A stretch of DNA of 64,000 nt from an uncultured Gammaproteobacteria bacterium (GCA_964515005.1 CAZEVT010000001.1:229616-293615), one strand, 5' to 3'. Numbered from the stretch's first letter, positions 1 through 64,000 are shown. Numbers and translations: made by a program. The notes: generated by a model from the sequence alone, not told the origin.

Positions 1-20
1 TTATACTTGCCTTTTGGCTT

Positions 21-995
21 TTGGCCGGACGAAAGAAATTTTCAGTTTCTTGGATTCCGGTCATTGCGATTGCCGGATTTATCGGGCTAAATATTTTTTT
101 TGCCGTCAGCCCCATGGTCGCCGCATACAAGTGGCTCAAGGTCCTAGAGTTCGGGCTTCTTGGGTTGTACATTGTTCAAACCAGGCCGCATATGTCTCGG
201 GTGGTATTTTTTTTGAGTATCGGTGGCCTATATTCTTCGCTTCTTGCCATTCTCCAGTTTTTGCTTCAGCGAGCGCTCGGCGGACCGCTATGGCTGTTGG
301 GCGAGCGGGCATTTAGTGCTTCGACCCCGGGAATAGCGCAGGTTAATTTTACCCGACTGCTCCTGCGCTCGTATGCTACCTTCCCCCATCCGAATGTTCT
401 TGGGGGATTTTTGGCAATACTGCTCCCACTCATGATACGCGAGGCAAAAAATCGAAAAGTATATTATGTGACGACGATCGTTTTGGGAATGATTGCGCTT
501 GTTGTAACATTCAGCCGCAGCGCGTGGATCGTAGGCGCCGCAGGGATTGCGTATGCACTGGGCAAGAAAAACAAGAAGCTCTTTATTCCGCTTGCTATTC
601 TTACGTTTCTTATACTGTTTTTTGTCGGCACCACAGTGGGTCTGCAGGAAGAAGCCGTCGTTATCCGCGAAGAGTTAAACCGTTCAGCAATAACTATGTT
701 TTATGAGTCCCCCCTCATTGGAAAGGGGCTCGGTAATTTTCTCGTGCATTTGCCGCAGACGCTGGTATCCAGAGAAATTTATTTTCTACAGCCCGTACAC
801 AACATGTTCTTACTTGCATTATCCGAAACCGGCATCATTGGATTTAGTTTTTTTATTTGGATTATATGGCGTGCCCGGAAGAATTGGATCATAGCAGCGG
901 TTATTTTCTTAGGACTAGTTGATCATTATTTTCTTACCCTGCAACAGGGCCAACTTTTGCTGACTATTCTTCTTGCGTGTACAATGGCTCTATGA
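21..995 (+). CDS. O-antigen ligase (Wzy_C)-like polytopic membrane protein; frame is open back to the window edge, so the 5' end may be truncated
   Basis: Many predicted TM helices; TFSRSAWIVGAAGIA and HNMFLLALSETGIIG segments resemble the O-antigen ligase family; no in-frame stop between nt 1 and 21. Confidence 0.5.
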   Translation: MAGRKKFSVSWIPVIAIAGFIGLNIFFAVSPMVAAYKWLKVLEFGLLGLYIVQTRPHMSRVVFFLSIGGLYSSLLAILQFLLQRALGGPLWLLGERAFSASTPGIAQVNFTRLLLRSYATFPHPNVLGGFLAILLPLMIREAKNRKVYYVTTIVLGMIALVVTFSRSAWIVGAAGIAYALGKKNKKLFIPLAILTFLILFFVGTTVGLQEEAVVIREELNRSAITMFYESPLIGKGLGNFLVHLPQTLVSREIYFLQPVHNMFLLALSETGIIGFSFFIWIIWRARKNWIIAAVIFLGLVDHYFLTLQQGQLLLTILLACTMAL

Positions 996-2215
996 ACTCC
1001 GTTGTTGCAAAAAATACGCTGAGTCAACTCATTGGCCGCGGAGTAAGTGCAATTGCGATGTTCGTTGTCACCCTCATCGTCGCCCGGCAGTTTGGCGCTG
1101 CGGGTTACGGAGACTTTGTGAAGGTGACGACCTACGTCGCCTTTTTTTATTTGATCGCTGACTTTGGCATCAATGCGATTTTTCTTCAGCAAAAATCGCC
1201 GCGTGCCTTTCCCGCGCTTCTTTTCTTGCGCTTAGTCGGCGGCGCGGGGCTTGTCGCGCTTGCACTTTTTCTCGCCTCAATTCTTCCGGGGACTGCAGAC
1301 AACGGATACACGCCGGTCGTTCGCTTAGGGATTCTCATCCTGTCCCCGACTATCCTGCTGCAAGGATTGATCACTACCGCCAACGCGGTTTTTCAAAAAC
1401 ATCTTCGTTATGACTTGGCGGCGTGGGCAATTTTTTTTGGGTCTGTCGCGACCGTTGCGGCGACGTGGAATTTTGTTGCCCTTCGCCCGTCATCCAATTT
1501 CCTGCCGGTTGTGGGATCCCTGGGTCTTGGGGCGCTCGTGAGCGCGGTTGTTTCTTTGTTTTTTGCGCGACGTCTCCAGGGGCCGACCCATTTTGCCGTA
1601 CGCATGCCGGATGTGACGCGGCTCCTTATGCCCTCGATTCCATTGGGGATTACCCTCCTTTTTAATCTTGTCTATTTTCGGGCAGACAGTTTTATCATCA
1701 CCGTAACGAGACCCACCGCCGAAGTCGGCATCTACGGACTCGCGTATAAAGTGTTTGAACTCATCCTGGTGTTCCCTACCTTTTTTATGAACGCAGTGTA
1801 CCCCGTGCTTCTCAAACAGAAGACCGTTCAATTTACGCGAGTCGTTGCAAAGTCGCTCGTGTTTCTTCTGGTAAGCTCGATATTGGCAACCGGCGTTTTA
1901 TGGACGGCGGCTCCTCTGCTTACCATTATTCAGCCCGATTTTGCCCCAAGCATTTCGGCGCTGCGGACGCTGGCCCTCGGGCTTCCTTTTTTCTTTCTGT
2001 CCGCTGCGCTCATGTGGGGGCTGATTGCGATGAAAAAACAACTGGTGCTTGCAACTATCTACGGCGCCTCTATGATAGTAAACGTGCTGGGGAACATGCT
2101 GCTGGTTCCGCGGAACGGATTTATTGCTGCGGCCTGGATGACGGTTGCCTCCGAAGCGCTGGTGTTGGTCTTGTCAGGAATCGTTTTGGTGAGGGTTTTG
2201 CGAAGTCAGGAATAA
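992..2215 (+). CDS. Polysaccharide/lipid-linked oligosaccharide flippase (Wzx/MOP superfamily)
   Basis: 412-aa polytopic membrane protein with N-terminus MNSVVAKNTLSQLIGRG typical of Wzx-type polysaccharide biosynthesis proteins; overlaps the stop of the upstream Wzy-like gene. Confidence 0.65.
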   Translation: MNSVVAKNTLSQLIGRGVSAIAMFVVTLIVARQFGAAGYGDFVKVTTYVAFFYLIADFGINAIFLQQKSPRAFPALLFLRLVGGAGLVALALFLASILPGTADNGYTPVVRLGILILSPTILLQGLITTANAVFQKHLRYDLAAWAIFFGSVATVAATWNFVALRPSSNFLPVVGSLGLGALVSAVVSLFFARRLQGPTHFAVRMPDVTRLLMPSIPLGITLLFNLVYFRADSFIITVTRPTAEVGIYGLAYKVFELILVFPTFFMNAVYPVLLKQKTVQFTRVVAKSLVFLLVSSILATGVLWTAAPLLTIIQPDFAPSISALRTLALGLPFFFLSAALMWGLIAMKKQLVLATIYGASMIVNVLGNMLLVPRNGFIAAAWMTVASEALVLVLSGIVLVRVLRSQE

Positions 2216-2218
2216 TCT

Positions 2219-2623
2219 ATGAAATTACTAGTCCACACCGATGGGGGAGCGAGGGGAAATCCCGGGCCGGCCGCAGTAGGCGTGGTCATTGAGGAAGAGG
2301 GAAAGACTATTTCCAAGTTTGGAAGGGCGATAGGGGAGGCAACCAACAATGTTGCAGAGTATATGGGAGTAATCGAGGCGCTCGAAAAAATCAAAGAGAT
2401 TCGGAGGGGCCCGGACGCCTATTTCTATCTGGACTCGGTTCTGGTCGTCAACCAGCTCAACGGATTGTTTAAAGTGAAAGACGCGCGTCTTCGGGATTTG
2501 TTGTCTCGGGTTCGGATATTGGAACAAGAGGTTGGAGGGTCGGTTCACTATGTTTCTATCCCCCGCGAGCAAAATAGACGCGCAGATTTTTTGGTGAACC
2601 AGGCCCTTGACCGCGGCATATAA
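2219..2623 (+). CDS. rnhA: Ribonuclease HI (RNase H type 1)
   Basis: HTDGGARGNPGPAAVG N-terminus with DGG catalytic Asp; C-terminal NRRADFLVNQALD motif; 134 aa. Confidence 0.8.
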   Translation: MKLLVHTDGGARGNPGPAAVGVVIEEEGKTISKFGRAIGEATNNVAEYMGVIEALEKIKEIRRGPDAYFYLDSVLVVNQLNGLFKVKDARLRDLLSRVRILEQEVGGSVHYVSIPREQNRRADFLVNQALDRGI

Positions 2624-2677
2624 TCGCCTCATGTCTGATTGATCTGGTTATCAGTGGATTAGACCGCTTTTTTCAGG

Positions 2678-5188
2678 TTGTTTTCGGCGCCCCTTTTTGC
2701 CATAATGCGAACGCATAGTTTGAGCCATATTATGAACGCCGCTGCCCCCCCACCACTGACAGACGAAAACGACTCTTTTCCGGTGGCACGTATTGATGCG
2801 CAGGACACCCCGTACGTATTACCGCTTCGGGAATTTTTGGAAACCAACGGGGTTCGGGTGTTTGTGAATGAAAACCCGAACAGAGATCCCTTGTATCACA
2901 TCGTGGTCGGAGAGGTTGATTTTGTGAAACATATCCTTTCACGACCGCGACAGTCGGAGGCAAAAAGGCTGGCAATTATAGTCGGACTTCCCACGGATGG
3001 CACCCTTGAAGAAGGCCTGCATGCAAAAATATATCTTGCGGATGCGGCGCCGATTTCCCCATCCGGTGCCTTTGACATATTTGAATTTTTCTTTACCGGG
3101 GAGAAGGCGGTACTTGACGGGCGAAAACAGACGTCAAAGACGACACGGGTTGCGCCTGAGATACCCGAGCCTCCCGACGAGGCGCGGGGAGACGATTCAG
3201 AGCGCATAGGCAACATTATTGCGGACGTGTTTGCAGCCGAGCCCAAGTCGCCTGCAAAAAAAGAGAAACCCCGACGCCGAAAAAAGCCGCACATGTTTTT
3301 CCGGGTGTTTGGTTTTGTGGCAACCATCGTGATTGTGTCAGTATTCTGGTATGGGGTGAGCCTCGGGGCCGGTACCGCGGCAATCGTGGCTGGAGCGCGG
3401 TCGCTTGAAAAAGGAGCGGAGGCGTCAGCGGGCTGGAAACTCTCGGCGGCAAGATACTGGACGAATCAGGCTCGATTCGTCCTTGGTGCCTGGTCTTTTC
3501 CCCTGACTTTTATTGGATTTGAGAAAAGCCTTCGGGGGCAAGAGCGGCTCATATCATTTCTCACGGATGCCGAGCGTGCAGTCTCGGAAATTCAGGCTGT
3601 GGCGGTAGCAGGGAAGCGTGTGGCTTCGGGACTATTAAATCAGGTGGATGTGACGAGTACCGGCACGACGCCCGCCTCAGACATCGGGGAACTTCGCACG
3701 TCTGTGATGAGTGCACAAAACACCTTGGGTTTGGCCCAGGCGCAGCTTGCGCTTCTTTTGGAAGAACGGACCTTTCCTTTTTCGCTCTCTCAGGTTGCCA
3801 ACCGAGGAACAGAGGCGGTACGCATGCTTTCGAGCCTCAGGATGCGTACCGCGGACATCGACCGCCTCCTGTCGCTTTTTTTACAACTGTCGGGATTTGG
3901 CAGCCCCAAAACCTACCTCATTCTTCTCCAAAACAGCATGGAGCTTCGGCCTACTGGTGGATTTATCGGTAGTGTTGCAATTGCGACGTTTGCAGACGGC
4001 CGTCTCACGAACCTGGACATTCAGGATGTCTACACGCTTGATGGCCAGCTGAAGGGCCACGTCGATCCACCCATACCCATTCGCGAGATTCTCGCTTCCG
4101 AACATTGGTATCTGCGGGATTCAAACTGGGATCCGAATTTTTTCGCCTCGGCCACGCGCGCCGCTTGGTTTTACCAGAAAGAAACCGGGTCCACGGTTGA
4201 CGGGGTATTTGCCGTCAACGTGCCGTTTGTGGCGCATCTGCTTGCGGCCACTGGGCCTGTTGATTTACCCGACTATGATGACCGGATTACGGCGGACAAT
4301 TTTTACGGAAAAGCCCTCTACTATACCCAGCAGGATTTTTTCCCAGGATCGACGCAGAAAAAAGATTTCCTCGGCAGCCTCGCCCGCGCGCTTATTGAAA
4401 AAACAACCACCGGCAAGGGGGTAAATTCTACGAGTCTTTTTGATGCAATCACCACGTCGCTTGCGGCGCACGACCTCCTTTTTATGCTTGAGAAGGATGA
4501 TCTTCAGGCGATGGTGGAACATTTTGGGTGGGCCGGGCGTGTGCCTTCAGTTTCCGGCTGTACAGGGAGCCCGGCGGGCTGTCGTTTTGATTCTCTGGCG
4601 ATTGTGGAAGCCAATCTGGGGGTCAACAAGGGAAGCTATTTCATCAAGCGATCTCTCGACCGGGACGTGACAGTAGACGCACAGGGGCTCATCCATGAGG
4701 CCGTTACCCTCAAGCTAACAAACACGAGCGGGGGAGACTCTTCGGTGCCGTACCGCGCGTATATTCGATTGGTGTTGCCGCAAGGCCATTCGATACGAGA
4801 GGTGAGCCTAAACGGATCCCCCTTAAAGTTCCGTGCGGTGGGGAAGGCCCCGAGCCTGCCATATATGGAGCGTAGTGACGCAGCGGCGCTGGGAATAGCG
4901 CTGGATATTGCTCCGGGAACAGAAAGCCGGCTTGTGGTTTCGTATGAGCTACAAGACCCGATCGTGTTTGGCCCGGCCGGCGCGGTATTGGAACTTTTTG
5001 ACCAAAAACAGCCGGGCGTAGACGGCGTGGCTGAACACGTGACTGTTTTGTATCCGTCGGATTGGACCGCAGGCGTGGAGGAAGGCGCGCTTGGGGCGGG
5101 CGAGGATTTTATTGCAAAAGAGGGAAAACTCGAGTACAATACGGTTCTTACCCGGGATGTGCTCACAAGAATTCGGCTGACTAGGTAG
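2678..5188 (+). CDS. Large membrane-anchored DUF4012-like surface protein (start codon uncertain: 2678, 2705 or 2732)
   Basis: 836 aa; Lys/Arg-rich stretch then a single TM (FFRVFGFVATIVIVSVFWYGV); RPTGGFIGS...DGQLKGHVDPP core resembles DUF4012. Confidence 0.5.
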   Translation: MFSAPLFAIMRTHSLSHIMNAAAPPPLTDENDSFPVARIDAQDTPYVLPLREFLETNGVRVFVNENPNRDPLYHIVVGEVDFVKHILSRPRQSEAKRLAIIVGLPTDGTLEEGLHAKIYLADAAPISPSGAFDIFEFFFTGEKAVLDGRKQTSKTTRVAPEIPEPPDEARGDDSERIGNIIADVFAAEPKSPAKKEKPRRRKKPHMFFRVFGFVATIVIVSVFWYGVSLGAGTAAIVAGARSLEKGAEASAGWKLSAARYWTNQARFVLGAWSFPLTFIGFEKSLRGQERLISFLTDAERAVSEIQAVAVAGKRVASGLLNQVDVTSTGTTPASDIGELRTSVMSAQNTLGLAQAQLALLLEERTFPFSLSQVANRGTEAVRMLSSLRMRTADIDRLLSLFLQLSGFGSPKTYLILLQNSMELRPTGGFIGSVAIATFADGRLTNLDIQDVYTLDGQLKGHVDPPIPIREILASEHWYLRDSNWDPNFFASATRAAWFYQKETGSTVDGVFAVNVPFVAHLLAATGPVDLPDYDDRITADNFYGKALYYTQQDFFPGSTQKKDFLGSLARALIEKTTTGKGVNSTSLFDAITTSLAAHDLLFMLEKDDLQAMVEHFGWAGRVPSVSGCTGSPAGCRFDSLAIVEANLGVNKGSYFIKRSLDRDVTVDAQGLIHEAVTLKLTNTSGGDSSVPYRAYIRLVLPQGHSIREVSLNGSPLKFRAVGKAPSLPYMERSDAAALGIALDIAPGTESRLVVSYELQDPIVFGPAGAVLELFDQKQPGVDGVAEHVTVLYPSDWTAGVEEGALGAGEDFIAKEGKLEYNTVLTRDVLTRIRLTR

Positions 5189-5197
5189 ACCCATTTT

Positions 5198-5911
5198 ATG
5201 AAAACACACGCGCTCGCGGCTCAAGTCCGCACCATGGTCGGCAGAAAAGTAAAAAACCTCAGGGCCCAGGGTCAGCTTCCCGGCACCGTCTACGGCAAAA
5301 AAGTCAAAAGCCTGTCCGTGACAGTAGCTCAAGACGCATTTGTAAAAGTCTACCGGGTAGCAGGGGAGACCGGAGTTGTCGAGTTGTCTGTGGATGGACA
5401 GGTTCGGCCTGTCCTTATCCACACCGTACAAAAAGATCCGGTCAAAGGGCAGATTCTTCACGTTGAATTTTATCAGGTAGACCTCAAGGAGAAGGTAACG
5501 ACCCGCGTACCGCTTGAATTTACGGGGGACGCGCCTGCGGTTGTCAATAAATTGGGCGTACTGTTGACGCTTCTTGACGAAGTGGAAGTGGAAGCGCTCC
5601 CGACGGATCTTCCGGAAAAGATTGCCGTTGATGTTTCTGGCCTTGCGGACGTTGATCAGGAAGTCAATGTATCAGGGCTTTCGGTGCCGTCTGGCGTCAC
5701 AATCCTCACCGATCCCGCGCAATCCGTTATTCGTGTGGGAGCGCTGGTGAGTAAACAAGCAGAAGCCCAGGCCGCAGAAGAGGCTGCAACCGCAGCAGCT
5801 GCCGCGGCAGAAGTGCCTCCCGAAGGCGCCCCAGCCAAGGAAGAAGGCGGGGAAGAAAAACCTGTGGAAGCGGCAGCTGTCAAAGCCGGAGAAGAGAAGA
5901 AAGTGGAGTAA
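5198..5911 (+). CDS. rplY: 50S ribosomal protein L25 / general stress protein Ctc, with Ala/Glu/Lys-rich C-terminal tail
   Basis: N-terminus LAAQVRTMVGRKVKNLRAQGQLPGTVYGK is typical of L25/Ctc; low-complexity acidic tail. Confidence 0.85.
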   Translation: MKTHALAAQVRTMVGRKVKNLRAQGQLPGTVYGKKVKSLSVTVAQDAFVKVYRVAGETGVVELSVDGQVRPVLIHTVQKDPVKGQILHVEFYQVDLKEKVTTRVPLEFTGDAPAVVNKLGVLLTLLDEVEVEALPTDLPEKIAVDVSGLADVDQEVNVSGLSVPSGVTILTDPAQSVIRVGALVSKQAEAQAAEEAATAAAAAAEVPPEGAPAKEEGGEEKPVEAAAVKAGEEKKVE

Positions 5912-5916
5912 TTCTT

Positions 5917-6456
5917 TTACTTAGTAGTCCTCGAAAGTATTTCCAGGATTTTCCCAATAGTTGGGTTATTCGGATCAATGGTTTGGGCCGCACGTACGTA
6001 CGATACTGCCTCATCTGTCTTCCCCAGCGTGTACAAAAGCGACGCCAGTTGGATATACCCGTCGCGGTAGTCCGGGTAGTTTTTGATAATTTGTTCCCAA
6101 TACTGACGGCGCTGTTCATCTTGGACTGGCGCATTCTGCCACATGGTAAAAAGATCATCCGGGGTCGTCGTAGTACCCAAAACTCTCGATTCAGGGATTT
6201 TTTGTGCATACAGCTCTTGGGAGATGGCAACCTCCTGCACTGCGGTTTGGCGGGCTCCCTGATTCCACAAGTCAACGGCAAGCGCCGCGTGTGGTTCCCA
6301 TGAGAACGGTTGGGAAAATATGGAAGAAAGCCTGCTCCCATAGGCCAGGGGGTAGTTTGCGATGGCAAACACGTTGACTGAAAGAAACGCCAAAAGCAGT
6401 ATCCAAAGGATAGCTGCGGAGAAAATTCGGGAAATGTGCGGTAATTTTAGCCTCAT
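5917..6456 (-). CDS. Membrane-anchored TPR-repeat protein
   Basis: N-terminal TM helix; C-terminal TPR-like helical repeat (YIQLASLLYTLGKTDEAVSYVRAAQTIDPNN). Confidence 0.45.
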   Translation of the reverse strand: MRLKLPHISRIFSAAILWILLLAFLSVNVFAIANYPLAYGSRLSSIFSQPFSWEPHAALAVDLWNQGARQTAVQEVAISQELYAQKIPESRVLGTTTTPDDLFTMWQNAPVQDEQRRQYWEQIIKNYPDYRDGYIQLASLLYTLGKTDEAVSYVRAAQTIDPNNPTIGKILEILSRTTK

Positions 6457-6501
6457 AGGTCAAATGTGGTACCATTGTAGGGATAGAAGGGGATCTTTGC
6501 A

Positions 6502-7206
6502 ATGGCTGACAACAAACGGGCCGCTATGGCGGTCCAAATTCTCAAAAAATCCTACCCCAATGCCAAAATAGTTCTTCAGTATGGATCGCCGTGGGAGCTT
6601 CTGGTTGCCGTTATTCTTTCTGCCCAGTGTACGGATGTGATGGTCAACAAGGTCACCGAGAAGCTATTCGCGAAGTATCGGACTCTTGAGGACTACGTAC
6701 GGGCCGACCTACATGAATTTGAAGCCGACATTAAATCCACAGGCTTTTATCGGGCCAAGGCCAAAAATATTCTTGCAGCCGCGCACCTTATCAAAGAAAA
6801 ATTCAAGCGCCGCGTGCCCAAAATCATGGAGGAGCTTCTCACCATCCCGGGCGTCGCCAGAAAAACCGCCAACGTGGTTTTAGGGAACGCATACGGGGTC
6901 GTGGAGGGTATTGCCGTTGACACCCATGTCTCGCGTCTGAGCCAGCGTCTTCGGCTGGTGGACCTTGGTAAAATCGGAGGGAAGAAGGAGTTTTCCTTTA
7001 CCAAGAATGGGCGCAGGGTCGTTGACTTCAAAAAAGACGCAGATCCGGTAAAAATCGAGCGGGAACTCATGGGCGTGATTCCCAAGAAAGACTGGTTTGC
7101 CACAACCTATATGCTTATCGATCACGGCCGGGCTGTCTGCAAATCCCAAAACCCCAACTGCGCCTCCTGCGTCCTCAACACGCTTTGCCCCGCCTCGCGG
7201 GTCTAG
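6502..7206 (+). CDS. nth: Endonuclease III (DNA glycosylase/AP lyase) with ~25-aa insertion before the Fe-S cluster
   Basis: HhH-GPD region LLTIPGVARKTANVVL; C-terminal 4Fe-4S motif CKSQNPNCASCVLNTLC. Confidence 0.85.
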   Translation: MADNKRAAMAVQILKKSYPNAKIVLQYGSPWELLVAVILSAQCTDVMVNKVTEKLFAKYRTLEDYVRADLHEFEADIKSTGFYRAKAKNILAAAHLIKEKFKRRVPKIMEELLTIPGVARKTANVVLGNAYGVVEGIAVDTHVSRLSQRLRLVDLGKIGGKKEFSFTKNGRRVVDFKKDADPVKIERELMGVIPKKDWFATTYMLIDHGRAVCKSQNPNCASCVLNTLCPASRV

Positions 7207-7245
7207 CGTCTTGCGGGGCTCGTGGCACTGTGGTATCCTTTCCCC

Positions 7246-7890
7246 ATGGCACGAAAGAAATCTTCAATAAAATTACCGCCAGTAGGACTTGTGCCCCAAG
7301 CGCCCATGATGCCTAAGGCCCCCATGCCGATGAAGAAGCTTGCGCTTGTTGTCCTTATTCTTGGTCTTGTTGCCATATTTGTCAGCAATAAAGGACTCTT
7401 GGTGGCGGCAGTCGTCAACGGCAAGCCTATTTTCCGTTGGCAACTGAATAAGACCATGCTTTCCCGCTTCGGTAATCAGACGTTGGAAGGGATGATCAGT
7501 GAATCCCTCATCGCCGACGAAGCGAAAAAAACAGGGGTGATCGTCAGCCAGGCAGACGTTGACGCCAAGGTAAATGTCGTGGTTTCGAGCTTGGGAGGCT
7601 CGGTGAGTATTGACGAGCTTTTGAAGTATCAGGGGATGACCAAGGCTGAATTTGAAAATCAAATTCGGCTTCAGTTGACCGTCGAAAAGCTATTGGGCAA
7701 GGACGTGGTCATCACGGATAACGATGTAAAAAACTTTATTGCAACGAATGCGGCGAGCCTTACCGCCACCGATGAAGCCGGGCTCAAGACTGAAGCACGC
7801 GAGGCCATCATGTCCGCCCATATCAACGAGCGCCTGCAGTCGTGGTTTCTGGAAATCAAAGACAAGGCAAAGATTTTGCGATTCATCTAA
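7246..7890 (+). CDS. SurA N-terminal-domain-like periplasmic chaperone
   Basis: Signal/TM anchor then SurA_N-like helical domain (ISESLIADEAKKTGVIVSQADVDAKV...EFENQIRLQLTVEKLL); ATG at 7246 is the first ATG after the upstream stop. Confidence 0.5.
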   Translation: MARKKSSIKLPPVGLVPQAPMMPKAPMPMKKLALVVLILGLVAIFVSNKGLLVAAVVNGKPIFRWQLNKTMLSRFGNQTLEGMISESLIADEAKKTGVIVSQADVDAKVNVVVSSLGGSVSIDELLKYQGMTKAEFENQIRLQLTVEKLLGKDVVITDNDVKNFIATNAASLTATDEAGLKTEAREAIMSAHINERLQSWFLEIKDKAKILRFI

Positions 7891-7899
7891 TTTCTGCGC

Positions 7900-8580
7900 A
7901 TGAAGACGATCTACATTTTCGCTGTCGTTCTAGTTGTCGGGATTGTGGGTGGCCTATTTATTTGGAGTAAGAATAAAACCCAATCTACAGCAGGCATGCC
8001 GGTCCCAGAAACGACCGGCGTTGAGGAGAAAATAGTAGAATCTATGAAACCAAAACAATACAGTGCCCCGCCCCAAATGGCGATTGATCCGACGAAATCA
8101 TATACCGCGACCATTACGACCGACAAAGGCGTCATGAAGGTCAAACTCAACGCCCGCGAAACGCCCGTCACGGTCAACAACTTCGTATTTCTGTCCCGGG
8201 AAGAGTTTTACAACAACACGGTGTTTCACCGGATCATAAAGGGATTCATGGTCCAGGGGGGAGATCCGCTCGGAAATGGCACAGGAAGTCCGGGGTACAA
8301 ATTTGCAGACGAAAAAATTACAGGTACCTATACGCGCGGCACCATTGCCATGGCAAACAGCGGCCCCAACACCAACGGCAGCCAGTTTTTCATCATGCAC
8401 GCCGACTACGGCCTCCCGAAAAACTACGTCATTTTCGGCGCAATTGATCCCGGCGACGCCGCAAGCCTGGCAACTCTGGACGCCATTGCGGCAACTCCGG
8501 TTGTCTCAAGCGGAATGGGGGAGCAGTCAAAACCAATCACCCCGCCTGTAGTACAGTCAATTACGATAAACGAACTTTGA
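7900..8580 (+). CDS. ppiB: Cyclophilin-type peptidyl-prolyl cis-trans isomerase, membrane anchored
   Basis: FHRIIKGFMVQGGDP and SQFFI motifs of cyclophilins; N-terminal TM. Confidence 0.85.
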   Translation: MKTIYIFAVVLVVGIVGGLFIWSKNKTQSTAGMPVPETTGVEEKIVESMKPKQYSAPPQMAIDPTKSYTATITTDKGVMKVKLNARETPVTVNNFVFLSREEFYNNTVFHRIIKGFMVQGGDPLGNGTGSPGYKFADEKITGTYTRGTIAMANSGPNTNGSQFFIMHADYGLPKNYVIFGAIDPGDAASLATLDAIAATPVVSSGMGEQSKPITPPVVQSITINEL

Positions 8581-9611
8581 TGAAAACATGGAAGAGGCTT
8601 CGAAAGAGCCCGCAGCTTTGGGAGCGGTATTTTATCCGCGAACAGGTCATCAAGAGGGTTCGAGCATTTTTTGACAAAGAAAAGTTCCACGAAATAGAAA
8701 CGCCTCTCCTCATTGCCCATCCGCCTGCAGAGTCCTATCTTGATGTATTTGAAACAACGCTTTTGAACCGCCTCCGGAAGCCCACGAAAGCGTATTTGTC
8801 TACCTCGCCCGAGGTACCTCTCAAAAAACTTATGGTCGCGGGTCTCGGGAACTGTTATTCCATCACAAAAAGTTTCCGCAATATGGAAACACAAAGTACG
8901 CTCCATAATCCGGAGTTTACGATTCTCGAGTGGTACCGGGTCGGCGCAGATTACATGCGTCTTATGGAAGACTGCGAAAATCTCGTTCGGGCAATCGTTG
9001 GCCACGATATACTCACGTATCAAAATCAAGTGATTGATCTCACAAGCCCCTGGAACCGGATCACCGTGGCTAGCGCTTTTAAAACATATGCAGACGTGAA
9101 TTTCGACGATTTTTTGGACGAAGAAGCAGCGCGCAAGATTGCCAAGGGTAAGGGGTATCAGGTAGAAAAGGGAAACACATGGGAAGAGTTGTATAACCAG
9201 ATATTCTTAAACGAAGTCGAGCCACACCTGGGGCAGGGGAAGCCGACGATTCTCTACGAGTTTCCATCAGTCATGGGTGCCCTTGCCAAGAAAAAAGAAA
9301 GCGACCCAAGATTTGCCGAGCGGTTTGAGTTTTATATCGCGGGACTCGAGTTGGGGGATGCGTACAGCGAGCTCACTGATCCGGTTGAACAGGAAAAGCG
9401 GTTTAAGAAAGAGCTTAGTGAGATTAAGCGGTTAGGAAAAACGAGCTACGACTACGACTTCGATTTTATCGAAGCGCTCAAGGTTGGTCTTCCGAAGTGT
9501 AGCGGCATCGCTGTGGGTGTTGACCGTCTTGTCATGCTGTTGGCCGATGTTGCCAACATTGCCGACACCCTCTTTTTCCCGGCGGGTGAGGAGTTTCCAT
9601 TGTCAGAATAA
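8580..9611 (+). CDS. epmA: EF-P lysine ligase EpmA (PoxA/GenX, class II LysRS paralog)
   Basis: Class II aaRS catalytic-core-like protein of ~340 aa lacking an anticodon-binding domain; sits immediately upstream of efp; ATG overlaps upstream stop (ATGA). Confidence 0.6.
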   Translation: MKTWKRLRKSPQLWERYFIREQVIKRVRAFFDKEKFHEIETPLLIAHPPAESYLDVFETTLLNRLRKPTKAYLSTSPEVPLKKLMVAGLGNCYSITKSFRNMETQSTLHNPEFTILEWYRVGADYMRLMEDCENLVRAIVGHDILTYQNQVIDLTSPWNRITVASAFKTYADVNFDDFLDEEAARKIAKGKGYQVEKGNTWEELYNQIFLNEVEPHLGQGKPTILYEFPSVMGALAKKKESDPRFAERFEFYIAGLELGDAYSELTDPVEQEKRFKKELSEIKRLGKTSYDYDFDFIEALKVGLPKCSGIAVGVDRLVMLLADVANIADTLFFPAGEEFPLSE

Positions 9612-9635
9612 GGAAACATAGCTATAATAAAAGCC

Positions 9636-10199
9636 ATGTCTACCATCTCAACCGCAGATTTTACCAAGGGCGGATTTATTGAGTTCAAAAGCGAACCGCA
9701 TCAGATTGTGGAATTTCAGCATGTGAATCCGGGGAAGGGGAGCGCGTTTGTCCGGACGCGCCTCAAGTCCCTTAAAACCGGTAAAGTGCAGGAGTTTACA
9801 TTCAAGTCAGGCGAAACCGTCACCGAAGTGCCGGTTGCGACCCGCGAAATGCAATATCTCTACAAAGAAGGTGACGCCTATGTGTTTATGGATAACACCT
9901 CGTATGAGCAGTTCAGCATTTCTGAGGGAATGCTGGGTCAGTACGTCCATTATCTTAAACCCAACGACACCTACCAGATATTAGTAAATGGAGACGCAGC
10001 CGTCGGCCTTCGGTTTCCCAAGAAAGTTTGCCTGAAGGTCACCGAGGCCACCGAAGGGGCAAAGGGTAACACCGTATCGGGAGCAACCAAAACCGTGATA
10101 GTGGAAACCGGCGCGGTTGTCACCGTTCCTTTATTTATCAAAGAAGGCGAGACTATCGCCATTGACCCGGAAACCGGAACGTATCTGGAGCGGGCATGA
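9636..10199 (+). CDS. efp: Elongation factor P
   Basis: N-terminus MSTISTADFTKGGFIEFKSEPHQIVEFQHVNPGKGSAFVRTRLK with conserved PGKG loop lysine. Confidence 0.9.
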   Translation: MSTISTADFTKGGFIEFKSEPHQIVEFQHVNPGKGSAFVRTRLKSLKTGKVQEFTFKSGETVTEVPVATREMQYLYKEGDAYVFMDNTSYEQFSISEGMLGQYVHYLKPNDTYQILVNGDAAVGLRFPKKVCLKVTEATEGAKGNTVSGATKTVIVETGAVVTVPLFIKEGETIAIDPETGTYLERA

Positions 10200-10714
10200 A
10201 GCGAATACTTCTCCTATTGGCAATTGGTATTGTCACCCTCCTCACATTTTCTTCGCAAAAATCCATTGAGGTTACGAAAGAGGCTACCTCAAGCGGGTCG
10301 CTCACGGTTGTCAAAGAAGAATTCTCACGTGTTAGTCGGGTTATTGATGGGGATACTGTCGAAATAGAGGGAGGGCGGCGGGTTCGGTATATTGGTGTTG
10401 ATACTCCGGAGGTAGCTCACGAAACGAAACCCCAAGAATGCTTTGCAAAAGAAGCAAGTGAGATCAATTCGTCCATCGTGTCCGGGAGTACCGTTCGATT
10501 AGTTCCAGATATTTCGGATACGGATGATTATGGCAGACTTCTGCGATATGTGTATGTGGGAGATATCCTGGTCAATGAAGCGCTCGTCCGGCAAGGGGCC
10601 GCCCGCGCAACTCCCATCCGGCCCGACACCACATTTGCAAACCGTCTGTATGCGGCCCAGCAGGAGGCCCGCGAAAACAACAGGGGATTGTGGAGTGGGT
10701 GTCTTGCCCAGTAG
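10196..10714 (+). CDS. Secreted thermonuclease (staphylococcal nuclease/SNase-like)
   Basis: VIDGDTVEI...RVRYIGVDTPE and DRYGRLLRYVYV...NEALVRQGAARA SNase motifs; signal/TM N-terminus. Confidence 0.75.
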   Translation: MKRILLLLAIGIVTLLTFSSQKSIEVTKEATSSGSLTVVKEEFSRVSRVIDGDTVEIEGGRRVRYIGVDTPEVAHETKPQECFAKEASEINSSIVSGSTVRLVPDISDTDDYGRLLRYVYVGDILVNEALVRQGAARATPIRPDTTFANRLYAAQQEARENNRGLWSGCLAQ

Positions 10715-10723
10715 ACTGGATAT

Positions 10724-11911
10724 ATGAAGTTTAAGCTGCCCCGGCGTCCATGGCACCACTGGGTATTTGCTGTGGTGATTGCGGGTATTGTTGTGTTGAC
10801 TCTTGCCACGTGGGGCTTAAAGACTATTGTCGTTCTTCAGCAGAAACTTGCCGGTACAACCCGAGAAAAAGATACATTGTCGGAACAGATGGCTTCGATT
10901 TCGGCAGAACTTGCGAGTCTGCAACATGAGGATCAGTTCAAAAAGAACCAGCAGCTTTCAACTGACATCAAACAAATCGAGTCGACCTACTCCCAAACCG
11001 TTGTCGTCTACGAAGATCTTCTGCGTCTCAAAGAGGTCTCAAAAGATACAAAAAAATTTGATGACGGATTTGCCGCTATCCTTTCTCTTCTTGCAAAACG
11101 CGACTATACCAAGGCCGCCGCAAGCCTCTTGAGTCTTCGTGATGACATAAAGGCGGCGCAGGGTAAAATCGCCTCATCGTTTGTTATCCCGCCGAACGTG
11201 CCGGCAAGTAACGCCGCTCCGGGATCCGGCTACAGCAGACAATCGGTAACCACGGACGCCGGCACCTTTATGGTCAGTCTCATCGCCGCAGACTTGGGAA
11301 GTACCCGTGTGTATGTGGATACGGCCTCCGCAAGTACGTGTACCAACAATTGTCCGGTACTATCTCTTGCCGATTACGTCTCCCGCAACGGTGCGTTTGC
11401 AGGGGTCAACGGTTCGTATTTTTGTCCGGCGGACTATCCCAGCTGCAGCGGCAAAACCAATTCGTTTGATACGTTGCTGATGAACAAAAATAAAGTATAT
11501 TTTAATTCGGAAAACAATGTGTACAGCAATGTCCCGGCGGTCATATTCGGAAACGGATCTATCCGCTTTGTGGGGGCCTCGAGCCAGTGGGGACGCGATA
11601 CGGGGATCGATAGCATGATTGCCATGCAGCCGCTTCTTTTGTCCGGAGGCGCCATTGCCTTCGGCGCCAATAGTGATCCCAAAGAAGGATCCAAGGGAAG
11701 CCGGTCGTTTGTTGCGAGCCGCGGAAACACCGTCTACATAGGCGTCGTCCACAGTGCAACCGTTGCCGAGTCTGCGCGAGTGATGAAAGCCCTTGGCATG
11801 GACAACGCCCTTAATTTGGACGATGGAGGCTCCACCGCGCTCTGGTCCGGCGGCTACAAAGTCGGTCCGGGAAGAGCACTCCCGAACGCAATATTGTTTG
11901 TGAGAAAATAA
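10724..11911 (+). CDS. Phosphodiester glycosidase family protein (NAGPA-like) with N-terminal TM and coiled coil
   Basis: C-terminal NLDDGGSTALWSGGYKVGPGRALPNAILFV is characteristic of the phosphodiester glycosidase/DUF2233 family. Confidence 0.55.
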   Translation: MKFKLPRRPWHHWVFAVVIAGIVVLTLATWGLKTIVVLQQKLAGTTREKDTLSEQMASISAELASLQHEDQFKKNQQLSTDIKQIESTYSQTVVVYEDLLRLKEVSKDTKKFDDGFAAILSLLAKRDYTKAAASLLSLRDDIKAAQGKIASSFVIPPNVPASNAAPGSGYSRQSVTTDAGTFMVSLIAADLGSTRVYVDTASASTCTNNCPVLSLADYVSRNGAFAGVNGSYFCPADYPSCSGKTNSFDTLLMNKNKVYFNSENNVYSNVPAVIFGNGSIRFVGASSQWGRDTGIDSMIAMQPLLLSGGAIAFGANSDPKEGSKGSRSFVASRGNTVYIGVVHSATVAESARVMKALGMDNALNLDDGGSTALWSGGYKVGPGRALPNAILFVRK

Positions 11912-11952
11912 ACCTTGTAAAAAAACGCTGTCAATGAAACAATAACGGTGCC

Positions 11953-12816
11953 ATGCCAGATCCTATTTCTACTGACGATTTATATGGTCCATCCAATCCG
12001 CCGACACCGGAAGGGACGCCGCCCGCGCCCGCAGCGCCGCAAATCCCCATAGAAGAGACGCCGGAAATACCCATGCAGAAACCCAGCGTGCCGCCGCGCC
12101 CTGCGCATAAAGGATCGTTTTTATCCAGTCTTGGCGCGCTCATCATATTTGTCGGCCTGTTCGGTGTGGGCGTATGGCTGTCGAGTTACATTCGGCAGTA
12201 TATGCCCGACGGTTTAGTAGGTTTGACGCCCGCCCAGCAGGAAGTCGTCAGTGCCCCCACCCCGACGCCGATACCCGTTGATCCTCTAGCCTCGTGGAAA
12301 ACGTATCCGGTGATAAGCGGGGTAGCAAAGACTCCGGTTTCGGGGATTTCTTTCAGGCTTCCTCCAGATATGCTTGCCCCAGATTGCGATACGACCACCT
12401 GCATGTCGCAGGGGACCTATTTAACCGGTGGCACCAGACTGACCGTTGCCCCCCGCGGTACCGGTCAGGGGCTTGTTGATTTCCGCGGGAGCACCATAAC
12501 CGACGCGGCAGGAACATTCTTCACGACCAAAACAGCAGTCGTTGGGGGACACCGGGCTCTGTCGTTTACCGGAATATTCGCGGGTAAAACCGCGGGCGGA
12601 TACGGATTTTCCCAGATGCACGGATATATGATTGAGGCGACCCCCACGCTGTCTTTGGAAATCAATCACTTTACCCCGACCGGCGTGACTGCCGACTGGG
12701 CAAACGATGAGGCTCTTTTTGAACAGATTGTAGGAGCCCTCATGCTTCCTTCTGCCGCGCCAACAATTCCCATTGCGACCTCGACCCCCAAGCCCGCAAC
12801 AACATCAGGATATTAA
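11953..12816 (+). CDS. Proline-rich membrane-anchored hypothetical protein
   Basis: Pro-rich N-terminus, one TM (FLSSLGALIIFVGLFGVGVWL), Pro/Thr-rich linkers; no recognisable domain. Confidence 0.4.
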   Translation: MPDPISTDDLYGPSNPPTPEGTPPAPAAPQIPIEETPEIPMQKPSVPPRPAHKGSFLSSLGALIIFVGLFGVGVWLSSYIRQYMPDGLVGLTPAQQEVVSAPTPTPIPVDPLASWKTYPVISGVAKTPVSGISFRLPPDMLAPDCDTTTCMSQGTYLTGGTRLTVAPRGTGQGLVDFRGSTITDAAGTFFTTKTAVVGGHRALSFTGIFAGKTAGGYGFSQMHGYMIEATPTLSLEINHFTPTGVTADWANDEALFEQIVGALMLPSAAPTIPIATSTPKPATTSGY

Positions 12817-13370
12817 TAAAACGCGGTTAAAGGCTTCACTTGTGCAGGAGGTGTCATTTTAAAATTCATTACCTTAAGCTGAGCAGCCACAAGAGGCTCA
12901 TCATGTAACTTCGAATTAAAGCGAAATAATGACCATACGGTCTTTGTTAAAGGTTCTTTTGTCCCACCTCGCATTTCTGTACTAGATAATCTTGAAAGAT
13001 AAACTTCTGGAACGGAGGTTGTAAACCAATCATTTGTTTGAATATATTCATGTTCTGGGGAAGAATCTGATTCTCCTTGTCCATATAGTTTTGGTGATAA
13101 TGTATCCAAAAGTAATTTTTTGAAACGATCGAGCGAAGGGTGTTCTGGCGACGCATCGTCTGATACATGTCTCCATAAACCGCGTTGCTCTGCTTTTCCT
13201 TGTAAAACTTCTAGAACGCTATCCCGAGCTTCGTTTACCTCGTTATCATCATGGAGAACACCGGCTTTTTTATGCAGCTGCCTGTATTGCTTTTGTTCGA
13301 CTGGAGTTATTCGAAATGCGCTGATCGCATTGACTATTGATGCGTCTACTTCTTTCGCTAGGTCTGCCAT
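12813..13370 (-). CDS. Hypothetical protein (ORFan) in an AT-rich, compositionally atypical segment
   Basis: 185-aa ORF; local GC (~40%) is clearly below the flanking genes; no motif recognised. Confidence 0.4.
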   Translation of the reverse strand: MADLAKEVDASIVNAISAFRITPVEQKQYRQLHKKAGVLHDDNEVNEARDSVLEVLQGKAEQRGLWRHVSDDASPEHPSLDRFKKLLLDTLSPKLYGQGESDSSPEHEYIQTNDWFTTSVPEVYLSRLSSTEMRGGTKEPLTKTVWSLFRFNSKLHDEPLVAAQLKVMNFKMTPPAQVKPLTAFY

Positions 13371-13382
13371 ATGTGAGCAAAA

Positions 13383-15455
13383 TTATAGCACGGGCCACGG
13401 AGAAATGATAAGGGGAGTTTTTTCTTCGTGTGAAAGTTTGCTCCAGATCTCCTCCGTCACAAACGGCATGAACGGGTGGAGGAGAGTCAGTAACGTCTTA
13501 TAAGAATCCGAAAGTACAGAATAGGAGATTTCCTGCTTCTTATATGCTTCAAGGAACCTGTCTGCAAATGTGTGCCAAATGAATTCATACAGTTCTTCCG
13601 CGGCTTGACCAAATTGATAGGCGTCTAATCGTTTTGTCGTCGTTTTTACGATCGCAGATATTTCTGTCTGTAATTTTTTATCCAGCGGTGAGTCGTTTTC
13701 ATTTTTTGTTTCTATCGTCGTTATGAACCGTGCGATATTCCAGAGTTTGTTGGCAAAGTTGCGCATTCCCCGAATTTTATCTTCGGAGACGGATAGGTCA
13801 TTGCCCGCGGCCGACCCATGGACAAGCGACATGCGGAGCGCATCGGCGCCGTATTGGTCGACCATTTTAAGAGGATTGATCACATTCCCCTTGGATTTGC
13901 TCATTTTCGCACCCTTGGCATCACGAACCAAGCCATGGAGGTAGATTGTCCGGAAAGGCACCTCACGGGTCATGTACAGCCCCAGCATGAGCATGCGGCA
14001 TACCCATACGGGCAAAATATCATAGCCTGTTTCCATGACTGACGTCGGGTAAAAATATTCAAAGTCTCCGGGTTGATTTGCCTTCAGTGTCGCAAATGGC
14101 CATTGGCCGGAAGAAAACCATGTGTCAAAGTTGTCGGCGTCCTGCACAAGATTGGTTTTGCCGCACGCAATACACGCCGTTGGTGTTTCACCGCTTGTTA
14201 CGGTCCAGGCATTGCAATCATCGCAGTGCCAAGCCGGAATCCGAATGCCCCATACAATCTGCCGGGAAATATTCCAATCATGGAAATTGGTAAGCCACAT
14301 GGTGGCGATTTTTTCAAATCGTCTCGGGACAAAGGTAATTTTTTTCTCCTTAATGGCTTTTTTGGCTTCATCGGTTACCGGTTTTACTTTTATATGCCAC
14401 TGGGAAAGCGGCAAAGGTTCCAGGACGTTGCCGCACTTATAGCAGGTGGCAACGGTGTGTGTATAGGCGGCATCGATGTGATCCAAGAGTCCTTTGGCCT
14501 CCAAATCTTTTGCGACCTGTTCACGGGCGGCATTCACCTTCATGCCTTTATAGTGGCCTGCGATATCGGTGAGTCTGCCGTCAAAGCCTATGACCTGTTT
14601 CATCGGCAAGTCATGGCGTTTTCCAATTTCAAAATCCGTAAAGTCATGAGCGGGTGTAACTTTGGCAACGCCGGTCCCGAATGTCGGATCAATAGCGGCA
14701 TCGCCTACGACTTTCACCTTGAAAGGTCCGAGTAGTCCTTCAACCGTAATTTCTTTGCCGATCCACTGTTTGTACCGCTTGTCTTTTGGGTGGACTGCAA
14801 CCGCGGTGTCGCCGAATTTCGTTTCCGGGCGTACGGTTGCAAGAACGAACGGTCCATATTTCATGTAATACAACGGATCAGTGCGCTCCACGTGGACGAC
14901 TTCTAAATCGGAAAAGCTTGTGCCATCGCGCGTACAATAATTTACGAGCCCTGCGGCCCGGTACACCAAGCCGTCATCAAACATTTTTTTGAACGTTTGA
15001 TGGACAATCGCGACGATTTTCGGGTCCAAGGTAAAAGTATTTCGAGACCAGTCAAGCGAAAATCCAAGCCGCCGGAGCTGATTTTCCATGGTGCCGCGAT
15101 TGGCATGCACGAAGTCCCAGATATTTTTGTAGAGCGTCTCGCGGTCAAAATCAAAGCGGCTCTTGTTCTCTTTCCCTAGTTGTTTTTCGTACACATACTG
15201 CGTTTCGAATCCCGCGTGATCGGCGCCAGGGAGCCAGAGCGTGGGGTCTCCTTTCATTCGGTGGTAGCGAACCATGATATCTTCAACCACATACATCGCG
15301 TGCCCGAGGTGTAGGTCTGCATTGGCGTTCGGGGGAGGGAGGAGGACGGTAAAAGGTTTTTTCTTTTTATCAATCTTTGGCGAAAAATACCCCCCCTTTT
15401 CCCACAGTTCGTAGATTTTTCCTTCAACGGCCGCTGGATTGTACGCTTTGTCCAT
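13383..15455 (-). CDS. valS: Valyl-tRNA synthetase, short form lacking C-terminal coiled-coil
   Basis: HLGH (HIGH-type) motif, KMSKS motif, editing-domain region, N-terminus MDKAYNPAAVEGKIYELWEK; start at Met-13 of the ORF (ORF-track ATG at 15491 is the alternative). Confidence 0.9.
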   Translation of the reverse strand: MDKAYNPAAVEGKIYELWEKGGYFSPKIDKKKKPFTVLLPPPNANADLHLGHAMYVVEDIMVRYHRMKGDPTLWLPGADHAGFETQYVYEKQLGKENKSRFDFDRETLYKNIWDFVHANRGTMENQLRRLGFSLDWSRNTFTLDPKIVAIVHQTFKKMFDDGLVYRAAGLVNYCTRDGTSFSDLEVVHVERTDPLYYMKYGPFVLATVRPETKFGDTAVAVHPKDKRYKQWIGKEITVEGLLGPFKVKVVGDAAIDPTFGTGVAKVTPAHDFTDFEIGKRHDLPMKQVIGFDGRLTDIAGHYKGMKVNAAREQVAKDLEAKGLLDHIDAAYTHTVATCYKCGNVLEPLPLSQWHIKVKPVTDEAKKAIKEKKITFVPRRFEKIATMWLTNFHDWNISRQIVWGIRIPAWHCDDCNAWTVTSGETPTACIACGKTNLVQDADNFDTWFSSGQWPFATLKANQPGDFEYFYPTSVMETGYDILPVWVCRMLMLGLYMTREVPFRTIYLHGLVRDAKGAKMSKSKGNVINPLKMVDQYGADALRMSLVHGSAAGNDLSVSEDKIRGMRNFANKLWNIARFITTIETKNENDSPLDKKLQTEISAIVKTTTKRLDAYQFGQAAEELYEFIWHTFADRFLEAYKKQEISYSVLSDSYKTLLTLLHPFMPFVTEEIWSKLSHEEKTPLIISPWPVL

Positions 15456-15786
15456 GAGGCAATTGTACTCTAGGGGCGCGCTGTGCGGCAAGCGTACTGG
15501 TGTTACCAGTCTTTTGAGGAACTATCCCTGCGGGCGCCCAGGCCAGCCAACAATCCACTGAGCCACGGTTGGATGTGGTGTGGTCGTCCGTTCGGTTGGC
15601 TTCTGTCAGGACGCCTGAATAGTCGACGAATATTGCGGGCAAACAAATTTTGTTGCCGGGTGGTTGCATCATTACCCGCAAAGACGTCTTCAATACCGTC
15701 TGTAAGATGTGTTTGGGGAACTTCTATTGATATCTTTGCCATGACGGTGATTATACCGTCAGCACCAGGAGGCGACAAGCGGAGAA

Positions 15787-16647
15787 TTAGAGCTCTTCGA
15801 GTTTGACGGCATCGGTGGCTTTGTCCTTCACCAGTTCTAGGTACCGTTCGGTTGTGGAGAGTCGCTTGTGGCCGACGAGCTTACTAAGCGTTGTGATTGA
15901 GGTTCCCGCCATTAAATGGTGGGCGATGAAAGTGTGGCGCAAATCGTTGACCTTCGCGCCTTCAATTCCCGCGATTCTAAAGTATCGGTCAATCGCGGTC
16001 CTAATGTTGCGGATAAGAAGCGGCCTGCCGGTTTTGGTGATAAAGAGGGCCTTGCTTTGTGCGTTTGTATTTCGCGTGGAAACATACCTATCCAGCGCCT
16101 CCTTAGCCGCTTTATTCAAGGGCACATCGCGTTCAGCGTGGCCTTCCTGGGCCGCAACATGGAGCTCGGTGTCGCTGGCGTCCGGTACGGTTAAGGCCGC
16201 AAGCTCGCCGATTCTGATGCCGGTTTGAAGGAACAGTTCCACAATGGCGTACATTCGGATGTCTCCGCGGCACGCGTCCCGAAGGGCCCGGTATTCGATT
16301 TTAGAGAGAATCCGGGGTGGCTTGACCTCATATTTGGGATGCGCAATTTCAATCGCCGGATCCATGGTGACGGCGCCTGAAGCCTTTAAAAATCGGAAAA
16401 AGGTCTTGATGGAGTTGATTTTACGGGAGATCGACTTGGGCGTGTATTTGTCGCTTGCGAGTTTCTTCAAAAACGCCTCGAGTTCGTCGCGGGTGATCTC
16501 GCCAATCGTCTTTTTGCCCATATTGGTCAAAAACTGGACGACCTGTTCGATGTCTTTGCCGTATGCTACGATGGTAGCGCGGGCCCGCCTGCGGCTCGTC
16601 AGGTACTCGGTAAATTGCGTATGTGCGGTCTTCAGGTCAAGTGCCAT
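15787..16647 (-). CDS. xerD: Tyrosine-type site-specific recombinase (XerC/XerD-like)
   Basis: Phage-integrase SAM-like N-domain and catalytic region with R...HxxR...Y (LRHTFIAHHLMAG...RYLEL). Confidence 0.8.
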   Translation of the reverse strand: MALDLKTAHTQFTEYLTSRRRARATIVAYGKDIEQVVQFLTNMGKKTIGEITRDELEAFLKKLASDKYTPKSISRKINSIKTFFRFLKASGAVTMDPAIEIAHPKYEVKPPRILSKIEYRALRDACRGDIRMYAIVELFLQTGIRIGELAALTVPDASDTELHVAAQEGHAERDVPLNKAAKEALDRYVSTRNTNAQSKALFITKTGRPLLIRNIRTAIDRYFRIAGIEGAKVNDLRHTFIAHHLMAGTSITTLSKLVGHKRLSTTERYLELVKDKATDAVKLEEL

Positions 16648-16704
16648 ATGGGTATTAGAGTCCTATAATATCACGAAATACGCTTAAGTTCAAGGGAGAA
16701 TATT

Positions 16705-17073
16705 ATGCCTGAACATATTGTATTCAAAATAGCACGAAATAGGTACATACGAGGGCTTGTTCTCGTATTTTTGGTCCTCGTGGGAGTCGGGGTCCTGCGC
16801 ACAGTCTATACCATATCCCAAAAACAAGGAATTGTTGCCGAAAGGAAAGCGGTCCTTGAGGCTGAAGAGGCGAAAAACAGGGAGCTTACCGCACGCCTGG
16901 AGGAAGCCACAAGCGCGGCGTTTGTTGAACGGATTGCACGGGACAAGCTGGGGCTGGTTCGCGCGGGGGAGACGGTGATTATCATGGATAAATCACAAGT
17001 TTTAAACCTCAACGACAAAGGAAGGCTTCAAGAATTGCCTTCATGGAAGCAGTGGTGGGAGCTATTTTTCTAG
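16705..17073 (+). CDS. ftsB: Septum formation initiator FtsB/DivIC-like cell division protein
   Basis: Single TM, coiled coil, and ERIARDKLGLVRAGETVI signature of the FtsB/DivIC family. Confidence 0.6.
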   Translation: MPEHIVFKIARNRYIRGLVLVFLVLVGVGVLRTVYTISQKQGIVAERKAVLEAEEAKNRELTARLEEATSAAFVERIARDKLGLVRAGETVIIMDKSQVLNLNDKGRLQELPSWKQWWELFF

Positions 17074-17145
17074 TGCCAGCGGCAGGGATCGGACCTGCTA
17101 CCAATGCTTTATGATAGCATCGCTCTACCAATGAGCTACGCTGGC
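17074..17145 (-). tRNA. tRNA-Met (anticodon CAU; elongator-type or possibly tRNA-Ile2), CCA not encoded
   Basis: Folds by hand into a cloverleaf: acceptor GCCAGCG/CGCUGGC, D arm GCUC-AUUGGUA-GAGC, anticodon loop AUCAUAA, T arm GCAGG-UCCGAUC-CCUGC; no GGG/CCC anticodon stem, so not an initiator. Confidence 0.6.
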
Positions 17146-17285
17146 AATGAGATCCCTCGACTTCGCTCGGGATGATGACTACATCATTTTACCGGTTTTG
17201 AGGCCAAAAGGCAATTTAGGCCGCATCAAATGCGGCACAAAGGGCCGTAATCGTAAATAACGTGTAGTTATTTACGAACGAGCCC

Positions 17286-17834
17286 TTAGTACGTCGTGAT
17301 GTGAATGCGGGATTGAGAGAGATTGGCGGTGAACTTCAGCTGCGTTTTCATTTGGACCTGATAAAGCTTACTTCCTTTATCCAGGGTAATGGGGGAGGAG
17401 GTTAAAAGAATGGGTCCCGTGGTATCCATCGAGACATCGGAAAACCACACCGGATGCTTATCGGTCGCGTTAAACAGGCGCGCGTACGCGGTTTGATTGC
17501 CGGTTGGCACGGAAACCGTTGCTTCAAACACGACTTTTTTGATTTTAGGGTACTGCGCCGTGTCCACATATGCCGAGGCGCCGGCTACATCCGTCCACTC
17601 ATCGGTGACGTTCGTGCCAGTGCCTAGCGGCACAAAATACTCTTTGGCTGTTGACCCTGCGGTTCCGGTGAGTTTGTTGATGGCCGACAGACAAGCAGAC
17701 GGACAGGCCGATGCGGCGGTTGTTTGGCCAAGCACGAACGTCTCGTTCCGGAAATTTTTGATGACGAAATAGTTAAGCACGATGAGGTTGACCAGAATGA
17801 GAATCAGTGGCAACGAAAACTTTTTGGTTTTCAT
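17286..17834 (-). CDS. Secreted/membrane-anchored hypothetical protein
   Basis: N-terminal TM/signal; Thr/Ser-rich; 4-nt overlap with relE stop suggests co-transcription. Confidence 0.4.
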   Translation of the reverse strand: MKTKKFSLPLILILVNLIVLNYFVIKNFRNETFVLGQTTAASACPSACLSAINKLTGTAGSTAKEYFVPLGTGTNVTDEWTDVAGASAYVDTAQYPKIKKVVFEATVSVPTGNQTAYARLFNATDKHPVWFSDVSMDTTGPILLTSSPITLDKGSKLYQVQMKTQLKFTANLSQSRIHITTY

Positions 17835-18088
17835 TTATATACTCCTTGCCGGTGTTCGATTTTCACAACTCTCACTGTACTCGTTTTTACATCAAAACGA
17901 TAGATGATGCGATAATCTCCAACTCGATACTTATAATACCCTTTAAGTTCTCCATGTAATTTGATTCCGGAAATTGGATTTTGCTTTAAAGATGCGTAGG
18001 CATGGATAATCCGTTCCTGTGTTGATAAGGGAAATTTCAAAAAAAGCTTATCTGTGCTTCGTTCAACGACGAAATATCTAGCGGGCAT
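17831..18088 (-). CDS. relE: RelE/ParE-family type II toxin (mRNA interferase)
   Basis: 85 aa, C-terminal YRIIYRFD...VRVVKIEHRQ typical of RelE/StbE; overlaps upstream antitoxin. Confidence 0.75.
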   Translation of the reverse strand: MPARYFVVERSTDKLFLKFPLSTQERIIHAYASLKQNPISGIKLHGELKGYYKYRVGDYRIIYRFDVKTSTVRVVKIEHRQGVYK

Positions 18089-18350
18089 GAGATGTAAATC
18101 GTTTCTTTATATTTTTTAGGGTTACATAATTGCCTTTAGCGATTTCTTTTTCGGCTTTACGAATATCGCTCATTGAATGGGTGAGAGAGTAAATGGTTTC
18201 TTCCAGTTCATCAAGATAATCAGGGGATATGAGTGTGGCCTTAACCCGACCATTTTTTGTGACGTCCACACGGGTATATTCCTCGTCAATTTTATCAACG
18301 AGGGTAAGGAAATTTTTTCGAGCTTGGGTTACAGGAATAACATACGTCAT
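18078..18350 (-). CDS. yefM: Phd/YefM-family antitoxin
   Basis: MTYVIPVTQARKNFLTLVDKI N-terminus typical of YefM/Phd; precedes relE with overlap. Confidence 0.7.
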   Translation of the reverse strand: MTYVIPVTQARKNFLTLVDKIDEEYTRVDVTKNGRVKATLISPDYLDELEETIYSLTHSMSDIRKAEKEIAKGNYVTLKNIKKRFTSHAR

Positions 18351-18356
18351 AATGAA

Positions 18357-18386
18357 AGTGTACACTTAAATGTACACTTTGTCAAT
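18357..18386 (-). promoter_or_regulatory. Promoter/operator of yefM-relE: TTGACA-17nt-TACACT on the minus strand with two TGTACACTT direct repeats overlapping it
   Basis: Minus-strand read ...cATTGACAaagtgtacatttaagtgTACACTttcattATG; TGTACA cores match the known YefM operator type. Confidence 0.55.
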
Positions 18387-18423
18387 GAGTTGTCGTTTGA
18401 CGAGCATTGAGCTATAATAGGGT

Positions 18424-18745
18424 TGTTCTTTAGAAGAATCGCGGGGTAGTGTAGAGTAGCACAGAAGGCTCAATATGGGCCCGTCGATATGCAAGTATCG
18501 GATGAAAATTTGGCTGTATCGGTGAAACCCAGATCGGGCAATACCGAGGCAACCTCCGATTAATCGGAGAGAGTCCGTAGAGACTATACGCCAAACCCTC
18601 ACAATACAGTGAGGAGATGATATAGTCCGGCACTCCCAGGAATGGGAGAATAACAGAAAAGCATAATCTTCTAGACCAGGCGCGCCTCCTGGCCCCGCAA
18701 CCAAGACACAAAAAAGCGACCGGAAGGGTCGCTTTTTGTTTGATA
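18424..18745 (+). ncRNA. Candidate structured non-coding RNA (~320 nt) of unknown class
   Basis: Non-coding interval bounded by a plus-strand TTGTCG-17-TATAAT promoter (18390-18418) and a GC hairpin plus T-run terminator (18712-18745); many short perfect stem-loops, including a GGAA-capped one; no class could be assigned. Confidence 0.35.
18712..18745. terminator. Bidirectional intrinsic terminator (aaaaaaGCGACCggaaGGGTCGCtttttg)
   Basis: 6-bp GC stem with A-run upstream and T-run downstream; serves rbp (minus) and the plus-strand candidate RNA. Confidence 0.7.
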
Positions 18746-18756
18746 TACAAATTTGT

Positions 18757-19146
18757 TTACCAATTTCTTCCTCCGCGGTCATCGCCTCTGTCACCACCTC
18801 TTCCTCCTCCACCTCCTCTAAACCCACCGCCTCCTCCTCGTCCTCCACCACCGCCATATCCGCCTCCACCACCACCGAATCCTCGGTTTTCTCGTGGGGC
18901 CATTGGCTTGGCTTCATTAACGACGATTGCTCGTCCATCAAGGGTTTTGCCATTGAGTTCTGCAATTGCCTTTTTCGCTTCGTCATCTGTGCTCATTTCG
19001 ACAAATCCGAATCCTCGTGATTTCCCGGAGAATTTATCGGAAATGATTGTTGCAGATGTCACCGTACCGATCGTTGCAAAAAAGCTGCGAAGAGAGTCTT
19101 CTGTCGTATCCCATGAAAGTCCCCCAACAAATAATTTAACTGCCAT
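18757..19146 (-). CDS. rbp: RRM-type RNA-binding protein with Gly/Arg-rich C-terminal tail
   Basis: RNP-2 LFVGGL and RNP-1 RGFGFVEM motifs; GGGGGYGGGGGRGGGGG tail; strong GGAGGTG RBS 10 nt upstream. Confidence 0.85.
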   Translation of the reverse strand: MAVKLFVGGLSWDTTEDSLRSFFATIGTVTSATIISDKFSGKSRGFGFVEMSTDDEAKKAIAELNGKTLDGRAIVVNEAKPMAPRENRGFGGGGGGYGGGGGRGGGGGFRGGGGGRGGDRGDDRGGRNW

Positions 19147-19275
19147 AAATAATATTCACCTCCTCGGTAGACCTCATCTATTACCTGACTAACCCACTGT
19201 TGGGGCATAGATCACGAACAGAAAGGTTGATAGTCGCATTGTATCACGAATAGGGAGATATGGTATGCTTGATCT

Positions 19276-20094
19276 ATGCTGCCCTACAAGAAGATAGACC
19301 ATTGGAAAGCTCTTTCTGAACTCTCTCCTCTTACCGATTTGTCTAATCCTCCCCGACAATTATATTTCGCCGGACGAAGAAGCGCGGGTCTTTTTGCCAA
19401 TTGTGTTGCCATTGTCGGCAGCCGCAGAATGACAGAATACGGCCGGCGGGTAATAGAAAAAATCATCCCCCGGCTTGTGTTTGAAAAGAAAACTATAGTA
19501 TCTGGGTTTATGTACGGGGTAGATCAGTACGCACACCAGATGTGCTTAGAAAACGGCGGTAAAACAATTGCCGTGTTGGGGTGGGGAATCGGCGAGCCCC
19601 TTGAAGGAACCGACCGCAAACTTGCAGGGCGTATTATTTCGTCCGGCGGGCTCCTGATGAGCGAATGGGAAAGACAAAAGCCTACGCTATGGACCTTTCC
19701 GGTGCGCAATCGCATTGTGGCGGCGCTCTGCAATGAGGTGATCGTTGTTGAAGCGGCGGTCAAAAGCGGGTCGCTTATTACCGCCAATATCGCGCGCAAA
19801 CTGAAGCGCACCGTGTGGGCAGTTCCCGGTCCGATCACCAGTAGGACCTCTGCCGGGACCAATGCGCTTATCGCCGCGGGCGAGGCCGCGATGTGGCTGG
19901 GAGATGTTCCGCCACCTGCGGCCGTTTCGGATGACCCCATTGTGTCCGTGCTTGCTTCCGAAGCGTTAAGCGCAAGTGAACTGGCGCGAAAACTTGGGAA
20001 ACCGGTCTCAGACGTGGGTGCACAACTTTCTTTTCTTGCCATCACCGGACAGCTCACCGAGCGGGGAGGGAAATATTACGTTAGTCAAAATTAA
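19276..20094 (+). CDS. dprA: DNA processing protein DprA (Smf)
   Basis: Rossmann-like DprA core (AIVGSRRMTEYG...VVSGFMYGVDQYAH...IAVLGWGI) with C-terminal winged-helix extension. Confidence 0.8.
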   Translation: MLPYKKIDHWKALSELSPLTDLSNPPRQLYFAGRRSAGLFANCVAIVGSRRMTEYGRRVIEKIIPRLVFEKKTIVSGFMYGVDQYAHQMCLENGGKTIAVLGWGIGEPLEGTDRKLAGRIISSGGLLMSEWERQKPTLWTFPVRNRIVAALCNEVIVVEAAVKSGSLITANIARKLKRTVWAVPGPITSRTSAGTNALIAAGEAAMWLGDVPPPAAVSDDPIVSVLASEALSASELARKLGKPVSDVGAQLSFLAITGQLTERGGKYYVSQN

Positions 20095-21607
20095 ATCAAT
20101 CGCCAATGTGGGCCTTGAAAGTGTACCTGTGGACGTGGAAGTGGATGTAGCGTCTGCGGGTTTTCCGGGTTTTACGATTGTGGGTTTGGCAAGTAAGGCG
20201 GTCGAGGAAGCACGTGAGCGGGTAAAAACGGCGATCGTCAATTCCGGTTTTGATTTTCCGCCCAAAAAAATTACGGTCAACCTCGCTCCGGCGGATTTGC
20301 CGAAAGACGGCGCGGCCTACGATTTGCCGATCGCAATTGGCGTCCTTATCGCAAGCGGGCAGGTTACGTTGCCTAAAGGAAACATATATTTTTATGGAGA
20401 GCTTTCTCTTGACGGGGCGCTTCGGTCTACCCGCGGTATTTTGCTTTTAGCCCTTCATGCTGCAAAAAAGAAAGACGCTATTATTTTTATCCCTGCTTCG
20501 TCGGCTGCGGAGGCGAGCGTGGTGTCGGGCGTTACGGTATTGCCGGTCCCCATGCTTGTTGATCTCGTCCGGCACATGACCGGCGAAAAAATAATTCCTG
20601 CACTTCCCCATACGGCATACGAGAGTATTGACGAGGAAGTATCGATTGATTTTGATCTTAAAGAAATTGCCGGTCAGGAGCAGGCCAAGCGGGCGCTCGT
20701 TATTGCTGCCGCGGGTGGACACAACATGCTCATGTGGGGCCCGCCGGGAACGGGGAAGACCATGCTTGCGCGCGCACTCCCCGGCATATTACCGCCACTT
20801 ACCGACGCCGAGGCGCTTGAGGTAACACGAATTTTTTCGATTTCCGGGCTCTTATCGCCGGGTGTAGCACTTATCAAAAAACGTTCATTTCGGTCTCCGC
20901 ATCATGGGGTATCGGCGGCGGGTGTCATCGGCGGGGGAACCAATCCGTTGCCGGGAGAGGTTTCGCTGGCTCATTTGGGCGTATTGTTTTTGGACGAAAT
21001 GCCCGAGTTTCCGCGAAGTGTTTTGGAGAGCCTTCGGCAGCCCATGGAGGATGGCGTGGTGGAGATCGTCCGCGTCTCGGGCCACGTACGGTATCCGGCA
21101 AGTTTTACTTTAATTGCTGCCATTAATCCGTGTCCGTGCGGGTATTTGGGTCACCCGCGCCGGGAATGTAAATGCACCGATAAACAGATCGCCAAATATC
21201 GTCACCGCATTTCCGGGCCTATTTTGGATCGTATTGATTTGACCGTCTCGGTCGCGCCGGTTGAAGTGGAAAAATTATCTATTACAAAAGCCCATGCGGG
21301 TGAAGCGCTCACCTCAAAAGAGGCAAAAGCGTTGGTGATACAAGCACGAAGAACTCAGGCCAAACGTTTTGCGGGAACGCCCTTGTATACCAATTCCCAA
21401 ATGCGAAATCGCGAGGTGAAAGCGCTTTGTCAGTTGACTCCGGAGGCGGAGAATTTTTTGAAACTCGCAGCCGAAAAATACGACTTTTCCGCTCGAAGCT
21501 ACATGCGGCTTATCAAAGTAGCCCGTACAATTGCAGATTTATCCCACGAAAAAACCATTCTTCCCGCGCACATGGCAGAAGCCATTCAATACAAACAATT
21601 GGTATGA
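20084..21607 (+). CDS. comM: YifB/ComM-family Mg-chelatase-like AAA+ ATPase (start uncertain; ORF-track ATG at 19976 would overlap dprA by 118 nt)
   Basis: N-terminal Lon-protease-like domain, Walker A GPPGTGKTMLARAL, C-terminal Mg-chelatase subunit ChlI domain; alignment to family N-terminus suggests a start near 20078-20105. Confidence 0.8.
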   Translation, partial: VKIKSIANVGLESVPVDVEVDVASAGFPGFTIVGLASKAVEEARERVKTAIVNSGFDFPPKKITVNLAPADLPKDGAAYDLPIAIGVLIASGQVTLPKGNIYFYGELSLDGALRSTRGILLLALHAAKKKDAIIFIPASSAAEASVVSGVTVLPVPMLVDLVRHMTGEKIIPALPHTAYESIDEEVSIDFDLKEIAGQEQAKRALVIAAAGGHNMLMWGPPGTGKTMLARALPGILPPLTDAEALEVTRIFSISGLLSPGVALIKKRSFRSPHHGVSAAGVIGGGTNPLPGEVSLAHLGVLFLDEMPEFPRSVLESLRQPMEDGVVEIVRVSGHVRYPASFTLIAAINPCPCGYLGHPRRECKCTDKQIAKYRHRISGPILDRIDLTVSVAPVEVEKLSITKAHAGEALTSKEAKALVIQARRTQAKRFAGTPLYTNSQMRNREVKALCQLTPEAENFLKLAAEKYDFSARSYMRLIKVARTIADLSHEKTILPAHMAEAIQYKQLV

Positions 21608-21957
21608 AAGCCTTAAACCGCGTGACCGGTCGCTCCGGAGAAGATGTTGCCGCCCGTACTCTTCAAGACAAGGGATATACAATTCTCGAGCGAAATTTTG
21701 GGAGTAAATTTGGGGAAATAGATATTATTGCGAAAGATAAAAACACCCTCGTGTTTGTGGAGGTGAAGGCAAAAACCGGAATTGCATTTGGATCACCGGA
21801 AGAGATGGTCGGGCGGGGTAAATTGCAGCGGATTCGCAACATGGCGACCATCTATATGAACGGTACGTCTGTCTCATGCCGCATCGACGTGGTCGCGATT
21901 GTTTTGGGTGACAATAACGAAGTTGTCAGACTTACACATTATGAGAATGTGACTTAA
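21604..21957 (+). CDS. yraN: YraN-family (UPF0102) endonuclease
   Basis: EIDIIAKDKNTLVFVEVKAK motif of the UPF0102/YraN PD-(D/E)xK family; ATGA overlap with comM stop. Confidence 0.7.
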   Translation: MKALNRVTGRSGEDVAARTLQDKGYTILERNFGSKFGEIDIIAKDKNTLVFVEVKAKTGIAFGSPEEMVGRGKLQRIRNMATIYMNGTSVSCRIDVVAIVLGDNNEVVRLTHYENVT

Positions 21958-22318
21958 GCCATGAAGCAATACTTTTGAGGTCGGGTTTTTGGTTGTCTAC
22001 ATGCACCATAAAGTCGGCCGCGTCGTGGGCTTTTGCCAATAGATGATAGTTGTTGATCCAAAGAAATCGCTTGGTTGCTGCCCACGCCGTCCTTTTATTT
22101 CCATCAGTAAATGGATGGTTCATACATAAGGATTGCAAGAGTGCGGCCGCCATGGCAAAAATAGTGGGGTAGAGGTTTCGCCCGCCGAATGTTGCCTTCG
22201 GTCGTTCAATAGCAGAATGAAGCAACGTAAAATCCCGAACAATAGCTTTTGTTTTCGCGCGAGCAATAATTGCCTCATGGATGGCATATACCTCTTCAAT
22301 ATCAATGAATGCGATCAT
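21932..22318 (-). CDS. doc: Doc (death-on-curing) Fic-fold toxin
   Basis: HPFTDGNKRTA Doc-type Fic motif; 128 aa; immediately downstream of its antitoxin. Confidence 0.75.
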   Translation of the reverse strand: MIAFIDIEEVYAIHEAIIARAKTKAIVRDFTLLHSAIERPKATFGGRNLYPTIFAMAAALLQSLCMNHPFTDGNKRTAWAATKRFLWINNYHLLAKAHDAADFMVHVDNQKPDLKSIASWLKSHSHNV

Positions 22319-22320
22319 GA

Positions 22321-22575
22321 TTATCGATGCGCGAGTTCATCAAGCAGATCAGCATCTTCCTTGAGAAAGCCCTCAAGCCACTCGTGAAATTCTTTTTCGG
22401 ATCGGGATGGTTTTTGAAAATCTTTTTTGATGCGACGAATGAGAAATCCGTCCGCGTCGGGAATATAATTAACCGATACTTTTTGTCCCCGCCGCCATTT
22501 TGCCTCCTGCATGAGGGGCGCAGCAAGAACAACAGCGTCGCTGTTTCCGAGTTGTGTAACCTTTGTGATTTGCAT
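22321..22575 (-). CDS. phd: AbrB/MazE/Phd-like antitoxin partnered with Doc
   Basis: 84 aa, N-terminal swapped-hairpin-like (VVLAAPLMQEAKWRRGQKVSV), acidic C-terminus; 3-nt gap to doc. Confidence 0.65.
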   Translation of the reverse strand: MQITKVTQLGNSDAVVLAAPLMQEAKWRRGQKVSVNYIPDADGFLIRRIKKDFQKPSRSEKEFHEWLEGFLKEDADLLDELAHR

Positions 22576-22632
22576 ATGTACGAACCATGTTAGTACATAT
22601 CGTTTGACATGTCAAGAGCTATGTGATATACT
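22576..22632. promoter_or_regulatory. Divergent promoter region: palindromic TTGACATGTCAA supplies a -35 for both strands; plus-strand -10 TATACT (22627-22632) drives the trpB2-trpS leader; minus-strand promoter plus TATGTAC/GTACATA inverted repeat serves phd-doc
   Basis: TTGACA at 22604-22609, 17-nt spacer, TATACT; inverted repeat tatgtac...gtacata at 22575-22600, a likely antitoxin operator. Confidence 0.6.
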
Positions 22633-22639
22633 TCTTATT

Positions 22640-22917
22640 ATCTTAATACAAGCCATGAGGGCGTGTGGATGGAACCCCTCAATCCGAAAGGAAGGCTGAC
22701 CATAATCAGGTACGGAGGCGAAACCGTAAAAAGTCTGTCAACATATGTCGCAATAAGCGGAGTATGTCATGAATGAGACTTTCTCATTGTTTTGACGCAC
22801 TCCCCGTAAGGGGAGTTTTTGTGTCAACTAACGGGGAAGCGAAGCAAGGTGGCAACACGGTCGGACCGTCCTTGCAAATTTCGATGGGAACATCGGGGTT
22901 TGCACGGGCGGTTTTTT
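22640..22917 (+). promoter_or_regulatory. T-box riboswitch leader, putatively tRNA-Trp responsive
   Basis: T-box-like sequence AAGCAAGGUGGCAACACGG (22842-22860); canonical antiterminator GCAAGG / 7-nt bulge UGGCAAC / ACGG-UCGGA-CCGU / CCUUGC; competing terminator CCGUCCUUGCAAA...UUUGCACGGGCGG plus U6 (22866-22917); stem III hairpin CUCCCCGUAAGGGGAG; candidate UGG specifier in GUGGAUGGAAC; RBS GGAAAGGAGG precedes the ATG at 22939. Confidence 0.6.
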
Positions 22918-22938
22918 GGTGGAAAGGAGGTGAAAATT

Positions 22939-24246
22939 ATGAAACTGAATAATTTAAGGCAAGTAGAGATTCCGACACATTATCTTAATCTTCTCTACTT
23001 TCTCAAAACGTATCTTGGGGAATTGCCAGCGCCGCCGCTTGATCCCAAGACGAAACAGCCGATTGGTCCGGATGCTTTGGCGCGGTTATTTCCGATGGAA
23101 CTTATCAAACAGGAAGTTTCATTGGATCGGGAAATTCCAATTCCTGAAGAGGTGAGAGAGTTATATAAAATATACCGTCCATCGCCGCTTTTACGGGCAC
23201 GACGTTTGGAGAATGTACTCGGAACGCCCGCGCATATTTATTTCAAATACGAAGGCGTTTCGCCGGTGGGGAGTCACAAGTTGAATACCGCTTTGGCGCA
23301 GGCATATTACAACAAGAAAGAAGGTGTCATGGGTTTGACGACGGAAACCGGTGCCGGCCAATGGGGGTCAGCGCTCGCGCTTGCATGCAAGTTGTTTGAC
23401 CTAAAGTGTCGGGTGTTTATGGTGCGGACGTCCTTTGACAACAAGCCGTACAGGAAAACGGTTATGAATATTTATGGCGCGCAGGTGGTCGCCAGTCCTT
23501 CTCACGAAACGGCAGCCGGACGGTCGTTTCTGAAAAAGGACCCAAAGACATCCGGAAGTTTAGGGATGGCGATTTCTGAGGCAATCGAAGTGGCTGTAAC
23601 GACACCCAAGACACATTATGCATTAGGGAGTGTCCTGAACCATGTGCTTTTGCACCAAACCATTATCGGTCAGGAAGCCAAAAAGCAAATGGAAAAGGAA
23701 GGCGTGTATCCTGATATTGTCATCGGTTGTTGCGGGGGTGGGAGTAATCTCGCCGGGATATCCTTTGCTTTTCTGGCAGATAAGATTGCCGGAAAGAAAA
23801 AGAGCTTGCGGGTGGTAGCCGTCGAACCTACGGCGTGTCCCACGCTAACTCGTGGTGAGTATCGATACGATTCGGGTGATACGGCGGGGATGACACCTCT
23901 CATGAAAATGTATACGGTAGGGAGCGATTTTGTGCCGTCACCAATACACGCAGGGGGTTTGCGATATCACGGTGATGCCCCGTTGATTTGTTTTTTGTAC
24001 CACAGGAAGCTCATCGAAGCGGTGGCATACGATCAGTTGTCGGTTTTTGAGGCGGCTGAGCTTTTTGCCCAAACTGAAGGCATTATCTCGGCTCCCGAGT
24101 CCGCGCATGCCATTAAGCACGTGATTGTTGAGGCACTCCGTGCCAAAAAAGAAGGGAAAAAGAAAACGATTCTTTTTAACCTTTCCGGGCACGGGCTTTT
24201 GGATTTGGGTGCATATGAAGAGTTTTTGGAGGGGCGGATGAAATAA
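22939..24246 (+). CDS. trpB: TrpB2-type tryptophan synthase beta-like PLP-dependent enzyme
   Basis: PLP-lysine motif VGSHKLNTA; glycine-rich loop GCCGGGSN; ~435 aa as in TrpB2 subfamily; no trpA in window. Confidence 0.8.
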   Translation: MKLNNLRQVEIPTHYLNLLYFLKTYLGELPAPPLDPKTKQPIGPDALARLFPMELIKQEVSLDREIPIPEEVRELYKIYRPSPLLRARRLENVLGTPAHIYFKYEGVSPVGSHKLNTALAQAYYNKKEGVMGLTTETGAGQWGSALALACKLFDLKCRVFMVRTSFDNKPYRKTVMNIYGAQVVASPSHETAAGRSFLKKDPKTSGSLGMAISEAIEVAVTTPKTHYALGSVLNHVLLHQTIIGQEAKKQMEKEGVYPDIVIGCCGGGSNLAGISFAFLADKIAGKKKSLRVVAVEPTACPTLTRGEYRYDSGDTAGMTPLMKMYTVGSDFVPSPIHAGGLRYHGDAPLICFLYHRKLIEAVAYDQLSVFEAAELFAQTEGIISAPESAHAIKHVIVEALRAKKEGKKKTILFNLSGHGLLDLGAYEEFLEGRMK

Positions 24247-24305
24247 TACGTAAATGCCGCCCCGCAAAATCTGCGGGGCGGCATGATAGAATGAAAGGAG
24301 AATCT

Positions 24306-25658
24306 ATGAAACGAATTTTGTCAGGTATTACACCAAGTGGGGACGGAAGCCTGCATATCGGCAACTATTTAGGTGCCGTCAGGCAGTTTAATGAGCTCGC
24401 AAAAACGCATGAGTGTTTTCTGATGGTTGCCGATCTTCACGCACTTACCACCATTCAGGACAAAGCCATGCTTCAAAAAAATACCGAGACACTGATTCTC
24501 AACGAACTTGCGCTTCTTGGTGATTTGAAAAATATTACGTTTTTCCGGCAGTCCGATGTGCCGGCGCACACGGAACTGCAATCCATTCTCAACAACGTCA
24601 CGCCGCTTGGGCTTCTGAAACGGGCCCATGCGTATAAAGATAAACTCGGGAAAGACGTGATGGTGGATGATATTAACGTGGGACTCTTCAGTTACCCCAT
24701 GCTTATGGCGGCAGATATACTCCTCTACAAACCCGACCTCGTGCCGGTGGGGAAGGACCAGAAGCAGCATATTGAAATAACCCGCGATATCGCCCAGCGG
24801 TTTAACAAGATTTTCAAGAAAAATGTTTTTAAACTTCCTGACCCATACATCCCGGAAGAGGTCGCCGTTATTTCGGGAACTGACGGCAAACGGAAAATGA
24901 GCAAATCATTGGGGAACATCATCAGCATCTTTGAAAACGAAGAAATTATTCGCAAACAAGTCAACAGTACGTACACCGATCCGACCAGGAAACACGCAAG
25001 CGACCCCGGACACATTGAGGGGAACATGGTGTTCGCGTATCTTGAATTTTTCGGCGAAAAGGCCAAAAATGGCCAGTTGAAAGAGTTCTATACAAAAGGC
25101 CAAGTATCAGATGTTGAGGTAAAAAAGTATTTATTCGATTCTTTGATGAAAACATTCAAAAATGCCCGCGCGCGGTACGCGGATTTGGTTGCTCACCCCG
25201 AAAAAGTCAAAAAGATTTTGGAAGAGGGAGCGGCAAAAGCAAGAGCGGTTGCGGGGGTCACTACGAGTGAAGTACGGGAGGCAATAGGGTTAGTCAATAG
25301 CTATTCCATAGGAGCGGTTGGTCAGTCCTCGACCATAACGATTGATGAATTTACGCGTATGGAAATGCGGGTGGGGAAGGTGCTCGAGGCAACGAATAAA
25401 GAGGGGAGTGACAAACTTATTCGTCTACTGGTAGATGTAGGAGAACAAAAGTCTCGCGTAATATTTACCGGCGTCCGGCCTTTTGGTTACACTCCTGAAT
25501 TTTTCGCGGGTAAGCAGTTTTTCTTTATTACTAATCTCGCGCCTCGCCGCATGATGAATGAGGAGTCCCAAGGCATGATTATGGCCGTTGATGGCCCAGA
25601 CGGTAAACCGCTGTTTATATCCGCGGACGATATGCCGGTGGGTGCAAAGATACGATAA
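24306..25658 (+). CDS. trpS: Tryptophanyl-tRNA synthetase fused to a C-terminal OB-fold tRNA-binding (Myf/EMAP-like) domain
   Basis: Class I motifs GDGSLHIGNY (HIGH-type) and KMSKS; ~330-aa TrpRS core; ~115-aa C-terminal extension RMEMRVGKVLEATN...FFFITNL resembling the MetRS-C/CsaA tRNA-binding domain. Confidence 0.9.
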   Translation: MKRILSGITPSGDGSLHIGNYLGAVRQFNELAKTHECFLMVADLHALTTIQDKAMLQKNTETLILNELALLGDLKNITFFRQSDVPAHTELQSILNNVTPLGLLKRAHAYKDKLGKDVMVDDINVGLFSYPMLMAADILLYKPDLVPVGKDQKQHIEITRDIAQRFNKIFKKNVFKLPDPYIPEEVAVISGTDGKRKMSKSLGNIISIFENEEIIRKQVNSTYTDPTRKHASDPGHIEGNMVFAYLEFFGEKAKNGQLKEFYTKGQVSDVEVKKYLFDSLMKTFKNARARYADLVAHPEKVKKILEEGAAKARAVAGVTTSEVREAIGLVNSYSIGAVGQSSTITIDEFTRMEMRVGKVLEATNKEGSDKLIRLLVDVGEQKSRVIFTGVRPFGYTPEFFAGKQFFFITNLAPRRMMNEESQGMIMAVDGPDGKPLFISADDMPVGAKIR

Positions 25659-25662
25659 CAGC

Positions 25663-27570
25663 TTAGGAATCTATTGCAGGCGTTTTCTTGGGGCCGCCCA
25701 TGAGGGCAGCAAATTCATCTCCCTCGATGGTTTCTTTCTTCTTGAGTTCCTCGGCGACCCGGTCTAACTCTTTACGGTGTTTTTTGAGGACTTCTGCGGC
25801 TTTTTTGTAGCCTTCGTTGAGGAACTTCTGGATCTCGGTGTCAATTTTGGAAAGCATCTCCGGGGAGATTTGTGAGGCTTCCATAAACGATTTGCCCCAT
25901 TCGGTAACATCCATCTGCGGGCCGAAGTTGACGGGACCGATGTCCGACATGCCAAACTCCATCACCATATAGCGGGCGATGCGGGTTGCCTGGTCAATGT
26001 CATTTGCCGCCCCTGAGGTCATTTCGTTGAAAATTAACTGTTCGGCGGCGCGTCCTCCCATGGTCATGGCAATCTGGTCAATGAGGCGCGAGCGGGTTTC
26101 GTGCAGGCGGTCTTTCTCGGGAGGGGCCATGGTAAAGCCCAGAGCCATACCGCGGGAAACGATACTGATGCGGTGCACCGGGTCCAAATACGGGCTATAG
26201 TAATTGACGATCGCGTGACCCGCCTCGTGGTAGGCAGTCATTTTGCGGTCCATATCGGTTTGGAGTCGCTTTTTCTCCGGCCCCAACTTCACCTTCGTCG
26301 CCGCTTCCTCAAGGTCTGCCATGTCTATTTCTTTCTTGTTGCCGCGGGCCGCTTGAATGGCTGCTTCGTTCAGCATGTTTTCAATGTCCGCCCCTGAAAA
26401 TCCGACCGTGCGTTTGGAGACTTTGTCCCAGTCAACGGCTGCGGTAAATGGCTTGCCTCTGGCGTGAATGGCAAGGATGTCTTTCCTTCCGGCCATATCA
26501 GGGAGATCAAGAACGACCCTGCGGTCAAATCTTCCCGGGCGAAGAAGCGCCGGGTCCAACAGATCGCCGCGGTTGGTGGCGGCAACGATCAAAACGGCGG
26601 TATTGGGTTCAAATCCGTCCATTTCAACAAGAATTTGATTCAATGTCTGTTCGCGCTCATCATGCCCGCCCATGATCCCGACGCTGCGCATTCGTCCTAT
26701 CGCGTCAATCTCGTCGATGAAAATAATGGCGGGGGCGTTTTTCTTGGCTTGGCCAAAGAGGTCCCGCACGCGCGCGGCGCCAACGCCGACGAGCATTTCC
26801 ATAAATTCAGATCCGGCGATCGAGTAAAATGCAGTTTTTGCTTCACCCGCCAAAGCCTTGGCAAGCAGTGTTTTCCCCGTGCCGCTGGGTCCAACGAGGA
26901 TGACACCTTTGGGTGTACGGGCGCCCAGGGCCTTGTATTTCGTTGGATTTTTGAGGAAGTCGACGACTTCTTCCAGCTCCTTTTTGGCCTCGTCCACGCC
27001 TGCAACATCGGCAAACGTCACTTTCGGAAGGTCTTTGTTCCAGATTCTTGCTTTACTCTGTCCGAAGCTAAAGAGATTGTCCTGCGCGCCCCGGGCCTGG
27101 CGGAAAATGAAGAGGAAGAACAGTACGGTAAGAACCAAGGGGAGGACATTGGAAATAATCCCAAGCCACATTTGGCCGACGCTTAAATCCTTAACTTGGA
27201 TTTCGACTGATTTGGGATCTACCTGCGCCCCTTCCAAGAGTTTATAGAGCGACTCCTGGGGTTCTTTGTGGGAAATCGCCTTGTCGCCATTCTTATATTC
27301 AACAAACAACTTTTCTTCCTCCACTTCAATTTTGGCGACTGTCCCGGATTTGACATCGGCAATCACCGTGGAGAGTGGTTTCTGGGGGAGCAGTCGTTCC
27401 TGGCTGCCCACGCTTCCCAAAAGGGAAAGAAGCATAAATGCTACAAACAGAACGATAAAGACATTTTTGAGATTAAAGTTCAGCTGAAACATCCACACTT
27501 TGCCCTTTTTACCATTGGGTTTATGGGTGCCGTTCTTCTGCAGGTGTTTCGGGTGAGCCTTTTCTGCCAT
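25663..27570 (-). CDS. ftsH: ATP-dependent zinc metalloprotease FtsH
   Basis: Two TM helices, Walker [22 protein letters not shown] region, zinc motif HEAGHAIV. Confidence 0.9.
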
Positions 27571-27614
27571 AGATGAACGAAGTATACCACGAATAAAGGT
27601 GCTACAATAGCCTC

Positions 27615-28502
27615 ATGAATCGCCTCGTTCTTATCGATGGCAACGCGGTTTTGCACCGCGCGTACCATGCAATTCCACCCCTCACCGCGCCTGATGGGTC
27701 GGTCGTCAATGCGGTCTACGGATTTGCATCGATGCTTGTCCGGCTCGTCCACGATCTCAAGCCTACTCATATTGCGGTAGCCTTTGACCGCCCCAAGCCC
27801 ACTTTCCGGAAGAAACTGTTTGAAGGCTACCAGGCCAAGCGTCCGAAGATGGACGACGCGCTTTCCGACCAGATTCCCAAAGTGCATGATTTGATCACCG
27901 CCTTCGGGATTCCGATTTTTGAAAAAGACGGATTTGAGGCAGATGACGTGCTCGGAACACTGGCAAAAAAAGCCAGAGATCAAGTGATCATTGTGACGGG
28001 GGATAGAGATATATTGCAGCTTGTTAAAGATGATAAAGTTTTTGTGTACATGCCTACGAAAGGGTTATCCGAGGCGAAATTGTACGATGAAAAAGCCGTG
28101 GTCGAACGGATGGGAGTGGCACCAAACAAAATTCCGGATTTTAAGGCACTGGCCGGAGATCCATCCGATAACTATCCCGGAGTACCCGGCATTGGTCCCA
28201 AAACAGCGGTCGCACTCCTCACCAAATACAAATCTCTTGAAAAAATTCTTGCAACAAAAGAGCTATCATCAACTGAAAAAGAAAGTGCGCGCATGTCCTA
28301 CGATCTTGCAACAATCCGTACAAACGTGCCTCTTGAAGGCTCCCTCGCGCCCACAGGAAGCCTGAATACGCCGGAAGCGATCGAGGAGTTGAGTAGATAT
28401 GGATTTCGGTCACTCATTAAACGGATAACAGGGGAGGTCAAACAGGAAGTCTCCAAAAAACAAAAGACTCAAAAAACATCCGAGCAGCAGCTGCTGCTGT
28501 AA
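27615..28502 (+). CDS. 5'-3' exonuclease (FEN-like, Pol I N-terminal-domain homolog)
   Basis: LVLIDGNAVLHRAYHAIPP N-terminus, 5'-3' exonuclease acidic motifs, H3TH region GIGPKTAVALL. Confidence 0.8.
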   Translation: MNRLVLIDGNAVLHRAYHAIPPLTAPDGSVVNAVYGFASMLVRLVHDLKPTHIAVAFDRPKPTFRKKLFEGYQAKRPKMDDALSDQIPKVHDLITAFGIPIFEKDGFEADDVLGTLAKKARDQVIIVTGDRDILQLVKDDKVFVYMPTKGLSEAKLYDEKAVVERMGVAPNKIPDFKALAGDPSDNYPGVPGIGPKTAVALLTKYKSLEKILATKELSSTEKESARMSYDLATIRTNVPLEGSLAPTGSLNTPEAIEELSRYGFRSLIKRITGEVKQEVSKKQKTQKTSEQQLLL

Positions 28503-28504
28503 CT

Positions 28505-29632
28505 ATGAAGATCGCTCTTGTTCATGATTATTTAGGAGAATTTGGTGGCGCGGAACGGGTCCTTCTTTCCCTCTGCGAGATGTTCCCCGAGGCGCCGATT
28601 TACACCGCATTTACCCGCCCGGGGCCGGCGTTGGACCGGTTTGGCGGCCGTGATATCCGTGTCTCCTGGGCCCAGCATATCCCCGGATTTGCAACGAAAC
28701 TCCATAGTCCGCTACGGTTTCTGGCGCCCGCCATCTGGAACAGTTTTGATTTTTCCGGCTACGACGTCATTATCGGTTCCTCAAGTTGGTACATTACCAA
28801 GGGGTTTGCCAAAAAAGGCCCTTCGACAGGCTCAGGGCGATCGAAGACGATCGAGATTTGCTATTGTCACACGCCACCCCGATGGCTTTATGGCTATCCG
28901 ACGTCCATTGAGTGGCAACGGTATGGAATTGTCCGCGCGTATGCCACGGTTGTCGGATTTTTCATGCGGCAGTACGACTACACCGCCGCCCAACGGGTTG
29001 ACTGGTTCATCGCCAACTCCAAAGAAACACAAAAAAGAATTCAGAAATTTTACCGGCGGGACTCGACCGTCATCTACCCGCCGATTGAACTCCCCAAGAT
29101 CCCAAAAGTGAAAAAAGGAAATTATTATCTTGTTGCATCGCGCTTGGTCGGCGGCAAAGGACTAACGCTTGCGGTTGCTGCAGCCAAAAAACTGGGATTT
29201 CCCCTGAAGATTGTCGGGGCGCCGGCCGGATATGGGAGAGAGTTTGAAGCCCTGCAAAAACACGCCGGCAAAAATATTGAATTTCTTGGCTACATTTCCG
29301 ATATGGAGCTGGCCCGGCTCTACGCCGGAGCGAAAGCATTTTTGGCTTTGGCCACCGACGAAGATTTTGGTATGACGCCGGTTGAGGCAATGGCCGCAGG
29401 CACTCCAGTTATTGCATTCGATGGGGGAGGATACCAGGAGTCGGTTATTGACGGAAAGACAGGAGTATTATTCCGTGCGCCTTCCGTTGACGGTCTTGTC
29501 TCAGCAATCGAAAAGTTGAACAAGATAACAATTTCTTCCGCCGCCTGCATCGCCCAGGCCCAAAAATTCAGCAAACGGAGATTTCAAAAACAATTCAAAG
29601 CCTTCGTTGAGGAAAAGTACACTTCCCAGTAG
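28505..29632 (+). CDS. Glycosyltransferase family 4 (GT-B)
   Basis: EDFGMTPVEAMAAGTPVIA E-x7-E-type C-terminal motif of GT4 enzymes. Confidence 0.75.
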   Translation: MKIALVHDYLGEFGGAERVLLSLCEMFPEAPIYTAFTRPGPALDRFGGRDIRVSWAQHIPGFATKLHSPLRFLAPAIWNSFDFSGYDVIIGSSSWYITKGFAKKGPSTGSGRSKTIEICYCHTPPRWLYGYPTSIEWQRYGIVRAYATVVGFFMRQYDYTAAQRVDWFIANSKETQKRIQKFYRRDSTVIYPPIELPKIPKVKKGNYYLVASRLVGGKGLTLAVAAAKKLGFPLKIVGAPAGYGREFEALQKHAGKNIEFLGYISDMELARLYAGAKAFLALATDEDFGMTPVEAMAAGTPVIAFDGGGYQESVIDGKTGVLFRAPSVDGLVSAIEKLNKITISSAACIAQAQKFSKRRFQKQFKAFVEEKYTSQ

Positions 29633-29660
29633 CCTCGAAAACGCGTATACTTAGATTCAT

Positions 29661-30581
29661 ATGGGGGTACTCACGGTAAAAAATCTTACGAAGCGGTTTG
29701 GAAAATTTACCGCAGTAGACAACATTTCTTTTGACGTAGCGGAAGGAGAGATTGTCGGGCTTCTTGGCCCCAATGGGGCAGGGAAGACGACCACCATTCA
29801 GATGTTATTGGATTTGGTTACCCCTAGCTCCGGGGCGATTTGCTATTTCGGTAAGCCGTTTCCCAAAGAGCGCCAGTACATTCTTTCCCGCATTAACTTT
29901 GCTTCAGCCTACGCGCATATGCAAGGGAGGATGACCGTGGGCCAAGACTTGGATATTTACGCAGGATTGTATGAGGTAAAAAATCCCCGTCAGAAAATCC
30001 GTGAACTACTGGTGCTTTTGGAAATCGAAGGCCTTGAACACGAGTTGTTTTGGCATTTGTCTGCGGGTCAAAAAACACGGGTAATATTGGCAAAAGCGTT
30101 CCTCAATAGCCCGCAGCTCATCCTTATGGACGAGCCAACCGCGAGTCTTGACCCTGATATTGCCAACAAAGTGGTGGAATTTATAGAGGGGCTGCAAAAA
30201 AAGGAGCGCGTATCGATTTTGTATACCTCGCATAATATGGCAGAGGTAGAGAGGCTTTGCGACCGGGTGATATTCTTGGATCACGGCAAGATTGTTGCCG
30301 AGGATACGCCCTTGGGGCTCACCAAGCGCGTCGGAAACTCACGCCTTATCCTCACCTTTGACGGAGATAAGGGCCCGGTCGCACGATACTTAGACACAGA
30401 AGGTTTAGCACACACATTTCCGCGGGCACATGCGGTCGCTATTTCCCTCCTTGAAACGGACATACCAAAGGTGCTCTTTGGGTTTCGGAAACACAAGGTT
30501 TGGATTACGGAAATCGATGTTGAGAAACCCGATTTAGAAGACGTATTTTTATCAATTGCCGGAGGAACATATGAGCAGTAA
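29661..30581 (+). CDS. ABC transporter ATP-binding protein (Wzt/TagH-like, no extra C-domain)
   Basis: Walker A GPNGAGKTTT, signature LSAGQKTRV, Walker B ILMDEP. Confidence 0.85.
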   Translation: MGVLTVKNLTKRFGKFTAVDNISFDVAEGEIVGLLGPNGAGKTTTIQMLLDLVTPSSGAICYFGKPFPKERQYILSRINFASAYAHMQGRMTVGQDLDIYAGLYEVKNPRQKIRELLVLLEIEGLEHELFWHLSAGQKTRVILAKAFLNSPQLILMDEPTASLDPDIANKVVEFIEGLQKKERVSILYTSHNMAEVERLCDRVIFLDHGKIVAEDTPLGLTKRVGNSRLILTFDGDKGPVARYLDTEGLAHTFPRAHAVAISLLETDIPKVLFGFRKHKVWITEIDVEKPDLEDVFLSIAGGTYEQ

Positions 30582-31353
30582 GAGACTTAAGGTCGTCCTT
30601 CTCCATACGTGGTATCACTTTTTACATAGTGTCGAAACATGGGTGGATGTATTTTGGCAACCGGCTATTCAGATGTGGGTGTATACCTTGATCGCCCTTT
30701 CCTTTGGGGCAACCGGAGACGCGCGGGGCACGAATATCATGGTGGGCATGATTTTTTGGAATTTTATATGGGTGGGGGAGTATGCAATTACCGTCGGAGC
30801 GCTGTGGGAAGTGTGGGCGCGAAGCTTCAGCAGTCTGTTTATTTCGCCTTTATCGATGGAGGAGTTTATTGTAGGTCAGATGATCTCAGGGACGCTCAAA
30901 TCACTCATGGCCTTTGCGATGACATCAGTCATTGCGTATTTTTTGTACCATTTTTCTATCCTCTCACTTGGGTGGACGACGATCATCTACATTCTCGAAC
31001 TGTTGGTTTTTTCATGGGCGCTGGGTTTGATGGTTTTAGGCCTCATTTTCCGCTTCGGCATGCAGATACAGTCGTTGTCCTGGGCGCTGGTTTTTTTGAT
31101 ACAGCCCATTGGCGCCGTGTTTTATCCGGTATCGGTGTTGCCTGCTAGTATCAGGTGGATTTCCTACAGCATGCCCTCGACGTATGTATTTGAAACCATG
31201 CGTGGACAGTTGACTCATGGCGTTGTTGATTGGCGGGCGCTGGCGATTGCCGGCATACTCAATGTAGTGTGGTTTGTTGCGGGGTGGATTATTTTTCAGA
31301 TTATCTACCGAGGCGTGAAGCGAAGCGGAGCGTTTGTGAGGCTGGAGGGATAA
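30571..31353 (+). CDS. ABC-2 type exporter permease (Wzm/TagG-like)
   Basis: Six-TM ABC-2 permease; GGAGGA RBS inside the end of the ATPase gene; 11-nt overlap. Confidence 0.75.
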   Translation: MSSKRLKVVLLHTWYHFLHSVETWVDVFWQPAIQMWVYTLIALSFGATGDARGTNIMVGMIFWNFIWVGEYAITVGALWEVWARSFSSLFISPLSMEEFIVGQMISGTLKSLMAFAMTSVIAYFLYHFSILSLGWTTIIYILELLVFSWALGLMVLGLIFRFGMQIQSLSWALVFLIQPIGAVFYPVSVLPASIRWISYSMPSTYVFETMRGQLTHGVVDWRALAIAGILNVVWFVAGWIIFQIIYRGVKRSGAFVRLEG

Positions 31354-31376
31354 ATAGGTGGGCAGAAAAAAAAATC

Positions 31377-33938
31377 TTAGTTTTCTTGTTCTTCAACTTT
31401 CTTATCAAAGTGGTCAATGTTTAAATCATATGAGTAAATCCATGATTGTCCGTTCGGGTCGATGCGCGTTTGGCCTTGTAGTGCAGGCGAAGAATAATTT
31501 TCTTTATGGGGAAATAGTACCGCGAGTGCGGCTAAACGTTCTGCTAATTGATATTTCGCGTACCAGTCACGAATGGTACGTACAACAAATCGAGCTTGTT
31601 CAATGGCCGATTCGTCATCCATGAGTTTTTCTCCGATTTTGGGTATGACCGTTTCAACCAATTGACCAGATTTAGTGTCTACGGGTATGTTATAAGTGAT
31701 GAAGGTGTCGGCATCTTTTTCGTCAAGCTCCCGAAGGTGAGGTCCGTGCGGATGTATCTGAATGATAAACTCATTGTTGCTTGAGCAAGACGCGGTCCAG
31801 GCGCAGTGCTGAAATTTAATTTCGGGGATTTCGGATAATTTATCTTTTGGAATATGGCCGACAAAAATTTCTGTAAGCGCTGCGTTTCCCCGCCACGCGT
31901 GATATCCGCCATATTTTGATTTTGTATAAAATGGATTGGCAAAAAACTCATCAATATCCTCTTCTGATGTGAAGACGGCCCACGGGCCTTTCCCGCCGTC
32001 AACATCCGGGAAGTGTGCGGTTCGAAGCGTGGCATCCCCGCCCGAACGGAGAATTTCCTTCACACGGCTTTTGATACCCACCACATCGTCTGCTTGTTTG
32101 ATATCGTACTCCATACGGATGTCCCGGGGAATTACCTGAATAAATGCGGCTTCAATCTTGGCTTTTCTGGATTGATATTCTTCCAAAGAAGTAAGCTTTT
32201 GGGTTGCCGTTTCGGCAATGTCGGAGATTTTCCATTCATCTTCCGGCGTCACTAAAAGTTGCCAAGGGTTTTGTCTCCGCTGCACATCCCACGATTTTGC
32301 TATTTCCAGAGCGTCCGCTGTTAAAAGGCTGCTCCCTGGTATTTCGGCGAGGGGGATAATCCCTCGGAATACTTCCCCAGTGGTTCCGTTTATGGTGACG
32401 ACGTCTCCTTTTTGTAGAGATTGATGCAGGCGGCCATCAAAAATGATCGGTCGATTCATACGCGCTCCTATGCGACCGGAGTGCGCGCCAATGCCTCCGC
32501 CGTGAGTGAACACACCTGCCACATTTTGAGGAAGTTTCAATAGATCGATCTTGGTGTTTTTTGGGGCCATCAGTACAACGTCAAGACGTGGTTGTTTTTT
32601 GGCCTCTTCTATGGAAAATACGACTACCCCGGTCGCGTGCCCATTCGTTATTCGTTGTCCGGTCGTGACCAAATCCCGAAGTCTTGCTTTTTCCATGGCT
32701 TTGGGGTCCAAATCGTAGTCCAAAACTGAATAGAGAATTCCCGCGGTTGCCAGCCGCATTGCAGTTTTTTCTGACATCTTTGCATCCTTTATTTGTTCGA
32801 GGAGCCAGAGAACATATGCGGGATTGGTGAGTGGTTCTCTGCGATCCTGAAGACCCCATCTATGTTCGTGTCCTTCAGCATCAACTTGGATGGTAAATTC
32901 AAAGTCCCGGGGGAATTGATAATAACTTTCAAGATCCTGGATCCACCTGCGTATTTCCTGTTTACCCGCATCGGAAATTGGAAGATCATCAATACTCATC
33001 TGTCTGTGTGGCGAGTCGCCGACAGGCGCATTTCCTTGCACGTGGGGTAACCATCCGACCACAGGCTCCTTGTCCAGTGTTTGCGGATCCCGCGAAAGCA
33101 CAACGCCGGACCCAGACCCTTCCCATTGAGAATTACCCCATACCATTCTCTGTACGGTGACTGCGGTTCCCAAATACTCCGATATACCAAACCGCCTGCG
33201 GTAGGCAATAGCTTCCGGACTGTTCCAAGATTCAAATACCGCATTCGTAGCCAAACGAAGTTGTTCATGAGGGTCCTGGGGAAATTCTTGGCACATATAT
33301 TTTACCCGAGCCTTCGTTATTTCCAAAAAAGATTTGATCATGAATAAGGGCAGTTCGTTGATACGTGCAAACCCCAGTGCTTCTTTGGCCGTGTCTTTGA
33401 GTTTTTCAATAACGGACATGTCGACGTGACAGATGTCCTCGGCAAATTGTTTGACGAAATGGTAATATGCAATCCACGCAGCATTTTCTCCAATTTCCTT
33501 TGCAAGCGCATGGATGGTATTTTTATTGAGTCCGATATTGAGGATTGTTTTCATGGCACCGGGCATGGAAGTTTCAGCGCCGGATCGGACGGAAACAAAT
33601 AAGGGGTGTTCCGGGTCACCGAAGCGTTCCTTAGTGATCTTTTCCAACTGACCCACGCGTGTCGTCAATTCTTCAGCCACTGGTTTCGGTAAAGCATTTT
33701 CAGAAAGATATGCTCTTCCTACATCGGTGCTTAAAGTAAACTCCGGGGGAATGGGGATTCCAAGCTTCGTCATTACCAAAAGACTTAACGCTTTACCACC
33801 GAGGGCTTCCTTCGTTGCGGGAACGAGTGAGTCTTCATCGGTATCCCAGGATGCCCGGCTGTATGAAAATTGCCGCGGTTCTCCCTCGGTTGAATGTAAT
33901 CTGTCCTGTTCTGGCCGTCTTAACGATGTGGATGCCAT
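31377..33938 (-). CDS. PEP-utilizing-enzyme family phosphotransferase: PPDK-type N-terminal ATP-grasp domain + central phospho-His swivel domain + unrecognised ~300-aa C-terminal domain (no TIM-barrel PEP domain)
   Basis: N-terminus GGKALSLLVMTKLGIPIPPEF...YYHF like PPDK/PpsA nucleotide-binding domain; swivel domain ...VAGVFTHGGGIGAHSGRIGARMNRPIIFDG...DVVTINGTTGEVF; C-terminal region matches nothing I recognise. Confidence 0.65.
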   Translation of the reverse strand: MASTSLRRPEQDRLHSTEGEPRQFSYSRASWDTDEDSLVPATKEALGGKALSLLVMTKLGIPIPPEFTLSTDVGRAYLSENALPKPVAEELTTRVGQLEKITKERFGDPEHPLFVSVRSGAETSMPGAMKTILNIGLNKNTIHALAKEIGENAAWIAYYHFVKQFAEDICHVDMSVIEKLKDTAKEALGFARINELPLFMIKSFLEITKARVKYMCQEFPQDPHEQLRLATNAVFESWNSPEAIAYRRRFGISEYLGTAVTVQRMVWGNSQWEGSGSGVVLSRDPQTLDKEPVVGWLPHVQGNAPVGDSPHRQMSIDDLPISDAGKQEIRRWIQDLESYYQFPRDFEFTIQVDAEGHEHRWGLQDRREPLTNPAYVLWLLEQIKDAKMSEKTAMRLATAGILYSVLDYDLDPKAMEKARLRDLVTTGQRITNGHATGVVVFSIEEAKKQPRLDVVLMAPKNTKIDLLKLPQNVAGVFTHGGGIGAHSGRIGARMNRPIIFDGRLHQSLQKGDVVTINGTTGEVFRGIIPLAEIPGSSLLTADALEIAKSWDVQRRQNPWQLLVTPEDEWKISDIAETATQKLTSLEEYQSRKAKIEAAFIQVIPRDIRMEYDIKQADDVVGIKSRVKEILRSGGDATLRTAHFPDVDGGKGPWAVFTSEEDIDEFFANPFYTKSKYGGYHAWRGNAALTEIFVGHIPKDKLSEIPEIKFQHCAWTASCSSNNEFIIQIHPHGPHLRELDEKDADTFITYNIPVDTKSGQLVETVIPKIGEKLMDDESAIEQARFVVRTIRDWYAKYQLAERLAALAVLFPHKENYSSPALQGQTRIDPNGQSWIYSYDLNIDHFDKKVEEQEN

Positions 33939-34039
33939 AGCGACTACACGAGCGCGTGTCGGGGGATTGTACCAAAATTAGTCCGAAGAGTAAAACTATG
34001 AGGTTGCTATTGATTGTATTGTATCACACAGTGTAATCG

Positions 34040-34663
34040 TTAAACAGAGGCACGTATTACTGAGGGAGGTTTGATGGTGAGCGCAATGGTTCTAATAATA
34101 TCTTTTTTGAGCCCTTCATGTTCTAGATCGCGTGAGTGGATTGAAACAACCGGAAGATGTGTTTGGGCTACCCACTCATTGTGAAGCCGTGTGAGCGTAT
34201 CGACAAAATCAGGGTCGGCATCGTCATGACCTTTATTGCGACGTTTTAGCCTTGCCATAAGAAAATCCTTGTCATCTTTGAGGTATAGCGTGAGGTCGGG
34301 GATAGCGAGATGTTGGGTAAGTCGCGCGGCTAAATCACCATATCGGGTGTTTTGGTCGGGAGTCAGAATAATTGTTGAATGCAGGAGGTATGTGGGAAAA
34401 CCAGAATCGATAATCGCGATTTTTCCGTCTTCCAGAAGACGCGTCGCCTCTGAGAGACGCCGGACGTACTGTTGCAAAAACCAAACTTGGTTGTTCCACG
34501 AGTGTTCGCCGCTGCGGTGCGCGTCGGCCATATACGGGTTGTCTTCGGTGGTTTCCAAAAAAACAGTAGCGCCTAACGCCACCCCCAGATCTTTGGCAAA
34601 TGTAGTTTTGCCCCCACATGTGGGGCCGATAAGCTCAATGAGCTTGCCGTATTCTGGAGTCAT
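34040..34663 (-). CDS. Deoxynucleoside kinase (dCK/dGK family)
   Basis: P-loop IGPTCGGKTTFAK; dNK-family E-R-S-like region and LID; 207 aa. Confidence 0.75.
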   Translation of the reverse strand: MTPEYGKLIELIGPTCGGKTTFAKDLGVALGATVFLETTEDNPYMADAHRSGEHSWNNQVWFLQQYVRRLSEATRLLEDGKIAIIDSGFPTYLLHSTIILTPDQNTRYGDLAARLTQHLAIPDLTLYLKDDKDFLMARLKRRNKGHDDADPDFVDTLTRLHNEWVAQTHLPVVSIHSRDLEHEGLKKDIIRTIALTIKPPSVIRASV

Positions 34664-34723
34664 ACGTGACGGGAGTATAGCAGAATGGATACGGAGAGTA
34701 AAACTATAAGATTAAATAGTGTA

Positions 34724-34936
34724 TTAATCTTTTCTACTTGGTTGGTCGCTTCTAACAGCAGTTGTGGCTTCACTCATTGCAGCGCCGGCCGCTTGCGAAG
34801 GCGTGGCACCTGCATCTATGGCGCCTTGTCTCAGTATATCGGCGGTTCTTGCTGCTTTTTTAGCCACTTTCCTGTGGGCATCGGCAATCATTCCTGGTGT
34901 AATTGGTGTTTCCGGTGTGGGTGGTCCTGCTGTCAT
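34724..34936 (-). CDS. Small hypothetical protein (70 aa), possibly first gene of the dNK/phosphotransferase transcript
   Basis: AGGAAG RBS 7 nt upstream of ATG; Ala-rich; an overlapping plus-strand ORF lacks an RBS. Confidence 0.3.
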   Translation of the reverse strand: MTAGPPTPETPITPGMIADAHRKVAKKAARTADILRQGAIDAGATPSQAAGAAMSEATTAVRSDQPSRKD

Positions 34937-35021
34937 ATATTTTCTTCCTAAGTATTGCTAGTTTAACATAGTATGGCTTCGTTGACAAATACGTGAGGTT
35001 CCCGTAAGATGATTGCATTGT

Positions 35022-35726
35022 ATGGCTGATAAGAATGGTACATTTATTCTTTCTGTTGGCGGATCTCTCATCATCCCCAATGGTATTGTCGACACCAAAT
35101 TTTTGAGTGAGTTTAATACCTTTATCCGAAAACAAGTCTCCGAAAAAAAGCGGAGATTTTTTATCGTGGTGGGGGGCGGGTCGATTGCCGCTAAATACAT
35201 CGACGCGGCCAAAGAAATACGGGGGAAGGATTTGAGCGACGCAGACAAAGACTGGCTTGGTATTCACGCGACGCGTCTCAACGCTCAACTCGTCCGTACT
35301 GTTTTTCAGGATATTGCCGATGCCCGGGTCATCAAACACTATGAAATTATTTTGAAAATTACCCACCCGGTGGCGGTTGCGGCCGGTTGGAAGCCCGGAT
35401 GGAGTACCGACTACGATGCGGTAACCTTGTGCGCGGATTATGGGGTGCGGGAAGTTATAAACTTAACCAATATCGACAAAGTCTATGACAAAGATCCGAA
35501 TAAGTTTACCGATGCCAAACCGATGGATGAGATCACCTGGAAAAAGTACCGCGCGCTCGTCGGCGACACCTGGAGCCCGCGGATGAGCGCTCCCTTTGAC
35601 CCGATTGCATCCAAGCTCGCCCAGGAGCTCGGGATCACCGTCAAAATCCTCAACGGCAAGAATCTCGAGAACCTCGGAAAAGCCCTGGACGAGAAGCCTT
35701 TTTTTGGCACCACGATTCGGGCATGA
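35022..35726 (+). CDS. pyrH: UMP kinase (archaeal-type PyrH, amino-acid-kinase fold)
   Basis: FILSVGGSLI glycine-rich N-motif and IVVGGGSIA motif of archaeal UMP kinases. Confidence 0.7.
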   Translation: MADKNGTFILSVGGSLIIPNGIVDTKFLSEFNTFIRKQVSEKKRRFFIVVGGGSIAAKYIDAAKEIRGKDLSDADKDWLGIHATRLNAQLVRTVFQDIADARVIKHYEIILKITHPVAVAAGWKPGWSTDYDAVTLCADYGVREVINLTNIDKVYDKDPNKFTDAKPMDEITWKKYRALVGDTWSPRMSAPFDPIASKLAQELGITVKILNGKNLENLGKALDEKPFFGTTIRA

Positions 35727-36742
35727 TTCTCACTGAGCTTAGCCTCCAACAATTCCGAAGCTACGGAAAAAAATCATTTGTGTTTTCTCCCACGACCACT
35801 CTTGTCGTGGGTCCTAATACCGCGGGGAAAACAAATATTCTTGAGGCGATTATGATGATGGCAACGGGTAAAAGTTTCCGCGCGGACCGGGATGCAGAGA
35901 TGATTCGGTGGGGGGATTCGTTCTGCCGAATCAAGGCTCAAATTTCAGATCAAACAACATTGGAATTACTATTAACCCCGACAAAAAAATTTCTCGTCAA
36001 TGGTATTGCACGCCGGCAAATTGACTTTGTCGGTAATCTGCGGGCAGTTCTTTTTTGGCCGGAACACCTGGAACTCGTGACCGATAGCCCCTCGATGCGG
36101 CGAAAGTATTTGGATTATGTACTGGTGCAGATAGACCGCGAGTATCGCAGAAATTTAATTTCTTACGAGCGGGGATTGCGGCAGAGAAACCGTCTTCTAG
36201 ATCTTATTAGCGAGGGCCGCGCGCACCGGCACCAGCTTGGGTTTTGGGACCAGCTGCTGATCCGTTCCGGAGGGTATTTGACGGATAAACGGGCAGCGTA
36301 TATTGACTTTGTCAACAGTTTTCAGTCTTTGGTTGAAGGGTTTCAGATCGAATACGACAAGAGCGTCATCTCAGAGGGGAGACTCCAGCAGTATGGCCAG
36401 GAAGAGGTGGCGGTCAAAGCAACACTGGTGGGACCGCACCGGGATGACTTCGTAGTTCTCAAGAATGATCTGGATTTAAGTAAATACGGAAGCCGCGGGG
36501 AGCAACGCCTCGCCATTTTATGGTTGAAGCTTGCGGAACTTGCGTATATTGATGGTGAAACCGGGGAGCGGCCGCTCCTCATCTTGGATGATATATTTTC
36601 AGAGCTAGACGCGCGTCACCGAAAATTAGTTTTGGATCTTTTGGGTAAACAGCAAACGGTCGTCAGTTCGGCGGAGGAAGAAGTGGTGACCCTTTTCAAA
36701 AGGCGCAAGCTTGCGGCAACCATTATCCGGTTAGGCGGATAA
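35723..36742 (+). CDS. recF: DNA replication and repair protein RecF
   Basis: L.L..FRSY N-terminus, Walker A GPNTAGKTNILEAI, signature and Walker B LLILDDIFSELD. Confidence 0.85.
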   Translation: MILTELSLQQFRSYGKKSFVFSPTTTLVVGPNTAGKTNILEAIMMMATGKSFRADRDAEMIRWGDSFCRIKAQISDQTTLELLLTPTKKFLVNGIARRQIDFVGNLRAVLFWPEHLELVTDSPSMRRKYLDYVLVQIDREYRRNLISYERGLRQRNRLLDLISEGRAHRHQLGFWDQLLIRSGGYLTDKRAAYIDFVNSFQSLVEGFQIEYDKSVISEGRLQQYGQEEVAVKATLVGPHRDDFVVLKNDLDLSKYGSRGEQRLAILWLKLAELAYIDGETGERPLLILDDIFSELDARHRKLVLDLLGKQQTVVSSAEEEVVTLFKRRKLAATIIRLGG

Positions 36743-36744
36743 TT

Positions 36745-37545
36745 GTGTACAATACACTCATGAAAGCAGTAACGACAGATGACGTCAAAATGCTCGTCAC
36801 CCCAGCACGCGGCTCACATAAAGGGCAAAACGGCCGACTTCTGGTTATCGGCGGATCCCACCTGTTTCATGCCGCGAGCCTGTGGGCGCTCACGGTTGCG
36901 TCCCGGATTGTAGACCTCGTGCATTACTCTTCGGTGCCGGAAAACAATGCGATAGTGCACGAAGAAAAAAAAGAATTCAGAAACGGAATCGTGGTACCAC
37001 GAACGGATGTGGATGCCTACATTGAGGAGGACGACGTTATTCTTTTAGGTCCCGGCATGACGCGGGATAGTGAAACAGAAACACTCACGAATTCGTTGCT
37101 TAAGAAATATCCAAATAAACAGTGGGTTTTGGATGCCGGGGCGCTGCAGATGATGGATCTGAATTTTATTCCCAACCACGCCATTCTAACGCCCCACCAC
37201 GGTGAATTTGCGCACGCTTTTGGAGAGGCAGATGTTGCCAGTGTTGCCCGCAAATATCAATGTATTGTGCTTCTCAAAGGAGATAAAGATATCGCTTCTG
37301 ATGGCCGAGAAACACGGATCATTGAGGGCGGAAATCCCGGGATGACCAAGGGTGGGACCGGAGATGTGCTTGCCGGGCTTATTGCGGCTTTGGCCTGTAA
37401 AAACGACCCATTTCTGGCGACAATAGCAGGATCATTTATCAATAAAAAAGCAGGAGACGCGTTATTTGCAAAAGTCGGTCCCTACTTTAATGCCACGGAC
37501 CTTGCCAACCAAATTCCCCTGACGATGAAAGAGCTTCTTTTATAG
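36745..37545 (+). CDS. nnrD: ADP-dependent NAD(P)H-hydrate dehydratase (YjeF C-terminal/Nnr family)
   Basis: Carbohydrate-kinase-like fold with GGTGDVLAGLIAAL motif. Confidence 0.75.
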   Translation: MYNTLMKAVTTDDVKMLVTPARGSHKGQNGRLLVIGGSHLFHAASLWALTVASRIVDLVHYSSVPENNAIVHEEKKEFRNGIVVPRTDVDAYIEEDDVILLGPGMTRDSETETLTNSLLKKYPNKQWVLDAGALQMMDLNFIPNHAILTPHHGEFAHAFGEADVASVARKYQCIVLLKGDKDIASDGRETRIIEGGNPGMTKGGTGDVLAGLIAALACKNDPFLATIAGSFINKKAGDALFAKVGPYFNATDLANQIPLTMKELLL

Positions 37546-38352
37546 CGCGCCGCCTTGAAAATTTGGACAGTTAGCCTCATACCAACTCATCGCTTCCGGC
37601 GAACATGCTTTCTTTTTGGTTTCGTCCATAATGGGCATGCAGTCTACGTATCCACTCGGCGGACAGGTATATATCATTGACGACTTCGGGCACATATCCG
37701 ACGTTTCGGGGATCATGCACCTAGGTGTAGCATCCAGACAGGCTGGACGAGGTATACAGGTAGGCGTGGGTATTTGATCTGTAAATTTAAACGTGGAGAG
37801 GATTTGAGTGAAAGCTTGTTCATTGTTTACAGAACCGGAGAATGCAAAAGTATTCCCTCCGTGATCAAGGTAGCTTAAACCTAATCCAACCTTATTAGTA
37901 TTAGGAATTGGGCTGATACAAGAGCGAATATTTTGGTCAGCAATCGTTAACGTTTTATCGTTTTCAGGTAGACATCCACCACCGCCAAATCCTGTTCCAC
38001 AGGTTATTCCAACCCACTCATCGTCTTTCGCGATTCTATATGCCTGGTAGATCTCTGAATCGGCATTTTTTGTAATAGTCCAACCTGTTGGTGGCATAAT
38101 ACTAAATCTGGTTTTAGGTTGGGCAGATCCACAAATGTCAAAGGTGTTTTGGGGAAGATTGTTCTCATTTGGAGTAGGTGATGGAATTGGTGTAGAAGTC
38201 AACGATGTAATTTGTTTGGTAAGCTGCATGTTTTGGTAGGCGAGGAAACCGGTGGATAGGAGTAAAAGTAACGAAAACAATGAAAGCAGGACGGGTAAGA
38301 GGGGAAAAGGCTTTGGCGGAGTTGGGGTCGGAGCCTCGGGTTGGGTATCCAT
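37540..38352 (-). CDS. Secreted Cys-rich hypothetical protein
   Basis: Pro-rich N-terminus, one TM, 14 Cys in the C-terminal half; no known domain. Confidence 0.4.
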   Translation of the reverse strand: MDTQPEAPTPTPPKPFPLLPVLLSLFSLLLLLSTGFLAYQNMQLTKQITSLTSTPIPSPTPNENNLPQNTFDICGSAQPKTRFSIMPPTGWTITKNADSEIYQAYRIAKDDEWVGITCGTGFGGGGCLPENDKTLTIADQNIRSCISPIPNTNKVGLGLSYLDHGGNTFAFSGSVNNEQAFTQILSTFKFTDQIPTPTCIPRPACLDATPRCMIPETSDMCPKSSMIYTCPPSGYVDCMPIMDETKKKACSPEAMSWYEANCPNFQGGAL

Positions 38353-38364
38353 ACATTCAGTGTA

Positions 38365-39705
38365 TCACACCTCTACCCATCTTCCCGCGGCCTTTTTCAC
38401 TTTTTGCCAAAAGGAGTTCTGGCGGCAAAGACGCGCAACATCTTCTTTGTTTTTCAAGAGCAATTTGATGCTTTCTTCAAGCCACAGGTCGCCTTGGGAG
38501 CCCTTAAAAAGGATAAGGGATCGTTTCGGGATATCGGCGAGGGCCTCGTTGAACTCGATGATGGAGGGAAACCACTTTGCGTTTTTTACGACCGGCAGAA
38601 TGAACCGTTTTGTAAGCGGGCCGACGAGATACAGGGTATCCGGAATTTTGCCGATTGCGCGCGCGACGGCTTCGTGTTCAATCTGCGCCTCGTTGCCGAG
38701 CTCCAGCATGTCAGCCAGAACGACGATGGTGTGACGTTTCGTCTGTTTCTTGAGTAGGCGTATCATTTCCAAAAATGAAAGAACGGACGGTCTGGATGCG
38801 TTGTAGGATGAATCAATAATGACCGCGTTGTTGATGCCCTCAAACAAACTTTCGCGGCCTTTTGGGGGAGTAAAGTTTTTTTCTAAATTTTCCCGGATGA
38901 CCTCTAAGGGAATATTCAGCTTATACCCCACAAGAATAGCGGGCGCAAACACGTGACCTAGCTCTTGGGGGAAAGCGAAACCCTTAAATTGAAGAATAAC
39001 AGGCGTATTATCAAGCGTATACGAAAACGTAGTTTCTTTGGTGTTTACGGAGTAGCCAGTGATATGAATAGTTGAACCTTTTGTGTTGCCGAACGTAAAA
39101 TTTTTGGGCCCATGCAACTCTTTTGTAAGAAACCGGTTATCGCCGTTTATGATGCCAATCTCGCTGTGTTTGAGCATTTTGGCATCTTCGCGGGTGATGG
39201 CAAGAATAAGACTGTTGAGACGCTCGTGGTCTGACATGATGGCTCCGGGATCCAGTATTTTTTCAAACTGCATGGTGTGGGCCGCAGACTCTTCGGTGAT
39301 GATGCCGATTTGGGGCTTCACAATAGTCAAAAGATATTCCATGTTTTTGGGTGGGAAGGGGTCGTCGATGCCCATTTCGACGATGATATAGCGCATATTT
39401 CTCAAAAACCCGATGCGGAAGGGGGCCGAAAGAAGCATGCGGGCCCAATCAAATGGGGAGTAATCGGTCGGAAATAACCCGACCAAACCCAAGGGTACGC
39501 CGGTTTCTGAGTTGCCGCTTGCCATGTGGGTGGGGGCAATATCGCGGAGGACCGCAAAGATGGCTTCGCGAGTGCTGGTTTTGCCAACCGAGCCCGCTAC
39601 ACCGATAATCGTGGCACGGCTCTGTGCGATGGCCAGACGCGCAATCGCCCGCAAATACCAGAGGACAAACAAGACGAGAGCCTTTCGAAGCGCCCCATAT
39701 TGCAT
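38365..39705 (-). CDS. murF: Mur ligase family protein, MurF-like (UDP-MurNAc-tripeptide--D-Ala-D-Ala ligase) with short N-domain
   Basis: P-loop IIGVAGSVGKTSTRE, Mur-ligase central region, C-terminal HTIVVLADMLELGNEA...KGSQG resembling MurF; GAGGT RBS supports ATG at 39705. Confidence 0.6.
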   Translation of the reverse strand: MQYGALRKALVLFVLWYLRAIARLAIAQSRATIIGVAGSVGKTSTREAIFAVLRDIAPTHMASGNSETGVPLGLVGLFPTDYSPFDWARMLLSAPFRIGFLRNMRYIIVEMGIDDPFPPKNMEYLLTIVKPQIGIITEESAAHTMQFEKILDPGAIMSDHERLNSLILAITREDAKMLKHSEIGIINGDNRFLTKELHGPKNFTFGNTKGSTIHITGYSVNTKETTFSYTLDNTPVILQFKGFAFPQELGHVFAPAILVGYKLNIPLEVIRENLEKNFTPPKGRESLFEGINNAVIIDSSYNASRPSVLSFLEMIRLLKKQTKRHTIVVLADMLELGNEAQIEHEAVARAIGKIPDTLYLVGPLTKRFILPVVKNAKWFPSIIEFNEALADIPKRSLILFKGSQGDLWLEESIKLLLKNKEDVARLCRQNSFWQKVKKAAGRWVEV

Positions 39706-39739
39706 TTCTAACCTCATGCGGTTATTATACAGGAAATTT

Positions 39740-40792
39740 ATGTATACTCCCAACTTCGCAATCACCAACAAGATTCTCAAATACACCGGTATTATTGAGT
39801 CGGCACGGGAAATTATTGAAAATGCGCCGCTTGTGCCCGCGTGGGAAGCAAAATTCCGTGAGGAGGCGCTCATCCGCACGGTGCACCACGGGACGCATAT
39901 TGAAGGAAACGAGCTGAATTTAGGTGAGGCGGAAAAAGTACTAGCTGGTGCCAAGATTGTCGGACGTGAACGCGATATTCAGGAGGTCCTCAATTACCGG
40001 AATGTCCTTCAGTTTATCGAATCGTACGACAACAATGAGATTACCTCCGACACCCTCAAACATGTCCATTCATTAACCGTGCACCGGATGCTTGACGACG
40101 CGCAAGTGGGGGAATATCGAAAGACCCAGGTTGTGGTCAAAAATAGTCAAACCGGAGAAATTACGTTCCGTCCGCCTCCCGCAGTCGAAATCTCTTTCTT
40201 ATTGGATGCATTTTTGCGTTGGCTCAATAGCGTAGGGGGAGACGAGTTACATCCGGTCCTCAAGGCCGGTATCGCCCACTATGAACTCGTACGCATCCAT
40301 CCGTTTTTGGACGGCAACGGCCGGGTTGCGCGGGCCGCGGCCACCCTTGTTCTTTTTAAACAGGGGTATGACATCAAGCGGTTCTTCTCGCTGGAGGAAT
40401 ACTACGACCGCGAGCCTTTGGCCTACTACGAAGCGCTTCAGAGTGTAGCACGCGGCGGCGGCAACATGAACGCGTGGCTTGAATATTTCACCGAGGGGCT
40501 GGCAATCGAGCTTGCCCGCATCAAGGAAAAGGTTAAGTCGCTCTCGACCGACCTCAAAATCAAAAAATCTATGGGCGGCCAGCAGCTTGCGCTTTCTGAG
40601 CGGCAGATTAAAATCGTCGAGTTTATCCAGGAGAATGGTTTTTTGCAGAACAAAGCGTTTTTTGAACTGTTCCCTATGATTTCTGAAGATACGGTCCTTC
40701 GGGAGATTAAAGACCTTGTCCACAAGGGCATCATCAAAAAAGAAGGCTCCACCAAGGGGGTCAAGTACGTCCTCAAAACCGGCGGAGAATAA
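39740..40792 (+). CDS. Fic-family protein (putative AMPylase) with C-terminal winged-helix domain
   Basis: Fic motif HPFLDGNGRVARAAATL; N-terminal THIEGN inhibitory-helix-like motif; AGGAAA RBS before ATG at 39740. Confidence 0.8.
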   Translation: MYTPNFAITNKILKYTGIIESAREIIENAPLVPAWEAKFREEALIRTVHHGTHIEGNELNLGEAEKVLAGAKIVGRERDIQEVLNYRNVLQFIESYDNNEITSDTLKHVHSLTVHRMLDDAQVGEYRKTQVVVKNSQTGEITFRPPPAVEISFLLDAFLRWLNSVGGDELHPVLKAGIAHYELVRIHPFLDGNGRVARAAATLVLFKQGYDIKRFFSLEEYYDREPLAYYEALQSVARGGGNMNAWLEYFTEGLAIELARIKEKVKSLSTDLKIKKSMGGQQLALSERQIKIVEFIQENGFLQNKAFFELFPMISEDTVLREIKDLVHKGIIKKEGSTKGVKYVLKTGGE

Positions 40793-40837
40793 GGCGAGGT
40801 GATTGATTTCCGAGAAGAATTGATGGATTATTAGAGT

Positions 40838-41023
40838 ATGGATTTCTCCGGACCCGGTGTCACCTACGCGTTTATGATTGTTCCTTCGCTTATTGCCCTG
40901 GTTGTGGTCATTCAGGGGATAGAAAAGCTCACGCACCGTGATCCCGAAGGGGGAGTGGCGATCGGATTTGGAATATTGTTTCTTGTCCTTATCGTTCTTG
41001 CCTATTACCTATACATCAAATGA
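40838..41023 (+). CDS. Small membrane protein (61 aa, two TM helices)
   Basis: ORF with two hydrophobic helices; stop overlaps ligase start. Confidence 0.3.
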   Translation: MDFSGPGVTYAFMIVPSLIALVVVIQGIEKLTHRDPEGGVAIGFGILFLVLIVLAYYLYIK

Positions 41024-42723
41024 CATTCTCCGAGCTTGCCAAATACTTCCAAAGACTGGAAGAGACGGCATCACGAAATACGATGACGGAGATCCTTGCC
41101 GACCTTTTCCGCAAGGCGAAACCTCAAGAGATCGGTGAGATCTGCTATCTTTTACAGGGTCGTACGGTTCCCCTGTATGAAGCCGTTGAGTTTGGTATCG
41201 CAGATAAATTCATGATCCGGGCAATTGCTCTTGCGTATCATGCTCCGGAAAGAGAGGCGCAAAAAGCATTTAAAAAGCTCGGTGATCTGGGATCTGCCGC
41301 CCAGTCTCTTCATCGCGGCGGGGGCACCATGCGCGTATCGGACGTATTTGCGAAGCTTGACGCACTCTCGCGAGTGGGGGGACAAGGCTCCCAGGAGAAA
41401 AAAATTGCACTTCTTGCCGATCTTCTGAAGGGCGTTGACGGACTGTCTGCCCGGTACCTTGCACGTATTCCTTTGGATAAGCTTCGGTTGGGATTTTCGG
41501 ATATGACGATTCTCGATGCGCTCTCCTTTATGGAAGCAGGAAATAAGTCGCTCCGCCCGCGGCTTGAGGAAGTATATAACGTGCGGCCGGATATTGGACT
41601 TTTGGCCCAGACGGTTAAATCTGAGGGAGTGAAGGGGCTGGTACGGGTGAAGGCAAAAGTTGGGGCGCCTATTCTTGCCGCCCTGTGCTCCCGGCTCCCC
41701 AATGCCGATGAGATGATTAAAAAAATGGGAGAAGTAGCCGTGGAACCCAAATATGACGGGGTGCGGGTTCAAATTCACGTAACGAGAAACGAAGTAAAAA
41801 CGTTTTCACGGAATTTAGAAAACACGACCGACATGTTTCCGGAGCTTTCAGAAATTAGAAAACAACTGAATGCCTATGAAGTGATCCTCGATAGCGAGGC
41901 GGTGGGTGAAGATCCCAAGACCGGCAGACTTTTTTCTTTCCAAGAAACCATGACCCGGAAGCGGAAACATGAAATTACCGCCGCACTGGCGTCAGTGCCT
42001 TTGAAGTTTTTCGTTTTCGACATCCTCTACCGCGACGGACAGGATTTACTCAGTAATCCACTTTCGGAACGTCGCAGTCAGCTTGAAAAGACTGTTCAAA
42101 AAGGAAATATGCTCGTGATTTCTCCGCAGATGGTGACGAAAGATGCGGGGGAGATCCGTGAGTTTCATGATGCCCAAATCAAGAAGGGATTGGAGGGGGC
42201 GGTCGTCAAAAAATGGCATAGTCCATACGAACCGGGTCGGAAGGACTTTAGTTGGGTGAAGTTTAAGGAAGAAGAAGGGAAAACCGGCAAGCTGACCGAT
42301 ACGATCGACGCCGTCGTCATGGGATACTACCGGGGAGAAGGAAAACGCAGTAGCTTTGGAATCGGGGCATTCCTCGTAGGGGTCGCCCGCGGAGACGGAT
42401 TTGTGACCGTGACCAAAATCGGGACCGGCGTGTCTGACGCGCTATGGAAGGAGCTACGGAATAGGCTTAATGACATTAAGGTGAGCAAACAACCGAAGGA
42501 ATATAGAGACGTGAATACCATGTTTGTCCCTGATGTGTGGGTTGCGCCCAAAATCGTCGTTGAAATAGCAGGCGATGATCTCACGAAATCTCCGACACAC
42601 GGGGCCCAGTACGCTGTCCGGTTCCCGAGGTTGGTACGCATCCGAGATGACAAGTCTCCCGGCCAGGTAACAACGGTTACGGAAATAGCCACTATGTACC
42701 GCCAGCAGGGGTCGCAGAAATAA
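41020..42723 (+). CDS. lig: ATP-dependent DNA ligase (archaeal/eukaryotic type, with N-terminal DNA-binding domain)
   Basis: Adenylation motif I EPKYDGVRVQIH (KxDG), OB-fold domain, ~570 aa. Confidence 0.85.
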   Translation: MTFSELAKYFQRLEETASRNTMTEILADLFRKAKPQEIGEICYLLQGRTVPLYEAVEFGIADKFMIRAIALAYHAPEREAQKAFKKLGDLGSAAQSLHRGGGTMRVSDVFAKLDALSRVGGQGSQEKKIALLADLLKGVDGLSARYLARIPLDKLRLGFSDMTILDALSFMEAGNKSLRPRLEEVYNVRPDIGLLAQTVKSEGVKGLVRVKAKVGAPILAALCSRLPNADEMIKKMGEVAVEPKYDGVRVQIHVTRNEVKTFSRNLENTTDMFPELSEIRKQLNAYEVILDSEAVGEDPKTGRLFSFQETMTRKRKHEITAALASVPLKFFVFDILYRDGQDLLSNPLSERRSQLEKTVQKGNMLVISPQMVTKDAGEIREFHDAQIKKGLEGAVVKKWHSPYEPGRKDFSWVKFKEEEGKTGKLTDTIDAVVMGYYRGEGKRSSFGIGAFLVGVARGDGFVTVTKIGTGVSDALWKELRNRLNDIKVSKQPKEYRDVNTMFVPDVWVAPKIVVEIAGDDLTKSPTHGAQYAVRFPRLVRIRDDKSPGQVTTVTEIATMYRQQGSQK

Positions 42724-42750
42724 GGCCGATAGAGTATAATAGAGAGCATC

Positions 42751-43560
42751 ATGGCCGCTCGTTTCTCGGTTATCATTCCTACCTTAAACGAAGAAAAATT
42801 TTTGCCGCACCTTCTTGATTCTCTTGCCCGCCAAACAAAAAAAGACTTTGAAGTTATTGTGGTGGACGGTTCAAGTAAAGACAAAACGGTCGCGGTAGCA
42901 AAATCCTTCACAAGAAAACTTCCAAAGCTTCGGATTATTGTCAGTAAAACAGCAAGCTTGCCGCTCCAGCGCAACCTCGGGGAGAAAGAAGCAAAAGGGA
43001 AGTGGCTTATTTTTGTCGATGCGGACGGTATTTTTTTGCCCTACGCCATGGAGCGAATTATCGACTACATTCACGAGGCAAACCCGAAGATATTTAGCAC
43101 GTGGGCCAAATCTGATTCGTCACTCGTCAACGATGCCATTGTAACGCTTCTTGGAAACATCTACTGGGAGAGTACCGTGCTTCTGAAACGCCCGGTTGCT
43201 CCCGGGCCTTTGACTATCGTAAGAAAAGATGTGTTTGAATCGATCGGCGGATATGACGAATCCCACCAGTACAATGAAGACGTCGATTTGGGTTTGCGGT
43301 TGAGTGAGCGGGGAGTCATGCTGCAAATACTCAGGGAGACGCTCTACGTTTGGTCCATGCGGCGAATTCGGCGCGAGGGGAAGATGAAACAAATAAGTCA
43401 GTATATACTCGCACTATTGCCAGTTTTACTGTTCAGACGACCCCTCAAACACATGCCCGGGTATATCATGGGCGGACAGTTGTACGGGAAAAAACAGCAG
43501 ACAGTTCTCAAAAAATACGAGAAAAAGTTTCGGATACTCCTTAAAGAATTATTTGAGTAA
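42751..43560 (+). CDS. Glycosyltransferase family 2
   Basis: FSVIIPTLNEEKFL and VVDGSSKD GT-A motifs; DAD (DxD) present. Confidence 0.75.
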   Translation: MAARFSVIIPTLNEEKFLPHLLDSLARQTKKDFEVIVVDGSSKDKTVAVAKSFTRKLPKLRIIVSKTASLPLQRNLGEKEAKGKWLIFVDADGIFLPYAMERIIDYIHEANPKIFSTWAKSDSSLVNDAIVTLLGNIYWESTVLLKRPVAPGPLTIVRKDVFESIGGYDESHQYNEDVDLGLRLSERGVMLQILRETLYVWSMRRIRREGKMKQISQYILALLPVLLFRRPLKHMPGYIMGGQLYGKKQQTVLKKYEKKFRILLKELFE

Positions 43561-43629
43561 TACGAAAAAGTTATTTGAGTAACGCAGTATAAATTTTCAG
43601 CTTCGCTGAATCTTTGAAGCTGCGCTATA

Positions 43630-44952
43630 ATGGGGCAAGCTATGCAGGTTATTGCGGATCTTCAGCTTCATTCCAAATATTCTCGGGCGGTGTCTCCCCA
43701 GATGGTATTGCCACAAATTTGCGCATGGACCAAGCGTAAAGGCATGGGACTGGTTGCCACCGGTGACTGGACACACCCCCTGTGGTTTCGGGAAATACAG
43801 GCGAACCTGGAAGAGACAGGGACCGGTTTATTAAAACTCAAAAATGCCGCGCCTGACGATCCGCTCTTTTTACTTGCCACGGAAGTTTCCTGCATTTATT
43901 CCCAAGGGGGGCACGGCAGGCGCGTCCATACCCTTATCTGGGTTCCCAGCATAGAATCGGCAGGCAAAATTAACAAGGAAATGACCAAGCGGGGCTGTAA
44001 CCTCTTAAGCGACGGCCGGCCGATTATCGGGCTCACTTCCATACACGTTGCGGAACTCGTCTTTACCATTGAGCCCAAAGCCCTCATCATTCCGGCGCAT
44101 GCCTGGACACCCTGGTTTTCGGTATTTGGCAGTATGAGTGGATTTGACAGTCTTGAGGAAGCATTTGGACCATATGCTAAACATATATATGCAGTCGAGA
44201 CTGGGTTATCGAGTAATCCGGCCATGAACTGGAGGATCAAGGAGCTTGATAATCGTTCGATTGTCTCGTTTTCTGACGCCCATTCAGGACCCAAGTTAGG
44301 GCGGGAAGCGACGGTGTTTGATTTGACCGACTTAAGCTACGACTCAATTTATAAGGCGATCAAGCAGGACGGGCCTTCAAAAATAGCCCATACCATCGAA
44401 TTTTACCCAGAAGAGGGGAAGTACCACTGGTCCGGACACCGCGCCTGCAACATTCGGTGGGGACCCAAGGAAACCGAAAAAAATGGCACGACCTGTCCGG
44501 TCTGCGGAAAGCCCCTCACACAGGGAGTAGAACAGCGCGTCGCCGAGCTTGCGGGAAGAAGCGAGGAGGAGCTTGGGATTACCAAGACAAAAACGGGGAT
44601 GACAACGAGCAAGCTGTTTCCGAAGCGTCCGCCGTTTGTGAGCTTAGTCCCTTTGCAGGAAATAATATCCGAAAGCATAGGATCGCCGGTTGCTTCGCCC
44701 AAAGTTCAGACTCCGTACCTTCAGCTTACCGATGCGTTGGGAGGAGAATTCAATATTCTTCTGTCTGTTAAACATGCTGAGATTGCCAAGATTGCCGGAG
44801 AGCGTATAGCGGTTGGGATAGACAAAGTACGTTCTGGGGATATTGTGATTGACCCGGGCTATGATGGAATCTTTGGCGTGGTGAAGCTTTGGCGCGAAGG
44901 AGAGGAAAAACCGCTGATTGATGCCTCAAAGGAGCAACTGTCGATATTTTGA
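43630..44952 (+). CDS. PHP-domain nuclease with zinc finger, Endonuclease Q-like
   Basis: N-terminus ADLQLHSKYSRA...GMGLVATGD resembles the EndoQ PHP domain; CPVCGK Zn-ribbon; ~440 aa. Confidence 0.5.
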   Translation: MGQAMQVIADLQLHSKYSRAVSPQMVLPQICAWTKRKGMGLVATGDWTHPLWFREIQANLEETGTGLLKLKNAAPDDPLFLLATEVSCIYSQGGHGRRVHTLIWVPSIESAGKINKEMTKRGCNLLSDGRPIIGLTSIHVAELVFTIEPKALIIPAHAWTPWFSVFGSMSGFDSLEEAFGPYAKHIYAVETGLSSNPAMNWRIKELDNRSIVSFSDAHSGPKLGREATVFDLTDLSYDSIYKAIKQDGPSKIAHTIEFYPEEGKYHWSGHRACNIRWGPKETEKNGTTCPVCGKPLTQGVEQRVAELAGRSEEELGITKTKTGMTTSKLFPKRPPFVSLVPLQEIISESIGSPVASPKVQTPYLQLTDALGGEFNILLSVKHAEIAKIAGERIAVGIDKVRSGDIVIDPGYDGIFGVVKLWREGEEKPLIDASKEQLSIF

Positions 44953-45031
44953 CCCGCTGCCTGCGGGATTCCCCATTGACGAAGCAAGATGTATTCCAGT
45001 ATGGTGGATGAAGAGAGGGGAGGTGATACGA

Positions 45032-45358
45032 ATGGCAGCAAAAGGAAATGAAAATTTATTGGCAGCCGCATCCTACTTATTAGGATTTGTTACCGGTATT
45101 GTCATACTTCTTGTCGAAAAAGAAAGTAAATTTGTCCGCTTTCACGCGATGCAGTCGACGATACTGTTCGGCGGCATATTCGTCATAAATATCGCCCTCG
45201 GATTTATCCCCATATTGGGGTGGTTTACGGGACTGATTCTTTCATTTGTCGCATTTATCCTCTGGATTGTTCTTATGTGGAAATCCTTCCAGGGAGAAAT
45301 GTACAAAGTCCCCTACGTGGGTGAGTTGGCAGAGAAGCAGTTGGCGAAAATGAAGTAA
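45032..45358 (+). CDS. DUF4870-like small membrane protein
   Basis: GAGGTGA RBS then ATG at 45032; LLAAASYLLGFVTGIVILLVEKESKFVRFHAMQS signature. Confidence 0.5.
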   Translation: MAAKGNENLLAAASYLLGFVTGIVILLVEKESKFVRFHAMQSTILFGGIFVINIALGFIPILGWFTGLILSFVAFILWIVLMWKSFQGEMYKVPYVGELAEKQLAKMK

Positions 45359-45433
45359 TGGATGGAGTAACTGACGAAACGCGCGCGAGTACCCTCGCGC
45401 TTGTTTCGCTGATTGGTGATTGGGTAGACTTCC

Positions 45434-45931
45434 ATGTTCAATGATCGCGCGCATGCAGCTTCGCTTCTTGCCCAAAAACTTCTTCCTTATCGGGGAAAGA
45501 TAGACCTTATCCTTGGGCTTGCGCGTGGCGGCGTTGTCGTTTCCCGCGAGCTTTCGCGCACGCTTGGCATTCCCCACAACGCGCTGGTCGTCAAAAAGAT
45601 CGGTAGCCCGGGCAATCCGGAGCTTGCCATTGGGGCCGTGGTGCCCGAGGGACAGCCAATTGACGTTCGGGATAAAGCGGTTATGGTAACAGACGACGGG
45701 GCGGCAACCGGGGCAACCATGGTAGCCGCAATCTCGTGGGTCAAAAGCCACGAGGCAAGAAAAATTGTCGTTGCTTTGCCCGTCGCGCCTCCGGAGGTGG
45801 CGGTTACACTCCATACGCTCGCAGATGACGTTGTTGTGCTCGCAACCCCCGCGGATTTCGGCGCAGTAGGACAGTATTACAAAAACTTTCCGCAGCTTTC
45901 GGACAAAGAAGTGGTAACATTACTTGTATGA
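45434..45931 (+). CDS. Phosphoribosyltransferase-domain protein
   Basis: PRPP-binding-like motif VMVTDDGAATGATM; PRTase type I fold. Confidence 0.6.
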   Translation: MFNDRAHAASLLAQKLLPYRGKIDLILGLARGGVVVSRELSRTLGIPHNALVVKKIGSPGNPELAIGAVVPEGQPIDVRDKAVMVTDDGAATGATMVAAISWVKSHEARKIVVALPVAPPEVAVTLHTLADDVVVLATPADFGAVGQYYKNFPQLSDKEVVTLLV

Positions 45932-46521
45932 AATTTATTGTCGGTCTTGGCAATCCCGGGGCAGAGTATCAAGATACCCGCCATAACATCGGGTTTATGG
46001 TTTTAGATAAACTCCAAAAAGAACTCGTGCAGGGGGTGCCCTCTCCGTGGCAAAAGGATGAGAAGAAGAACGTTCTGACGGCAAAAATCGGCGACTTGAT
46101 CCTCGTCAAACCGCAAACATTTATGAATAAATCCGGGTTTGCCGTGCGGGCCTTATTAGATTTTTATAAACTGACGCCAGAGAACATCTGGGTAATTCAT
46201 GACGACATTGACCTTCCTTTGGGGAAAATTAAAATCCGGGAAAAAGGCGGAAGTGCCGGCCACAACGGCGTTATTTCCATCATCGAACAAGTGGGCACCG
46301 ATGCGTTTGTCCGGTTTCGCCTGGGAATAGGACGGGGAGTAGATACGCCCAAGAAGGGGGAAAACAGAAATCTTCACCACCGTTCGGTCATTTCATTTGT
46401 TTTGTCGCGGTTCCGGCAAAGTGAGGCAGGGGAGCTCAAACACCTCGTAAAACACGGCACAGAGGCCGTACAGATGGCGCTAGACAAGGGGATAGACAAA
46501 GCCATGAATCGTTTTAACTAG
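45928..46521 (+). CDS. pth: Peptidyl-tRNA hydrolase
   Basis: KFIVGLGNPGAEYQDTRHNIGFM N-terminus and GHNG motif. Confidence 0.9.
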   Translation: MKFIVGLGNPGAEYQDTRHNIGFMVLDKLQKELVQGVPSPWQKDEKKNVLTAKIGDLILVKPQTFMNKSGFAVRALLDFYKLTPENIWVIHDDIDLPLGKIKIREKGGSAGHNGVISIIEQVGTDAFVRFRLGIGRGVDTPKKGENRNLHHRSVISFVLSRFRQSEAGELKHLVKHGTEAVQMALDKGIDKAMNRFN

Positions 46522-46523
46522 GT

Positions 46524-46802
46524 ATGACCGATCAAACCGCGATCCCAACCATCGGAGATATCCTCAAGAAATTTAATCCCATGGAGGACAAATATATTTC
46601 CCGGGAGTTTCAGTCGTATGGCATATATCTATCGGAAACGCTTGATGATTATAAACATAAGGCGCTTTATATACGGCTTGCCAAAACGGTCCCGCGGGCA
46701 ATTTTGGAAAAAGCATTAACCTTCGTCAAAGATGCAAATGCAAAGAGCCGCGCCCGCCTCTTTATGTGGAAAATGAAAAAGCTTCGGGAAGGAACGGAGT
46801 GA
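46524..46802 (+). CDS. Hypothetical protein (92 aa)
   Basis: ORF tightly packed between pth and acyP; no motif recognised. Confidence 0.35.
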   Translation: MTDQTAIPTIGDILKKFNPMEDKYISREFQSYGIYLSETLDDYKHKALYIRLAKTVPRAILEKALTFVKDANAKSRARLFMWKMKKLREGTE

Positions 46803-47071
46803 AACGTATCCGTTGTATTGTTTCGGGCGACGTGGTCGGGGTAGGGTATAGAGCGTGGGCCCGGCGTCAGGCGAAAGGCCTGGAGCTCGTCGGCTGGGTA
46901 AAAAATAGGGAAGACAAGACGGTCGAGCTTGTCGCCGAAGGCACGCGCGAGTCGCTTGAGGAGTTTATTGCTCTTTGCAGGCGAGGCCCGGATGTTGCGT
47001 GGGTCAAACACGTTGATGTGTCTTGGCAAAAAGCAACAGGTGAGTTTGTGGGATTTGAGGTGGTATACTAG
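46799..47071 (+). CDS. acyP: Acylphosphatase
   Basis: VSGDVVGVGYRAW and GWVKNREDKTVE acylphosphatase signatures; GTG start at 46799 after GGAAGGAACGGAG. Confidence 0.8.
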   Translation: MKRIRCIVSGDVVGVGYRAWARRQAKGLELVGWVKNREDKTVELVAEGTRESLEEFIALCRRGPDVAWVKHVDVSWQKATGEFVGFEVVY

Positions 47072-47076
47072 AGTGG

Positions 47077-47544
47077 ATGGACAAAGTTCTTGCGATTATC
47101 AAACGAAAGCCCCCCTTGTTTCTTTTTGTTTCCCTCGGATACCTCGTCCTCATAGGTCTTATCAAATGGCAGATTCATCCGCCGATCGGGGCATTATGGT
47201 TTCTTTTGGGAGGCGCAATCGGGGTGTATTTACTGGACGGGGCGGAAGTCTTTTTTGCCCTCGCACCTTCTCCCTTTCGCAGTATCGTTTTTGTCAGCGC
47301 ATTTACCCTTGTTTCTCTGTTTGTTCTGACTTCTTCCGGGAGCTTGTTGGCGCAGGGCCTGGTGTTTTCTTTGTACCTGACGCTTATTCTCTGGCAAGCG
47401 GGTCAGTGGCAGCAGACGGGAAATCTCAATGAGTGGTACCGGATGGTCGCAGTACCCGTATCGACGACCGCCCAGCGGTGGGGACTTATCCTATTTGCGT
47501 CGGTCTTTTTTGTAGAAACGTTTTTGTTCCTTGCATGGGCATGA
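47077..47544 (+). CDS. Hypothetical membrane protein (four TM)
   Basis: Hydrophobic ORF; no motif. Confidence 0.4.
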   Translation: MDKVLAIIKRKPPLFLFVSLGYLVLIGLIKWQIHPPIGALWFLLGGAIGVYLLDGAEVFFALAPSPFRSIVFVSAFTLVSLFVLTSSGSLLAQGLVFSLYLTLILWQAGQWQQTGNLNEWYRMVAVPVSTTAQRWGLILFASVFFVETFLFLAWA

Positions 47545-48020
47545 TCAACGCCTCTGGACGACTCTGGCAGTACTTATCTCCCGAAATGCAGGCCATCCTC
47601 AAGGACGGAGAGTTTCTGGTTGAGGATAGCCTCCGTCACCACGACGCGCCGCCGACGGATTTTTCGTACCTGGTTTTCCCGTTTGCCAAGCTCTATGAGG
47701 GATTTTTGAAGAAACTATTTTTGGATGCAGGCATCATCACCGCGCGTGAGTACCAAAGCGATCACTTCCGCATCGGGAAAGTGCTTTCACCGAATTTAGC
47801 CCGTCGCCTGGGAGCCAAAAGTGCATATGGGCAAATCACAAATAAATACGGCAACGAGTTTGCGGCACGTCTATGGCACGCGTGGAAAGAGGGGAGGAAC
47901 CTTGTGTTCCATTATTTCCCCCATAACTTCCGCAGCTTGTCACGCGCGGAAGCTTTAGAGCTTATCAATAGACTGTTGCATACCATGACCGAATCCGTTG
48001 AGATTTTTGGGGTCGGATAA
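47535..48020 (+). CDS. Hypothetical cytoplasmic protein with a possible HEPN-like Rx4H motif
   Basis: EGRNLVFHYF contains R-x4-H; alpha-helical; start overlaps upstream gene end. Confidence 0.35.
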   Translation: MGMINASGRLWQYLSPEMQAILKDGEFLVEDSLRHHDAPPTDFSYLVFPFAKLYEGFLKKLFLDAGIITAREYQSDHFRIGKVLSPNLARRLGAKSAYGQITNKYGNEFAARLWHAWKEGRNLVFHYFPHNFRSLSRAEALELINRLLHTMTESVEIFGVG

Positions 48021-48060
48021 CCTCTTGCGTACGACGGAAAGAGTAGGGTAATCTAGAGGT

Positions 48061-48732
48061 ATGGCCAAGAGTTCAAAGTTGTCAGCATTCGCCCCGAGCC
48101 TCACGTCTGTCTACCGACTATGGGCGTGGATTCTTTTGGCTTGGGCACTCTACCGGTACTTTGTGCACGTTCCCGAATGGGCAGACGAATTTATTTTCAA
48201 GCCGCTCGTGTTTGTCGTACCCGTCATCTGGTATGTGCGAACCCGCGAACGGCAGGCGCTAGACTCGATCGGGCTTACGGCACAAAACCTGTTCTCCAGT
48301 ATCTATATCGGGTTGGGTTTTGGCGTCCTTTTTGCCATCGAAGGCGTGGTGACGCACGCGATAAAGTACGGGACTATGGACGTCAATCCGATAACCGCAT
48401 TTGGGCAGTATGGATTTTTCCTCATCCTGCTTTCGGTAGCCACTGCATTTTCAGAGGAACTCCTGTCCCGTGGGTTTGTATTTAGTAGAATTCTCGATAG
48501 TAGCAAGAATCTCATATACGCGACGTTTGTGTCGTCCATCATGTTTATGACTCTCCATATTCCCATTCTGGTGACCATGAATAAACTGCAGGGGGTGACG
48601 CTTATCCTGTTTTTTGTGACGGATTTTGTCCTTGCGGTTGCCAACAGCTTGCTTTTTTACAACACGAGGTCGCTGGTTGCCCCCATCCTCGTTCACATTT
48701 TCTGGAATATGACGGTTGCCCTCTACCTCTGA
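48061..48732 (+). CDS. CPBP-family (CAAX) intramembrane metalloprotease
   Basis: EELLSRG (EExxxR) and FxxxH/HIFWN motifs characteristic of CPBP/Abi proteases. Confidence 0.7.
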   Translation: MAKSSKLSAFAPSLTSVYRLWAWILLAWALYRYFVHVPEWADEFIFKPLVFVVPVIWYVRTRERQALDSIGLTAQNLFSSIYIGLGFGVLFAIEGVVTHAIKYGTMDVNPITAFGQYGFFLILLSVATAFSEELLSRGFVFSRILDSSKNLIYATFVSSIMFMTLHIPILVTMNKLQGVTLILFFVTDFVLAVANSLLFYNTRSLVAPILVHIFWNMTVALYL

Positions 48733-48734
48733 CC

Positions 48735-48762
48735 AAAAAACCCGCTTTGGGCGGGTTTTTTA
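48735..48762. terminator. Bidirectional intrinsic terminator aaaaaaCCCGCtttgGGCGGGtttttt
   Basis: GC stem flanked by A-run and T-run, between convergent genes. Confidence 0.75.
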
Positions 48763-48780
48763 GGTTAAACAAGATTCTTG

Positions 48781-49065
48781 TTAATATCCCTTCATCATCA
48801 CATCCATCGTGGATGTCATCATGCCGCCTCTTTCCGTCATCATTATTCCGCTGTCTTTGAGCTCGCGGTCTCCATATCTGGTGCCTCGTTGTTCCATCAA
48901 TTTTCCCATCGTATCCATCATTGTCGTGGCATCACGAAAGCCGGTGAGCTGAGTAATAACGCTTGATTTCCCGATATAGAATCCGACAATGCCGCCAAAG
49001 ACTGCCATAATAAGAAGGACGGTGATACTCATGGTATCCAATGTGTGTTTGTTTCCTCTTGCCAT
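48781..49065 (-). CDS. Small membrane protein (one TM, Met-rich C-terminus)
   Basis: Strong GAGGAGGTGA RBS 7 nt upstream of ATG at 49065; C-terminal Met-rich tail (MMTERGGMMTSTMDVMM) could be metal-binding. Confidence 0.4.
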   Translation of the reverse strand: MARGNKHTLDTMSITVLLIMAVFGGIVGFYIGKSSVITQLTGFRDATTMMDTMGKLMEQRGTRYGDRELKDSGIMMTERGGMMTSTMDVMMKGY

Positions 49066-49129
49066 ACGTATCACCTCCTCTCCGGGTAGATGTACAAAAA
49101 TGTTTCTATACAATCATAGTAGCACACCT

Positions 49130-49891
49130 TTATGTGGCGAGCCACCCCCCGTCAATGTACAGGGTGGCGCCGGTGGTGTAGGAAGATTCATCGGAAGACA
49201 AATACACGACCGCGGCGGCAATCTCCTCAGCTTTCCCCGCTCGTTTTAAAGGCGCCCTGTTCAGCATGGCCTCGGCCTGTTTGGGATCCTTCAGTATAGC
49301 TTCGGTCATCTCCGTTTCAATGACCCCCGGCCCTATGGCATTGACCAGTATCCCCATGGGTGCCAACTCATCTGCCATGGCTTCGGTAAGTCCGATGACG
49401 CCGCCCTTTGATGCGCAATATTGAGCAACCTGCGGAAATCCAACCCCCACACCCGCAGATGCGATCGAAGAGATCATAATAATACGCCCCCATTTATTTT
49501 TGGCCATTTCGCGCGCTGCTGCCTGGGCGACGAGAAAATATCCTTTCAGATTCGTGTCAATTGTTTTGTCCCACTGGGCCTCCGTCATATCTAAAAACGG
49601 CACAAACTCGGCAACGCCCGCGCTGTTGAGGAGGATATCCAGGCGTCCGAAGGTTTTTATGGTTTGGGCAACTGCGGCATCAATATCCGCTTTTTTGGTG
49701 ACGTCCATAGTCACCGCAAGACCGTCTTTTCCGTGATTTTTAATCTCTGCAACCAGCGCCTGCAGACGGTCAAGTCTGCGTGCGGCAACGACGACCTTGG
49801 CTCCTTGGTTGGCCAAGGCCAGAGCACTTGCTCGTCCGATACCGCTTGATGCACCCGTGACGAGGGCGACTTTTCCGGTGAGATCAAACAT
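49130..49891 (-). CDS. SDR-family oxidoreductase (FabG-like 3-oxoacyl-ACP reductase type)
   Basis: TGASSGIGRA NAD(P)-binding motif, catalytic YxxxK (YCASKGG), 253 aa. Confidence 0.8.
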   Translation of the reverse strand: MFDLTGKVALVTGASSGIGRASALALANQGAKVVVAARRLDRLQALVAEIKNHGKDGLAVTMDVTKKADIDAAVAQTIKTFGRLDILLNSAGVAEFVPFLDMTEAQWDKTIDTNLKGYFLVAQAAAREMAKNKWGRIIMISSIASAGVGVGFPQVAQYCASKGGVIGLTEAMADELAPMGILVNAIGPGVIETEMTEAILKDPKQAEAMLNRAPLKRAGKAEEIAAAVVYLSSDESSYTTGATLYIDGGWLAT

Positions 49892-49894
49892 GGG

Positions 49895-50320
49895 CTAGGT
49901 ACCTTTCTTTTCCAGTATATAGCTTTTGAGTGAGAGGCCAAAGAGGACAAACATGTTAACGGTTGAAATGGCGCACCATGTGCACACGCCGCGGATGACA
50001 AAAAGTTCCGTGTAGGTAAACCATGTGGTGAAGGCAACGCCAAAGGCGGTCATGCCCAGGATTCCTTTGATGAGATTTTTGTTTTTGTGAGAGGTACGCA
50101 AAAATGCCAGGATCGCGATGATTGAGTAGCCCACAAGTCCGACTGCAGGCACCGGAATGCCGTAAATATAGCTTGCCGGACTCTTCCGCACGAGCTCACA
50201 GCCGCCGGTGGCACAGATGATGCCCACTTGGCGAAGGAAGCTTTGGGTGACATAGAGGGCAATCAGAATGCCCACGATGGCAAGGATGAATATGATCCGG
50301 TTCAGTCGGGTCGAGCTCAT
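49895..50320 (-). CDS. Vitamin K epoxide reductase (VKOR)-family membrane thiol oxidoreductase
   Basis: Four-TM protein with loop Cys pair CATGGC and active-site CTWC (CxxC) in the last TM. Confidence 0.6.
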   Translation of the reverse strand: MSSTRLNRIIFILAIVGILIALYVTQSFLRQVGIICATGGCELVRKSPASYIYGIPVPAVGLVGYSIIAILAFLRTSHKNKNLIKGILGMTAFGVAFTTWFTYTELFVIRGVCTWCAISTVNMFVLFGLSLKSYILEKKGT

Positions 50321-50402
50321 ACGATGATAGTATCAGAAATCAATTGTACAGTGTGTATGATATAGTACATATTTATTGCGAAATAGGAGTATACTCCAGC
50401 GT

Positions 50403-51050
50403 ATGGACGCGTCACCAAACAAGATTATTGACGAGTTTTTCAACCGGTTTACCCATCTCAAATACAAAAAAGGCGATATTATATTGCGCGCCCAAGACTC
50501 GCCACAGGGCGCGTTTTACCTCAAGAAAGGCTACGTGCGCCAGTATGTAGTTGCCGACTCCGGTGGGGCGCTCATGCTTCATATTTTTAAGCCCGGATCA
50601 TTTTTCCCAATGACGTGGATTGTAAACGACACGCCCAATACTTACTATTTTGAGGCGGTGACGGCGGTCGAGATCTGGCGGGCACCCAAAGAAGCGGTGC
50701 GGAAATTCCTTAAGAATCACCCAGCCGTGGTCTACCATTTTGCCAGCCGGCTTCTATTGGGGGTCACGGGCATGATGAAGCGGATGGAGTATTTGGTTCT
50801 GGATAATGCGTACAAAAAAACCATCTTACTTCTTTTATATCTTGCACAAAATCTCGGAGAAAAAGAGGGGAATGCCATAGCGCTTCCCGTGCCGGTGACG
50901 CATAGGGAAGTTGCCGCCTGGATAGGGACGACCCGCGAAACGGCAAGTTTACAGGTGGAAACACTCAAGAAAAAGGGGCTTATTTCTTACCGCAAGCGTC
51001 AACTGATGATTCCGAGTGTCAAGGCGCTGGAAAAAGAAATTGGACGGTAG
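50403..51050 (+). CDS. Crp/Fnr-family transcriptional regulator
   Basis: cNMP-binding beta-barrel region then C-terminal HTH (THREVAAWIGTTRETASLQVETLKKKG). Confidence 0.75.
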   Translation: MDASPNKIIDEFFNRFTHLKYKKGDIILRAQDSPQGAFYLKKGYVRQYVVADSGGALMLHIFKPGSFFPMTWIVNDTPNTYYFEAVTAVEIWRAPKEAVRKFLKNHPAVVYHFASRLLLGVTGMMKRMEYLVLDNAYKKTILLLLYLAQNLGEKEGNAIALPVPVTHREVAAWIGTTRETASLQVETLKKKGLISYRKRQLMIPSVKALEKEIGR

Positions 51051-51342
51051 GAAAATCAGCAATTCTGTTGCCCGAGATTTTAATCCCCTCGCTGCGTAGC
51101 ATCCGCATCTTCTTTTGAATTTTTTTCCCGCTTCGTTTTCCCATAAACCCACCGATTGTACCATCCGCGGCCACCACGCGGTGGCAGGGGACCATGGGGG
51201 CATGGGGATTGGTCCGCATAAATTGTCCGATGGCTCGATAGCTGCGGGTCCCAAGCGCCTCGGCAAGCGCCTTATATGTCGTTACTCTCCCGCGAGGGAC
51301 TTTTTTGAGCAGCGCATATGTTTGTTTAGCAAGCGGCGTCAT
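51019..51342 (-). CDS. ogt: Methylated-DNA--protein-cysteine methyltransferase, C-terminal-domain-only form (start could also be 51360)
   Basis: PCHRVV active-site motif and RVTTYKALA HTH; ~105 aa. Confidence 0.7.
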   Translation of the reverse strand: MTPLAKQTYALLKKVPRGRVTTYKALAEALGTRSYRAIGQFMRTNPHAPMVPCHRVVAADGTIGGFMGKRSGKKIQKKMRMLRSEGIKISGNRIADFPTVQFLFPAP

Positions 51343-51368
51343 ATCCTCATTATAATACATGTTCCCGC

Positions 51369-51662
51369 TTATTTTTCGACAAAATAATTGTACACGACGG
51401 CAAAAAGGTAGCCGATGAGCCATGCTGTTACCGCTGATGATACGAGTCCCAACATGAATGTAGACGTTGTTATATTCAGCGTATCAAGTCTTGCAAGCTG
51501 GACTCCGTGGAACCATGATTGGGCGACAGTAAACATAAAGTCGGGAACTATGCCTACCAACAGTCTACATGCGACAAAAATAACTGCTGCCACAACTCCT
51601 GCGGCGTTTGCAGTTGCCATCGGGTCTTTAAGGCCAAATGATTTAGCCATGATGATGTTCAC
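51369..51662 (-). CDS. Small hypothetical membrane protein
   Basis: 97 aa, two or three TM helices; no motif. Confidence 0.35.
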   Translation of the reverse strand: MNIIMAKSFGLKDPMATANAAGVVAAVIFVACRLLVGIVPDFMFTVAQSWFHGVQLARLDTLNITTSTFMLGLVSSAVTAWLIGYLFAVVYNYFVEK

Positions 51663-52305
51663 CTCCTTTCTTATACCATATCATATATTTGATTGACGGC
51701 CACCATCCCGGGGTGGATTTTTTATATTCGATAAAGCTCTGGCCGAATGTTTTAAGTATATATGTTTCTTCTTGAGATGCCAGACGGATGTATCGGAAGA
51801 TAAGCAGTGGCGCCATGATAAGGGTAATGAGCGTTGGCCATTGCAGGAGAAATCCGACGATGATCAAGATAAATCCTGCATATTGCGGGTGGCGAATATA
51901 CCGGTAGGGTCCGGTAGTAGCTAATGTCTTTTTTTGTACGGCTTGATAGAGCACGTTCCATGCATAAGAAATAAGAAGCAATCCTCCAATAATGAATATA
52001 TTGCTGACTATATGTAAAAAGCTCCAATGTGGATTGACGGTATTGTTCAAGAGGACTTCCCACAAGTGGCCGGAGGTGTGAGAAAAGTTCAATTGGGGGA
52101 ATCGGGATCCAAACCACGAGGTGAGAAGATAAATAGTCAGCGGAAATCCGTACATTTCGGCAAAAAGAGCAACCACAAATGCTCCAAATGAGCTAAAGGT
52201 ACGCCAATCCGTACCTGTTTTTGGCTTAAACGCGTCAAACAGAAACAAAAGAAACACCGCACTTATACCGATGACCAGAAGCCAATTGCCGTATGCGTAT
52301 TCCAT
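51643..52305 (-). CDS. Isoprenylcysteine carboxyl methyltransferase (ICMT)/phospholipid methyltransferase-family membrane protein
   Basis: C-terminal GPYRYIRHPQYAGFIL...EE motif of the ICMT/PEMT family. Confidence 0.65.
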   Translation of the reverse strand: MEYAYGNWLLVIGISAVFLLFLFDAFKPKTGTDWRTFSSFGAFVVALFAEMYGFPLTIYLLTSWFGSRFPQLNFSHTSGHLWEVLLNNTVNPHWSFLHIVSNIFIIGGLLLISYAWNVLYQAVQKKTLATTGPYRYIRHPQYAGFILIIVGFLLQWPTLITLIMAPLLIFRYIRLASQEETYILKTFGQSFIEYKKSTPGWWPSIKYMIWYKKGGEHHHG

Positions 52306-52308
52306 ATA

Positions 52309-52503
52309 TTATGTTCCATGTGTATCACTATGGTTTTTGTGTTTGCCGTGGCCATCATGTTTCATGAGAAACATGTGTGCTAATGGACACGCAAGAAATA
52401 GACCAATTGTTGCGAGGTTACTGATATTTTTTCCCGCCAAAAACCAGAGTGCTATACCGACAAACGGTAAGGCACACAGTACTGGCATGAGCCATTTTTT
52501 CAT
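52309..52503 (-). CDS. Small membrane protein with His-rich C-terminus (possible metal-binding)
   Basis: 64 aa; one or two TM; tail HDGHGKHKNHSDTHGT. Confidence 0.35.
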   Translation of the reverse strand: MKKWLMPVLCALPFVGIALWFLAGKNISNLATIGLFLACPLAHMFLMKHDGHGKHKNHSDTHGT

Positions 52504-52505
52504 AG

Positions 52506-52934
52506 TTATTTCACCTCCCAGGTAAATGTCCGGGTGGGGATGCCGGCAATGTCGCGGAATGTCAGTGTCATCATTTTGGGACGGGTAAGGTCGGGTATAA
52601 ACCGAAGCATCCCTTTCCTATGATGTCCTCCCGGAGGCGAGCCCTCCCAGACAGGCGTATATGTTTCCTTCGTTCCGTCTGTAAATGCTGCGATCTTTTC
52701 TACGTCAAACGCCAAATCAACTGAATGGGTTTCAAAAGCCACATCAAATGAAGCCGGAAAGCCCTTCTTGAGGCGTATCGGGGTGACAGAAACCGTCACT
52801 TCGCCGCCTTCAACCTCTTTTGTTTCATATGCCGCGACCAGCGTGGGTTTTGGTCGGGAAGCTATAAGAAAAACAGCAAGAATCGTGAATCCAACGATGA
52901 GGGCGAGGATGATGGTTCGGGCAATCCGGTTCAT
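52506..52934 (-). CDS. Secreted hypothetical protein (start at internal Met-97 of the ORF)
   Basis: MNRIARTIILALIVGFTILAVFL signal anchor then beta-rich domain; the upstream 96 codons of the ORF overlap the neighbouring gene and are likely not translated. Confidence 0.4.
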   Translation of the reverse strand: MNRIARTIILALIVGFTILAVFLIASRPKPTLVAAYETKEVEGGEVTVSVTPIRLKKGFPASFDVAFETHSVDLAFDVEKIAAFTDGTKETYTPVWEGSPPGGHHRKGMLRFIPDLTRPKMMTLTFRDIAGIPTRTFTWEVK

Positions 52935-53344
52935 AGTTTTACAAGATACTTTCGCAGGTGCAGTATTCCGTACACATTGATGCCGAGACTTATAAAAAGA
53001 ATCGGTTTTTGGTAGCGGATAAGAAAGATGCTTAGTGCTGACATCCCGAGGATTGGAAGAACATCCGTGGCATGATGGACGCAGCAGGCGAGCATACCCA
53101 TGCCTGCCGAGGCGCCGCCGGTTGCGATTGTGGCCGCGTTTTTGGCCCGCAACGATTGTTTGAGTCGGACGAAGAGTCCTACCTGTGTACCAAACGCGAT
53201 GGAAAGCGGCACAAGCAGCCACCAGAGCGTCTGAAACTGTTCTTCGGCCGCTGGCCAGCCGTTGAATGCGGTCATGGTGGCGACATAAAACCCGAGGAGG
53301 AGAGCTCCCGAGGCTATGCCACTTGCTATTGGCAGTGTATTCAT
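52931..53344 (-). CDS. Hypothetical membrane protein (start at internal Met of the ORF)
   Basis: Four TM helices; contains CCVHHATD motif; within the copper island. Confidence 0.4.
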   Translation of the reverse strand: MNTLPIASGIASGALLLGFYVATMTAFNGWPAAEEQFQTLWWLLVPLSIAFGTQVGLFVRLKQSLRAKNAATIATGGASAGMGMLACCVHHATDVLPILGMSALSIFLIRYQKPILFISLGINVYGILHLRKYLVKL

Positions 53345-53345
53345 A

Positions 53346-54545
53346 TTACGCGCCGCAGCCTCCCGCCGACGGGGCGGGACGGTAGGGAAGTGGGCCCACT
53401 TTTTTAGTGATGTCGGCCGCCCCTTGGCCGCTTGAATACGTCGCTCCGAGCACTTCCTTGGCATCCACCTTGTTCCATGGTGTCCCCTGGCGGGCGAAAT
53501 AGGTAGCGACCGTGAGGTAGCTATCGGCAAACCAGTAGCTGTTGAGCGCCAAGACGTTGCGATAAATCGTCGCCTCGTCCACCGCAGCAGCCACCATCAT
53601 TTCTATGGCAGCAAGGGCAGCCATGCCGTGATTGCAGTCGGGGAACCACGTTGAGTTGCCGCAGCACGGGCGATAGACGTTTTTGGCGATCTCACCGACT
53701 TTTTTTTGTTCTTCATCTGTAAGCTTGATGAAGTCAAACCGATTAAGATATTGCATCGCATCCCCTCGGGCTAAACTCCATCCGCCGGTTGAGGCGAAAT
53801 TGCCGGCGTTTGCTTTTTCCTCTTTACCCATTGGGCCGTCCGTGTACACAATGCTTTTTTGTGCAAGACCTATGGCCCAAAGCATGTCGACGATGAATTG
53901 GCTGTTTGCGTTATCGATTCTGATGGGATCTTTTGACTCTTTCAGAAATATCTCTTTTTGGCTGTCCGTCATCGTGACGGTTTTTGCAAATTTTGCCATA
54001 TCAATAACGCCTGCATTCACGAGCTTCATCGGCAGATCGCCCCAGGAGATGGGAAGTTCGATACCGGCCGCGGGCGTGACCTCCTGATCAAGTTTGCTTA
54101 AGTCCAATAATGTGCCACCGCTTTTTTGCCACGCATCCATGCCGCCAGTGAGGTGCCGCACATTGGTGTAGCCGAGTTTTTTAAGAACCGGCAACGCCTC
54201 CGCACTCATGCGGCCGGATTTGCAGTAGAGAATAATAGGTGCGTTTTTGTCTTCGGGGAGACTCGCGGAATTTGCAACGATCTGATCGTAGGGGACGAAG
54301 GTATCGGTACCCGCTATTTCTCCTTCATACGGCACATGGACATTAATAAAAGTAAAATCCTTGTTTTTGAGCATTTTGGCAAGCTGTTTGGCGCTTACAG
54401 AATCTGCCTGCGCCATACCTATTGCGCGCGGATTGGAAAGAAATGAACCAATACGGGGCGCATTTATTCCGATCAGAAATCCCCCGAGAACTAAGACAAA
54501 GATAGTAAAAAATACCGTGGTTTGGCGAATGTTTTTCTTTTTCAT
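53346..54545 (-). CDS. Membrane-anchored rhodanese-domain protein with unrecognised C-terminal domain ending in a Cys-rich tail
   Basis: Rhodanese active-site loop CKSGRMS; C-terminal domain with CCGN...CNHG and terminal GGCGA. Confidence 0.55.
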   Translation of the reverse strand: MKKKNIRQTTVFFTIFVLVLGGFLIGINAPRIGSFLSNPRAIGMAQADSVSAKQLAKMLKNKDFTFINVHVPYEGEIAGTDTFVPYDQIVANSASLPEDKNAPIILYCKSGRMSAEALPVLKKLGYTNVRHLTGGMDAWQKSGGTLLDLSKLDQEVTPAAGIELPISWGDLPMKLVNAGVIDMAKFAKTVTMTDSQKEIFLKESKDPIRIDNANSQFIVDMLWAIGLAQKSIVYTDGPMGKEEKANAGNFASTGGWSLARGDAMQYLNRFDFIKLTDEEQKKVGEIAKNVYRPCCGNSTWFPDCNHGMAALAAIEMMVAAAVDEATIYRNVLALNSYWFADSYLTVATYFARQGTPWNKVDAKEVLGATYSSGQGAADITKKVGPLPYRPAPSAGGCGA

Positions 54546-55378
54546 GATTTCCTTCCTCTCCGAATGAGAAAAATAATAAATACTAGTAAAAGTGCTAAAA
54601 ATAGATATTCACTGTTGGGAAAGCCTCGAACCGTTCGCACCAGGTTCATAACACCCGCACCCAACGTTTCCTCGATGGGTTTTTCCATTCCCATAGTGAT
54701 ATTGCCGGTTGCCGCAAGGAGGGCAAACATGATACCGACCGCAATAAAGAGGAATCCTGCGATAACGTCGGTAAGCAGGCGAGACTTTCCAAATAGTGTC
54801 ACTGTTTTTCCTTTGACTTTCATCACCTTTTGCCAGTCGACGCGGTCCAATAGGAGTGCCAGAACGACCAGCGGCACGACCATGCCGGCAACATAGGAGA
54901 GCCCGGCCAATCCGGCCCAGAGGAAAGAAGGGGAGAGAAAGCTCAATGTCAAAATTCCCGCCAGAACCGGCGTGCAGCAGGAGCTGGTGATTCCCGAAAA
55001 TACGCCCAGTACGTAGACCGCCCACGGGCTTTTGTGGGTGTTGAGGTCAATGGTGAGATTGAGCATCGGGAGAGTGATTTTTTTGCCGGTAAGCTCCATA
55101 AGACCCAAGAGGATCATAAATCCGCCGCCGATAAGATATGTTTGGGTATGGTACTGCTGGAAAATTTGCCCGACGGCGCGGATGCCCAGGGCGGTGGGGA
55201 CGAGAATGGTAGCAATCCCTAAACCAAACAAGAGGGTGAGGCCTAAGATGTTCCTTTTCCCGCGGAAGATGTTGGCCAGGTAGCTCGGGAGAAGGAACGT
55301 GATGCAGCACGGCGCAAACAGCGCCACCATGCCGCCGGCAAATGCAGTGATCAGTGACACTGTGTTTACTATGTTCAT
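54542..55378 (-). CDS. ccdA: Cytochrome c biogenesis/thiol-disulfide transporter CcdA (DsbD transmembrane-domain family)
   Basis: APCC in the first TM and a conserved Cys in a later TM; polytopic, 278 aa. Confidence 0.7.
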   Translation of the reverse strand: MNIVNTVSLITAFAGGMVALFAPCCITFLLPSYLANIFRGKRNILGLTLLFGLGIATILVPTALGIRAVGQIFQQYHTQTYLIGGGFMILLGLMELTGKKITLPMLNLTIDLNTHKSPWAVYVLGVFSGITSSCCTPVLAGILTLSFLSPSFLWAGLAGLSYVAGMVVPLVVLALLLDRVDWQKVMKVKGKTVTLFGKSRLLTDVIAGFLFIAVGIMFALLAATGNITMGMEKPIEETLGAGVMNLVRTVRGFPNSEYLFLALLLVFIIFLIRRGRKS

Positions 55379-55875
55379 AATACGTTGGCCGCCACGCTCA
55401 CTTCCACATTCTGGTTCTCCGGATCGTTGGTAGAAAAGTTCACCTGACGGGTAACCGCCCCCGTGATCGGCATGACCTTCGGCCGGTAGGTGACCTTGAG
55501 TTCTGCCTTTTCCCTACCCGGAATCTCACCAATCCAATTTTTAAGGTTGCTCCCCATATGCATCGCCATATTAAACTCGCCGGTCGTCTGGCCGTTGATG
55601 ATGACGCTCGCGAACGTGCAGTCGCATGACGTGGCGATGTTCCACATGCGGAGGATCGAATCGCTGGTATTGGTGATGGTAAAGGTCGCCGTACGTTCTT
55701 CGTCAGCTTTCATGGTACCGAAATCCTCTGTTTTTTTGTCGATCGTCATGCTTGACGCTCCCAGCTCTGCCCGCGCAGGTGGGGGTTTTTGATTATTAAA
55801 CAGGGCAAATGCTCCGCCGATGATAAGAACGCTCGCGCCTATGGCGCCGAGGATAATTTTCGTGTCTGTTTTCAT
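55375..55875 (-). CDS. DUF1573-like secreted protein
   Basis: N-terminal anchor then beta-sandwich region with CDCTF motif; translationally coupled to copA and ccdA. Confidence 0.5.
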
Positions 55876-57992
55876 ACTCTGACTCCTTTCAGTCGGAGAG
55901 AATTTCCGACAACAGAAATACTACTGGCTGCCATGGCAAAAGCGGCGAGCGCGGGGTTCAAAAGCCACCCGGTCGCGGGGTAGAGAACTCCGGCGGCAAC
56001 GGGGATGAGGATGACGTTGTACCCAAATGCCCAAAAAAGGTTTTGCTTAATAACCGAAAGGGTTGCGCGGGAAAGTTTAATTGCAGATATGACACTCGTA
56101 AGATTTTTGTTCAATAATGTTATTCCGGCTGATTCCATAGCAATATCCGTCCCTGTTCCCATGGCGATACCAACGTCGGCGGATGCCAGAGCAGGCGCAT
56201 CGTTTATACCATCGCCCACAAACGCGACGATTTGATTTTTTTGTTTCAATTCTTTAATCTTTTGGGCCTTTTGGTCCGGTAAGACTCCGGCCATGACGTT
56301 TGTAATTCCTACCTCTGATGCAATTGCCTTTGCCGTGCGCTCGTTATCGCCTGTGATCATCCAGACAGCGACATGCATGCGGTGGAGGGCCGAAACCATG
56401 TCTTTAGCCTGATCTTTGAGTGTGTCGGCAACGGCAATAATTCCCAACGTTGTCTTGCCTGACGTAAGCTCCATAACGGTTTTTCCCTTTTTTTCAAAAT
56501 TAGGGTACTCCTTCGCGGGTTTACCAAAAAAGTATCGTTTCCCGCTTATCAACCCGGAAATACCTTGCCCCGGAATAGCCTTAAACTCCGATACGTTGAA
56601 AAGCTTCTGTCCTTTCGCTTTTTCTAGGATTGCATCTGCAAGCGAATGTTCTGATCCTCTCTCCAGAGACGCGGCGATTGAGAGAATAGACGCGGGAACG
56701 ACGTCAGTAACAATTGGTTTTCCTTGCGTCAGTGTGCCGGTTTTGTCAAATACTGCGACTTTGATGGCGTTGGCAATCTCGAGGCTTTGGGCGTCTTTAA
56801 TCAAAATACCGTGTTCGGCGCCCCGTCCGGTGCCGACCATGATGGCGGTGGGAGTTGCCAGCCCTAAGGCACACGGACAGGCAATGATAAGGACGGCAAT
56901 CATATTGGTGAAAGCAGGGGTAAACGTACCCAGGTCAAACCATACGATAAATGTAGCTACAGCTAGCATAAGAACAATGGGCACAAAATAGCCGGAAACG
57001 GTATCCGCAAGCCGTTGGATGGGCGCCCGGGAGCTTTGGGCTTCGGAGACCATTTTTACAATCCGGGCAAGCATGGTCTCGCTGCCGACTTTGGTTGCCA
57101 GAAAAAGGAACGTGCCAGTTTTGTTCATCGTGGCGCCGATGACGAGGTCACCCTTTTTCTTGTCAACCGGGATTGATTCGCCGGTAACCATGGACTCATC
57201 GATAGAACTGACCCCTTCCGTAATTTTTCCGTCCACGGGAATCTTTTCTCCTGGACGGACGCGGATCACATCCCCTACATTTACCTGATCAATCGGCACG
57301 TCAATTTCGCGCCCGGCACGCACGACTCGAGCGGTCTTCGCTTGTAGATGCAGAAGTTTTTTAATGGCATCGCTCGTGTGGGCTTTGGCTTTTGCTTCCA
57401 AGAATCGTCCCAAAAGAATAAGGGTGATAATGATGGCTGCGGTGTCGAAATATTTGGTTGTGGATACGAGGGAATAGCCGTATGCGGCAGTGGTGCCGAT
57501 GGCAATGAGCGTATCCATGCTGGCGGTGCGATTTTTGAGCCCGGACCAGGTGGCCTGATAGAACCCCCATCCGGCCCAAAACTGCACCGGTGTGGCCAAG
57601 AGAAGCAATACAAAAAAATTGGAGAGCGGCGTGACCCCAAACCATTCAGGAAAGCTACCCAAAAGTATAAAAAAGCTTAATACTGCCGATACCCATACTT
57701 TTGCTTTCAGATCGGTAAGCTCGGCCTTTTTTGCTTCTTCTTTGAGTTCATCTGGGGTTCGCCGGCCGGCGGATGTTTTTTCTCCCTCAACGATTGCTTT
57801 ATACCCTGCATCCGCGACGGCATCAGAGAGCACTTTTGGCGTGACGGTGTCGTCACATTCAACTGTGGCCTCTTCGCTTCCGTAGTTTACGGAAGCAGCA
57901 ATCACTCCAGAAGTTTTGGTAAGCTTTTTTTCGATTATGCGCGCGCAACTTGCGCAATGCATGCCGATGATGGGGAAGGAGGTTTTGGTCAT
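55872..57992 (-). CDS. copA: Copper-translocating P1B-type ATPase
   Basis: N-terminal HMA domain [11 protein letters not shown] motif in TM6 ([11 protein letters not shown]), DKTGT phosphorylation site, GDGINDAP. Confidence 0.9.
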
Positions 57993-58342
57993 ACGACCTC
58001 AATCCTCCCGTGAAACATGTTCATGCCGCAGTGGATGCCATAGACTCCCGGTTTAGTAGGGGAGATGGTGATGGTAACCGGTGTATTCATGGGTAAAAAT
58101 GCTTTAATTTTAAAATCTTCTATTATTACCTCTTCAAGGCAGCTGTTTGGGTCTTTGCGGGTGAACGTGATCGTGGCGGGTTTGCCCGTTGGGATTTTGA
58201 CGGTTGACGGTTTATATCCGCCCTCAACGATAATATTCCACGCACTTGAGGCGGTCATAGTTTCCTCCTTTTTTCCAAAGAAAAACCAGTATATGAGACC
58301 GATAAGTGCCGTGCCAAAGAGAGTAACGAGTGTTTTATCCAT
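57989..58342 (-). CDS. Membrane-anchored cupredoxin-like putative copper-binding protein
   Basis: N-terminal TM; C-terminal HCGMNMFHG with Cys/His/Met ligand-like spacing. Confidence 0.5.
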
Positions 58343-58619
58343 TTTTTTTCTCCATGACCTTCATAACTTCATCAATGACTTCGCGCGCGTTGCCTTTCTT
58401 AATTTCTGTAGCTACACACGTTTCCATGTGATTTCTAAGAACTAGTTCGTCGATTTGCTTCAAAGCGGCCTGGACGGCGAGCGACTGGTGGATGACGTCG
58501 ATACAGTAGTGGCCGTCTTCGACCATTTGGACTACACGGTCCAAGTGACCGCGGGCAATTTTCATGCGGTGGAGTATGGTGTGTTCTACAGATTTATCCC
58601 TCGGTATTCCTTTCGGCAT
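58335..58619 (-). CDS. csoR: CsoR/RcnR-family copper-sensing transcriptional repressor
   Basis: 94 aa helical protein with the C-H-C (HYCIDVIH...C) metal-ligand pattern of CsoR. Confidence 0.8.
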   Translation of the reverse strand: MPKGIPRDKSVEHTILHRMKIARGHLDRVVQMVEDGHYCIDVIHQSLAVQAALKQIDELVLRNHMETCVATEIKKGNAREVIDEVMKVMEKKNG

Positions 58620-58690
58620 TTTATCCCCCTATAGGGGATATAATACGGAACCTCGACAATCTTGTCAAGTGTCTTGTACAATACATATCT

Positions 58691-59704
58691 ATGAATGTTG
58701 TGTGGCTTGCGTTTCTCACTGGGCTTACGACCGGCGGACTGTCTTGTCTTGCAATCCAGGGGGGCTTACTAGCCTCTGCGGTTGCTTCCCGGTCGGGGGA
58801 GGAGCCCGTAGCATTATCCAAAAAGATGCCCCAGATAGGCATGTTTATTGCCGCAAAGCTCGTAAGTTATACGCTCCTGGGACTGGTTCTCGGGCTTATT
58901 GGATCCACTCTCGTCTTGTCGCCGAAAATTTTTGGTTGGGTGCAGATTGGAGCCGGACTCTTCATGGTGGCAACGGCACTTCGCCTTATTGACGCACACC
59001 CTATATTTCGCTATTTCGTGGTAACGCCTCCGCGTTGGGCGTTCCGACTTCTCAAAAACACAAGCCGCAACGCGTCGTTGTTTGCACCGGCGACACTCGG
59101 ATTTCTTACCGTTCTTATGCCCTGCGGCATCACTCAAGCGACTATGGCGGTTGCGGTTGCATCCGGAAGCCCGATACTTGGCGCCGCCATTATGGCCGCT
59201 TTTGTTTTGGGTACGAGTCCGGTCTTCTTTGCGCTGGGGGCAACCGTTGTTGAACTGATGCAGAAGCGGGCATTTTCCTACGTTGCAGCTGCGGTGGTTG
59301 CGGTGTTTGCCGTGCTTTCCATCAACGGGGGAGTTGTCCTCACCGGCAGCCCATATACTATCCAGAATTTTTATCGTGCGGCAACCACGCCGATTGATCA
59401 GCTTGCAATGGTCAGGAGTGGAGCTCCCATCGTCGGCGGCGCGCAGGAAGTAACGATCGATGTGGCAAGCGACGGCTACCGGGCGTCAGCAATGACCATC
59501 AAAAAGGGCGTCCCTGTGCGTCTCAGGCTTCAAACGAACAATACCAACGGCTGTTCGCGCGCATTCACCATACCGGATTTGGGGATTTCTAAGGTGCTGC
59601 CAGTGACCGGGAGCGAGGTTATAGAGTTTACGCCCAAAAAAACCGGACGGTTAGCCTACACCTGCAGTATGGGAATGTATACCGGAGCATTTCAGGTGCT
59701 ATGA
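58691..59704 (+). CDS. Polytopic membrane protein (DsbD_2/TauE-like permease fold) fused to a C-terminal cupredoxin-like domain
   Basis: N-terminal GGLSCLAIQGG and later MPCGITQATM TM motifs; C-terminal domain ...YTCSMGMYTGAFQV similar to the 57989-58342 protein. Confidence 0.5.
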   Translation: MNVVWLAFLTGLTTGGLSCLAIQGGLLASAVASRSGEEPVALSKKMPQIGMFIAAKLVSYTLLGLVLGLIGSTLVLSPKIFGWVQIGAGLFMVATALRLIDAHPIFRYFVVTPPRWAFRLLKNTSRNASLFAPATLGFLTVLMPCGITQATMAVAVASGSPILGAAIMAAFVLGTSPVFFALGATVVELMQKRAFSYVAAAVVAVFAVLSINGGVVLTGSPYTIQNFYRAATTPIDQLAMVRSGAPIVGGAQEVTIDVASDGYRASAMTIKKGVPVRLRLQTNNTNGCSRAFTIPDLGISKVLPVTGSEVIEFTPKKTGRLAYTCSMGMYTGAFQVL

Positions 59705-59901
59705 CAAAAAAAACATACAAGATAGACGGGATGCACTGCACGAGCTGTGCGCTTATGATTGAAAGCGATCTTGAGGATGCCGGGGTGAAAGCTACATGTA
59801 ATTACGCCAAGGAGATACTCGAAGTGGAGTTTGATGAGCAAAAGATCGGAGAAAAAAAGATTACTGAAGTTGTTGCTTCAGCAGGGTATCAAATTGTTTG
59901 A
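59701..59901 (+). CDS. copZ: Copper chaperone CopZ (HMA domain)
   Basis: MHCTSCA metal-binding motif; 66 aa. Confidence 0.8.
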   Translation: MTKKTYKIDGMHCTSCALMIESDLEDAGVKATCNYAKEILEVEFDEQKIGEKKITEVVASAGYQIV

Positions 59902-60286
59902 GTGCATCTTCTTCTGACGTAAAGATTAACTCTTTTTTAACGGCAGGGCATCCCCGGAGCATGCGGGAGATGCGTTTGCCTTTTTCATACAGAATATAAA
60001 CGGGGATGTTTTGCCTGTGGGCATATTCTATTTCAATCCCGGTACCGGTACTGGGTTCTCCCATATATGCGACCATAAGGTCACTGTGTGTGAGCTGGTG
60101 CGTATCGATTTTGTAGACTTCAGTGGGGGAAACGTCCGGGTTTTTAATAGGATCCGTACCTTTCAAAAATGCCCAAAAGTAGTCAAAGCCGTTTTTTTGC
60201 GCAACAGCCGCCAAGCGTCGATAAAACGCTTTTGTTTTGACAGGGTTTTTGAGGTCCGTCAGCGGTCCGGCAAAGAATATGCGCAT
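59861..60286 (-). CDS. Nucleoside 2-deoxyribosyltransferase-like protein (start at internal Met of the ORF)
   Basis: MRIFFAGPL...YMGEPSTGTGIEIEYA pattern of the NDT/Rcl-like flavodoxin fold; 3' end overlaps copZ by ~40 nt convergently. Confidence 0.5.
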   Translation of the reverse strand: MRIFFAGPLTDLKNPVKTKAFYRRLAAVAQKNGFDYFWAFLKGTDPIKNPDVSPTEVYKIDTHQLTHSDLMVAYMGEPSTGTGIEIEYAHRQNIPVYILYEKGKRISRMLRGCPAVKKELIFTSEEDALKQFDTLLKQQLQ

Positions 60287-60316
60287 AAGGTCTTTATATG
60301 ATACACTAAAACTCTT

Positions 60317-60640
60317 ATGGCAGATATTGCAATTACCGATGCGAATTTTGATGACCAGGTTTTGAAAAACGATAAGCCCGTGCTCGTCGACTTTTGGGCG
60401 GTTTGGTGCGGCCCGTGTCAGGTCCAGGGGCCGATTATTAAAGACATAGCCAAGGAGATGGAGGGGAAAGCAGTCGTATGGGAGTTTAATGTTGATGAAA
60501 ATCCGCAGATGGCACAAAAGTACAATGTCATGAGTATTCCGACCCTCATGATCTTCAAGGGCGGCACGGTGGTGCGGCAGTTTATCGGTGTGCAGTCAAA
60601 AGAAACACTTCTTGGAGAACTCAACAAACTTATCAACTAA
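60317..60640 (+). CDS. trxA: Thioredoxin
   Basis: WCGPC active site; 107 aa. Confidence 0.9.
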   Translation: MADIAITDANFDDQVLKNDKPVLVDFWAVWCGPCQVQGPIIKDIAKEMEGKAVVWEFNVDENPQMAQKYNVMSIPTLMIFKGGTVVRQFIGVQSKETLLGELNKLIN

Positions 60641-60641
60641 T

Positions 60642-61583
60642 ATGACCCACGATGTCATCATATTAGGGTCCGGTCCAGCCGGATACACAGCAGCACTCTA
60701 TACGTCACGGGCGTTTCTCAAAACGCTTATGTTTACTGGGCTTGAAGTGGGCGGGCAGCTGACGACCACCACCGAAGTTGAAAATTATCCCGGATTTCCC
60801 AAGGGCATCATGGGTCCGCAACTTATGCTGGATATGAAATCTCAAGTAGAGCGGTTTGGGACCGAGATTCAACAAAAGATGGTTACCAAGGTCGAAAAAA
60901 AAGACGCGACATTTGTCGTAACCGCGGAGGGAACATCATACGAGGCAAAAACCGTGATTATTGCGTCTGGCGCCTCCGCCATGTATCTAGGACTGCCGTC
61001 AGAAAAAAAATTTGCCGGGAAAGGCGTTTCCGCGTGTGCAACGTGTGATGGATTTTTTTTCCGGGGAAAAGAAGTGGTCGTGGTCGGGGGCGGAGATACC
61101 GCCATGGAAGAGGCCACATTCTTGACGACGTTTGCCCCGAAAGTGACTATTATCCATAGGCGTGACGAGTTTCGCGCAAGCCCCATCATGCTTGAGCGCG
61201 CAAAGAAGAATCCTAAAATTACCATGCTGACCAATAAGATCATTGAAGAAATTCTCGGTGACACGAATGTCACCGGCGTTCGTATCAAAGATACGGTTAC
61301 CGGAACAGTTGAAGAGTATCCCACCCAAGGAGTGTTTTTGGCAATCGGTCACAAACCCAACACAGAATTTTTGAAAGACCTCATCACGCTTGACCCGAAA
61401 GGATATGTCACGATCCACGGGCTGCGAAAGCCCGGTGACTTCCATACGGCAACAAATGTTCCCGGCATTTTTGCCGCGGGGGACTGCGTGGATTACCAGT
61501 ACCGCCAAGCCGTGGTTGCGGGAGGTATGGGGTGCATGGCAGCCCTCGATGCGCAAAAATATCTTGAGGACACACGCGTATGA
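60642..61583 (+). CDS. trxB: Thioredoxin-disulfide reductase
   Basis: FAD motif GSGPAGYTAA, redox-active CATC, NAD(P) motif GGGDTAME. Confidence 0.9.
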   Translation: MTHDVIILGSGPAGYTAALYTSRAFLKTLMFTGLEVGGQLTTTTEVENYPGFPKGIMGPQLMLDMKSQVERFGTEIQQKMVTKVEKKDATFVVTAEGTSYEAKTVIIASGASAMYLGLPSEKKFAGKGVSACATCDGFFFRGKEVVVVGGGDTAMEEATFLTTFAPKVTIIHRRDEFRASPIMLERAKKNPKITMLTNKIIEEILGDTNVTGVRIKDTVTGTVEEYPTQGVFLAIGHKPNTEFLKDLITLDPKGYVTIHGLRKPGDFHTATNVPGIFAAGDCVDYQYRQAVVAGGMGCMAALDAQKYLEDTRV

Positions 61584-62293
61584 TACCGCTTCCCAAACCC
61601 CAGAAATTTACGAGCCGTTTAATCTCGATCGAGAAGGTTTCAAGCAAAATGTATCTGGAGCGCTTTGAGCTTCAGACGCCTACGGATATTACGTTTATCC
61701 CCGGACAAACTATCATGCTCTATGTTGCTCCGGGTATGAACAGGAGTATGTCCATTGCTTCGCCTCCCAATGAACGTCATATCCTTCTTCTGGCTCATGA
61801 CGTAGCGCCTAATGGGGTATATGCCAAATGGGCCTTAGGAGCCAAAGTCGGGGATACGATGAATTTCATGGGGCCACTAGGGATGTTTATATTGGACCGC
61901 GACAGTCACCGAAAAAAGCTCCTTGTTGCGACCGGATCGGGTATTGCTCCATATCGATCCATGATCCTAGACTACTTGAACCAAGGAGGAACGGATGAAA
62001 TTATTCTCTATTGGGGACTGCGACATGAAGAGGATATGTTTTGGCAGAAAGAATTTGACGAATTGGTGCAACACCATCCGAATTTCACATTTGTTCTGAC
62101 GCTTTCACAAGGGGCAGATACGTGGCAGGGAAAGCGGGGACATGTTCAAGAACATATCTTCGCGGAGCAAAAAAATCTGTCCGAGAACGACTGGTATCTT
62201 TGCGGCAGTAAAGAGATGATCAATGAAATGCGAGATAAACTTGAATTACTTGGTGTTCCTGAGGCTCAGGTGAAGTTTGAATTGTTTTTCTGA
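61580..62293 (+). CDS. FNR-family FAD/NAD(P)-binding oxidoreductase (no Fe-S domain)
   Basis: RxxS-like FAD site (RSMSIAS), GPLG, GSGIAP NAD(P) motif; ATGA overlap with trxB stop. Confidence 0.65.
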   Translation: MIPLPKPQKFTSRLISIEKVSSKMYLERFELQTPTDITFIPGQTIMLYVAPGMNRSMSIASPPNERHILLLAHDVAPNGVYAKWALGAKVGDTMNFMGPLGMFILDRDSHRKKLLVATGSGIAPYRSMILDYLNQGGTDEIILYWGLRHEEDMFWQKEFDELVQHHPNFTFVLTLSQGADTWQGKRGHVQEHIFAEQKNLSENDWYLCGSKEMINEMRDKLELLGVPEAQVKFELFF

Positions 62294-62307
62294 TATACTC
62301 ATGACCT

Positions 62308-63600
62308 ATGGCAACCGTGAATCCGTTTGAGAGCGCAATGGCCCAGCTTAAAAAAGCCGCCGCATACCTTCCTGCGCGTGATGCAAAGAAAGCATTGACC
62401 CTCCTTAGCCAGCCCCAGCGGATCCTGAACGTCACGATTCCGGTCGTGATGGATGATAAAACGACAAGAATTTTTCAAGGGTACCGCGTACAATTTAACA
62501 ACGCCCGCGGGCCGTACAAAGGGGGTATCCGGTATCATCCGCAGGTTTCCCTCGACGAGGTGAAGGCGCTTTCTTTCTGGATGGCGATGAAATGTGCAGT
62601 TGCTGATCTTCCTTTGGGAGGCGGCAAAGGCGGGATTATCGTCGACCCGAAAAAGCTATCGGCGAGAGAACTCGAACGGCTTTCGCGCGGATATATCCGG
62701 GCCATCTGGGATTGTATCGGGCCTACTAAGGACGTGCCCGCGCCGGACGTAAACACCAACGGCGTCATCATGGGGTGGATGGTCGACGAATATCTGAAGC
62801 TTAAAGACGCGGCATGGGGGCTGACCGCCAAAGAAAAGAAAGAATATCGGTCCACATTTACGGGCAAGCTCATAAAAGATGGGGGATCGGAAGGGCGGGA
62901 AGAGGCGACGGGACTCGGAGGGCTGTATGTACTCCAAACGATTTTAAAACACCATAAACTTGCGGGGAAACAATTGACCGCTGCAGTGCAGGGGTTCGGA
63001 AATGTTGGATACAATATTGCCAAATTTTTAATAGAAGCGGGGATTAAGGTGGTAGCGGTATCCGATTCCCGGGGTGGCATCCACGTGCCTACTGGCGTGA
63101 ATCCTATGCTCACCCTCGAGTGCAAGAGGAAAAATGGCTATTTGGCGGGCTGCTACTGTTCGGGATCGGTCTGCGATCTGACCAAAGGGAAACCTATAAC
63201 CAATGACGCGCTTCTTGAGCTTCCGGTCGACATCCTCGTTCCCGCAGCTTTGGAAAACGTCCTGACGAAGCAAAATGCCTCCAAGATTAAAGCAAAGGTT
63301 GTGCTGGAAATGGCCAACGGCCCCACGACGCCCGAAGCTGATGCTATTTTTCATAAACGCGGAATTCCCGTCATTCCAGATATACTTTCGAACTCCGGGG
63401 GCGTCACCGTATCGGCATTTGAATGGGAACAGAACCTCAAAGGTCAACACTGGACGAAAGAAGCGGTAAACCGCAAGCTCAAGGCCAAGATGGAAAAGGA
63501 AGCAACTGCCGTATGGGGAGCCTCCAAGAAGCACAAGACTGATCTCCGTACGGCTGCTTTTGTCGTGGCACTTGAGCGTATTCTTCGTGTGATGAAATAG
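62308..63600 (+). CDS. gdhA: NAD(P)-specific glutamate dehydrogenase
   Basis: KGGIRYH...GGGKGG catalytic-lysine region and GFGNVG dinucleotide motif. Confidence 0.9.
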
Positions 63601-63608
63601 CTTGTTTC

Positions 63609-63632
63609 GCAAGCTCAACAGAGCTTTTTTCG
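63609..63632 (+). terminator. Intrinsic terminator after gdhA (AAGCUC-AACA-GAGCUU followed by U-run)
   Basis: Hairpin followed by tttttt immediately 3' of the gdhA stop. Confidence 0.5.
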
Positions 63633-63969
63633 TATCCTCAAATAGCCCCATAGTTTTGACACTCCTTCGGATTTCTGATACTATTCCCAGACTTTGCTCT
63701 TTAACAATACCTATATCGTAGGGAGCTACTATAAGAGAAGAAGGAATCGAGTTATCCAAAATGCTGGAAATTATTCGTCAACTTTTTCTCTTATGATCGT
63801 CTCCCTGCGAACAAGTAATTGGGTGGGGATTTTTGCGTAAGGAATCTGTCTTACTCAGAAATCCACCATCCAATTATGTTACTGGATTCCGGATAAGCGG
63901 AGCGTACGCGGTAGGACAACAATTCTTCGTCAACTCGCATCAGCGAGAGAAAAGAAAAGAGGTTTATTC

Positions 63970-64000
63970 ATGAGAACAATTGTTATGAGGTCAACGTACG
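63970..64000 (+). CDS. 5' end of an unidentified gene running off the window
   Basis: ATG preceded by AGAAAAGAGG; only 10 codons visible. Confidence 0.2.
   Translation, partial: MRTIVMRSTY

Follow-up and report, generated by a model that had tools for sequence, protein, structure and literature searches.

The chassis shared by PEP-utilising enzymes and dikinases, in which an ATP-grasp domain is combined with a swivelling phospho-His domain, is a classic modular enzyme machine and, in all characterised members known to us, it is paired with a non-nucleotide acceptor site. In SCS/ACD-type enzymes, the ATP-grasp (beta) domain receives phosphate from a phospho-His onto an NDP. To our knowledge, the ATP-grasp domain holds a nucleotide in all characterised phosphate exchanges between an ATP-grasp domain and a phospho-His, i.e. 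in PPDK, PEPS and RPH as well as in the succinyl- and acyl-CoA synthetases. In rifampin phosphotransferase (RPH), the order is ATP-grasp domain, RIF-binding domain and His domain (PMC4844700). Moreover, VadK of M. tuberculosis is a PPDK-derived His autokinase that has protein partners and has lost the barrel (PMC13400623).

Here, we analysed a locus in a 64,000-nucleotide stretch of DNA (referred to in its entirety as the window) that encodes an 853-aa protein with a PPDK-type ATP-grasp domain, a central phospho-His swivel domain and a C-terminal domain that, in a predicted model, has the topology of a second ATP-grasp domain.

Results

The three minus-strand ORFs of 853, 207 and 70 aa that the original prediction described were all confirmed (Table 1), as was the good ribosome-binding site claimed for the smallest (AGGAAG, 9 nt 5' of the ATG). 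Orthologues of all three ORFs are present at the equivalent position in related genomes, i.e. beyond chance. By contrast, the proposal that the three genes form one unit appears overstated: they are separated by gaps of 101 and 60 nt, and sigma-70-like promoter matches, with extended -10 elements, precede all three genes individually.

Table 1. Features of the locus and their positions in the window; domain functions are predicted.
Feature	Position	Strand	Remark
Three-domain phosphotransferase, 853 aa (ATP-grasp / phospho-His swivel / predicted second ATP-grasp)	31377..33938	-	
N-terminal PPDK-type ATP-grasp nucleotide-binding domain, residues ~38-400	32739..33827	-	Pfam PPDK_N 1.5e-30
Phospho-histidine swivel (mobile) domain, residues ~420-533	32340..32681	-	
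His486 codon, predicted phospho-carrier histidine (GGIGAH)	32481..32483	-	Invariant in alignments A1 and A4
C-terminal region, residues 535-853: linker helices 541-602 and predicted diverged second ATP-grasp core ~603-845	31380..32336	-	
Deoxynucleoside-kinase-family P-loop kinase (dNK), 207 aa, lineage-specific insertion	34040..34663	-	Pfam dNK
Ala-rich small ORF, 70 aa, ~24% Ala, diverged orthologue of the clade's small upstream ORF	34724..34936	-	
Big-gene promoter-like site, TTTACT-17-TACAAT, TG-extended	33966..33994	-	
dNK promoter-like site, TTTACT-17-TATACT, TG-extended	34674..34702	-	Duplicate of the big gene's promoter
Small-ORF promoter-like site, TTGTCA-17-TAAACT	34960..34988	-	
AA_kinase-family (UMP-kinase-like) gene, divergently transcribed	35013..35726	+	Pfam AA_kinase 3.1e-22

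Residues ~40-533 of the 853-aa protein comprise a PPDK-type ATP-grasp domain and a phospho-His swivel domain in which every catalytic residue is kept, His486 included. G47, K49, R118, E347, Q364, R366 and His486 are invariant across 40 family members at ~30% identity, and the motif quoted in the original prediction, FTHGGGIGAHSG, corresponds to residues 478-489. In Pfam, PEP-utilizers matched residues 453-521 (8.9e-6) and no PEP-utilizers_C (PF02896) match was found in the protein at E<=1. Moreover, TIGR01828 (PPDK) scored 286 bits against a cut-off of 843 in an alignment that covers residues 42-533 only. The Pfam and TIGR01828 searches thus bear out the claim that this is a PPDK-derived ATP-grasp and phospho-His enzyme without the PEP/pyruvate TIM barrel.

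Residues 535-853, which include the segments HCAW (residues 711-714) and IQIHPHGPH (residues 726-734), had no match in Pfam or NCBIfam, and a search of the PDB by sequence, with the single sequence or with a 34-sequence family profile, found no counterpart. Also, hhalign of this region against the protein's own N-terminal domain gave a probability of 3.5%, and an internal duplication was not shown by sequence. By contrast with these searches, the predicted model of the region consists of mixed antiparallel sheets in an ATP-grasp topology, with no (alpha/beta)8 barrel to be seen. Based on this model, we conclude that the C-terminal ~320 residues are a second, highly diverged ATP-grasp domain, the similarity of which lies beyond detection by any sequence method used, and that the domain resembles the ATP-grasp domains that trade phosphate with a phospho-His. 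Accordingly, the domain is "unknown", as originally described, in that no sequence library recognises it, but its predicted fold is not a new one. A diverged TIM barrel, which had been named as the alternative for this region, was rejected because of the ATP-grasp in the structural model.

A basic and polar set of residues in the C-terminal domain (K592, R639, K700, H711, R736, E/Q821, Q823 and R825) is almost invariant among 61 members, and K592, R639, R736 and Q823 are essentially invariant in the family. Position 821 is a Mg-ligand-like Glu in the family and a Gln in the window's own clade. When the two domains of the full-length model were matched by secondary-structure order, rather than by superposition, K592, R639 (ATLRT) and Q821/Q823/R825 would be placed as K49, R118 (SVRSG) and E347/Q364/R366 in the N-terminal domain. 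The positions of the conserved K592, R639, R736, E/Q821 and Q823 therefore suggest that the predicted cleft may bind a Mg-nucleotide.

An exhaustive phmmer search with the C-terminal domain yielded 70 relatives, while a word-indexed search missed even the identical P0001. The family is rare, with ~70 clusters among 1.84 billion representatives, and its architecture is fixed throughout. The named members are Microgenomates (Gottesman- and Roizmanbacteria), and we conclude that the family is a rare, uncharacterised enzyme of candidate-phyla-radiation (CPR) bacteria. Loci were scanned with a 7-sequence alignment, the 34-sequence alignment being too divergent; the genome scan gave 3 loci and the metagenome scan 12, both with a bias for the Gottesmanbacteria clade. 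No chain in the solved-structure library aligned over more than 393 of the 853 residues, and the ATP-grasp/His/ATP-grasp arrangement was found neither there nor in the profile libraries or the literature searched. Similarly, the literature held nothing relevant on a double-ATP-grasp phospho-His enzyme or on the family in Patescibacteria. Finally, the 853-aa protein had no PADLOC match, and viral contigs contained no relative of its C-terminal domain or of the dNK; thus, a defence or phage origin is unsupported.

There is no sequence model for the C-terminal domain, and annotations of family members at present read "hypothetical" or "PEP/pyruvate-binding domain-containing protein".

The original assignment of the 207-aa protein as a dNK-family kinase is supported by Pfam. 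It scores 38.9 bits with Pfam dNK (PF01712), i.e. above the gathering cut-off of 27, and contains the P-loop GPTCGGKTT, an E..NPY segment, a Gln and an Arg-rich LID. It matched the PDB dNK 8puu (2.4e-7) and phrog_761 (3.6e-16), with ~25% identity to phage dNKs and to any annotated dNK. Because it matches a phage "thymidylate kinase" PHROG equally well, its substrate may be a nucleoside or a dNMP. The segment after the third strand reads IIDSG in the window and in locus L001, and at what we take to be the position of the dNK-family (D/E)R(S/Y) motif, the 207-aa protein reads DSG.

In tblastn searches, a dNK orthologue was found only in L001 (74% identity) and was absent in L002-L005, L007, L009, L012, L018, L024 and L025, all of which have upstream sequence. 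The pairing of the dNK gene with the big gene is therefore confined to the window and L001, in which the relative of the 853-aa protein is 61% identical, and is missing in L012, in which the orthologue is 58% identical. Thus, what had been described as a tight pairing is lineage-specific, and the co-conservation across related genomes that had been proposed as a check was not found outside L001.

The element TTATAGTTTTAC...TGnTAnAnT-CCC of the big gene's promoter-like site is also present upstream of the orthologues in L001, L012, L002, L004 and L003. In the window, the dNK promoter region is identical to the big-gene promoter region at 32 of 43 positions and to the single promoter of L012 at 31 of 39; moreover, the window contains the exact 13-mer ATAGTTTTACTCT at two places only, 33987-33999 and 34695-34707. 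We conclude that the dNK gene is a recent insertion that came with a duplicate of the big-gene promoter. The dNK may serve the same pathway as the 853-aa enzyme without being an obligatory partner of it.

The small ORF had no family match in the searches made. The small ORFs in L001, L012, L002 and L004 share AD..R(L/K)(I/V) and a C-terminal D(K/Q).P..(E/K)D; that in L003 ends differently, and in L007/L018 and L009/L024 the ORF is absent or different. The small ORF is thus an upstream neighbour of the big gene in one clade, and a role as obligatory partner or substrate was rejected because it is missing in the further clades.

The UMP-kinase-like divergent gene is present at the same position in L001-L005, L007, L009, L012, L018 and L024/25, which are Gottesmanbacteria-type loci; however, gene order is conserved across the entire region in this lineage and, therefore, this adjacency may mean nothing. 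In the distant subclade L006/L010/L011, the big gene is accompanied by an overlapping, translationally coupled AdkA-/dNMP-kinase-like gene. In addition, a PPAT/NMNAT-like+DUF359 fusion lies nearby in L026 and a PRTase in L021. ARAGORN confirmed no tRNA around the group I intron. The nucleotide theme thus survives on grounds independent of the dNK pairing, i.e. the AdkA-/dNMP-kinase-like neighbour and the resemblance of the C-terminal domain.

Discussion

Our preferred reading, which we hold tentatively, is that the 853-aa protein is a PPDK-derived phospho-His relay, probably from nucleotide to nucleotide, in which a second ATP-grasp domain replaces the TIM barrel. Given its conserved catalytic residues, the N-terminal PPDK-type ATP-grasp domain would phosphorylate His486 of the swivel domain at the expense of ATP, and the swivel domain would then deliver the phosphoryl group to the predicted C-terminal ATP-grasp cleft. 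Since ATP-grasp domains that trade with a phospho-His hold a nucleotide and since the family repeatedly adjoins nucleotide-kinase genes, the partner substrate would most likely be a nucleotide, with ATP (+Pi) + (d)NDP or NMP <-> AMP (+PPi) + phosphorylated nucleotide as the candidate reaction. The enzyme, as modelled, thus probably shuttles phosphate between two nucleotide-type sites, and could help a CPR bacterium to salvage nucleotides or recover energy. Several points speak against a nucleotide relay: it is hard to see what a dikinase would gain by spending two phosphoanhydride bonds per NTP, hhalign detected no homology between the two ATP-grasp domains, residue 821 is Gln in the window's clade, and the dNK pairing is not conserved. 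Should the second site bind a nucleotide, the enzyme would represent a novel route of phosphate transfer between nucleotides, with a bearing on the balance of AMP, PPi and (d)NTP pools in salvage-dependent CPR bacteria.

Doubtful, in our view, is the further step that the protein represents a novel class of nucleotide kinase, in which a swivelling phospho- or pyrophospho-His carries phosphate from ATP to (d)NDP, (d)NMP or AMP in the second ATP-grasp domain. Such an enzyme would provide reduced-genome CPR bacteria with a PPi-linked substitute for nucleoside-diphosphate or -monophosphate kinases, or with a PPi-driven recovery of AMP to ADP or ATP.

Among the alternatives, a dikinase acting on a small molecule other than a nucleotide is unlikely. 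In this case, which corresponds largely to the original proposal, the C-terminal domain would bind a metabolite, antibiotic or other xenobiotic, which would be phosphorylated by His486~P in the manner of RPH, HpeHI or phenylphosphate synthase. We know of no dikinase in which the acceptor domain has an ATP-grasp fold, which counts against this alternative, as do the neighbouring genes, which are housekeeping or nucleotide-related and include no resistance, catabolic or biosynthetic genes, the negative PADLOC result, and the hosts, which are reduced-genome CPR bacteria. It gains from the Q in place of E at position 821 in the window's clade, from the fold matches, which include ATP-grasp clefts with carboxylate, inositol-phosphate and peptide substrates, and from the repeated recombination of the ATP-grasp and swivel-His chassis with different acceptor domains (PMC4844700; PMC12167813).

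A regulatory autokinase of the VadK type, which would only autophosphorylate and act on or through partner proteins, with the C-terminal domain as a ligand-sensing or docking module, is quite unlikely. The N-terminal 577 residues match NF004531 (truncated PPDK; 263 bits, alignment over residues 40-577), but this score is below the cut-off of 456; moreover, the protein has a further 320 residues, which are strongly conserved and bear a K/R/R/Q set resembling an active site, and no candidate target gene is conserved across the clades.

That the three genes constitute an operon dedicated to nucleoside modification in two steps or to toxin inactivation, which corresponds to the module of the original prediction, is improbable. 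The trio is kept in L001, shares a strand with short gaps, and the homologous promoters of the dNK gene and the big gene suggest co-regulation; however, each gene has a separate promoter-like site, the dNK gene is missing wherever else the sequence upstream of an orthologue could be read, the 58%-identical one included, and the further clades lack the small ORF or have a different one. The small ORFs also bear on a very improbable alternative in which the C-terminal ATP-grasp domain is of the ligase type and activates a carboxylate, e.g. the acidic C-terminus (...ED) of the small protein, as in LysX/LysW or RimK/S6: at five loci they end in (E/K)D, but the ORF is not conserved outside one clade and ends differently in L003, ligase matches score below the phospho-His-linked ATP-grasp domains, and the retained swivel His would be left unexplained. 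Finally, a plain PPDK/PpsA with a TIM barrel diverged past sequence recognition, for which the approximate barrel length (~320 aa) of the C-terminal region after PPDK-like linker helices might speak, can be dismissed given the ATP-grasp topology of the model and the TIGR01828 match (286 versus 843), which stops at residue 533.

Compared with known systems, the protein is similar to PPDK (TIGR01828; maize 1vbg) in its ATP-grasp residues, its swivel domain with the catalytic His and its domain order, with 33-36% identity over ~40-533, but the C-terminal TIM barrel (PF02896) is replaced by the predicted ATP-grasp domain. As in the VadK/Rv1127c-type truncated PPDK (NF004531), the barrel is lost and the ATP-grasp domain and His are kept (PMC13400623); however, VadK ends after the His domain while the 853-aa protein adds a conserved 320-residue domain. 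RPH and HpeHI likewise combine an ATP-grasp domain and a swivel His with an exchangeable acceptor domain, which in those enzymes is not an ATP-grasp domain; moreover, the architecture is not shared with RPH, as had been suggested, because the order there is ATP-grasp, substrate domain and C-terminal His whereas the His domain here is central (residues 420-533). The ATP-grasp (beta) domains of succinyl-CoA synthetase, NDP-forming acyl-CoA synthetase, ATP-citrate lyase and PatZ have no sequence similarity to the C-terminal domain (8-13% identity); in those enzymes, the phospho-His is carried by a loop of a different subunit rather than by a PEP-utiliser swivel domain, and the 853-aa protein contains no CoA-ligase module. 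Based on its modelled domain structure, we class the 853-aa family as a variant of the dikinase family with an ATP-grasp/His/ATP-grasp arrangement.

Results

The three minus-strand ORFs of the original prediction are all present (Table), encoding proteins of 853, 207 and 70 aa. The small ORF is rich in Ala; AGGAAG lies 9 nt 5' of its ATG, in line with the good RBS ascribed to it, and the 207-aa protein passes the Pfam threshold of the dNK family to which it had been assigned (38.9 vs 27 bits). In the 853-aa protein, FTHGGGIGAHSG spans residues 478-489, HCAW 711-714 and IQIHPHGPH 726-734. The window has a flat composition and represents ordinary chromosome of a bacterium with a small genome, carrying housekeeping genes (L25, EF-P, Pth, RecF-like, FtsH-like context).

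Coordinates of the features
Feature	Sequence	Position	Strand
853-aa protein (big gene)	Window	31377..33938	-
207-aa protein (dNK)	Window	34040..34663	-
70-aa small ORF	Window	34724..34936	-
Exact 13-mer, two sites	Window	33987-33999; 34695-34707	-
Three salvage-type genes (as a set)	Window	10196-10714; 45434-45931; 59861-60517	+; +; -
Group I intron	Window	18461-18649	+
Intron flanks	Window	18440-18470; 18662-18712	
Upstream of big gene	L010	1-6847	
Downstream of big gene	L010	9673-10840	
Split big gene	L007	4419-6912	
Intact big gene	L018	2880-5378	

The group I catalytic intron (Rfam RF00028, 58.8 bits vs GA 50, full-length model) lies outside any rRNA. By eye, its flanks resemble the two halves of an interrupted tRNA, in which the anticodon loop would be CUCAUAA (anticodon CAU), the acceptor GCGGGG/CCCCGC and the T-loop non-canonical; ARAGORN found no tRNA in them, whether its intron options were used or the sequence was spliced by hand.

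The predicted PPDK-type ATP-grasp and phospho-His swivel domain were recovered by Pfam (PPDK_N, 1.5e-30; PEP-utilizers mobile domain, 8.9e-6, residues 453-521). Over its full length, the protein is closest to the homologous proteins P0002-P0004 (56-61% identity), P0005-P0008 (33-38%) and P0010 (30%), beyond which come thousands of canonical PPDKs, each covering ~57% of the 853-aa query. G47, K49, R118, E347, Q364, R366 and H486, which we take to be the nucleotide/Mg site of PPDK and its phospho-carrier histidine, are invariant in a 40-member full-length alignment. Because these residues are conserved, the partial reaction from ATP to His is very probably intact. AlphaFold modelled the full-length protein with confidence (pLDDT 91.1, pTM 0.87).

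As predicted for the C-terminal ~300 residues, residues 535-853 were not recognised by any sequence method tried, including Pfam, in which neither PEP-utilizers_C nor another family matched, and NCBIfam. Among 1.84 billion cluster representatives, searched exhaustively with phmmer, 70 relatives of this domain were identified, 26 of them at E<1e-30; in almost all, it is the C-terminus of a 770-1030-aa protein and, therefore, the architecture is fixed. The AlphaFold model of the domain, built from a 34-sequence alignment (pLDDT 94.2, pTM 0.90), matched the PatZ ATP-grasp domain (9isb, 9.7), the ATP domain of rifampin phosphotransferase (RPH) (5hv6, 9.5), HpeI (9goj, 9.1), NDP-forming acyl-CoA synthetase (ACD) beta (4xyl, 8.9), maize PPDK (1vbg, 8.5) and succinyl-CoA synthetase (SCS) beta (6no0, 8.3). 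An independent Foldseek search had SCS beta as its top match (E 1.7e-4, probability 1.0); next came D-Ala-D-Ala ligases, ACD beta and PEP synthase. As these matches are ATP-grasps, the C-terminal domain is, judging by its modelled fold, a second ATP-grasp and not a TIM barrel, the absence of which had been predicted. By hhalign, no sequence homology to the N-terminal ATP-grasp was detected (probability 3.5%).

Among 61 long members, the most distant ones included, K592 and R736 are conserved in 61/61, R639 in 60/61 (one Lys), H711 in 58/61, K700 in 56/61, E690 in 49/61, R825 in 47/61 and Q823 in 56/56 aligned; position 821 is Glu in 47 and Gln in the window's clade. In the full-length model, the secondary structure elements of the C-domain follow an order parallel to that in the N-domain, except for the helical insert of the latter. 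From this topology, rather than from superposition, we infer that K592 starts the helix before the first strand, like K49, that R639 in the strand ATLRT corresponds to R118 in SVRSG, and that Q821/Q823/R825 in the penultimate strand correspond to E347/Q364/R366. Conservation and modelling support three elements in the protein: an ATP site of PPDK type, the swivel His and a second ATP-grasp cleft, the latter two conserved.

Only 3 of 185,579 GTDB species representatives carry the C-domain. Two are Ca. Gottesmanbacteria; the third, a contig that bears a Gammaproteobacteria label, has Gottesmanbacteria synteny and is probably mis-binned. One cluster member comes from Ca. Roizmanbacteria and another is annotated only as 'PEP/pyruvate-binding domain-containing protein [Patescibacteria group bacterium]'. 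Viral relatives were looked for without success, and PADLOC gave no match for the big protein. Because locus L009 (CAYRFA010000045.1), deposited as 'uncultured Gammaproteobacteria', has the UMP-kinase-like/big gene/GT4/5'-3' exonuclease synteny of the Gottesmanbacteria loci, it is probably a mis-binned CPR contig. In L007 (GenBank Gottesmanbacteria contig MFJZ01000041), a frameshift, due to sequencing error or marking a pseudogene, divides the big gene into overlapping ORFs of 454 and 413 aa; the gene is intact in L018, a near-identical metagenome contig.

In a small context sample biased to one clade, Gottesmanbacteria-type loci have a constant gene order: RecF-like and UMP-kinase-like AA_kinase genes on one strand, followed divergently by the small ORF, where present, and the big gene, and then, in convergent orientation, by genes for an ABC-2 transporter, GT4 and a 5'-3' exonuclease. 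In a distant subclade (L006, L010 and L011), there is a 4-nt overlap between the big gene and a gene for a 211-219-aa P-loop kinase (AdkA-like/UPF0200 structures, 2.4e-12; kinase part of the PADLOC 'dCTPase' model, 3.6e-22; PHROG dNMP kinase, 2.3e-9), followed by a gene for a 179-184-aa protein without assigned family, the 179-aa version having a degenerate P-loop-like N-terminus. Directly upstream of the big gene in these loci lie GmrSD, type I restriction HsdR, YgjP-like and PLD/DrmC-like nuclease genes; this neighbourhood could be a defence island or coincidence. L026 has a PPAT/NMNAT-like+DUF359 fusion directly upstream, and L021 a PRTase in context.

A separate sigma-70-like site with extended -10 precedes each of the three genes, and the promoter regions of the dNK and the big gene are 74% identical (32/43). 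Both resemble the single promoter of dNK-less relatives, and the exact 13-mer ATAGTTTTACTCT occurs in these two regions and nowhere else in the 64 kb. Because of these similarities, the dNK is, on sequence grounds, an insertion that came in with a duplicated copy of the big-gene promoter, which suggests co-expression and not ancestral partnership. A conserved promoter-like element, TTATAGTTTTAC ... TGnTAnAnT CCC, lies upstream of the big gene in L001, L012, L002, L004 and L003, with a second copy before the inserted dNK; as the 13-mer is found nowhere else, the element may serve specific regulation and not be just the generic promoter. The big gene lacks a Shine-Dalgarno, and its short leader can fold into a hairpin.

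Discussion

We tentatively favour a nucleotide-to-nucleotide relay, in which His486~P would shuttle between the two ATP-grasp clefts, for example to phosphorylate (d)NDP/NMP or, run backwards, for PPi-linked recovery of AMP. To our knowledge, ATP-grasp domains that exchange phosphate with a phospho-histidine all hold nucleotide, on the donor side in PPDK/PEPS/RPH and on the acceptor side in SCS/ACD/ACLY, and such ATP-grasps are also the best structural matches of the C-domain. The best contextual hint is the presence of two unrelated nucleotide-kinase-like neighbours in two clades. The window's salvage-type genes (a secreted-type staphylococcal nuclease homologue, a phosphoribosyltransferase and a nucleoside 2-deoxyribosyltransferase-like protein) fit a nucleotide-scavenging lifestyle; no ndk, adk or tmk was seen among 20 window ORFs of 165-238 aa.

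A dikinase for a non-nucleotide small molecule is less probable. A VadK-like regulatory autokinase with the ATP-grasp as ligand sensor is unlikely: NF004531 (truncated PPDK) aligns to residues 40-577 with 263 bits vs a cut-off of 456, and the additional conserved domain sets the protein apart from a VadK-type truncation. Slightly less likely still is the dedicated three-gene module originally proposed; the dNK/big-gene pair is shared by the window and L001 (dNK 74% identical), but the dNK is absent from all other loci compared (L002-L005, L007, L009, L018, L024/25), even from L012, the big protein of which is 58% identical. A LysX/RimK-like ligase working on the small protein is improbable; the small ORF has diverged orthologues in L001, L012, L002 and L004, and is absent or different in other clades.

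A diverged canonical PPDK can be dismissed: the protein would work like a PPDK/PEPS-family dikinase but has no barrel, and TIGR01828 (PPDK) aligns to residues 42-533 alone, with a score far under the cut-off (286 vs 843 bits). The originally proposed likeness to RPH does not hold, because the domain order differs (PMC4844700). No solved chain aligns to more than 393/853 residues, and no ATP-grasp/swivel-His/ATP-grasp enzyme is described in the literature searched. The family, whose function is putative, is a clear, rare and testable architectural novelty.
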